Shown: positions 1-64,000 of the stretch, in pieces
How positions within the stretch are numbered: the stretch's first letter is position 1
Layout of the letters: the number at the start of each line of letters is the position of its first letter
Source of the DNA: Scyliorhinus canicula
Taxonomy: Eukaryota
Assembly: GCF_902713615.1 (NCBI RefSeq)
Contig: NC_052149.1
Location: 117,975,930-118,039,929 of the forward strand
Reading direction: 5' to 3'
DNA length: 64,000 nucleotides
The notes under the pieces: generated by a model
What the model saw: the letters and a program-made list of their open reading frames with translations, nothing else
What the model was told of the DNA's origin: nothing
Database searches by the model: none
Position numbers and translations under genes: made by a program

Positions 1-933
1 GAATCTGTTTGTGATGGGGAGGTTTGCTAGTTTTAAGTAACTGTCTGAGAAATTCCTACTGCCTGGTTCTAGTCTTTTCAGGTATTTCTAGATGCGCAAG
101 TTTTCGCGCAAGGTTTTTCCCTCCTTTCCTTTGGCACCACCCTCGTCCCTGTTGAAGACAATTTTGACTCTGGCTAGGCAGGACAGGGGGTCTATTTCAG
201 ACATATCCTTTGCCATATCCTTTCAACAGACTCTGCTCCATTCAGCAAGGTGAGGACATAGTGAGAGGGCAAATTGAGTCCCATTCTTAATGATGAGGTG
301 TGGAATGAAGTCCTCCACATGGTCAACTCCACATCTTCATGTGCTTGGCTAAGCTTGATTCAAATTAACGCCTTGCATAGGACACGCATGACCAGAGCTA
401 GGACGAGCAGCTTCTCCTCCACACAAATCATGCACATATGTTTTGGTCCTGCCCCAAGTTGGTTAGCTTTTGGGTCTCTTTCACCATGTTGGAGATACTC
501 CAGATGGATCATGTCTGCCGCTGGCCATAATTGGTGTGTCAGACTTGCCGGTGATTCAGTCTGAGGTGAAGGCAGATGCCCTCACCTTTGCCTCGTTGGT
601 AGCCACAGGGCAAATTCTGCTTGGGTGGTGGTCTCCTACTCTTATTAGGCTTGGCTCGGGGACCTCATACCTTTTCTACATTTGGAGACGGTCAAGTACA
701 CCATCAGGGGGGCTTGGTGGAGAGGTTCTACCTGAGATCGCAACCATTCATTTCCTTTTTCAGGAGTTAGTCACGGTCAGCAGTTTGGGGGTTTCGTTTA
801 ATTTCTTGAGTTACAGTTAATGTTTTGTTGGGTGGGGGGGGGGTGTTCTTTGTTTCTCTCTTCTATATGTTTGATTATTTTGGGTGATTCGGTTTAAAAT
901 GACTTTTTAATAAACATACTTTGAAAAAAATAA
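1..933 (+). mobile_element. Degraded L1-clade LINE, 3' end of ORF2 plus A-rich tail
   Basis: ORF pieces LSLIQINALHR, HICFG and ADALTFASLVA match the L1 ORF2 C-terminus seen in other copies here. AATAAA and an A-rich tail lie at about 909-933. Confidence 0.85.
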
Positions 934-1289
934 AGAGCTGGATGAAGAATCACCTCAGATCACTCTTCCTTTCGTCTTAGATAATTGAAGTAAATGTACA
1001 TTTTTCAAACCTCCTTCTCCCAGTGGCATTTAAATTGTCCGATACAACACATCATTCATTCACCAATGAAAATGGCAGTCAACTTAAGAAATATCTGTTA
1101 TCCTGCATCAGAGGTCAAAATAATGTTTCTTTCAAGGGCTCTTCTAAAGATATTTTTTTTTTGTGAGCCTCCCTCCCGGAGCAACTTGCTCCCCATCATC
1201 CGCCCAATCAATTTTCTCCCCCATTATTCCCTCAGGGCAATTTTCTTCTGCCTCTCGAACCATCTTTCACCACAAATTGCACCAGCTCA

Positions 1290-1670
1290 CTTCCCTCTTT
1301 CTCCCCCTCTCTCCCGCCACTCTCACCCTCTCCCTCAAACCCTCCTTCCCACAACCCCCTTGCTATCCCTTCCCTACCCTCCTCTCCCCTTTCACCCTCT
1401 CACCATCCCTTCCACATACACTTGAAACCACCACCCCTCTACCTCTCCCCCGCCATCCGTCTCCCTCCTCCACTATTCTCTCTGCTACCTCCAATCATAC
1501 CCTCTCCTGGCACACCCTCTCCTATGCCTCCCCTCTCCCCTATACCCCTTCCCCTCCCTCTTTATAACCACACTTGTTCTGCCCCCTCCACCTCACAACT
1601 CCTCTTCAGTCTCTTTCCCGCTTTCCCTCCAACCCTTTGCTCTCCTGCCCCCAACCCTTCCCTCTCCCCT
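1290..1670. repeat. CT-rich low-complexity tract
   Basis: Strongly pyrimidine-biased; the Pro/Ser/Leu ORFs over it are compositional. A GA-rich tract follows at about 1850-1985. Confidence 0.8.
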
Positions 1671-2030
1671 GAACCAGAGCTCAGTTCACAGAGCCTGCTG
1701 GAACCAGAAATGATGGTGAGGTTGGCCCCAATGTAGTTTTGAGCTGGCACAGAAGTAGCAATGGTTGCAAGTAATTCAGCGGGGGGAGGATCTTGGAGTT
1801 GAGCAGGACCCACAGCATGGAATTCAGCAGCGTCAATGGGGCCTTAGGCTTGGGGACTGGAGGGAAAGGGGGTTAAGAGTCTTGAGGGAGAGGGGATAAG
1901 AATTTGGAGGATGAGAGGGGGGTTAAGAGTTTGGAGGGAGGGTGCAAGAGTTTAGAAACTGCAGGGAAAGATGGGGGGTGTTAAGTGCTGGAGATGTGCT
2001 CAAGAGGTACTCAAGAACCTTTGAGCGTAC

Positions 2031-3449
2031 TGTTCTTGAAAATACAGAAAAATGTGTCATTTGAAACATGGAAGTCTGGCAATATCTGGTTTGAGAGGGT
2101 ACAGGGAAAGATCCCACAAAAGTTTCATAGCAGCTTCAAAGAGCAGGGTTGTAAAATGCAGATTCTTGCTCACAAGCAGGCTAATCAAACACACCGGTCT
2201 CATGTGGTAAGCTAAAACAATGGCTCACACCTTCATGGAATGTAACTATCTCAGGAAGCATCTGAAAAAGCATGGATGAGAGTTTCAATTGCATTAAGTG
2301 ACGAATGTTTAAAACAGGCAAGTCTTTCAAGTCATAACCAAGTTAAATTTTAGCATACAGCTAAAAGCAAAGTTTCACACCTTAATTGAAATAAATTCTC
2401 TTAGTAAACAGCTGGAAAGGATGGAAGATGCCCAGTCGAATTTGGTGTCAATTTTAAAGTGTAAAATTCTATGAACATCAAACAATTAAAAGAAAATTGG
2501 AGACGACCTGTCTACGAGAAACATCATGTAAGTCAAAATCAAAGGCAAAGTTATGAGCTGGGGACAATTGGAAAATTAAACGATTTGAAATCACAGAATT
2601 AAAAGTAACACCTATTGAAACCAAAGCATTGTTTAATCAGATCTGAGAGGAGACGATATGCCCAAAATGAATAATTAGTTGTAGTAAGATGTTTACATCA
2701 AAGATACTTTTAAACTATCAAAGTGAAACAAGCCCATTTACAATAAAGTCGTTAAAACTTAATAACTCTCAGAAAGAGAATATAAACCCAGGGAACAGAG
2801 GACAGAGGACAGAGAGAAACCAGCAACAGGAGAGAAGGGGAGGAGAACTCAGAGAGAGAGAGAGAGAGAGCTCGGTCATGGGAAAGACAAGGCAAGCAGC
2901 CAAGTTTAAACAGTTATACATCTAAGGAAGACTAGAATTTAAACAGGAGTCAGAGTCAGCTTAGAGATAGCTAGCAGAGCCAGCTCTCACAGCTCGGTGC
3001 ATGGGAAGAACAGGACACAGCAACCGAGTTCACCAGCGAATACAACTCAAGAAGACCAGATTTTAAGAAGATCGATTGCCAAGGTGGGCCTGAAGCAGCC
3101 AGAAGCAAGATCTTTTTTCCTTTCTGTAAAGAAAGTGTTTGCAGCTTTTAAAAGAAAAAATATAATAATAAAAATAACTTAACCTGAAAAAGCGGTTATT
3201 AGCTTACTTCACTTCCTTAATAACGCAGGACCCAGGACATCGATGCTATTAAGGGGTAAGTAGGTAAAATTCTTCGGTGAAGGTATGGGTTATACCGGGG
3301 GATAACTTGAAAAGATAGTTTGACCTGAATAGCACTCACAGAAGCCTGCACTGGAGTCAGGGAGTGAGAATCCCTGTTCACCATTTAGAATATCAACCTT
3401 TTTTTTGGTATAGGGGGAATTCTAAGAATAGTGGTGAGTTTTAACTTCA
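2031..3449 (+). mobile_element. Large solo LTR (1419 bp), ERV-like
   Basis: Begins TG (2031) and ends CA (3449) with an exact 4-bp TSD GTAC (2027-2030 / 3450-3453). Contains TATAAA at 2781, an (AG)n run and AATAAA at about 3166. Confidence 0.6.
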
Positions 3450-3499
3450 GTACTTTAGAGTTTTGAGCATCTTCATTTGACGTCAAAGATGGCAAAACA

Positions 3500-3723
3500 G
3501 GGCAGCACGGTGGCCTAGTGGTTAGCACAACCGCCTCACGGCGCTGAGGTCCCAGGTTCGATCCCGGCTCTGGGTCACTGTCCGTGTGGAGTTTGCACAT
3601 TCTCCCCGTGTCTGCGTGGGTTTCGCCCCCACAACCCAAAAATGTGCAGAGTAGGTGGATTGGCCACGCTAAATTGCCCCTTAATTGGAAAAAATAATTG
3701 GGTAATCTAAATTTATTTTAAAA
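3500..3723 (+). mobile_element. Short HE1-related tRNA SINE, A-tail type
   Basis: tRNA-like A/B boxes (TGGCCTAGTGG, GGTTCGATCCC), A-rich tail, 15-bp TSD AAAGATGGCAAAACA (3485-3499 / 3724-3738). Confidence 0.92.
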
Positions 3724-4067
3724 AAAGATGGCAAAACATTGTTAATCTGCACTCAAATGCATTCCAAATTAAAACACTGATATCAAATTTCATTGATTAT
3801 ATTTGAGCACATACTGAATGCAAAATGTCAACATTTTCAGGTAGAGTTAGATTTAACAAAATACAACTTGGAATTAAAACCATTAATTTTATCTTCAAAC
3901 CAAAGACACAGTTACGTGCAAGAAATTTGCCCCAAACTTTGAAAATATGCAGAGTGGGAACAGAATGTATTTAAACCGTGTCCCAGGTTCCCCATGTGTT
4001 GCTACAGATATTTGCATGATATATGGGGTATATTGACCCACGCAGAAGCAGTATTAGAATAATTCTG

Positions 4068-4270
4068 CAGCATGGTGGCACAGAGGTTAGCACTGCTGTC
4101 TCACAGTGCCAGGCCCCAGGTTCAACCCCAGCCTTGGGGACTGTCTGTGTGAAGTTTGCACAGTGTCTGCATGGGTTTCTTGAAGGTGCTCTGGTTTCCT
4201 CCTACAGTCTAAAGATATGCAGGTTAGGTGGATTGACCATGCTAACTTGCGCCTCAGTGTCCAAAAGGTG
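4068..4270 (+). mobile_element. HE1-type SINE, 3'-truncated
   Basis: Head and core similar to full copies at 20381 and 39978. Confidence 0.8.
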
Positions 4271-4284
4271 AGGTGAGGTTATTT

Positions 4285-4910
4285 TTGGATTTGTTCTTGT
4301 ACCGAGGTACAATGAAAAGTATTGTTCTGTGTACAGTCCAGACAGATCATTCCATACATGAAAAAAGAACATAGGGCAAACATAAATACACAATGTAGTT
4401 ACACAGACACAGGTACTGAATGAAGCATACAGAAGTGCAGTACTACTCAGTCGAGAAGATGTGTGAAGAGATCAGATCAGTCCGTAAGAGGGTTGTTTAG
4501 GAGTCCGGTAACAGCGGGAAGAAGTGTTTTTGAATCTGTTAGTGCTGTTCGCAGACTTTTGTATCTCCTGCCTGAGGGAAGAAGTTGGAAGAGTGAGTAA
4601 GCCGGGTGGGTGGGGTCTTTGATTATGTTGCCTGCTTTCTCAAAGCAGCGGGAGGTTTAAATAGAGTCATGGATGGGAGGTGTGATGCACTGGGCGGTGT
4701 TCACGACTCTCTGAAGTTTCTTGTGGTCTTGGACCGAGCAGGTGCCATACCAGGCTGTGATGCAGCCAGACAGGATGCTTTCTATGGTGCACCTGTAAAG
4801 GTTGGTAAGAGTCCATGTGGACATGCTGAATTTCCTTAGTTTCCTGAAGGAGTTTAGGTGCTGTTGTGCTTTCTTGGTGGTAGCATCAACATGAGTGGAC
4901 CAGGACAGAT
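4285..4910 (-). mobile_element. Rex1/Babar-type LINE, 3' fragment
   Basis: Translation LSWSTHVDATTKKAQQ..YRCTIESILSGCITAWYG (DUF1891-like C-terminus); tail matches the copy at 54076. Confidence 0.85.
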
Positions 4911-4962
4911 AGTGTGGTCTCACCAGGGCCCTGTACAACTGCAGTAGAATATCCTTGCTCCA

Positions 4963-7900
4963 TATAATGATGCAGAGATGGCTGACGGTAAACATAATAT
5001 ATGTTTATGTACAAATATTTACAAGGGTCTGCATAACACAGCATCTCACTCCAGTACAATCCAAGCTGGGAGAACTTCTCACCAGGTCATGATCTGGGAC
5101 TGCTTTTAACCTTGCTCATAACAAGCCCCAGGTGGTAGGTCTCCGTCAGTTACCTGTGAGCTCATATTTCACGTATCCCACGGGGAGATATTAAGGCTTC
5201 CCAGTGGTCCTCGTGGGGGTTCTGACACCCCTTCCCCGACAAAGTCCGAAAGCTCCTCTTCAACCACCAACGGAAGGGGCCTTCTGCAACTCTTTGCCCG
5301 CGGCGGTACCTCTGTCTGTGGCGGCGTTGGGTCAGGTAGAGTGTAACAAGGAGCTGAACGCCATTTCTGGTCGATGGCCAAAGAGCAACAGGCGGGATCT
5401 CGGGGCCAGACACACTGTCACCTGCCAGTGTGGATACGTCCATGTCCATGTCGGATCCTAAATCATCATCCTTATGCTGGATCAGGCGTAGAGTCCGGCT
5501 GCTCGAGGGGTAGTTTCTGATGCAACTAAGGCATTCCACCGTTACCTAGGCGTCCTGACTGGCAGGCTCATGCCTGGTTAAGTGGTCCAAATGTTCCTTG
5601 GGGGTCTTCCCCTGACCCCAGACTTTATAGGAAACCAGGCCTGTCCATTCCACTGTGTTCAACTGATATCTGAGCATAACCTCTGAGAAAAAGGATGAAT
5701 AGTCATTGGAAGGGCCTCCTTTGTACCGCCGCTCGTCAACATGAGCCGAAACTTCGCCGACTCCGAGTCTCGCTGTGTCCATGCATACACCCAAGCAGCC
5801 GTTACTAGGAAGGTATCCATAAAATTTAGAGTTGCAATCACTTCACCCACCACAGGTGGAGACGAGGCACTCACGGATAATGGCAGACAGAGGTTTAGCT
5901 GGATCACAGTGCGTAGTTGTTTCAAGAAGAGACGTTTCTTAACAGCAACAAATGCTTCGTCCTGAGAAGCACCCCAGCACCATTTCCGGACCTTGCTCAA
6001 CAATTCATGGAGTGGAGCCAGCAGAATGGCCAGGTGGTGACAAACGTCCTATAATAATTGACCAGGCCCAAAAAGGAACGGAGCTCAGCGGTGTTCCGCA
6101 GAGTCGGGACCCACTTTATGGTGCAAAATTTATCCTCTACCAGGTGAGACTGTCACTGTCCAGTAACCCAAATAGGTCACTGCCTCAGTACGGAAAACAC
6201 ACTTACTGCACTTCAGCCTGACACCCACGAGCAAACCGCCAGAGCACTTCCTGGAGATTCGCAATATGCTCCTGCTCTATGAATCCGGTAACCAGTATAC
6301 CATCTAAATAGATGGCTACCTTCAGCAAGCCCTGCAAGATGTTTCGCATTACTCGTTAAAAAATTGCGGGAGCCGACAAAACCCCAAATTGAAGGCGAGC
6401 ATTTTCAAACAATCCCCGATGGGTATTGATGATGGCATATTTTCTGGATTCCTGGACAAGCTTCACCTGTACGTATGCATGGCTCATGTCCAGCTTAGAG
6501 AATGACCAGCCTCCAGCCAATCTGTGCACCAGTCCAACCTCGGGGTTCTGTCGACGGTGTACTTAAAATCCCACAAAGCCAGTTTTATCGGGCTTCATCA
6601 CCGGCACCACAGATGCAGCCCATTGTGCAAACTGAACAGGGCGGATGACCCCTAGAACCTGCAGGCAGCACCACTCCTCATTAACCTTCAGGAGCAATGC
6701 GTATGGGATAGGCTTTGCCCTGTAGTACCAGGGAAGAGTAGCAGGATCTATGTAGACTTGAGCTCTGCCGCGCCCTTTATCCTGCCAAGACCCTCCTGGA
6801 ACCCAGCAGACCCCAGAGACTCCTGGTGCCCTTCTGAAAGACCCTTTGCCAGTTGAACCTGAGGACTCTCTGCCAGTCTCTACCTAACAAGTTGAGACCA
6901 CCACTAAAGGAAGACGGACTGACTGCTGCCCGTTCATCACCGATGCCGTGGCAGTCTCCAAGATCTTCAATGGTTCTCCAGTATTACTCTGGTATTCCGC
7001 AAATGCATCAGCATAATCCCTGTGCAAAGCCGCCGAAAGGTGCAGAGATCTATAATGGAGACAGCAGCCCCAGTGTCCATTAGCACTGGGTGCCCATTTA
7101 CCTGCAAAGTGATCTGAATCGGAGCTACCTTCGGAGCAATTGCATTAGACAGTTATCCTCCTCCACTTGCAAGGCCCTGGCCCGGGGCAACCTTGGCGGA
7201 TGTCGCAGATGGCGTGCCCTGCCACACCGGGTGATCCTGGCCCTCACGAGTTCCGCGACCACAATGCCAGCAAGGCAGATGGTGCTCACCCTCATCCTGG
7301 AGTGAAGTATCCCATCGGGCAGCGACAGCGCCCAAAACCTGCACTCTGCTGTATGACCCGCCTTGGGGGTTGCTCTGTCAGAGGAAATCTGGCTGGCCCC
7401 GCACAGTCCAGTGACCGATAGGGAGTCCGAAAAGGAGGGCGGCCCAAACTATGGACACCAAAGTCAATGGAGCCCTGCAGTTAATGCACACTTTTCTCCA
7501 TGTGCTTACAAGAGAGGGCAAGTTCAATTGCCCGCTTCAAATTCAATGTAGTTTCCGTTAACAATTTTCTCTGCATAGCCACACTGTTAATACCATGCAC
7601 GAGCCAGTCACTCAACATCTCTGAGGGAGATGCCCAAACTCGCAGTGTTCAGCCAGACGCTGCAACTGGGTCAAGAAATTCTTGACTAATTCACCAGGAG
7701 AGCGTACCACCGTGTTCAACCGATATTTGAGCATAATTACGGTAGGCTTGGGGTCATAGTGATTAGAAACCATAGCTACCAGTTCATCAAATGACCAGGA
7801 ATCCGGGTACGTCAAACTCATTATGATCCCAAGCCTCTGGGCCTGCACATGGCCAGGAGGAGACAGTCTTCCCCCAATATTCCATTCGCCTGGAAGAAGT

Positions 7901-8333
7901 ATCGCATACGTTCCGTATATTGATTCAAATTCTGCAGACCTGCATCGAAGGCCTCCAGTTTCCTGAATAACAGCATTGCTATTGATATGACGTGACTTTC
8001 CCTCCAGCGAACATCCGGCGGCTATGTGAACCAATGGGCGAGTCCGGAGTTTCTGTTAATCCTCGTCGCCAATTTAATGATGCAGAGAAGGTTAACGGTA
8101 AATGTAATATGGATTTATTTGCAAGTATTTACAAGGATCTGCATAACACAGCATCTCACTCCCAGTGCAATCCTAGCTGGGGGGACTTATCTCATTTGGT
8201 CCTGATCTGGGCCTGTTTTTAATCTTTGCTCATAACAAACCCCAGGTGGTAGGCCTCCTGGGGATGCATACTCCACAAGTCCCATGGGGACATCAATGAA
8301 AGCTTCCCCATGATACTCATGGGGGCTATGACA
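4963..8333 (-). mobile_element. Internally deleted, degraded Ty3/Gypsy LTR retrotransposon
   Basis: Two similar ~260-bp LTRs (4963-5227 and 8073-8333). PBS at 8059-8071, PPT at about 5228-5240. Gag remnant (HYDPKP..LAEHCEFG), protease DTGAAVS at about 7058-7080, RT YLDGIL at about 6295-6312. Degenerate TSD CTCCA/TTCCT inside a CR1 fragment. Confidence 0.9.
8059..8071 (-). promoter_or_regulatory. Primer-binding site, tRNA-Ser(GCU)
   Basis: Minus-strand TGGCGACGAGGAT next to the 5' LTR is complementary to the vertebrate tRNA-Ser(GCU) 3' end ATCCTCGTCGCCA (recalled sequence). Confidence 0.75.
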
Positions 8334-8344
8334 TTCCTGTATTA

Positions 8345-9385
8345 AAATTCCTCAGATACTGAACAAACTGTGTCCATATGCAGCAAGACCTGGTCAACCT
8401 TCAGACTTGGGCTGATCAGTAGCATGCAATGTTTGTGCCACTTATGCCAGGCAATTACCATCTCCCAACATTCAATGCCATTACCATTGTGGAATATCTC
8501 ACGATCAACATCCTTGGGGTTATCCACAGAATCCTTACAGTGCAGAAGGAAACCATTCGACCCATCAAGTCTGCACCAGCCCTCAGAAAGAGCACCCTAC
8601 TTTGGCCCATTCCCCCACTCTATCTCTGTAACTCCACTCGGCCTGCACATCCTTGGACTGTGGAAACAAAAAAACGAAGGATACCAACACAGACAAGGGG
8701 AGAATGTAAACTCCACACCATCACCCATTGTCAAAATTGAACCACTGTGCCACCATGCTGCCCTCAACGAGAAATTGAACTGGACTAACTATATAAATAC
8801 TGTGGCTACAAGAGCAGGTCAGAAGCCAGGAATTTTGCTGAGTAACTCACCTCTCGACTCTGCAAAGTCTGTCAAACATCAACAGGCCACAAATCAGGAG
8901 TGTGGTGGGAGTTCTTTCCACTTGCCTGGATGAGTTCAGTTCCAACAACACTCAGGAAGCTCGGCAACACAAAAGACAAAGCAGCCCACTTGATCGGCAC
9001 CCCACCCACCATCTTAAACATTCACTCGCTCAACCACTGCAGCAACTAACCCAGGCTGCTTCGACTGCACCTTCCAAATTCATGACCTCTACCAACGAGA
9101 AGGGCAAGAGAAGCAGATGCATTGAAACACAACCATGTGCAAGTTCCCCTCCATGCCACACACCATCCTGATTTGGGGCTGTATTGCTGTTCCTTCGCTG
9201 TCAATGGGTCAAAATTATGGAACTCCCTTCCTGACAACACTGTGGCTGTACCCACATAAACTGGATGCAGCAGTTCAAGCAGGAGGCTCATCGCCACCTT
9301 CACACGGGCAATTTGGAATGGACAATAAATGTTAGAATAGCCAGCTGCACCAACATCCTGTGAACAAATAAAAGATTTTAACATT
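8345..9385 (+). mobile_element. Old CR1/L2-group LINE 3' fragment, interrupted by a SINE
   Basis: LNWTNYINTVATRAGQKPGIL and DKAAHLIG-like remnants; the same 3' end occurs reversed at about 43715-43925. Confidence 0.7.
8528..8764 (-). mobile_element. Degraded HE1-type SINE
   Basis: Reverse complement of CR1-like tail (cagtgcagaaggaaaccattcg) and of the head (ccactgtgccaccatgctgccc). Confidence 0.75.
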
Positions 9386-9829
9386 TTTTTTTAATGTCCT
9401 AATAATTTGTTTTGTGGGTCAGAATAAGATTTTGTGTGATAACACTCCTGTGAAACCTCTTGGGATGCTTTATGATGTTAAAGGTACTGTCCAAATACAA
9501 GTTGTTGATTTTGATTGAAGCTCTGAGTCATTCCCTTAGGTCACAAAATGCTCTGCATAAATGCAATTTTGTTCTTTCTCACAGATGATTTCTGTTGAAA
9601 ATGTTCCATCAGAAAACCATTTCAAATCGCGTTTGTTTGCACTAAGTAAAATAGTACTTCAGAAGAAAAAAAATTAGATCAACCACACATTAATTTTAAC
9701 ATTCAATTTAGTATGGGAGTGAATGGGGAGGGATTAAATTTTGTGAAATGCCAAGCCAAAAAGTTCAGACCAGAAGTATATTACAAATAAATAAATAGGA
9801 TGGCTAATGGTAATGACAGACAGATACAG

Positions 9830-12560
9830 GTGATGTTTAAACCTGCTAAATAATTACTTTGTATCCGTTTACACAGTAGAGGAGGATAAAATACCAGAGC
9901 AGAAAAAAGTAAAAATAATTAAATGAGAGAAACCTACCAGATTTACTACAGGAGCAAAACAAATTGTGGAGGAGAAAATGAGACTGAAGATTTTCAAGTC
10001 TCAAATACCTGAATTTTCTTTTAACCCAGAATGGAAACTAAGTGGTTAAGGAGATTGCAGGTACTATAATTACGATCTCTGAAAACTGTGAGATGCAGGA
10101 ACTGGTAATTTACCAATCCAAGGGGATGTCACTGAAAAAGGCTGGGAGGGACCAGATAATTATAGAACAATTGGTTTAATGTTCTGAGGAATCATTGGAG
10201 ACTGAGTGCCCAAACATTTGGACAAATATGAACTGATGAGAGCCAACATGGATTTTATAACTAACATAGGAAGAGGTCACAAATGCAGTAGATAAATGTG
10301 CCTGTGGATAATATTTATATGGACTTCCAGATATCATTCCACAAGGTTCCACACAAGAGACTATTGAAAAAACAATGAAAGTACATGGAGGCAACCTGTT
10401 CAAAGGGGTACGAAAGTGGCAAATAGTTAGTAGGCAGAGACTAGCAATGATGGTTGTATACTCTAATTGGCAGGGTGCAACTAATGGTATCCCTGTGTGG
10501 TCTACAGTGGGCTCACAGTAGGTAGACGAAGGAAAGAACCATATAACCAAACGTGCTGACAACAATTGGCTAAATGACAGTGGAATGAGTGAAGACAGCT
10601 GTGGAAAGTTGCAAAGAAACATTGATAGATTATGTGAGAAGGTAAGAAACTGTGACAGATGGAGCTCAATGTGGGGAAGTCAGAGGTCATCAACTTTCAA
10701 CCCACTGTAGAAGCCAGCTATTTTCTATAGGTAAAAGTGATAGATAAAGAATAGCTATTGAGCATTAAGCCTCTAGTCTATTAAATACCATTTTAAAACT
10801 CACTCATAACCTCAGGTCATTTCAAAACACCTATTCAGCATGCAAAACATAGCTTCAACAGAACACAGCATTATAGATTAAAAACGACATTCCTATGCAG
10901 TTAACAAGATAAAGTAACCCAAGGACAAGGCAAGCTCTATGGCAATAGCACAGAGACCATTGTCCTAACAAGCAAGTCAGCAAGGAACTGGTTCAAGCTG
11001 TTTGCGATAAGGAAGCCGAATCGCATCCATAGCTCATACAAGAATACATTTAAGTTAATGTTGCATATTAAATGACAGACAGCTAAAACATCAAATCAAA
11101 CTTATTTGATGTTAACCCAAACCAATTAGGATTACATCACGGTATAGCTAGATGACTAAAGTCTGATATGATTTGGTATAGCCGTGATAGTTCGTACCGC
11201 CATTTTTTATTCCGGAATCAATCTACACTTTGACTTAACTTTCGCTGTCTCTGTCTTTCATATTTCACTTTCTAACTCTGACTTTTGAAGTTATTGCAAT
11301 CTGTTTGCCATAAGCAAGAAAATCATTTCTGTATTATTTGAAAAAAATTGCTTCTCTTTGAGTCCTTTTGCTAGTTGGACTTATTAGCGAATAAGATTTA
11401 AATGATTCTCAATTGTAATCAATAGAGACAATAGAGACAATAGAGACGATTCTTATTTTCACCTGAGAAGTGTTCAACTCAAATTTCTACTGAGTTTTAG
11501 CGTTCGCAAGTGCCACTAAATCCGCATGGTAGATCTCCACACCAAGGTAGGGAAAGTTGCATATGGCTAAGAAATTTACTTAGTGTCAGGAAACCAAAAC
11601 AGTAGCAATAAATGACTGTTTTTCAGTTTGGAGGAAGATTTGTAGTTGAGTACCCAAAGGTCAGTGTTGGGATCTTGTTCTTCCATATATATTATAATGA
11701 CCTAGACTGTGGTGCACAGGATATGATTTCAAAATTTGCAGATGATATGAAGAGTGGAAACAGTCAATTCTGATGAGGATCACAGTCTTGAACTTCGAAA
11801 GGATACAGACATGTTGGTGGATTGGGCAGACAACAGGCAGATGAATTTTCAATGCAGAGAACTGAAAGGAACTTTGGCGGGAGGAATATGGAGAGACAGT
11901 AGGGAGGGACTCTAAAGGAGGTGCAGAAACAGAGGATCCTCGGTATATATGTACCAAGTAATTGAAGATGGTTGAGTTCAGTTAATAAAGCATATAGTAT
12001 CTTCGGCTTTATTAATAAGGGTACTGAGTAAAGAGTAAGGAAGTCATGTTGGTCTGTGCAAGATACTAGTTAGGCCTCATCTGAAGTACTGCGTCTAGCT
12101 CTGGGCGTCATACCGAGGACGGACGTGAAGGCATTGAAGAGAAAAGAAGAGATTCACAAGAATTATTCCAAGGATAAACAACTGTATCTATTTGGATAGT
12201 TTGTAGAGGTTCTGTCTCCTTTTTCTCAGAGAAAAGAAGGCTTGATAGAAGTATTCAAGATCCTGTGGGATTTGTACAGGGTAAATAATGAAAAACTGTT
12301 CCCACTCAAGGCAGCATCAAGAACTTGAGGGCACCGATTCAAAATTATTGGCAAATGGGAGTAGAAGTGAGATAAAGAAAACATTTTCATCTAAAGGTGA
12401 TTGGAGTCTGGAAAGAACTTTCTGAGCTGGTGGTAGTGGCAGATTCGACTGAGGTATTGAAAAGGGAATTGGATTGCTATCTGAAAATAAATAATGTAGA
12501 AAGTTACGGTGATAGTGCAGGGGAGTGGGATGAGGTAGAATGTTCTTTCAGAAAGCCAAT
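9830..12560 (+). mobile_element. Heavily degraded CR1 LINE ORF2, interrupted by a solo LTR
   Basis: Degenerate CR1 RT motifs (aaatttgcagatgat at about 11732, GVPQGSVLG-like at about 11650) and CR1 3' region; many stops. Confidence 0.75.
10706..11541 (+). mobile_element. Probable solo LTR (836 bp)
   Basis: Termini TGTAGA...TCCACA form an imperfect inverted repeat; flanks CCAC/CCAA match 3 of 4; it interrupts CR1 sequence. Strand tentative. Confidence 0.55.
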
Positions 12561-26057: not shown

Positions 26058-26271
26058 ATGGTTGCACAGTGGTTAGCACTGTTGCTTCACAAGGGCCAGT
26101 CCCGGGTTTGATTCCTGCTTGGTCACTGTCTGTGTTGTCTGCACATTCTCACTGTGAATTCTCCCTCTGTGTACCCGAACAGGGGGCAGAGTGTGGCAAC
26201 TAGGGGATTTTCACAATAACTTCTTTGCAGTGTGAATGTAAGCCTTCTTGTGACAATAATAAAGATTATTA
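26058..26271 (+). mobile_element. HE1-head SINE with a Rex1/Babar-like tail
   Basis: HE1-like head; ends ..ttttcacaata..cttgtgacaataataaagattattat, echoing ttttcactgta..gtgacaataa in the Rex1 copies here. Confidence 0.7.
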
Positions 26272-27996
26272 TAGGGGGGTGGGGTTGGGAGAAGTTGGTT
26301 GGGGGGGCCTGGATTTTGTTTTGTTTTAGGTTGGTTTTATTTTGTAAATGCTATGTGTTTTATATGTTTAATTGTTAAAATTGGAAAATTTGCTTGAAAA
26401 TATATTTTTTTTAAAGAATGACAAATAGGAATCAGGACAGTTGAAACCAGATATAGCTCGAATAGCTTCAAAGATTTAGCGTATTTCAGCCTCATGCCTT
26501 TAACTGCACAATTGTTAGTCAAAGATTTGCTGACTCCTTTTGTACAAACTACTGTATTCCTAATGTGAGCAAGTCAGAAGGGCAGATCAGTTAGGGTTTA
26601 CCAGATTCAGCAGAAGATAGGTTTTAGGAAACAAGCAATACTTCATAACTCCCCCATTTAAGTCAATTTCTGGCATGTTTCCAAGTCACTGAAGCAATAA
26701 TTCCCACCCCGATTAGAAATGCGAAAAGAGTGTTTTTCATGTTCACAGACAGAAGAACTGCGTTTGTTGAGAAGAGTGCACCTTTTGTGTATCACACATC
26801 ATTATCAAGCACTCCTTGGTATATCTTCTTCCAGTTTGGATATCTCAGCGGAACAGCAAAACTCCAGCAGTGGCAGTTTGAATTCTGCATTGTTGGCTGT
26901 ATTGGAGCCTCATATTTTCTGAGGGGTATCAAATGAATATAACATTATGATGTAGGTTTCCGGCTTGCTTGCTACTGGCCCACAAGCCAACCAACACATT
27001 TAAAAATGTGTCAGCTTTGATTTTCTTTGCTTCTTTTAGCTCCACAATGCTACAGCTTCAAGGTGTTTCAGGAGCCATAATTTAAGAAGTATATTCATGT
27101 CAAATCATGCAATCTCTTCAAGATAAATTGAAATGCAGAGATTCCCAGATCACTACCACCTTGTTCCACATTTTAAAACAAAACATCCGTTATGTGAACC
27201 AGATTTTTAAAAGAACTGGTCACAACTGACAGAATCCAGATATTTGATAGATTCAACTCAGGGAACTAAAGGCTCAATTTCGATAATTTAACTACATTAA
27301 ATTACACATTTGCACCCCATCTTGCACCTGTGCTCTCTTTTTAATCCACTTTTTGTAAAATAAAGAAATCCCACAAATGTAAAGAGGTTCGTCCCTAGAT
27401 TGTGCCAATGTCATTTTCTAATTCGTTGCCAGCAGATGCATGATACAGTGTCTGTCTGGCTGCGAATGAAAACACATCCAATCAGTCCTAACTCAAAAAT
27501 CACAATTTTGAATAAATGCAATAGGTTTCCAATTCAGATTGCGAATCAGAACCATCTGAAGCTCTCCAACGACACAATAATGTACAGAATATAATCATGG
27601 TTTAAAAGGATTTAAAAATACTCCTGAGCCAGCAAGTGTGCGCAGAGCATTTTCTCATTGATAAACTAACAGATGCAGTTTCAATAGACCAATTTCATGC
27701 TTCAACTCATGGATGTTACTATAGTACCTAGCCATGAATCCCCTTTGGGGCAGAAGACCTCCCATCTGCTCATCACAGCTGTACCTGGACACTGATGCAC
27801 ACTGCTTATGTAGAGCTTGAATAGACAGTCAGCACACAAAAGAACAAATGCATTTCATCAAAAAGTAGCAAAGCACAATAGATCATGTCATTCATTGTGC
27901 ACATACTACTAACCAATCTCAGCCATGCACAATTGTCTTCCCTTTCTTTCAGCAAAGGAACACAGTAAAGTTACGATAAAGAGATATCAGGAACTT

Positions 27997-28070
27997 GGGT
28001 ACAGAAATAGGGTCCAAGATGCAGAAGATATTCGGAAATTGGGTCCAGAAATGGGGTCCAAGATGCAGAA
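27997..28070 (+). repeat. Local tandem duplication, about 44-bp period
   Basis: GGGT(A/C)CAGAAAT(A/G)GGGTCCAAGATGCAGAA occurs twice. Confidence 0.8.
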
Positions 28071-28460
28071 CAAAAAGAACAAGAACAAAGAAAAGTACAG
28101 CACAGGAACAGGCCCTTCAGCCCTCCAAGCCTGTGCCATGCTGCCCATCTAAACTAAAATCTTCTACACTTCCTGGGTCCGTATCCCTCTATTCCCATTC
28201 ATGTATTTGTCAAGATGCCCCTTAAATGTCACTATTGTCCCTGCATCCACCACCTCCTCCGGCGGGTTCCAGGCACCCACTACCCCCTGTGTAAAAAACT
28301 TGCCTCGTACATATCCTCTAAACCTTGCCCCTCACACCTTAAACCTAGTCCCCCTAGTAATTGACTCCTCTACCCTGGGAAAAAGCCTCTGACTATCCAC
28401 TGTCTCTGCCCCTCATAAATTTGTAGACCACTATAAGGTCATCCCTCAACCTCCATCATT
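28068..28460 (-). mobile_element. CR1 3' fragment
   Basis: AAAGAAC-type tail and CR1 3' region similar to the 24873 copy. Confidence 0.85.
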
Positions 28461-28649
28461 TGGGACAACCTTATTTGACAAGCCATTATCCCATTATAGA
28501 GTTTGATGACCCATCTGTCTGTCAATGGAAGGCGAGATGCATATGAATGGCATAGCTCTGGTCTTTTGTGTAAATGGGAGCTGACCAGGTGTCCATAGAA
28601 CTGGTCTAGAATGGAACATTGTAGAAGCAAGTCAAAGCAAGATAAATGA

Positions 28650-28855
28650 GGGTTAGCATGGCTGCCTCCTGGCGTCATGGACCCGGGTTCGATCCTGGCC
28701 CCGGATCACTGTTCGTGTGGAGTTTGCACATTCTCCCATTTCTGCGTGGGTTTCACCCCCACAACCCAAAGATGAGCAGGGTAGGTGGATTGGCCATGCT
28801 AAATTGCCCCTTAATTGGGAAAAAATTAATTGGGTACTGTAAATTTATTTTAAAA
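28650..28855 (+). mobile_element. Short A-tail SINE
   Basis: TSD ATAAATGAGGG. Confidence 0.85.
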
Positions 28856-29029
28856 ATAAATGAGGGAAATCCCTCACAAGTAAATCAGTACATACATAGA
28901 CAAACAGGAAGCAGTAAAATAGAAGCCTTCATCAGTCTCCAGTCTCATGTGCAATTCTGCAAGAAATGCAGCCTTTTTCTATTAATTCACAGAGTATAGA
29001 CATCTCTTGTAAGGCCAGAATCTATTGCC

Positions 29030-29078
29030 CAAGGTGGTGGTAATTGACAAGGTGGTGGTAATTGACAAGGTGGTGGTG
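29030..29078 (+). repeat. 18-bp tandem repeat CAAGGTGGTGGTAATTGA, about 2.7 copies, in an old repeat
   Basis: Read directly. Confidence 0.85.
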
Positions 29079-29648
29079 AGCCATCCTCTTTAATAGAACT
29101 CAGCGCGCTGCTCGGCCATTTGAAAGGGCAGTTAAGAGTCAACCACAGTGGTATTGGTCTGGAAACACCTAGGGACCAGGCTCAAACTGGAAATGGGCAG
29201 GAGCTTTCCTTCCCTGCAGGACACTGGTGGATCAGATGGTTTTTACGAGAATTCAGGAGTCAGTAATACTGTTGTAAATGATTATTCCAAATGAAATGAA
29301 CTTATTTTAAATTCCACATCTGCCGTGGAACACATCTCCACATCATTAGCCCAGGCCTCAGGATTACTGCCAAGTTTATGAAGATCATACATTAGTTAGA
29401 AAAAATAAATGCAGCGGCTCCATTGGAAATACCAAAAGGTTTCATTTGGAACTTTGCTGCCAATTTATTTTTACATCTCCATGCTGCTCTCTCCACATGC
29501 AGCTAGGTGTCTCTCCCACCCTTCCAAAGCATTGAATCTCCATGTCTAATTTGTGCACATATGACTAAATAACACTCCACCTAGCATCTGATCACCACAT
29601 GCTGAACCTCAAGCCTCACAGATGGTTCAACAGGATTCAAAAGTAGTT

Positions 29649-29876
29649 AATGTTTTTCAAATTTAAAGTACCCAATTTATTTTTTCCAATTAAGGGGCAA
29701 TTTTAACGTGACCAATCCACCTACCCTGCACATCTTTGGGTTGTGGGGGTGAAACCCACGCAAACACGGGGAAAATGTGCAAACTCCACACGGACACTGA
29801 CCCAGAGCCGGAATCGAACCTGGGACCTCGGCGCCGTGAGGCAGCGTCACTAACCACTGCGCCACCGTGCTGCCCC
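29649..29876 (-). mobile_element. Short A-tail SINE
   Basis: TSD CAAAAGTAGTT. Confidence 0.9.
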
Positions 29877-30384
29877 AAAAGTAGTTCTCGAGCAAAAATC
29901 AAACATATTAGTCAGCCAGGCCTACAATTTCTTCTAATTTCAAGTATTTTTCAATATTTTGATTCAAGCACTAATTTCAGGAACCCAACAGTAGCGAAAG
30001 AACTACTCGGTATTAACAATACACTTAGCAAATTGAAATCTTGTCCATCAATGCCAGTAAATCCTATTTTACTCAATCCCTACTTATATATGGCTCCAAA
30101 TTATTTTCACATTTCAATGAATTTAATCAGATTCTACGGTAAGAAAATATATTGTTCAACAACATTCAGCGATTTACAAAAGCCAAAATATCCAGTCATG
30201 AATCCCTGGACTTATCATGCAGTCAGTCATGAAATGGATTTCGAATCTTCTCAACATAATGCTGGCTATATGAAAAATCACTCAATAGTTAAATTCAGTA
30301 TTATGTCCTCCAAAAGATGTCCGTCATGGAACACCATGCTGCTCTCAACGTCATTCATACAATATAGCTAACCTGCAAACAAAG

Positions 30385-30575
30385 AACAGAAAATACTGAA
30401 ACGCTCAGTAGAATAAGCGCCGGCTGTTGACAGAACAAACAGGTCAACATTTCAGCCATAGACCCTTCATCTGAACTTAGTTAGTAGGTCCGACAAAAGG
30501 TCCAGACCTGCAATGGTGATTTGCCTGCTCTCTCCTCAGATGCTGTCCAATCTGTTCTGCGTTTCCTGCTTTCTC
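30385..30575. mobile_element. Degraded Penelope-like terminal repeats in inverted arrangement
   Basis: gacccttcatctgaact faces ctctcctcagatgctgtccaatctg; related pieces at about 30970-31020 and 62660-62718. Confidence 0.55.
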
Positions 30576-31527
30576 AATTCAAATAGCTAGCATCTCACCT
30601 GATTTGGTTTTTATACATTATTAACCTACCAGCTGTTCATTCTCTTGCACCTATGCTACTGTCTTAGAGTAGAATTTACAGCGCTGAAGGAGGCCATTCG
30701 GCCCATCATGTCTGCACCGGCCCCTGGAAAGAGCATCCTACTTAAACCCACACTTAACTTCAACTTTAGTCTTCAACTGGAATGTCAAACAAATTCAATT
30801 TAAAAATGCTGACGTATAAATGAACATTTAATCTTGATATTTTTGTCAGCTCTGACAACATGTTGCTAAAATTCTATGATCAAGAGAGCAGAGTGGACAC
30901 TCCTAGTTTGCTGTGACAACATGATTCAGGTGACTTCTTTCTGTGTATTTGGCACAAAGTTTCAACTGAAGGCAGAAAACGTTGGGAACGTTCAGCAAGT
31001 CTGGCAGCATCTATGGAGGGACATAGATGTCTCTCCCACCCTTCCGAAGCATTGAATCTCCAAGTCTAAAATCATCAAAATCAACTCTATGGCTCCTTGA
31101 AAACACAACCAAGGTGTGGGAAGACCATGGGTCAAAATTTCCTCTGTGCACTACATGTAATGACATTCTCGGTATATTTATAAACAAATATTGAAAAGCG
31201 GTGTATGGCTGATGCTGAAGGTCTGAAATCTCTGTCTGTCACATCTATTCTGATGCAACCTTCCACAACAGCACTCCTGTGAGATGTCTTCTCGTTTTCT
31301 CAAATGAGGATTTCCTGTCACAGTGGTTCACAGGGTCCTCAACTGTATCTGCCATTTTCACGGCACTTCTGCTCTCACCCCTTCCCCTTCCTCCCAAAAC
31401 CACAAGAGAATTCTTTTTGTCCTCACATAGGATTATAGCAAATGGAAGTAGGGAAAGGCCATTCAGCCCTTCGAACCTGCTCAGTCATTCAGTTACATCA
31501 TGGTTGATCATCTGCCTCAATGTCATT

Positions 31528-31872
31528 CATAGAATTTACAGTGCAGAAGGAGGCCATTCGGCCCATCGAGTCTGCACCGGCTCTTGGAAAGAGCACCTTA
31601 CCCAAGGTCAAAACCTCCACCCTATCCCCATAACCCAGTAACCCCACCCAACACTAAGGGCAATTCTGGACGCTAAGGGCAATTTATCATGGCCAATCCA
31701 CCTAACCTGCACATCTTTGGACTGTGGGAGGAAACCGGAGCACCTGGAGGAAACCCACGGACACACGGGGAGGATGTGCAGACTCCGCACAGACAGCGAC
31801 CCAAGCCGGAATCGAACCTGGGACCCTGGAGCTGTGAAGCATTTGTGCTATCCACAATGCTACCGTGCTGCC
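31528..31872 (-). mobile_element. Full HE1 SINE inserted into a CR1 tail remnant (about 31428-31970)
   Basis: Complete head, core and tail. Confidence 0.9.
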
Positions 31873-32427
31873 ACACTATCCCCACACTATTTTCCCACAC
31901 TATCCCCATCTCCCCTGATCTTTACTTTCGATAAATCTATCGATCTGTTTTGGACGTACTCAATGATTGTCACATTGGGGGAAAAAGTACACAATGAATG
32001 AATAATGCAACAGAATAAAATCCAGCCAAGACATGGAAGTGAGCAGTCAGTGTGATTCAAAAAAGCTACAATAAATACTGATGACCAAAGGCTTAGAAGA
32101 ATTAGTTTCTCAGACTTGAGCTGTCATTTTTTCTTTGCCCCCACAATATTGAACTTGAAAAGTAACTCTTGTCAGGTTAGTTATCAAAGTGAGTTACATA
32201 ACATGTGAAATATTCATGAGCAGTAAATTGCCCAAATAGTGCAGATATAATGCTTTCATGTGTACGCACAATCCTTTTAATGGCCCAAACAAATACAAGA
32301 CCTCTCAGCACAATTCAGAACATCAGATTATAGATAAAACAGTTGATCAGCATAACTGAAAACAGCTACTGCAGAATATTCCCAATGCGTTTCGATACGT
32401 CCCACCAACCTTTAAGATGCAGATTCA

Positions 32428-32638
32428 GGGCAGCACGGTGGAGTGGTTAGAACTACCGCCTCATGGCACTAAGGTTCAATCTCGGCCCTGGGTCACTGTC
32501 TGTGTGACATTCTCCCCGTGTCTGCGTGGGCCTCACCCCCACAATCCAAAAAGATGTGCAGTCTAAGTTAACTGGCCATGCTAAATTGCCACTTAATTGG
32601 GAAAAGAAAGAATTGGGTCTCTAAATTTATTTTTTAAA
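32428..32638 (+). mobile_element. Short A-tail SINE
   Basis: Family match; degenerate TSD AAGA..ATTCA. Confidence 0.85.
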
Positions 32639-32902
32639 AAGACCCGAATTCAAAGCAAGCTGATGATTTTTAGTGTTACAATTGATCTCAATTTTCTGGG
32701 CCTCAATCTGTACCGGTCCACAGTATAAAACTGTGAATTATCTAATGCAGATCTTCTGTACGTTTACAGTATTTTCTATCAGTCGATGAAAATAATTAGC
32801 ATGTTAACATTTTGGGTGTAGATGATTAATCAGGGCTGGCAGATCTTTACCCTTGAATTATCACCCTCTTTCTCCTCTTGAAGAATACTGGAGCACACAT
32901 TC

Positions 32903-33466
32903 TTCCCGTGCCTGCGTGGGTCTCATCCCCACAACCTGAGATGAGTGAACTGGCCATATCTTTTTGTTAAAACAGTAAAAAGTACATACAAGGCCAAACG
33001 GGACAAACACTAATTTTGTCTTGAGACTAGATACCCTCGCCTCTGTACCAACAGAAGGGAAAGGACGGGAGTTGATGGGGAAAGAGGGGAAAGGAGAGTG
33101 GTGGGAAGGGAGGGAGTCAGCGTGTTGGTGGAGGGGGGCCCAATAGGACACTGCCTGAACTATCTACGGAGGCAGAAAAAACGAAAGAACCTTCAATTAT
33201 GATGTGCCAAATTCCGGGAGTCTCCTGGAGGAGGTGAGGGGCGACACAGTGTCAGGCAAGAGTGATCCCTGCACCCCACTGCAGAGAGCCTCATGTGCAC
33301 CCTGCGCTCCCGGCACTGGGCGGCTGACAGCCTTTGGACAGTCGCCCTCCGGGCCCAAATCCTCCACCACACTGAGTGTGGCAGGCGACACGGGCCCACC
33401 AACCAACCCAGGGCTTGGCCATGCTAAATTGCCCCTTAATTGGAAAAAAATAACTGGATACTCTTG
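32903..33466 (+). mobile_element. Truncated short SINE split by an unclassified ~460-bp GC-rich insert (32958-33415)
   Basis: TGGCCAT is duplicated on both sides of the insert; the SINE resumes at gctaaattgcccc. Confidence 0.6.
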
Positions 33467-34448
33467 AAACTTAAGCAGCTGGCATAGTTTTTCCAAAGCA
33501 AGCATTAAAGTTCTCTGTTGGGGCACATTAGAAGGAGCTTCAGTTTGCAGCTGTCGAAATAATTAATTTTACAGGGGAAAATAATAGTTCACTTGACCAA
33601 TTATCTAAAGCAGCTCTTACTACTTGCATGGCTACATTTTGATATAGCTCCATTCAAATTTGGAACAATCAATTATAAACTCTTGAAATTGCACTTGTTG
33701 GTGATTATTTCTGATTACACTATCTGAGCACGCATTCCATAATAGCATCGAGCGACTATTATCTTTGGACACAAAAGCTTAACTTTTTGTGAAAAGAGAA
33801 TGAGTGTGTTCAGAATGTGTCACATTGGTACTAAGATTGAAAAATTCTCAAAAGTATTAATTTGTTGCTCTGATATGGTAAACACATAATTTTGTGTATT
33901 ATCCCACCCAGTTCTTAAATTCAAAGATTTTCTTAATATACTTTCTCTTCTATTCCAGCCCTCGACACCAGCCCACCAGTTATTTTTTTTTCAATTAAGG
34001 GGCAATTTAGCATGGCCGATAAATTGCATCTGTTGCATGTATTTTCCATTCCCACAATATACACTGCTGTGAATTGCTGCTGGGTGCAAATTAAAACAGC
34101 CATGCATTTCGATATAGTGCAGCGAATAACACCAATGAGGAGGTAGTGGGTTAAATGTGCAAGGAGTGTGAGTACCTCTTCCAGGGCCTTGGAAAGTTCA
34201 TTTTGTGGATTTGACTCCTGTACAGTGCCCCTACGGCTAACATATGCACCAATGCTTCGAGCTTGAGGTGTTTTTCATTAAGTAGGGGTACTTGGCAGGG
34301 ACGTCCTTTGTCACCACTTGTGTTTGTGCTGGCGATTTAGCCATTAGCAATACCGCTGTTATCCTTAATAAATTTGTGGCCTCCTTATTTCTCCAAAAAT
34401 CCATGGGGAATTCCTTTAGAGAGACTGGCAGTTGGGGGTCTGGTGTTA

Positions 34449-36996
34449 CATAGAAACATGCATAGAAAATAGAAGCAAGAGGAGGCCATTTGGCCCTTAA
34501 GTCTGCTCCACCATTCATTATGATCATGGCTGATCATCAAGTTCAATACCCTGATCTAGCCTTCCCCCATTTCCCTTGATCCCCTTTGCCCCAGAGCTAT
34601 ATCTAATTCCTTCTTGAAATTGCACAATGTTTTGGCCTGGATGACTTTCTGTGACAGCTAATTCCACAGATTCACCACTCTCTGGGTGCAGAAATTTCTC
34701 CTCGCCTCACTCCTAAAAGGTTTACCCCTAATCCTCGAACTATGACCTCTAGTTCTGGACTCTCCCACCATCGGGAACATTCTTTCTAAATCTACCCTGT
34801 CTAATCCTGTTAGAATTCTACAAGTTTCTATGAGATCCCCTCTCACTATTCTAAACCCCAATGAATATAATCCGACCGATTTAAGTCTCTCCTCATATGA
34901 CAGTCCCGCCATCCCAGGAATCAGCCTGGTAAACCTTTGCTGCATTCCCTCCACAGCAAGAACATCTTCCTCAGATAAGGACACCAACGCCATGCACAAT
35001 ACTCCAGGTGTGGCCTTACCAATACACTAAATAACGGCAGTAAAACATCTCCATTCCTATACTAAAATCCTCTCGCTCTGAATGCCAACATATCATTTGC
35101 CTTATTTACTGCCTGCTGTACCTGCGCGCTTACTTTCAGCGAATGAGACAAGAGGACACCAAGGTTATGCTGAGTATCCACCTCTCTCAATTTACACCCA
35201 TTCAAATAATAATCTGCCTTCCTATATTTGCCACCAAAGTGGATAACCTCACATTTATCCACATTATACTGCATCTGCCATGCATATGCCCACTCACTCA
35301 GCCTGTCCAAATCCCACTGAAGCATCCCTGCATCCTCCTCACAACTCACCCTCCCACCCAACTTTGTATCATCTGCAAATTTGAAGACAGTACATTTAGT
35401 GCCCACATCCAAATCATGAATATATAATATGAACAGTTGGGGTCCTCACATAGATTCTCGTGGTACCCCACAGGTCATGGCCTGCTGATCAGAAGAAGAC
35501 CCATTTATTCCAACATTTTGCTTCCTATCTGCTAACCAGCTTTCTGTCCATCTCAAGATGCTATCCACAATCCCATGCACTTTAACTTTACATAGTAATC
35601 TGATATGTGAGACCTTGTTAAAAGCCGACTGAAAGTCTAAATAAACTACATTCACCGATTCTCCCTGATCAACTCAACTAGTTACATCTGCAAAGAATTC
35701 TAGCAGATTTGTCAAGCATGATTTTCCTTTTGTAAATCCACACTAACTTTGTCTGATTACGCCACCTGCTTTCCAAATGCTGTGATATGAAATCCTTGAT
35801 AATGGTCTCCAGCAACTTCCCTACTGCCGATGTTAGGTTCACTGGTCTATAGAATCATAAAATCCCGATCATGCAGAAAGAGACCATTTGGCCCATCAAG
35901 TCTGCAATGGCCGTTGGAAAGAGTACCCTACCTAAGTCCATGCATCCACCCTATTCCTAACCGCACCTAACCTTTTGGACACTAAGGGGCAATTTAGCAT
36001 GGCCAATCCACCTAATCTGCACATCTTTGGACTGTGGGAGGAAACCGGAACACCCGGAGAAAACTCACGCAGACAGGGGAAGAAAGCGCAAACTCCACAC
36101 AGACTATCACCTGAGGCCAAAATTGAACCCAGGTCCCTGGAGCTGTGAGGCAACAGTGCTAACCACTGTGCCACCCCTGTTCCCCATTTTCCCTCTACCT
36201 CCCCTTTTGAATAACGGGGTTATATTAGCTACCCTCCAATGAGTAGGAACCATTCCAGAGTCCAATGAATTTTGGAAAATGACCACCAATTGGTCCACTA
36301 TTTCTCGGGCAACTTCCTGAAGTACTCTGGGATGAAGATTATCAAGCCCTGGAGATTTGTCCACCTTCAATCCCTTTAATTTCCCCAAACCCATTTCTTT
36401 GCTAATAATAATTTCCTCAGCTCCTCATTAAAACTGGTGTTTCTGAAAACTTGTGATACATTATTCATGCCTTCCTTTGTGAAAATAGAAGGAAAATACA
36501 AATTTAGTTCCTCAGCCATTTCATTGTTCCCCGTGACGAATTCCCCCGTTTCTGACTGTAAGGGGGCCTACGTTAGATTTTATCAATTTTTTCCCTTTAC
36601 ATACCTATATAAATATTTACAGTTAGTTTTTATTTTCCCTGCTAGCTTACTTTCAAATTGTATTTTCCCCTTCTTAAGCAATACTTTGGTCCACCTTTGC
36701 TGAATTTTAAACTGTTCCCAAACCTCAGGTCTATTGCTTTTGTTTATGCTCATTTGTCTGCCTCTCCTTTGAACCCAATACTATCTCTAATTTCCCTTGC
36801 AAGCCATGGTTTTGCCACAGTTCCCACTCTACTCTTGCACCAAATAGGAATAAACAATTTCTGGAGTTCAACCATTCGTTCCTTGAATGTCTGCCATTGC
36901 CGGTCCACTGGCCTTCCTTTCAGTAATGTTTCCCAGTCCGTCATAGCCTACTCATGCCTCACACTATTATAGTCATCTTTATTGAGGTTCAGGATC
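34449..36996 (-). mobile_element. Degraded 5'-truncated CR1 LINE, 2.5 kb
   Basis: KSPGLDNLHPRVL, VYLDFQSAFNKVSH, KFADDTKLGG and the CR1 3' tail. Confidence 0.92.
35848..36177 (-). mobile_element. HE1 SINE inside CR1
   Basis: Full head-to-tail match. Confidence 0.9.
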
Positions 36997-39524
36997 CAAC
37001 TTGCTCATTTATTATTGGGCGGCTAACATTGAGAAGGTGCTGGAATGGTTAATGGAACCAAGCCCCATGGGGGGGAACAGATGGGGGAAAGCTCCTGTAG
37101 GAGTTCTAGTCTAAGAGCTTTGGCAACAGCCTTGCTCCCTTTCTCTCCGATGAAGTACTCTTCGAACCTGATGGTGATACCCACTCTTAAAATATGGAGG
37201 CAATTTAGACAGCATTGCAAATTGGGTTCCATGTCATTGCTGGCCCTTATCTGTGGCAATCACCTATTTGTTCCGTCGAATTTAGACGCACCGTTTAGGT
37301 CATGGGAGGAGAAGGGCCTTGGGAGTGTTAGGGATCTATTTGTGGAGGAACGGTTTGCTAGTTTGGAGGTATTATCAAAAAGGTTTCAACTTTCGGCTAT
37401 GAGCTTGTTCCATTACTAAGTGCGTAATTTTTCTTCAGAAGGCTTTTCCCACATTCCCCTTGGCTCCGCAATCCTCCTTGTTGAGTAAGATCCTATCACT
37501 TGCAGGGCCTGATGATCGAAGTATTTCCAGCAACTACGGGCAAACCTCGTCAACAGAGGTAGCCCCACTAGGTGAGGTGCGAACAAAATGGGAGGAAGAA
37601 TTTTAGATGGAGATGTGTGACCCTTCGCAGGATGAACTCCACATCCTCCTATGCACGACTCAGTCTAATTCAGCTCCACAGCTCCACTAACTAAAGCTAG
37701 AAATGGAGGACAGGTGCATGGTGTTCTTTGAGATCTGCTAATCACATCCGTATGTTCTGGTCATGTCCCAGGATGGCAACCTTTTGGGTCTCTTTCTTTA
37801 ACACCATGCCAATGATTCTTTTATTAAAATATTTTTCTTCAATGATTACATTTTTACATTTTTACACAAACAGTACCCGGCACCCCCCAACACCTCTTGA
37901 CAGTAACCAGGTCTCCAAAGTGCAAAATGAACAAGCCCAATCTCTGGTGGAACCCCCCCACTTGTCCTTCTCAGAGCAAATTTTACCTTTACCAAGTCCA
38001 AAATCTCCAACACGTCCCGTAGTCACACAGAGGCACTGGGGGAAGAAGCTGACCTCCACCCCAACAGTACCTGCCAGCAAGCAATCAACAAGGCGAAGGT
38101 TAAGACGTTTGCCCCCGCTCCCATCTGCAACTCCAGCAGGTCCGACACCCCGAATATGGCCCCTAGGGGACCCGGCTCCAATTCCATATGCAGAACCTCG
38201 GACATGGTGCGAAAAAATGACCCCCAATATCTCGCCAACTTTGGGCAGGACCAGAACATATGGACATGGTTGACTGGGCCTCTCCTACATCACTTACAAC
38301 TATCTTCCACCTCCTAAAACAGCCGGCTCATCCTCACCTTAGTTAAGTGCGCCCAATACACCACTTTGAGCTGAATCAACACAGCTTCAAACACGATGTC
38401 GAGGCATTGACCCTTCGCAGCACTTCACACCATAATCCTTCCTCCAGCCTCATAACCAGCTCTTCTACCCATTTACGCTTAATCCCTTCCAAATTAGGGT
38501 TAGGGTTTGTGCATTCTCCCCGTGTTTGCGTGGGTTTCGCTTCCACAACCCAAAGATGTGCAGAATAATCATGCTAAATTACCCCTTAATTGGAAAAAAT
38601 GAATTGGGTACTCTAAGAAATTTTTTTTAAGTGTTTCTTGTGAAATTCTGCACTGACAAACCTAAAACCTTCCTCAGACTGCAGCCCATACTTCATCCTC
38701 AACTCCTCCAAATTCCAAATCTCCCCTCCAGAAACAGATCCTTCATCTCTTTCACCCCTTCCTACTCCCATGCCCGGAACCTCGCATCCACCTCCCCAGC
38801 TCAAACCTATGATTCAGTTTTATCAGCATCACCCTCGACCCCATCCTCAACTTGAAGTCGAAATTGCCCACAGATCCTCAGCGTAGCTGCCACTCCCAGA
38901 TTCCCTGAATACTTCCTTGGGGCAAGTGGTAGCAGCGCCGTTGCCAGCGCCCGCAACCCCTACCTCTTACAGGATCCCACCTCCATCCGCACCACAAAGC
39001 TTCCGACTCCTTCCTCCAGCCCCACACTTTCTCCGCATTCTCTGCCTAGGAATAGGGCAACAGATTCGGAAGAGCCAAGCCCCCTGTCAACTGCCGCTCC
39101 CTTTGGAGCACAGCCTTCCTTAACCTCGCCACCTTCTCTGTCCAAACAGCAAGACCAGCCTATCCGCCCCCTGAAAAAGTGCCTTTGGCAAAAAGACCGG
39201 TAGACACTGGAACAGGAACAGAACCCGCGGCAAAATATTCATTTTGACTGCCTGCACCCAGCGAGCTAACGACAAAAGGAAATATCCGACCTCCCCAGAT
39301 CCTCCTTCACCTTCCCTAACAGCCACGCCCAGCCCCATGCTACCTGCACCCCCAAGTAACCCGAAATGGCAACCCCTCCACTCCCACCTCTGTACCCGAA
39401 GGAGACACAACAAAACACTCACTTCCCTAAATTCAATTTATACCTCGAAAACGCCCCGAATTTACCTTGCAATCCCATTATGTCCCTCACCGAACAGCCC
39501 AGTCAGTGATATACAGCAGTAAGT

Positions 39525-39706
39525 ATGTATTCATTTCTATTATATTATATACTATAATATTCTATTATGTATTCTCATGTCTTTTCTTGAATTTTGTTTA
39601 ATTCCCTTTTCTTCCATGTACTGAATGATCTGTTGAGCTGCTTGCAGAAAAATACTTTTCACTGTACCTCGGTACACGTGACAATAAACAAATCCAATCC
39701 AATCCA
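39525..39706 (+). mobile_element. Rex1/Babar 3' UTR fragment
   Basis: Near-identical to about 54630-54776; (AATCC)n tail; splits the L1 YADD|LLLY coding sequence. Confidence 0.85.
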
Positions 39707-39977
39707 AGTCATCTGCGTACAGAGACATCCTATGCTCCAACCACCCCCCTCAGATAGCTCCACTAACTCCCTCCCTTTATCCACCCTGGCCTTAAATGTG
39801 ATGATCTCTCCCATCCCCCTCCCTCAGTATCGTCTTCAAACCACCATTGATGAGACCTCCCCAATTCAATTAAACTCCACATACTCCTCCATCACCCTCT
39901 CCATCTTGATTCAAAAGTTTGGATCCACCAGCAAGCCCACATCCAGCCTCTGGGCCGGCCCTTCTCCAAGACCACAT

Positions 39978-40329
39978 CGCAGCACGGTAGCATTGTGGAT
40001 AGCACAATCACTTCACAACTCCAGGGTCCCAGGTTTGATTCCGGCTTGGGTCACTGTCTGTGCGGAGTCTGCACATCCTCCCCATGTGTGCGTGGGTTTC
40101 CTCCGGGTGCTCCGGTTTCCTCCCACAGTCCAAAGATGTGCGGGTTAGGTGGATTGTCCATGATAAATTGCCCTTAGTGTCCAAAATTTCCCTTAGTGTT
40201 GGGTGGGGTTACTGAGTTATGGGGATAGGGTGGAGGTGTTGACCTTGGGTAGCGGGTAGGGTGCTCTTTCCAAGAGCCGGTGCAGACTCAATGGGCCGAA
40301 TGGCCTCCTTCTGCACTGTAAATTCTATG
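39978..40329 (+). mobile_element. Full HE1 SINE
   Basis: Head, core and tail ctgcactgtaaattctatg. Confidence 0.92.
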
Positions 40330-40616
40330 TAAAACCCAGTGCGGCGAATGATCCAATATCACAATCATCAAGTACTCCGCCTTCTTTACCCCCGCCGGCA
40401 ACACCTTCTCTACTATAAAAAGTCAATCCTCGAATACGCCTTGTTTACCGAGGAGAAAAACAAATACTCCCTGACCCGTGAATGCAAAAACCTCCACGGA
40501 TCTGCCCCTCCTATCTCCTTCATAAACACAGCTAACACCTTTACCTCACCCCCTAGGGGGAGCGAGTGTAACCGAGATCTACCCATCCTCAGGTCCAACA
40601 CCATATTCCAATCCTC

Positions 40617-40650
<34 letters not shown>

Positions 40651-43600
40651 TATCAGCTGTTGCGTGTCCAGGTCAGGTCCGGTATGGCTGCTGACATTCT
40701 CCTCACAAACCCAGCTTCGTCCCAGTTCAGGAAATACACGCAGACCAACACCACCAACCTCCCCTCCAGCACACCTGTCACTATCACGTAGCTGCCCCTT
40801 GATCCGCCACCACCGTTGCCATTTGGAACCTCACCCACAAGTATACCACCCCCATGCCCTACCATCAAAGTCAGAATGGAATGCCTGACACCCAGCCCTT
40901 TCTCAGCCTCACCTGGTCCTTTACCCTCAGCTGGATCTCCTGTAACAGCACCGTATCTGCTTTCAGACCCTTCAGATGCGAGAAAACTCGCACTCTCTTC
41001 ACCGGTCCCCCTACAACTCGTAAGTTCCACTTCACCTTTCTGACTGGAGGTCTCTCACACATAGACCCAAACCCCTCACAACCGTACTTCCAGTCCCCGT
41101 CTCTTAGGCAGGAACCTGCCCCGGCCCTAGTCACTGCCGACCCCACCTTCCCAGTAACCCCTCGCCACTTCCTCTTGAAAACACCTCAACCAGTATCGTG
41201 CGCCCCCCCCCCCCCCCCCCCCCCCCCCCAACCATTCACATCTCCCAGGCCCATCAAAACCTGCCCACACAGCTTCCAACAACCACGGCTCCTCCCTTCA
41301 CCTCACTGCCATTCACTAGCCAACATTACGTTTACTAGCACGGTGGCCCCTGCCAAAGCCCTGTCCCCCCACAGCAAAAACAAAACCACATCAACTCCAA
41401 TGCCCCCTCACCAATCCCCATTACTTCCAAAAAAAACCCAAAACAAAGCTTTACATAACACCCATACACAAAAAAGAACCCAACTCAGAAAAAACAAAGA
41501 AAAAACTCAGCCAAAAACCATCAAATATCCAAATTCAGTCCAATCCCAGGCCTTCTGCCGTCACAAATGTCTCTGCCTAAAAATAAAAGTCTTTGCCATT
41601 GTATGTGACCCTCCACTTCACCAGGTAGACGACACCAAACCACACATTGTGCTTATACAATGGCACCTTAGCCAGCTCTAACGTCAAGTCCTGGTATATA
41701 AGTATACCCTTGCCTTCCCACTCCAGTACGCACATCTACTCGCCCACCTCAGCTCGAGCCTCTGCTCGCCTACCTCAGCACTCTCTCCTTCACCTGTAAA
41801 TTATGAAAACAGATGATCACCATCCTCGGTGGCTCATTCATCTTCAGTTGTGACCGGTGGCCTCTGTCCAACTCGTACTGGAAAGGCTCCTCCCTCCCCC
41901 ATCAGTTTCGCCATCAGATCGGGGATAGACTCTGTCGGCCACAGGCCCTCCACCCCCTCAGGCAGGCCCATGATTCTCAGGATTTCTCCAGATCCTCCAC
42001 CTTAGCTCTGAGCCCTTTGTTGGCTTCCACAGCTCCTCACCCATTGAGGTGAACTATTCGCTATGTTGCGACAATGCCTCCTCCACCCCGTTCAACTTCT
42101 CTCCTTGCTCCACACCTCAACTGAAGTCTTCATCACTGCCGCCTATACCGGCGCAATTACCTTCTCCACCCATTCTTTCATCACAGTCATCATCTCCCTC
42201 CGAAGCACCTCCATATGCTTAACAGCCTCTCGAACTCCACCGACATCACCTCGGTCAGAGTTTCCACCGTGAGGGAAGCGGCCTCACTTGACGACCGAAA
42301 CCCCGCCATCTTTCTTCCGACGGGACTCACTCGATGGCGGCCTTTCGCTCGCCGTCTTCTTTCCAGCACCATTCTTCTGGGACTTCGACATTTCACGTCT
42401 TCCTTATAGCTTCCCACACCAACTCATTCATAAACTACCCCTAAAACCACACATAAAAAGTAAAAACAAAACAGAGACTCCATCTACATGCCAGCACCAG
42501 AAGTCCCTGGTTATTGACATTCTATAAATGCCCTAGATCTTCCTCACGAACAAATCTTCACCAAAACCGGACTAAAAGGGCCATGGAAGAAAGTTCTGGC
42601 AGGAGCCACCAAACATGCGACCTCCACCTACATGCCGCAACCTGAAGTCCTCGCCAGCAATTCTTAACATTAATCTGGAACCTTGTCCTTTGGTGGCCAT
42701 TTTTGTGGTACCAGACTCATCGGGGTTGCAGATGGAGGTGAAGGCAGATGTTCTCGCCTTTGCCTCGCTAATAGCCTGGAGGCGATTCAGGGTGGGATGG
42801 AGACCTGAGGTGGTAGCCATTCATTTCCTACTTTAAAGAATTAATCACCATCAGCTGTTAGGGGAGGTGGGTGGTGATAGTTCTTATTGTTGGGGAACGG
42901 GTGTTTCTCTCCTGGGTGGGCTTCAAATGATTGGTTCTGTTTTTTCTAATCTTGCATTGTGTAACATCCGTTTTCCTTGTTGATATTGTGTATTTTGTTT
43001 GTTATAAATGAAAACTCTCAAGTTAACACATTTTAAAAAATTTTACAGATGCAGCCGTGTTGGATCTTCAACGCCTTCAGCCTGCTCTAATTACATTACA
43101 CAAATAAAAGGCAAATGCCAAGGATCCATCACACTGATAAGCCAACCTCATTAAAACAGATTTTGTGATCTCAATTACGTCTCCACCCATGGCTAACGTT
43201 TCTGTGTTGCTGCTGGGTTGCACAGTGGGTCAATGGTCACATATGAAATTAAGAGTAGCGAGCTCAGGGTGCAACTTGCAAAGGCTGCAGATACTGTATT
43301 GCCCGAGGAGACCAAGAGGAAATGAGACAAACATTTCAGACACAGAAAACCTCGAAACTGCACACCGGACATGTATTGGCCAGTGAAATAGAACACCAGT
43401 AGCTGTCTAGTGTCGTGTCAGAAGTACACATTCTTCCCACCTTATTAATATGCTTGTAATTTCCACTGTAATATTTTATCGCAAGTGACTACGGCACTCG
43501 TATCTTTCAACGTATAGATTGATTATAATGGGATCTTGCACTAAGTTGAAGTAAATTCATTCCATAATTACAATCATGGGCATGATTCACAATACTGAAG

Positions 43601-43714
43601 GATATTAGGGTTTAAATTCTGCCACAAACTTGAAAAACATGAAATCAATATTTGTCAAACTTGTCATTCTTGCTAAAACTCAGGTGTGAAACCACTGATA
43701 ATGTTATAAAATTC

Positions 43715-43925
43715 ATTTTTACAGGATGTGGGCTTCGCTGGTGAGACATGCATTTGTTGCCCATTACTAAGTGTCCTGGAGAAGGTGGTGGAGAGCTGCC
43801 TTCTTGAACTGCAGTCGTCCATGTGGCGTAAGTACACACACAGTGCTGTTAGGGAGAGAGTTCCAGGCTATTGATCCAGCAACAGTGAAGGAACGGCAAA
43901 ATATTTCCAAGTCAGGATGGTGATC
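43715..43925 (-). mobile_element. 3' end of an old CR1/L2-group LINE
   Basis: Similar to the reverse complement of about 9160-9365. Confidence 0.7.
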
Positions 43926-44235
43926 AAATTATCTCAATTATTGTACTGGACGGGAAGGAGTTACAGCGAAGGTACAGTGGCTATTTGCCTCTTTTGATGC
44001 AAGCAACACTCGATCCACACTCTACATTTACCACCCGTTGCACAATTCTGGTCTATTTACTAAAACTCCCTCATGACAGGAGTAGATTATCTGTTGCAGC
44101 CGATATATATCAGCAATCTAGGGTATCTGCTCCATCTCCAAACTCTTGCTATTGCCTTCAGGCATCAATTACCAATGCAAGTATTGACTCCAGGAAAAAG
44201 ACACAGGAAACCAGTTCACTTCAACTTCCCTGAAG

Positions 44236-44449
44236 AAGGCGCAGTGCTGAGCTCTGCTGCCTCAGGGCACTGAGGACCCGGGTTCGATCCCTGCCCCGGG
44301 TCACTGTCATGTGGAACTTGCTCATTCTCCCAGTGTTTGTGTGGGTCTCACCCCCACAACCCAAAGATGTGCAGGGTAGGTGGATTGGCCAAGCTAAATC
44401 ACCCCTTAATTGTAAAAAAAAATTGAGTACTCTGAATTTAATTTTCAAA
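44236..44449 (+). mobile_element. Short A-tail SINE
   Basis: TSD AACTTCCCTGAAG (44223-44235 / 44450-44462). Confidence 0.9.
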
Positions 44450-44629
44450 AACTTCCCTGAAGCTTCAAACTTGTGTGAAAGATGCTCAAGGCGAGGAGAT
44501 AATTCACAAAACTATATATCACAAGTTTCTCTAAGTTCAGACACTTGTGCTGTTCTGTGTTCCAAAACAGGCTGAATTTTACAGCAGCTGGGAGAGAAGA
44601 TATTTGAATCAGTTTAATTTTCACTACTC

Positions 44630-44825
44630 CCTGCCTCACGGCGCTGAGGAACAGGTTCAAGCCCGGCCCTAGGTCAATGTCCGTGTGGATTCTGCACATT
44701 CTCCCAGTGTCTGCGTGGCTCTCACCCTCACAACCCAAAGATGTGCAGGTTAGGTGGATTGGCCATGCTAAATTGCCCCTTAATTGGAAAGAAAATCTGG
44801 CTACTCTAAATTTATTTTTAAAAAA
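44630..44825 (+). mobile_element. Short A-tail SINE, 5'-clipped
   Basis: Family match. Confidence 0.85.
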
Positions 44826-44960
44826 TAAATTAAACCTCTGATATAACTATATGGTTAGTAAGTAGCAAATACGAGAGTTGTGTCTTGATACATTCACTAC
44901 AATGCAAGTTCACAAATTCAGGGTTGCCACTGATCCTGACGTGCTAGTGAAGCTGGCATT

Positions 44961-45146
44961 ATTTTTCCAATTAAGGGGCAAATAAGCATGGCCAATCCAC
45001 TTCACCTGCACATCTTTGGGTGAGGCCCACGCAAACGCGGGAAGAATGTGCAAACTCCACACGGACAGTGACCCGGGGCCAGCATTGAACCCGGGTCCTC
45101 GGCGTTGTGAGGCAGCAGTGCTAATCACTGGACCACCATGCCGCCC
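44961..45146 (-). mobile_element. Short A-tail SINE
   Basis: TSD TGAAGCTGGCATT (44948-44960 / 45147-45159). Confidence 0.9.
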
Positions 45147-45560
45147 TGAAGCTGGCATTTCTTACCCTCTTACAAAAATGCGCCATCAGTAGTACAAGTG
45201 ACGACTCACTCTGAAAGTGAGATTAATACCCAATGTTTATTGGTGAGTGAAAGGGAATAAAGAAAGGGAAGAAACAGAGGTTCCTGTCATCAGATGTGGA
45301 CAATTCCAATAACACTGCATCACAGCCAGAACAGTACACTTTCTCTCAAGTGGATTTTGAGTAGTTGAATCAAAAGTACAAATTTGGGCTGAGGAACTGA
45401 ATAAACGAGGCATTGATTTTTTTTTTCTCTTCAATTTTTAAGCAACATCTACAAATGAAGACACAAATCACTCACTATATGTATCAATGCAGGTTAAAGA
45501 AAGCAGGCAAAGCATTGGGATGAATTTATAGAGGAGTAGAATTGAAAAACAGAAAAGTGA

Positions 45561-45785
45561 GGGCTGAATGGTGGTACAGTGGTTAGCACTGCTGTCTCAC
45601 GGTGCCGAGGACCCAGGTTCAATCCCTGTCCCTGTGGAGTTTGCATTCTCCCCGTGTCTGCATGGGTCTCACCCCCACAACCCAAAAAGACATGCAAAGT
45701 AGGTAGATTTGCCACGCTAAATTGCCCCGCTAAATTGCCCCTTAATTGGGAAAAATTGAATTGGGTACTCTAAATTAACGTTTTA
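45561..45785 (+). mobile_element. Short A-tail SINE with internal duplication of CGCTAAATTGCCC
   Basis: Family match. Confidence 0.85.
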
Positions 45786-45878
45786 AAAAGCAGTGAAGTT
45801 TTGTTAAACTTATTCAGAAGCTCAGTTAGAACCAACTGTGAACAGAACAGGTATCCTTATTCTGAAAAAAAGAGAGAA

Positions 45879-46349
45879 CAGTGGTGGGTAATCTGCGACC
45901 CGGGGGCCACTTGTGGCCCATCTGGGTTCTGAGTGCGGCCCATGAGACATTTTGTTGACTGTTGCCCACACAGCAGGGTTGCCACATTCTGATGATTTCC
46001 ATCTCGGTAGCTTTTTTCCTGCCGGTGTGAATGAAATGATACAACGGTAAAGCAAGAGCCAGTAAAACTAGGTGCATGGTAATTACACACAACATTGACC
46101 ATGAGAGCCGTGCACTCCCACTGCTTCCGAAATGTAAATATTTATTTTGCTTTTAGCATTTGACGTTGATAGCTCCATTAACATATGAATGTTAAAGCAT
46201 TTTCTACAACTACTTATGCAATATTTGGCATATATTAAATGTATTTAGTCTTATTCATGGGATCATGGTTGGTAAACAAGCATGCTTTCAATCTTGCAGT
46301 CCACTTGGCCACTCATGCGTCCACTCATTAGCATAGGTTGCCATCACAG
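45879..46349. mobile_element. Degraded non-autonomous hAT (Charlie-like) element
   Basis: Termini CAGTGGTGGGTAATCT and AGGTTGCCATCACAG; subterminal GCGGCCC-like motifs; no clean 8-bp TSD. Confidence 0.5.
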
Positions 46350-46691
46350 ATATAAAAGACCAGGAGAGAGTGAAAAAAAATGATCAAATTATATCAGAAC
46401 TGGTTATACCAGATTCCACAGGTTGAAACTCTTTTCTCGAGAAAAGAGACGACTGAGGGCGAATCTGCTAGAGGTCTTTTAAGATTACCCAAAGGATTTG
46501 AAAAGGTAGACAGAAAAGATACTTCCATTTGCTGGAGAGACCAGAACCAGGCACTATAAATAGAAGACAGTCACTAATAAAATGCAACAGGGAATTTAAG
46601 AGAAATTTGTTTATTTATAGAGTGGTTGGAACTCACTATCAGAGGGGGGTACTTGAGAATACTGTCACAGATGTATTTAAGAAGAAGCTAG

Positions 46692-47768
46692 ATGACTTCC
46701 GGTGACGGCGGGCGGGAGACAGCTGTGCAATGGAGGGCTCCCATTCGGGAATGGCATTTTCGGGGCTTTAAGCCCGGTCCCAGGGTCCATGGAGGCGGCA
46801 AAAGCAGGGAGAAGGCACAGAGGAGGCACAGTGAAGACACAGTAAAGAAAAATGTCGAGGGTGAGCAAAAAAAGGCGGTAAATAAAACAGCTGAAGGTCC
46901 ATCGGGGAGTGGAAAGGTCACCGCGGGGTCACCAAGGAAAATGGAGGCTGGAGCACCAGGGGAGGCCGCATTGCTTACGGCTGAAGAAATAACTAAGGTG
47001 ATGGCTGCGGAATGCGAAAGGCAGTTTACAAAATACATGGAGGCAATGAGGAAGGAGATGAGGGAGGTTTTGAGTGTGCTGGTGGAGGAGGCGATTTCCC
47101 CGGTGACGACGGCGGTGGCGAGTGCAGTGGAGGAGGTGCGGGAGCAAGGGGAGGCGCTGAAGGAAGTGGAGACGACATTATTGCAGCACGGTGATCAACT
47201 TACCTCGATGGGGAAGGAGATGTGGAAGGTGATGGAGATTAACAAGGATCTGCGAGGAAAAATGGAAGACCTGGAAAACAGATCCAGGCGACAGAATTTG
47301 AGGATTGTGGGGCTGCCCGAAGGAGTTGAAGGGCCGAGGCCGACTGAGTATTTTGCCGCGATGCTGTCGAAACTATTGGGGGAGGGGGAGGATCCCTCCC
47401 GATATGAACTGGATCGGGCTCATCAGTCGTGGAGGCCTGTACCAAAGGCGAGTGAGCCGCCAAGGGTAGTGAATCTGTGCTTCCGTAGGTACAGTGTGAA
47501 GGAGAAGGTCCTGTGCTGGGCCAAGCAGAAGTGGGTTGTGCAGTGGGCTGGAGCTGGTATACTTGTATACCAGGAATTTACGGCGGAGCTGGCCAGGAGG
47601 CGGGCTGCTTTCAACCGGGTGAAGAGGGCACTGTACATCAGCAAGGTGCAATGCTGCACTGTATGTCCAGCAAAGCTGAGGGTGACTTACAAGCTCAAAG
47701 GCTTTTATTTTGGAACAGCAGAAGCAGCGGAGGAGTTTGCGAAGGCAGAAGGACTGTGGCAGAACTGA
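46692..47768 (+). CDS. L1 ORF1p-like RNA-binding protein (coiled coil, RRM, CTD; Transposase_22 family), transposon-encoded
   Basis: LENRSRRQNLRIVGLPEG, ELDRAH and PAKLRV motifs with a heptad-rich middle. The native start is more likely the ATG at 46852, which is out of frame in this copy. Confidence 0.85.
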   Translation: MTSGDGGRETAVQWRAPIREWHFRGFKPGPRVHGGGKSREKAQRRHSEDTVKKNVEGEQKKAVNKTAEGPSGSGKVTAGSPRKMEAGAPGEAALLTAEEITKVMAAECERQFTKYMEAMRKEMREVLSVLVEEAISPVTTAVASAVEEVREQGEALKEVETTLLQHGDQLTSMGKEMWKVMEINKDLRGKMEDLENRSRRQNLRIVGLPEGVEGPRPTEYFAAMLSKLLGEGEDPSRYELDRAHQSWRPVPKASEPPRVVNLCFRRYSVKEKVLCWAKQKWVVQWAGAGILVYQEFTAELARRRAAFNRVKRALYISKVQCCTVCPAKLRVTYKLKGFYFGTAEAAEEFAKAEGLWQN

Positions 47769-48542
47769 GAAATTGAGAAATGGCCATGTGCCGATGTAAC
47801 CTCATGACTGTATTTACTTTTTTGTTTCACTGCGTGCGGGTGTATGGGCTAAAGGAGCCAATGTTGTATATATTTGGACAAGGGAAGCGATGGGACTTTC
47901 ACTCGAAGTGAGGGCTCTTTAGGGTGTAGGTGGATATGCGGGGTTTGTGTGCTAAAAGGGGATTTCTGGGCTTTCCTAGGGCCGGGCAAGAGGGAAAGGG
48001 ACCCGGGCGGGGCATCCATGCTGGCCGGTTTAAACCGGCCAGTGAATGGGAGTGAGGTAGGGGGAGGGGCTGTGGCCATCGGAGCCTGGCAGAACAGGGT
48101 CCGAGTGGTCTAGCCGGGGTGGAAAGTTGGGGGGAAGGAACCGAGGTTGGGGGGAGAAGTTTTACAAGAGGCAGTGGACGGGTGGAGTTGGAAAGGGGGG
48201 AGGGGGTGTTTACAACTCTTGGGTATCATGTACGGTACTCTTTCAGAGCTTGGATGGCGTTGAGTGCAAAGGGGGGGGGGGGGGGGGGGGGTAGTGGACT
48301 CTATGGTGACCATGGGCGGTCCCGGATTCCTTTTTCTTTGTTTTTTGTTTCCACCGTGGGACGGTTTGTTTTATTGGATGCATATCTTGACAGGTGGGCC
48401 GTTGTTTGGAGTGGTGGGAGGATGGGATCGTTGTTATTGTTAAGGGGATTGATTTTGTATTTGTTACCGTTTACTGTCTATGGGTGAGGTGTAAATTTTG
48501 AAGGAAAATGTGAAAATGGAGAATAAAAAAGTTTTTTTTAAA
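46694..48542 (+). mobile_element. ORF1-only (HAL1-like) non-autonomous L1 element
   Basis: 5' end GACTTCCGGTGACGGCGG, ORF1, about 770 bp with no recognisable ORF2, AATAAA at 48522, and a 12-bp TSD AAGAAGCTAGAT (46682-46693 / 48543-48554). Confidence 0.85.
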
Positions 48543-49380
48543 AAGAAGCTAGATAAACAGGAGGGGGTAAGGAACAGAAGGATATGTTAATAGGGCTCGA
48601 CGAAGGGTCAGTGGAGGTTCATGTGGAAGCTAAATAACAGTATGGAGCCAAGTGGCCTGTGTAAGTACTGCAAATCCTGTGTAAATCTTGCTTGGACTTT
48701 GGCCGTTTATGAATTCTCCCTAATTGTTAACAGAAAAGTAAATTTCTAAATAACTGCGTTCAACTGAATTTGTATATTAACTTCCACAGCTAAGAACTGT
48801 AAACATAACCAAAAATAAATAACAGAAACTAGCTTCATGTTTGTTTAATTATACGCGTCACCAGATTTTCTAAATAGTTCTTTGCTGAACCACCTGTTAA
48901 ACTTCTGTTCATTGTACAGAACAGTGTGTGATTGTTATGTTCTGTGGATCTGTCACCAGGTTACAGCAAACAGCTGACTGTTATTAAGCCAACACATGAA
49001 ATTGCCAATGCTTAAAACTGGTCAAACATCTACAAAATATTTTGGTCTGGTATGAGTGAAATACAAGCACTAATCATTCATTCACACTAGTTAACCTTTC
49101 ATAAGTGAATTACTCACATATTCTTTTGACCCAGTTATCAGTTTGGTTCCATTTCATTTATCACTCCAACACTGCGCCAATTTTTCACACACATCTTTAT
49201 GAGGAGATGCACCCATGGATGCAAATGCACTACAGCAGAAACTGAAACATAAGACTAACCAAGCCCAATAATACTCAAACCCAGTTGGAAGCTGAGGAAG
49301 ATTAAAGCTTTAAATACCTAGAAACAAATTTTCAGTCACACTGAAGCCAGCATGAAAATCAAACATGAGTAGATTCTGTA

Positions 49381-49626
49381 TGTAATATTGTACACAACCT
49401 CCGACCAGCAGGTGGCACTGTAAGTCCACCATGAGGCTCTGTGCCTCAGGAGAGTTGGGAGTAAGTCCTGTCGGTGGATAGACGTATTTTGCAGTAGCTC
49501 TATAATAGTTAGTGTTAGTAGTTTGTTATTTATTTATTCTAGTTATCTTTACCACCACGCATGTTTCACAATAAATTATTTAAACTAGATGTTCTGCAGT
49601 GCATCATTCGTCCAGTCTGCAGAACA
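49381..49626 (+). mobile_element. Possible small solo LTR carrying a CTCF motif
   Basis: TG...CA ends, AATAAA at 49570, CCAGCAGGTGGCAC at 49405-49418; no TSD found. Confidence 0.4.
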
Positions 49627-50720
49627 TGATTGTTATATTCCTCCAGGTTGATACATAGAAGGGTAAATATACTAACCAACCACCATCAAAAGAGTTACAT
49701 TCAGACTAATTGTTAAGAAAAATAAGAATGCACTGTAAATCAAATGAACGGCAGTCCCTTACCTCTTTACCATCCTTCTCAATGTCGGGTTTCACCAAAA
49801 TGTTGAAGTAATGAGATATTAGCCCAAAATGTATCAAGCTAAATTGGCAATGGAGTGACAATTCAGACAATTCTAATTGACACCAGAGCAAAAATGAGCC
49901 ATGTCCCTAACTGGCCAACAGGAAGTTGAAAAACCAACTGCACAGACCCAATGCCACCCACATTGACAGCCAACATGAAATATGAAGACGAAACATATAA
50001 CTTGATTTAAATGGTGTCATGCAAACCAGGAAGCAAGTAACCACTTCAAGTTCTAAACAAGACTGAAAGGACTCCAAATTCTAAATACTAAATGTGATGA
50101 ATGTTCTTTTAAAAAGTGAGGTGAATGAAGAAAGATCACCATTTTTACAACAAAGGTTGTTCATTATTTATGAATAAAATGATAATGAAAAAAATAACTA
50201 TATTGAATTTATGGAAGGTGAAGGTTGGAAAAGCATAAGACAAATCTAAAAGTGACCAATGCATGGATTAGCATTCCATTGACAGATGTGTTCACACAGG
50301 TTAATAGTTGTAGATATAACCAAAGATGGTCACAGGACCAAGACATTTGAAAGATTTTCTGCTTTTCTACAAGGAAAGATAGACACAGACTTGCATTTTC
50401 ATAGCATCCTGACTAACCTCAGGACATCGCAAAGCCCTTTACAGCTTGCTAAGTATTCCTGAAGTGTAGGTCACTGTAATGAACAATTCAAGACAAATCA
50501 AAATATTTTCCAGAAAAGTAGCAATGGTACCAAAGTATAGTTTAATTGGAAAGTTGCTTTTTGTTTGTACTTTTTGCTAAGAACTGGTCAATTTCATTCA
50601 ATCCAACTCCCAACAGATAACACTCACCACTTCAGTTTCCATTTGGTCAGCACTGTCACCTTCAGCAAATAAATTGTACAATGCGACTTGGCTCCAAAGT
50701 TTTCACTTTTATAAATTGTG

Positions 50721-50990
50721 AATAGAACATAGAACATAGAACACTACAGCGCAGTACGGGCCCTTCGGCCCTCGATGTTGCGCCGACCTGTGAAACCATC
50801 TGAAGCCTATCTGACCTACACTATTCCATTTTCATCCATATGTCTATCCAATGACCACTTAAATGTCCTTAAAGTTGGCGAGTCTACTACTGTTGCAGGC
50901 AGGGCGTTCCACACCCCTACTACTCTCTGAGTAAAGAAACTGCCTCTGACATCTGTCCTATATCTATCACCCCTCAATTTAAAGCTATGT
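50721..50990 (-). mobile_element. Young CR1 3' fragment
   Basis: HSFKLRGDRYRTDVRGSFFTQRVV; (GTTCTAT)n tail. Confidence 0.92.
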
Positions 50991-51681
50991 TCCACTATGT
51001 GTTGTCTTTTTAATGCAACTTGGCGACAGTCTAATTCAATGATAATCTCTTTTTGTACTCGCTTTGTATGATACATTGTTTAAATTAGGGAGCAGCAGTC
51101 TCCTCAAAGGCAGGGTTCAGGTATCACTGACAAGACATCAGATTTGAGAAATCCAAACAAAACCTTTAATGACACGTCATGAAATAAGCATCTGGCTTCG
51201 ATACAAAGTGGGTGGTTTCCATGGTAATGATAAACAAACTCTTTTCCAACTGTCTGATATCATTACATTCCCACACTACACGCCTGACTTTTTCTTCATG
51301 CTTTCATGATAATTTTTCAGGTTCTGAATAACATGAATAACAAACCGAGCAACTTCTCTGATAAATTAAAGCCAATAATAATCAACATTTGATTATTTCT
51401 TTTACACAGGTCAAGGTTCCAGGAGTTAACGTTTTCTCACTTCTTGAGAGTACATTTTGTTGTTTGAGGAATTATAAGCTGATCTTCTTGGTTCAACACA
51501 AACACATGGAAATCTCCATGCTGCTTTTTAAAAAAAGTTGAGTTTAACAATTTCACGTTTCCATTTCAAAGCCCTCGAATGTGTTGTCACCTCTCAGATC
51601 TGTGTCCATCTTTCCCAGAAGTCCATGTCTGAATCTGTTCAATCATGTTTCCATCACTGCACCAGAACAGAAACTGCTTTT

Positions 51682-51910
51682 ATAGAATCATAGAATTCAC
51701 AGTGCAGGAGGCCATTCGGCCCACTGAGTTTGCACTGGCCCTTGGAAAGAGTATCCCACCCAAGCCCACACCTCCACCCTACCCCTGTAACCCAGCAGCC
51801 CCACCCAATCTTTTTGGACACTAAGGGTAATTTAGCATGGCCAATTCACCTAACCTGCACATGTTTGGACTGTGGGAGGAAACCGGAGCACCCGGAGGAA
51901 ACCCACGCAC
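51682..51910 (-). mobile_element. 5'-truncated HE1 SINE
   Basis: Tail and core match. Confidence 0.85.
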
Positions 51911-51954
51911 GACATTCACATCACAAATTATATCTTATGTGACTGTGACCAAAG

Positions 51955-53045
51955 TAAATTTTTCCAATTCATTCTTCTCGACTTTCTGCAGCCCTTGATA
52001 CAGTTGACCACATGATCCTCCTCTAACGCCTCTCCAGTTTGATCCAGCTGAGTGAGATTACTCTCACCTGGTTTCACTCTTGTCTGTCTATCTAACCATA
52101 GCCAGAGAATCACTTGCAGTGGCTTCTTTTTCTGCTGCCATACTATTACCAGAGGTAACAATGATTTATTCTTGGCCCTCTCCAGTCTCTCACCTTCATG
52201 CTGCCCCTTGGCAACACCATCCAAAGCACAGCCTTAGTTATCACATGTACGGCCATGACGAGTTCTCATTCACCACAACCTCTCCAGACTCTTCCACTAT
52301 TGCTATATTATCAGACTACTGATCCAACATCCAGTACTGGATGAGAAGTTTCCTCCAATTAGAAATCAGTAAGGCTAAATCTATTGTTTTCGTACTGCTC
52401 CCAACACTGCTCCTTACTACTGACTGCATTCCTCTCTCTGGCAACAGTCTGAGACTAATGCAGTAGGGTGGCATTTTAGGTGTCTTATTTGACCCCCTCA
52501 AAATTCATATTCGTGCAATCAAGAAGACTACCTATTTCCACCTCCATAACATCACTCGGCTTCACCTCTGTCTCAGCTTATCTGCTGCTGAAACCCTCAT
52601 TCACATCTTTGTTCTCTCGAGACTTGATTATTCCAAAGCAACTCTGCTGGTTGCTCACATCCTATGCTGAATAAACTTGAGGTCATCCAAAACTCTGCTG
52701 CTCATGTCTTAACTGACACCAGGTCCTGTGCACCTTTCACCCAGTGCTTGTTAACCAGTCAAATAGCATCCTGATTTTAATATTCTCCTTGCTTTCAAAT
52801 TCCCCCTGCATGACCTCGCTCCGCTTTTACCTCTGTAATTTCCTCCAGACCCACAACCTTTCAAGAAATATCTGCACTCCTCTAATTCTGGTCTCTTGAC
52901 CATGCCTGATATTAATCGCACCACATTTGGTCATGTGCCCAAATATCTCAGGTGCTTATGTCAAATTTTGTTTATAATGCTCCTGTGAAGTGCCAGGGGA
53001 TTTTTTTTTAACATTAAAGGCGCTATACAAATATACGGTGTTGTT
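51955..53045 (+). mobile_element. Degraded L2 LINE 3' fragment
   Basis: ILLDFSAALDTVDH-like and SRLDYS remnants; tail aaaggcgctatacaaat..tgttgtt. Confidence 0.8.
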
Positions 53046-53129
53046 TATGGCTTTGTGGACAATGGGTGGATTACTGTACATAACACAGAGTTTGGTTGGG
53101 GGAGGGCAATGGTACTAGGAAATTACAGA

Positions 53130-53700
53130 GATAGGAAGGAATGAAGCTTATAGGCAATTACACAAGGAGAAGTATTTTAAATTTGAGGAGTCGAGGCTGT
53201 ATTCTAGGTTGCAGATACATGATCAGAGGTGTGGGATGGTATAGTTAGCAGATTTTTGGATGTCATTTCCCAATTATTAAGGCTGTAAAATCAACTAGGA
53301 CGGTATTGCAACAGCTGAAACTGGAGGTTGAAATGGATGAGGATTTTGGCAGCAAACGGGCTGAGCTGTGGAAAAGTTCAGCACTGTGACAGAGATGAAA
53401 ATCAGCAGTTTCTGAGAAAATATGGGCATGACATTTCAGCTCAGGGTTGAACAGGGCACTGAGTTTGCAAACAGTTTGGTTCAAAACTGAGGCTGTAACC
53501 AGGAGCAAAGTGCAAATCGATAGCAACAGTCGGATTGTGGCAGAGACCCAAGATGATGATCATAATCTGCCCACGGTTTAAAGAGAGGAAATTGCAGTTT
53601 TTTCAAGATTAGATGTCAGAGAAGCAGTGTGACAAGAGAAAGACAGCAGGAACTTTGAAAGAGGTGATGAAGTAGTGGAGTTGGATATCAATAATAGAAA
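53130..53700 (-). mobile_element. Very old L2-like fragment
   Basis: Faint reverse-complement similarity to about 52280-52700. Confidence 0.5.
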
Positions 53701-53728
53701 TGTGGAGAACAATTCAAAACCAAAGTCC

Positions 53729-54025
53729 CATAGAATCGCTACAGTGCAGGAGGCCATTCAGTCTATCGAGTCTGCACCAACCCTCCGAAAGAGCACCCTA
53801 CCCAGGCTCACTCCTCCGCCCGATCCCAATAACCTCACCTAACCTACACATCTTTGGACACTAAGGGGCATGGCGAATCCACCGAACCTGCACGTCTTTG
53901 GGCTGTGGGAGGAAATCCACGCAGAAGTGGTGAGAACGTACAAATTGCACACAGACAATCACCCAAGCTCGGAATTGAACTCGGATCCATGGTGCTGTGA
54001 GACAGCAGTTCCATCATGCCGCCCC
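53729..54025 (-). mobile_element. Degraded HE1 SINE
   Basis: Tail-to-head match. Confidence 0.8.
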
Positions 54026-54075
54026 AAGTTTATTTGTCACACAAACAACTTGCTGTATTTACTAAATTAGCAATA

Positions 54076-54776
54076 TTCAAATTCCTAGGGGTGCACATCA
54101 CCAAAAATCTATCCTGGTCCACTCATGTCGACGCTATCACCAAGAAAGCACAACAGCGCCTTTACTTCCTCAGGAAACTAAGGAAATTTGGCATGTCCAC
54201 ATTAACCCTTACCAACTTTTACAGATGCACTATAGAGAGCATCCTCTCGGGCTGCATCACAGCCTGGTATGGCAAATGCTCGGCCCAGGACCGCAAGGAA
54301 CTTCAGAGAGTCATGAATACCGCCCAGTCCATCACACGAACCTGCCTCCCATCCATTGATTCCATCTACACCTCCCGCTGCCGGGGGAAAGCAGGCAGCA
54401 TAATCAAGGATCCCTCCCACCCGGCTTACTCACTTTTCCAACTTCTTCCATCGGGCAGGAGATTCAGAAGTCTGAGAACACGGACGAACAGACTCAAAAA
54501 CAGCTTCTTCCCCACTGTCACCAGACTCCTAAATGACCCTCTTATGGACTGTCCTCATTAACACTACACCCATGTCTGCTTCATCTAATGCCAATGCTTA
54601 TGTAGTACATTGTACATATTGTGTTGCCCTATTATGTATTCTCATGTATTTTCTTGAATTCTGTTCAATTCCCTTTTCTTCCCATGTACTGAATGATCTG
54701 TTGAGCTGCTTGCAGAAAAATACTTTTCACTGTACCTCGGTACACGTGACAATAAACAAATCCAATCCAATCCAAT
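54076..54776 (+). mobile_element. Young 5'-truncated Rex1/Babar LINE
   Basis: Open frame from FKFLGVHIT to RLKNSFFPTVTRLLN, then 3' UTR and (AATCC)n tail. Confidence 0.92.
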
Positions 54777-55041
54777 CTGGAATATAGTAAATTTTGCAAG
54801 AGAATAAACTCAAACTGCAGATAATATCAACCTTGAACTTGTTTCCATATTTTTATGAAAATGGAACGCATTCTGGTTGCTATCGCTGCTCGTAAACTAA
54901 TCATTGAGAGTTCCGTGAGGCAGCAATGGTAACCACTGCACCACCATGCTACCCCTTACCTGCAGAAATTTTTGCAGTTTTATGAATCTAATCATGAAGA
55001 TTGAGTTGGTCAAAAGCATAAAGCTTCTACTGTTCCTTTCA

Positions 55042-55302
55042 AACTGAAGTTGGAAATTTACAAGCACAACTCTTCACACGTTCCCCTCAAAGAGGATATA
55101 GAATGGTACTCGGTACTTATTCTCATTTCACCTATTCAGGTGTAATATACCTTGTAAAGAACAATGCATCATTGTTTACATGTATCAATGTTTTAGTTGG
55201 CTTCTTTGTTTTTCTTCTATACTTTAAGTGCCGAGTACCATTATACATCCTCTTCAAGGAGAACCTGTGAAGAGTTGTGCTTGTAAATTTCCAACTTCAG
55301 TT
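55042..55302. repeat. Inverted repeat: 78-bp arms, 105-bp spacer
   Basis: 55042-55119 versus the reverse complement of 55225-55302: 71/78 identical by hand alignment, no gaps. Confidence 0.93.
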
Positions 55303-56572
55303 ATGCTCATTTCACTGCAATCACTTCCTTAAATCACCTTTTCATTTCAACAGCAGTCCCTTCTAGTCAATAATTGCATTATAGCATGTGCCTGTGCGGT
55401 TCAAAAACAGAATATTTACCTGAAATATTGAAACCTTTTTCACAACTGATATTATGGAACTGTTTCCAACATAAGACCTGAAATGTAGTATTTGTTACTC
55501 ATATATTTGTCACCAGAACCCTATACTTAATATTCACCATTTAGAAATCTGCAGACAGGCCAAAAGTTCAGCTCTTCAAGGATTCAATTCTTCAGCTGGA
55601 TCTTGGTGTTATAATAAACACAAAGTCCTTACTTAAAACACCTGGTGACAGCCAAGTGCAGCATTACGTTTTCATGCTGCTTAAGTACAAACTATCTTCC
55701 AAGAACAATCAACAGCTGTTATCAATAAAGGGGGTGGGGGGGGTGAAATCAACATTGGAATCTCTCTTTATCCTCCAATAAAATACCAATTCATCAGTGC
55801 CGAGAATAGTGCAGAGGAGTTACCTTGACATGAAGTGCTGTTCTGAGTGAGGAATTTTCTTGTGGAGGAAAATAATCCATGAGTAATCTCATTTAATACA
55901 ATAACATTTCCTCAGTGTTACAATCCACATTATTCATGCTTCAATCTTTTGATTCCTAGTTTTAAACTTGCCATTATATTAAACACTGTACATTTGAAAA
56001 CAATCATTAAGATAATTTCTTAGTTACTTGAATCAAAATGTTTCTTGAAAACACCATATAAATGCCCCTGAAGATCAGTGGAGGAAGATACAGGACAACA
56101 GAATAAGGCGCCCAATATTTGTTAATGGGTAATCGCACTCATCAGAATCCTCTCACAAGCCCACAAAAACTGGATTCGGCAAATGTTCCCCACTCCTACA
56201 TTTGATCTATTGTCGGTAACATTTTGTACAGAATGTGAAAGTTCCATTTCACATCCAAACATGGAGAATGGTGTTTTAGCAGCAACATATAGCGAGAGTA
56301 CATTTGGAAAGAAAATCCAGCAGAAACAATTCCTAAGCAGACGTTCCAATAGCAGAAACTTGGGTGCACAAGATTGAAATATTTACAACTATGAGAAAAT
56401 TCACATGACAGTAGCAATACTGTATTTCAATCTCTGCTGCATTCTAAAGTGGTCATGGTCTACTTTGATCCAAAACCTCACATTATGCTGACAATACAGG
56501 TCTCCAGGGAATATTATTTCAGATTTCAAACAGGTTGTAAATTGTTATACTTCAGTTAAGTCACTCATTGAC

Positions 56573-56794
56573 AGAGTAGCATGGTGGCGCAGTGGTTAGC
56601 ACTGCTGCCTCATGGCACCAAGGATCCGGGTTCGATCCCGGCCCCAGGTCATAAGCCGCCTTTGCATATTCTTCCCATGTCTGCTTGGGTTCCACTTCTA
56701 CAACACAAAAAGATGTACAGGGTAGGTGGATTGGCCAAGCTAAATTGCCTCTTAATTGGAAAAAAAATAATTGGGTACCCTAAATTATAAAAAA
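56573..56794 (+). mobile_element. Short A-tail SINE
   Basis: TSD AAGTCACTCATTGAC (56558-56572 / 56795-56809). Confidence 0.9.
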
Positions 56795-57254
56795 AAGTCA
56801 CTCATTGACTAAACTTGTCGAAGTATCTTTCGGGTGGTAACATAAATTATCGTCCTTGAGACTAATATATTGAGCAGAAAGGCAGGCCATCTATCCAATT
56901 CACGAAGAATGCCAAAACGGCACCCTAAATATTCAACACATCTATTGTCAAAGGCTGAAAATGCAGCAAATATCCATTTCAAGAGCGGTCTTATAGCTGA
57001 TGGGGAATCAGTCTGGTAATAGGAACGGTCACACCAGTCAAATTACCCTTTGTCAAAAGGCCAAAGAAAATTTGACATTGTGAATTAATTAAAATTCATT
57101 TTTTACGTTATTTTCTGCTCAAAACCAATAGTTCAGGATATCAATCAATGAATAGGACAGAACAAGCCAGAAAATAATCAATCAAGCATGTGATTTTACG
57201 CAAGGAGATCCTGGAAAAGTACAAGTTACAGTAGTAAACAGTGAAAACTCACTA

Positions 57255-57812
57255 TGAGGGGCTCCCTGGGCCTTTCCGCACAACTCCCTAAAGAACCACG
57301 TAGGGCACCCCGGCCTGATTGTCCATGGCATGGAAAATGCCAGCTTGGTACCCTGGCAGTACAACCTGGACACCTTGGCAGTTCCAGGCTGGTACCCAGG
57401 TGGCACTGCCAGGGTGCCACCCTGCCCAAAAAGCATGCACCTGGGGGCCTACGATCCCTGGGAAGTCCCCCATAAGTGTCTTTCTGTCTGGTCCCCATTT
57501 GTGGAGACCAGTGCTGAGCGGCACTCGCCCGAGATCTCCGAGGTAAAAGGGATAGGTCCCAGCGCCTTGGGTGCCTCAGGAAACTGCATATTCGAATGAG
57601 ACTAGGTGTCTCACTCTAATATGCAGATTTGCCAAAAAGTGATCCCGTCCACAATGGGCGATCGCAACACCTCATAAGATCTAATGAGATCTCGTGAGCC
57701 ATTGCAAGCCGGGTAGATCCTGAGAGCATGGTCTCCCGGCTTCTATCGGCCACGATGCGCCGCATGCGGCACTCGCTTTTCAGGCACAGCGTGGCCGTTC
57801 AATCACTCCCCC
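57255..57812. mobile_element. Unclassified GC-rich repeat, possibly a Harbinger-derived MITE remnant
   Basis: Sharp GC shift; internal inverted motifs GGTACCCTGGCAGT / ACTGCCAGGGTGCC; right end ttcaatcactccc. Confidence 0.4.
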
Positions 57813-58369
57813 CATATTCATGACTTTTGTGATGTGGAAAGAAATGCTATAAAAATGAAAGACAAAGAAACATTGACTAAATCTGCATGAGACCCTGCAT
57901 GGAGCAGTATTTTAGAGTCAGAAATTCTACTCGAGTCAATTGTGCAAACTGCCAAGCGTCTCCAAGTAGAGTGCAAGATAACTTCTGAGAAAACTGATGC
58001 AGAACAAATATTTTGAGGAATTTCTATGGACTCACCAGCCTGCCTCCATGGTGAGTTTACATATAACAGAGGCAGGGGAAGATAAGATAAGTCAATTCTT
58101 GGCTTGCTTGCAGAATTTGTAATTTGTCTTTGAAATTCAACAGCTTTCTCTAGACTTTGGCTAAAAGATGAACATTTCCCAAAGACGAGGCGATGACCAT
58201 TATTTTTCCAATTACAAGAACAGAGTCAAATAGCAACCTCATTAACATATCAAATGATGCAAACATCTCAAGAGTCTTCCAGTGACACAGCACCGAACGT
58301 CTCGACCCATCATTTTCACCTATTTTTAATTCACAGGTGAGCCTATTAGGTCCTCACATTCAATGTTAC

Positions 58370-58781
58370 TGTCGTATTAGTCACCCTGGAGTAACACGAA
58401 CTGCAACTGGATGCAGTTGTACTGGAAAATAGACTCCAAACGATGAAGTTCGTTCAATACGTTTTATTGAACCTGTTAAGCAGTGCACACAGTTCGCTGT
58501 GGGTTTTACACTCTACTAACCTAAGTGTGCTTACTATAACTAACTAGACCAGACTAGCTGAGCCACGTGCAGAAGGTGCTGATATATACACCCTGACTGT
58601 CACTACAGTTGTCACCAGTGGAAAGAGGCAGAGTGCTGATGCCTCGTATGTTTTATAGTGGGAAACCCTCTTCCAGTGTTCTGCCTGGTGATTGGTGTTC
58701 TGTCCTGTGTTGATTGGCTGTATTGAGTGTCTGTCATTGCCTGTCTGTATCTCATTATGTGCACAAGTGCATATTATGACA
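58370..58781 (-). mobile_element. Solo LTR (412 bp), Gypsy- or BEL-type
   Basis: Termini TGTCGTA...TATGACA, exact 5-bp TSD GTTAC (58365-58369 / 58782-58786), minus-strand AATAAA at about 58463. Confidence 0.88.
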
Positions 58782-59059
58782 GTTACATTTTTGCTGATGA
58801 TTTCAGTTCTCACTGCATCGTCGAAAAAAAATCAAGAGGTTCAAACTCGCCATGCTTAGTCTTTAAATGCCTTTGAAGTTTGAGGGTTTTAAACTTTCAT
58901 TTGCCAGTAGTTTCCTGTGTATAAGACACATGAGCTTTGCATCTTGATTTGTAGTGGCAAACTTAATAAACCCATACCTCAAGAAATATCATCTTGATAC
59001 GGCTTTGTTCCTGATTCAGCTTCTTCTTAATGGGTTGTTCACCAGAGACCCTGGAGCTC

Positions 59060-59461
59060 ACACCAGCACTGCTGGCAGCTACAAAATGGAGGAATCTCTC
59101 TCACGCCCAGAGCACATGACGTCAATGTCCAGGGCACAGGACCTGCTTTCTGTTGCCGCTTCTGGAGAGAAGATTTTTAAAAGATTTTTTTAAAAAAAGA
59201 ATCTGCTCCTGGGTCAGCGCGCTGAGGTTAGAAGGAGGCGGTCTGCCTCGCTGGGCTCCTGGCCTGCGCACGGCTAAGGGGGCAAGCATGCGCTGGACAG
59301 CCGGTGTTCTGAACGCTGGCCCTGGCCGGCATTTTTAAAAGGTCTCGGCCGTTGGGCACTTCTTCCTGCGATCAGGAATGCCGCGACTGATGGCCCCGCA
59401 ACCCTCCCGACACCCGCCGCGAACCATCCATGGGTTGTGACCCCGATTTTGAAAATTACTG
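59060..59461. mobile_element. hAT-like non-autonomous element remnant
   Basis: Right end tgggttgtgacccc..tttgaaaattactg resembles Charlie/MER5-type termini; left end not found. Confidence 0.4.
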
Positions 59462-59973
59462 CCAGAAACAGTACTCAGCAGGGCAGCTTGGCCTGTAACT
59501 GCAACCTTTCAACAAGATGCAGGAACAACCTGCAGCAAATTAATACAAAACAGCAAGAAACAAAGTGAGTCTCAGTTTCTTTAAATGGTTGTATTCAGTT
59601 AAATGATCAGAATTATTTCATAGGTGAATTATGCAACAAAGCAACAAATCCAGATTAAACAGGAAATTAATTTAATGCACTTTTGGGAAGTGATTTAAAG
59701 GATTATTGATCGATGTTCTTCTTAATAAGAAAAACAAACTTCATAAAATCAAGAATCATGATCCTTTTTGTTTATTTCTTTCGTTATTGATGTGGTTTCT
59801 CACTTATTTCCTTGACTTTTTTTTCAGCTGGCAGCTGTCCAGTTTCCTGCTACTTTCACTTCTTTGACATGTATCTTTTGTTTCTTGTTCAATCACTACT
59901 CCCCTGGCCTTGCACCTTGAAACCTTTAATCACTCCTGCCCTCCACCTTTGTTCCTATTCCCGGCCTCACTCC

Positions 59974-62563
59974 TTTTTTTTTAATAAACATTTTATTGAG
60001 GTTTCTTTGGTATTATAACAACAACACAATAAACAATGTATTTGAAACTATAAACATTGTGCAAAAGCCGTCTCCCTCCCTTACAGGTCCCATCTTTATT
60101 AACCTCCTACTCGAAGATAAACTAACCCCCCCACCTTCTGCAGCGATTAATTTTCCGCGAAGAAGTCGACGAACGGTTGCCACCTCCGGGCGAACCCTCA
60201 CAGTGACCCTCTCAAAGCGAACTTGATTTTCTCCAAACAGAGAAAGATAGCCATGTTTGATAGCCAGGTCTCTGACTTCGGGGGCTTTGAGTCCCTCCAA
60301 GCTAATAATATCCGTCTCCGGGCTACCAGGGAAGCAAAGGCCAGAACGTCTGCCTCTTTCTCCTCCTGGATTCCCGGGTCTTCCGACACCGCGAAAATCG
60401 CCACCTCTGGACTCCGCGCCATCCTTGATTTTAACAACGTGGACATGACATCCGCAAACCCCTGCCAAAATCCCCTAAGCTTCGGACAAGCCTAGAACAT
60501 GTGGACGTGGTTCGCTGGTCCTCCCGTATATTTTGCACACCTGTCTTCCACCCCAAAGAATCTGCTCATCCGGGCCACTGTCATGTGAGCCCGGTGAACG
60601 ACCTTAAATTGTATCAGGCTGAGCCTGGCACATGTTGCGGATGTGTTGACTCTACTCAACGCGTCCGCCCATAGACCATCCTCTATCTCTCCTCCCACTT
60701 CTCCCACTTGCGCCTCAGCTCCTCGGTCTGCGTCTCCTCTGACCCCATAAGTTCCTTGTAAATGTCAGAGACGCTCCCTTCTCCTACCCACCCTCTAGAA
60801 ATGACCCTGTCCTGAATCCCCCTTCGCTGTAGGAGCGGGATGGTTTACACCTGTTTACGTAGGAAGTCCCGCACTTGCAGATACCCAAATTTGTTTCCCC
60901 TCGCCAACCCAAACTTCTCCTCCAGCGCCCTCATACTTGGAAAGCTCCCCTCTATAAACATATCCCCCATCCTCTCAATCCCTGCCCTCCGCCATATCCG
61001 GAAACCCCCATCCATACTTCCCGGGGCAAACCGGTAATTATTACAGATTGGGGACCAGACCAATGCTCCCTCTGCTCCCACATGTCTCCTCCATTGCCCC
61101 CACACTCTCAGGGCCGCCAGCACCACGGGGCTGGGGGAGTACTGTGCCTGGCGGGAGGAGTACTGTGCCTGGCGGGAACGGCAGAGGCGCAATTACCAAA
61201 GCCCCCAAACTGGTGCCCTTACATGAAGCCGCCTCCATACGCTCCCATGCCGACCACCCCCCTCCCACCACCACCCACTTCCTGACCATGGCTATATTCG
61301 CCGCCCAGTAATAGTTACTAAAATTTGGCAGCGCCAGCCCGCCCTCTCCACAACTCCGCTCAACATTACCTTCCTTACCTGCGGGGTCTTGCCCGCCCAA
61401 ACAAAGCCAGAGATCACTTTGTTGACCCGTTTTAAAAAAGGACCACGGAATAAAGATGGGGAGGCATTGAAACACGATCAGGAATCTCGGGAGGACCGTC
61501 ATCTTCATCGTCTGTATCCTCCCAGCTAATGACAATGGGAGCGTGTGCCATCTCCGAAAGTCCTTCATTTGGTCTACTCATCGGGCCAGATTTAATTTAT
61601 GCAACCAGTCCCATTCCCGCGCCACTTGAATGCCTAGGTACCTCAAGCTTCCGCCTACTAATCTAAACGGCAGCTCCCCCAATCGCCTCTCCTGTCCGCC
61701 CGCCTGGACCGCAAACATCTCACTTTTCCCCATATTTAGCTTATACCCCGAAAACCGGGATAATTCCCCTAGAATCCTCATGATTTCTTCCATCCCCTCT
61801 ATTGTGTCCGATACATACAGGAGCAGGTCGTCTGCATAGAGCGAGACTCTGTGCTCCACACACACACCCCCCCCCCTAAACCCCCCCCCCCCCCCCCCCC
61901 TGAGGCTCTCAGAGCAATTGCCAACGGCTCTATAGCTAGCGCGAACCGAACAACAGTGGGGAGAGGGGGCATCCCTGTCTCGTCCCCCGGTGCAGTCTAA
62001 AATAGTTTGATTTGTCCTATTTGTCTGTACACTTGCCACAGGAGCCTGATACAGCAACCTGACCCAGTCAATAAAGCCTCACCCAAATCCGAACTGTCCC
62101 AGTACCTCCCACAGATAATCCCAAAATATACGGGAGGACCAGCGAACCACGTCCACATGATCTACCCGATCAAAAGCCTTTTCTGCATCCATTGCGATCA
62201 CTACCTCCACCTCCCTACCTTCTGGGGGCATCATGATCACGTTTAACAACCTTCTTACATTGGCCACCCAACTGCCTACCCGTAACGAACCCCGTCTGGT
62301 CCTCCCCAATAACGTCCGGAACACAATCCTCAATCCTGGAGTACAAAATTTTGGCCAGCAGTTTGGCATCCACATTCAACAGGGATATCGGCCTGTAGGA
62401 CCCACACAGCTCCGGGTTCTTGTCCCACTTCAGAACCAGCGAAATCGTGGCCTGTGACATCATCGGGGGCAGCACCCCTCTTTCCCTTGCCTCATTGAAC
62501 ATCCTCATCAACACCAGCGCCAATATCCCAGAGAAAGTTTTATAAAACTCCACTAGGTACCCG
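59974..62563 (-). mobile_element. 5'-truncated L1-clade LINE (ORF2 RT and C-terminus, poly-A)
   Basis: SYRPISLLNVDAK, DAEKAFDRV, SLYADDLLLY, GGLALPNF and NHVHMF; T-run at 59974; several frameshifts. Confidence 0.93.
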
Positions 62564-63252
62564 CCTTCAGACCCTCCACTATCTCTTCTCACTCCGTTCT
62601 TTAATCAAACCCTGTTTCTAACTTTCCCCAGTTTTTATGAAAAGTCACAAATTGGAAATACTAACTCACTCTCTCCAATGATGCTGCCTGAACTGCTGAG
62701 CATTCTCTGTTTTTATTACAAGAATCCAGTTTATAAGAATATACTAGTCTTGTTGTAAAAGCTGAACATAAAGGGATTGGGTCACTCAATAGATCAACAT
62801 ACTGTTCTTCCGACAGTGGAACCTAGGTCATCCACATTCCAGATGAATGTCTTCAAAACCCATGTCCTGTGCAAAATTGCTGCAGAGAATTTCAATCCAC
62901 TTCCTATTCATTAAGGGGCCGCAACACAAAACTTGTCTCAATCCAGCATGAAAATAGATGCAGGCACTCAGTTGGAGTTCCCAACACTTCCACTTTGAAA
63001 TAGGCAATTGTTGCTATTCATGGTTCAATCCCAGTTTGCATGTTGCGCGCATTGCCTGGTCGTACTTATGCTGGCGTGGCTTGCAACCAAACTGTGCTGT
63101 TTGAGCCGTGCAAGTCTTCACTATCAGAAATGAAGGACTTCCTTAGCAATTGTGAGGTTGAGAACACCAGAGCCAATAAAATCACCTGGAAACTCCACAA
63201 TTCCTAAAACAACAACTGGGGAAGGGAGACAGCAATTCAAACTAGTACAAGA

Positions 63253-63335
63253 GATCTTACAACACCAGGTTAAAGTCCAACAGGTTTGTTTCGAATCACT
63301 AGCTTTCGGAGCACTGCTCCTTCCTCAGGTGAATG
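63253..63335 (-). mobile_element. Penelope-like terminal repeat fragment
   Basis: Minus strand CACCTGAGGAAGGAGCAGTGCTCCGAAAGCTAGTGATTCGAAACAAACCTGTTGGACTTTAACCTGGTGTTGTAAG. Confidence 0.75.
63296..63332 (-). ncRNA. Minimal type I hammerhead ribozyme motif
   Basis: UCAC-CUGAGGA-A-GGAGC(AGU)GCUCC-GAA-AGCU-A-GUGA: helix I UCAC/GUGA, 5-bp helix II, palindromic AGCU in place of helix III. Confidence 0.65.
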
Positions 63336-63734
63336 GTAAAAGAGAGTGAAAAATTGCAACACAAACGATGGGTGAGAGAGGGAGCAACAAAAACTAGAGC
63401 AAGAGAGAGTTTGGATTAGCCTGTGACGTATAATGCTTCAGTACATCAGTCAGGCAGCTTTTGTGATAATCTCTGAGGAATAGACCTCAGCTCTCTGAAG
63501 CAAGTTTCTGTATTGGACTAAGACTGGGTCAATGAATTGAAGTAGGTTTAGCTTCAATTTATTCATCAATTTTATAACTTGCTGTCATATAAAAAGTCGA
63601 TAAACTATATGAAATCTTTAGCTAAAGTTATTTATATCCATTATATTTTTGTCTACGCAGTTGGATTTACATGACGTTTTATTTATTCCTTTTATCCTTC
63701 GGTCTTCACATTCTTTTATGTTCACTCCTCGATT

Positions 63735-64000
63735 TGTAGTGGTGAATGGCTGTTTTTTTTAGACTAGAGTACGGTAACAGTGGGGTTCCACAGATGCCGG
63801 TATTAAAACCAAGGCTGTTCTTGATATATCAATGACTTCAATGCACAAGACACATTTCAAAATTTATAGATGATAAAACTTGCGAAGTGAGCGGGAAACC
63901 TCAAGAGAACATGGACAGGCTGTGGAATAGACAGACAGATGAAAGATGAAATCTAATGCAGAAAAGTGTGAACTGATACATTTTAATAGACATAAGGAGA
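63735..64000 (+). mobile_element. Degraded CR1 RT fragment
   Basis: SGVPQ-, IYINDF-, KFIDDK- and NAEKCELIHF-like remnants. Confidence 0.7.

What the first reader, a model, noticed from the sequence alone, without database searches (positions are those of the whole stretch)
46682..48554. Complete ORF1-only 'half-L1' retrotransposon in a shark-like genome
Seen: a 1.85-kb unit with an L1-type 5' end, a stop-free ORF1 body, a tail lacking any EN/RT remnant, AATAAA and a perfect 12-bp TSD. Known: HAL1 elements encode ORF1 only and borrow ORF2p; I know them mainly from mammals. Inference: this may belong to an independently evolved chondrichthyan HAL1-like family that supplies its own RNA chaperone while parasitising L1 ORF2p. 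One copy cannot exclude a post-insertion deletion.
Basis: partly seen in the sequence, partly recalled or inferred. Interest (0 to 1): 0.75.

Follow-up and report, generated by a model that had tools for sequence, protein, structure and literature searches.

The report
Catshark ORF1-only half-L1 retrotransposon
This is a 1.85-kb jumping element in a catshark genome that keeps the first gene of an L1 retrotransposon but has lost the reverse-transcriptase gene. It has inserted at three or more separate places, so it most likely borrows the enzyme from complete L1s, as mammalian "half-L1" (HAL1) elements do.

Summary
Window 46694-48542 (+) is a discrete insertion flanked by a perfect 12-bp target-site duplication. 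It carries an L1-type ORF1, a 774-bp tail with no detectable endonuclease or reverse-transcriptase remnant, AATAAA and a short A tail.

The short form is not a local deletion. Two more copies in Scyliorhinus torazame (L001, L002) have the same first and last bases but different flanks and TSDs (18 and 14 bp).

One correction: the 358-aa ORF is partly fortuitous. Its ATG is created at the TSD junction. The upstream ATG used by the 305-aa L001 gene call (46852) is frameshifted here. The ORF shared and intact in all three copies is 275 aa (46941-47768).

An old ORF2-bearing L1 in the same window (42506-37818, minus strand) matches the element's 5' end, ORF1, inter-ORF spacer and last ~95 nt. So the element looks like an L1 minus ORF2.

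The ORF is kept open, with no stops or frameshifts against 17 indels in the non-coding parts. Amino-acid-level selection is not demonstrable. The autonomous parent or partner was not found, and Repbase/Dfam status could not be checked.

Verdict: a real HAL1-like family, a new member of a known kind, of moderate interest. First readers of this scan flagged 13 similar elements elsewhere in this genome; those notes are unchecked.

The parts
46682..46693 (+). left copy of the 12-bp target-site duplication (AAGAAGCTAGAT)
   Evidence: homology to the other copies starts right after it (A1)
46694..48542 (+). the ORF1-only L1 derivative (1849 bp): 5'UTR, ORF1, ORF2-less tail and short A tail
   Evidence: 89.5% identical over 1-1836 to L001 7843-9664. 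Three separate matches to L002, the longest 88.5% identical over 1176 aligned bases. Alignment A1.
46694..46940 (+). 5'UTR (247 nt), GC- and CpG-rich. Begins G-ACTTCCGGT (46695-46703), which reads as a class-I ETS site on the other strand. Contains short upstream ORFs.
   Evidence: The first bases are nearly invariant in the three copies (the second base differs in L002); the CTTCCGGTGACGG core that follows is invariant (A1). The old L1 at 42506 starts GGGACTTCTGGTG. The ETS reading is from my own knowledge of the motif and was not tested.
46852..46874 (+). upstream ATG (46852-46854) that starts the 305-aa gene call in L001, put out of frame here by a 1-bp deletion after the A-run 46867-46873
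   Evidence: A1 column 229. The L001 gene call 8001-8918 starts at this ATG.
46941..47768 (+). ORF1 as shared by all copies (275 aa plus TGA). N-terminal coiled coil, then RRM and CTD (about 47256-47699). ARR-like and (Y)PAKL motifs are present, but the Y is C in this copy.
   Evidence: Intact in the window, L001 and L002.
47769..48270 (+). front part of the tail. Its segment 47992-48154 is homologous to the ORF1-ORF2 spacer of ORF2-bearing shark L1s. Includes a 22-nt palindrome/hairpin at 48021-48042.
   Evidence: 62% over 164 nt to old L1 spacer, E 7e-11. Alignment A3. Fold -25.6 kcal/mol, z -4.2.
48271..48291 (+). 21-nt poly-G run, the likely neighbourhood of the junction where ORF2 was lost
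   Evidence: G-runs also lie in the spacer of old L1 and the L002 LINE (A3) and in L1 3'UTRs. The junction itself is inferred.
48292..48448 (+). T/G-rich stretch of unresolved origin (either a relic of the first ORF2 codons or the upstream 3'UTR)
   Evidence: Only weak likenesses. No Pfam or tblastn signal.
48449..48542 (+). 3'-terminal ~95 nt resembling L1 3'UTR ends. AATAAA at 48522-48527, then G, T8 and A3.
   Evidence: Colinear local alignment with the 3' end of the old window L1: L001 copy score 26 against 11.3 +/- 1.7 (0 of 200 shuffles); window copy 18 (1 of 200).
48543..48554 (+). right copy of the 12-bp TSD
37818..42506 (-). Comparator, not part of the element: an old, degraded L1 with a similar 5' end, decayed ORF1 (42232-41547), ~470-nt spacer with poly-G, ORF2 EN (41179-40416), ORF2 C-terminal part (39499-37954) and 3' end (~37818). 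It is interrupted by a SINE near 40340-39980.

Best explanation
The element is a non-autonomous derivative of a catshark L1 in which the whole of ORF2 has been lost. What remains is the 5'UTR with its promoter, ORF1, most of the ORF1-ORF2 spacer and the 3'-terminal UTR with its polyadenylation signal.

Proposed life cycle:
1. It is transcribed from its own 5' end, and all copies begin at the same base.
2. It is polyadenylated after AATAAA.
3. Its RNA is probably coated in cis by its own ORF1p, a coiled-coil/RRM/CTD protein.
4. It is copied into new A/T-rich sites by target-primed reverse transcription, using ORF2p supplied in trans by complete L1s of the same genome.

This is how mammalian HAL1 elements are thought to work, but the family arose independently inside the shark L1 lineage.

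Shown here: the anatomy, the independent insertions, the absence of ORF2, the homology of the remaining parts to an ORF2-bearing shark L1, and the ORF being kept open.

Inferred: trans-mobilisation by L1 ORF2p, the cis role of ORF1p, promoter use, and loss of ORF2 near the G-runs.

The window copy itself is probably dead. The upstream ATG used in L001 is frameshifted, it carries the most private changes, and the Y of the (Y)PAKL motif is C.
For: - Three copies share identical termini but have unrelated flanks and different TSDs of 12, 18 and 14 bp.
- Target sites read TT|AAGA, GT|TAAT and TC|AAAC, which fits an L1-type endonuclease (the EN preference is from established knowledge).
- The ORF1 profile matches L1 ORF1p structures at E 4e-31.
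- No EN/RT signal is found in the tail.
- The 5' end, ORF1, spacer and 3' end are each homologous to an ORF2-bearing L1 in the same window.
- Distant ORF1 homologues (L004, L005) and the S. torazame L1 in L003 all have ORF2 roughly 550-650 nt downstream of ORF1. The absence of ORF2 here is therefore derived.
- L1-clade ORF2 elements exist in the genus. The L002 LINE matches human ORF2p RT at 4e-68 and EN at 2.5e-33.
- Two structural subfamilies exist. L002 has a shorter tail and a 9-bp in-frame insertion.
- The ORF stays open. It has no stops (expected 2.9, P 0.054) and no frameshifts. Its single gap block is in frame, against 17 gap blocks in 1064 non-coding columns.
- All three sampled carriers of this ORF1 type are the short form.
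Against: - Only three copies were verified. Genome-wide copy number is unknown.
- No autonomous L1 with a near-identical ORF1 or UTRs was found. The sampled full L1s have ORF1 only 33-52% and 36% identical.
- Amino-acid-level purifying selection is not shown. NG86 omega is 0.48-0.61. After matching for CpG, transition and transversion classes, 26 synonymous changes are observed against 23.1 expected, P 0.27.
- Many non-coding indels sit at homopolymers (11 of 17), so the indel contrast is weaker than it looks. Using non-homopolymer events only, P is about 0.02.
- The 3'UTR likeness is strong for only some copy/L1 pairs.
- A tails are very short (3-9 nt).
Confidence: 0.8

Rival explanations
1. 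Sporadic dead-on-arrival products. One or a few internally deleted L1 loci were occasionally retrotransposed, without forming a self-sustaining ORF1-dependent lineage. ORF1 would then be a passenger and not a contributor.
For: The class-matched substitution test shows no excess of synonymous changes (P 0.27). Only three copies were verified. No parent was found.
Against: Two structural subfamilies each have an open ORF. There are no stops or frameshifts in 825 nt across copies differing by 6-8%. Unchecked first-reader notes list 13 more such elements, seven of them 1.82-1.86 kb, in this genome.
Confidence: 0.12
2. A domesticated ORF1-derived host gene (L1TD1-like) whose mRNA has been retrocopied several times. 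The copies would then be processed pseudogenes of a cellular gene.
For: NCBI annotates two of the copies as 'uncharacterized protein' genes. All copies share one transcription start and one poly(A) site, as retrocopies of a single mRNA would.
Against: The 5' end, spacer and 3' end are L1 non-coding parts, not a host gene's UTRs. The copies carry no intron-loss signature. Two subfamilies have different tails. The annotated 'genes' are themselves TSD-flanked insertions.
Confidence: 0.05
3. Local post-insertion deletion of ORF2 from an ordinary full-length L1, or an assembly collapse at the poly-G run.
For: A 21-nt G-run lies where ORF2 should begin. Homopolymers invite both deletions and assembly errors.
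Against: The same ORF2-less structure occurs at two other loci in another assembly, each with its own TSD.
Confidence: 0.02

Closest known systems
Mammalian HAL1 / half-L1 (HAL1, HAL1b, rat RNHAL1)
   Same: An L1 derivative that keeps the 5' region and ORF1, lacks ORF2, is retrotransposed with TSDs, and is thought to use L1 ORF2p in trans. HAL1 is reported to have arisen repeatedly (PMC5753468). Rat RNHAL1 has about 7500 copies and was derived by ORF2 deletion (PMC2241872).
   Different: The host is a catshark. ORF1 is far diverged from human ORF1p: the window protein alone matches it only at E 0.006, and its nearest ORF2-bearing relative found is a shark L1. So this is an independent origin, not descent from the mammalian families. 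The tail keeps a ~500-nt inter-ORF spacer with a poly-G run. The immediate parent L1 was not identified, whereas RNHAL1 is 98% identical to the active rat L1.
Drosophila HeT-A (Jockey clade telomeric retrotransposon)
   Same: A non-LTR element that encodes only the Gag/ORF1-like protein and depends on another element's reverse transcriptase (my own knowledge; compare bioRxiv 10.1101/2025.06.09.658640, listed but not read).
   Different: It belongs to a different LINE clade, targets telomeres and has a host-beneficial role. Nothing of that kind is seen here.
L1TD1 (domesticated L1 ORF1 gene of mammals)
   Same: An ORF1-derived coding sequence without ORF2 (PMC4161310).
   Different: L1TD1 is a single-copy host gene. 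The element here is a TSD-flanked, multi-copy insertion with L1 UTRs.
Ordinary bicistronic L1 of fishes and sharks (for example L003 1171-5750, L004, L005, window 42506-37818)
   Same: Same ORF1 type, same style of 5' end, a long G-rich inter-ORF spacer, and a T/G-rich 3'UTR ending in AATAAA, a T-run and an A-run.
   Different: Those elements carry a ~3.8-kb ORF2 (EN plus RT) about 550-650 nt after ORF1. This element goes from the spacer straight into the 3' end.

Membership tests
L1 ORF1p (coiled coil + RRM + CTD; Pfam Transposase_22 group) | RRM and C-terminal domain homologous to solved L1 ORF1p | tested here: met
   Profile A2 against PDB: 2ykp E 4e-31, covering chain residues 3-208. Mouse 2ldy 5.5e-27, 2jrb 2e-16. 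The single sequence scores E 0.006.
L1 ORF1p (coiled coil + RRM + CTD; Pfam Transposase_22 group) | Match to Pfam PF02994 above threshold | tested here: not met
   The window protein alone has no significant Pfam match. 11 of 19 aligned relatives hit PF02994 (best 1.4e-7). Membership therefore rests on the profile-to-structure match.
L1 ORF1p (coiled coil + RRM + CTD; Pfam Transposase_22 group) | N-terminal coiled coil | tested here: met
   Profile positions ~40-130 hit many coiled-coil chains and the L1 ORF1p coiled coil 6fia.
HAL1-type (half-L1) non-autonomous retrotransposon, as a kind | L1-derived ORF1 present and open | tested here: met
   A 275-aa ORF is intact in all three copies. The 305-aa form is intact in L001.
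HAL1-type (half-L1) non-autonomous retrotransposon, as a kind | No ORF2 (EN/RT) sequence between ORF1 and the poly(A) site | tested here: met
   tblastn with S. torazame L1 EN/RT/C-terminal pieces gives a best E of 0.07. Pfam finds nothing on tail ORFs. A relic of 13 codons or fewer cannot be excluded.
HAL1-type (half-L1) non-autonomous retrotransposon, as a kind | The short form itself transposes: several copies with the same ends and different TSDs | tested here: met
   The window, L001 and L002 have TSDs of 12, 18 and 14 bp and unrelated flanks. Genome-wide count not available.
HAL1-type (half-L1) non-autonomous retrotransposon, as a kind | Derived from an L1 by loss of ORF2 (the remaining parts are colinear with a full L1) | tested here: inconclusive
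   The 5' motif, ORF1, spacer and 3' end are homologous to a diverged ORF2-bearing L1. No close parent (over 85% identity) was found. L003 is from another lineage.
HAL1-type (half-L1) non-autonomous retrotransposon, as a kind | ORF1 maintained by selection | tested here: inconclusive
   The frame is kept open, but the class-matched synonymous excess is not significant, P 0.27.
HAL1-type (half-L1) non-autonomous retrotransposon, as a kind | Mobilised in trans by L1 ORF2p | not testable with these tools
   Inferred from the TSDs, target sites and A tails. L1-clade ORF2 elements are present in the genus.
Mammalian HAL1 families (by descent) | Sequence descent from mammalian L1M/HAL1 lineages | tested here: not met
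   The closest relatives are S. torazame copies (85-87%), then proteins of 41% identity or less from short unnamed contigs, teleosts and frogs. The nearest ORF2-bearing relative found is a shark L1.

The most novel reading that the evidence does not exclude
Catsharks harbour a long-lived, multi-subfamily, ORF1-only L1 parasite that has not been described or catalogued. It would be the first documented HAL1-type family outside mammals. It would have been born by loss of ORF2 between the G-runs of the inter-ORF spacer and the 3'UTR. Its persistence would depend on its own ORF1p capturing ORF2p from complete L1s. That would make 'half-L1' parasitism a general, convergent outcome of L1 cis-preference and not a mammalian peculiarity.
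Probability: 0.35. Interest if true: 0.55.

Novelty: new member of a known kind. Interest (0 to 1): 0.4.

Why it matters
HAL1 elements are the standard example of a parasite of L1 that brings its own RNA-binding protein. In the papers I could read they are described only from mammals.

A structurally equivalent family arising independently in a shark would show that loss of ORF2 with retention of ORF1 is a recurrent route for L1 derivatives across vertebrates.

It would also give a second, very distant system for asking whether ORF1p in cis helps an RNA compete for ORF2p.

It is useful for annotation too. At least two copies are annotated as protein-coding genes in S. torazame, one of them as a spliced isoform.

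The finding does not change how L1 biology is understood.

Tried and rejected
- Pfam on the window ORF1 alone found nothing relevant. This was resolved with a profile.
- No other copy of the element lies in the window.
- A search for a paralogous 'empty site' of the host repeat found none in the window or loci.
- Looking for the autonomous parent through the only S. torazame ORF2-like protein in the word search (P0025, L003) found an L1 of another lineage, with ORF1 36% identical.
- The element's 3' 250 nt compared with four L1 3'UTRs was not significant under stringent scoring. With softer scoring only some pairs stand out. A global alignment including the 'GGTCAAT' likeness to the L002 LINE 3'UTR is not robust.
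- The idea that 48293-48325 is a relic of the first ORF2 codons (W-N-V-R-G-L-N-G-P) rests on a weak alignment and stays unresolved.
- NG86 dN/dS of 0.48-0.61 looked like selection. It does not survive matching for CpG, transition and transversion classes.
- An exact-match scan of JGI metagenome contigs with an invariant 34-mer gave 0 hits.
- Literature searches for HAL1 outside mammals or in sharks found nothing. The key HAL1 paper (Bao & Jurka 2010, PMC2923044) is not held.
- The search of earlier findings by sequence was blank.
No N run was touched. The alignment tool prints a majority line by itself, and I did not use it.
Full report
**1. What is there**

Window 46694-48542 (+) is a discrete 1849-bp insertion.
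- It is bounded by a perfect 12-bp direct repeat, AAGAAGCTAGAT, at 46682-46693 and 48543-48554.
- It is G-rich on the + strand and much more GC-rich than its surroundings, 0.48-0.61 against about 0.36-0.41.
- It ends with AATAAA (48522-48527), then G, T8 and A3.
- No second copy lies in the window.

**2. The coding part**

The mechanical ORF 46692-47768 (358 aa) is L1 ORF1.
- The single sequence has no significant Pfam match.
- It does hit human L1 ORF1p (2ykp) across the RRM and CTD at E 0.006.
- Its database relatives are named L1 RRM-domain or LINE-1-type proteins and carry PF02994.
- A profile of 19 relatives (A2) hits 2ykp at E 4e-31, mouse 2ldy at 5.5e-27 and the ORF1p coiled coil 6fia.
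- The (Y)PAKL motif aligns exactly with human YPAKL, and one Arg of the ARR motif aligns.
- In the window copy the Y of that motif is C. The two other copies keep Y.

The 358-aa length is partly an accident.
- Its ATG is built from the last two TSD bases plus the element's first G.
- The upstream ATG that starts the 305-aa gene call in L001 corresponds to 46852. It is out of frame because of a 1-bp deletion after the A-run 46867-46873 (A1 column 229).
- L002 also breaks this N-terminal stretch, with an 11-bp deletion.
- From the next ATG (46941, with A at -3 and G at +4), all three copies have an intact ORF of 275-278 aa.
- Either 46941 is the real start and the upstream ATG is a uORF, or two of the three copies are N-terminally damaged.

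**3. The short form is a family, not a local deletion**

The closest proteins are two 'uncharacterized proteins' of Scyliorhinus torazame: P0001 at 87% and P0002 at 85% identity. Their loci, L001 and L002, are two places on chromosome CM105026.1 of GCA_047496885.1. Each holds an ORF1-only copy.
- L001 7843-9664 is 89.5% identical over element positions 1-1836.
- L002 7752-9263 has a shorter tail.

Both start at the same base, G(G)ACTTCCGGTGACGG. Both end with AATAAA and a short A-rich tail.

Each has its own TSD: TAATGTAATGACTTGTGC (18 bp) in L001 and AAACCATGAATATT (14 bp) in L002. Their flanks are unrelated.

The target sites read TT|AAGA, GT|TAAT and TC|AAAC. These are A/T-rich, as expected for an L1-type endonuclease (the preference is established knowledge).

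L002 represents a second structural subfamily. It carries three large tail deletions, a 14-bp insertion and an 11-bp deletion in the 5' region, and a 9-bp in-frame insertion in ORF1.

**4. No ORF2, and where the tail comes from**

I used L1 ORF2 pieces taken from S. torazame itself, from the LINE at L002 6936-3001 (minus strand). That LINE is L1-clade: its RT matches human ORF2p 8sxt at 4e-68 and its EN matches 1vyb at 2.5e-33.
- These pieces find many ORF2 fragments elsewhere in the window.
- They find nothing in the element. The best E is 0.07, inside ORF1.
- Pfam is blank on all tail ORFs.

The window also holds an old L1 on the minus strand (42506-37818). In order, it has:
- a similar 5' end (GGGACTTCTGGTG);
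- a decayed ORF1, 33-52% aa identical to ours;
- a ~470-nt spacer with a poly-G run;
- the ORF2 endonuclease (41179-40416);
- the ORF2 C-terminal part (39499-37954);
- a 3' end.

Two parts of the element's tail match that L1.
- Tail 47992-48154 is homologous to its spacer, 62% over 164 nt, E 7e-11 (A3).
- The last ~95 nt align colinearly with its 3' terminus. The L001 copy scores 26 against 11.3 +/- 1.7 (0 of 200 dinucleotide shuffles). The window copy scores 18 (1 of 200).

So every retained segment has a counterpart in an ORF2-bearing shark L1.

The stretch 48292-48448 is unresolved. The junction probably lies near the 21-G run (48271-48291). G-runs occur both in the spacer and in the 3'UTR of these L1s, which would favour deletion or template switching. 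This last point is inference.

Ordinary relatives confirm the ancestral state. Each of these has ORF2 roughly 550-650 nt after ORF1:
- L003, an S. torazame L1 with ORF1 36% identical to ours;
- L004 and L005, Logan contigs carrying distant ORF1 homologues.

**5. Is ORF1 under selection?**

Pairwise divergence by region:

| Region | Divergence |
|---|---|
| ORF | 6.1-8.1% |
| 5'UTR | 10-14% |
| Tail, window vs L001 | 6.7% |

- NG86 gives dN/dS of 0.48-0.61. This is inflated by transition bias.
- I polarised each change by the other two copies and matched for CpG-transition, transition and transversion classes. That gives 26 synonymous changes of 78 observed against 23.1 expected (P 0.27). Amino-acid-level constraint is therefore not shown.
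- The frame is nonetheless kept open. There are no stops where 2.9 are expected (P 0.054).
- The ORF has a single gap block, in frame, in 837 columns. The non-coding parts have 17 gap blocks in 1064 columns, 14 of them not multiples of three.
- At the full non-coding rate about 11 frameshifts would be expected in the ORF. Using only the 6 events away from homopolymers, about 4 would be expected (P about 0.02).
- I read this as follows: most divergence arose in source lineages that needed an open ORF1. With three copies the evidence is only moderate.

**6. Mechanism**

The best explanation is a HAL1-type life cycle: own promoter, own ORF1p, borrowed ORF2p.
- Steps shown: anatomy, independent insertions, ORF2 absence, L1 ancestry of the parts.
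- Steps inferred: trans-complementation, the cis role of ORF1p, and promoter use. The first bases contain ACTTCCGGT, which I recognise as a class-I ETS site; this was not tested.
- The window copy is probably dead. It has 33 private ORF changes against 16 and 29 in the others, the frameshift after the upstream ATG, and Y to C in the (Y)PAKL motif.

**7. Comparison with what is known**

- HAL1 is described as a non-autonomous L1 derivative encoding only ORF1p that arose several times in mammals (PMC5753468).
- Rat RNHAL1 has about 7500 copies and arose by ORF2 deletion (PMC2241872).
- My searches found no report of HAL1-type elements in sharks or other non-mammals. The library is incomplete, the key paper is not held, and Repbase and Dfam cannot be queried here.
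- By descent this is not a member of the mammalian HAL1 families. By kind it is the same thing.

**8. Earlier notes of this scan**

First readers flagged 13 'ORF1-only half-L1' elements in other windows of this genome. Seven of those listed are 1824-1856 letters long. None carries a follow-up text.

Follow-up agents described young full-length L1s in this genome (s1-243575, s1-213855).

These are unchecked leads that I could not verify. If true, they imply a multi-copy family and available ORF2p donors.

**9. Verdict**

It is a new, lineage-independent member of a known kind. Interest is moderate (0.4). It would be higher if a genome-wide census showed a large, long-lived family that is not yet catalogued.

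Noticed in passing
window 37818-42506 (minus strand): An old, degraded but near-complete L1: 5' end, ORF1, ~470-nt spacer, EN, ORF2 C-terminal part and 3'UTR. A SINE interrupts it near 40340-39980, and much of the RT appears to be missing. It served as the comparator for the half-L1.
   Followed up: partly
window 48021-48042; L001 about 9135-9156; window 41310-41335 (minus strand): A hairpin sits at the homologous place in the ORF1-ORF2 spacer. In the window element it is a perfect 22-nt palindrome (-25.6 kcal/mol, z -4.2). It is weaker in the L001 copy and in the old L1. One G-C to A-U exchange between lineages keeps a pair. The region is deleted in the L002 copy, so it is dispensable for the short element.
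   Followed up: partly
window 48271-48291 and 41195-41225 (minus strand); L002 about 6990-7010 (minus strand); L003 5470-5510: Long G-runs recur in the inter-ORF spacer, and again just after ORF2, in several shark L1 lineages. They are length-variable between copies. They may be recombination or slippage hot spots, or expression signals.
   Followed up: no
L002 8001-13806 and L001 8001-8918: NCBI gene models of S. torazame annotate two half-L1 copies as protein-coding genes. One is a spliced 'isoform X2' that starts in the element's ORF1 and continues into downstream exons. It lies on the same strand inside a larger gene model that spans the whole locus. This is probably TE-driven mis-annotation or exonisation.
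   Followed up: no
window 3497-3729, 21635-21867, 22122-22351, 44223-44828, 56571-56800 and others: Many copies of a tRNA-headed SINE family, 60-99% alike, occur on both strands.
   Followed up: no
window 24971-26028 (minus strand) and L001 3054-4442 (minus strand): A non-L1 LINE reverse transcriptase (RVT_1) is 92-93% identical in protein between the window and S. torazame. This fits the window coming from the same or a very close species.
   Followed up: no
window 60153-62562 (minus strand) and 22869-24874 (+): Further L1-clade ORF2 fragments lie here. The first is 53-61% aa identical, and the second up to 65%, to the S. torazame L002 LINE. At least three L1 lineages are therefore present in 64 kb.
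   Followed up: no
L001 15531-16331 (minus strand); L002 14047-14985 (+): Multi-finger C2H2 zinc-finger ORFs lie within about 6 kb of both S. torazame half-L1 copies. This is probably coincidence in ZNF-rich regions.
   Followed up: no
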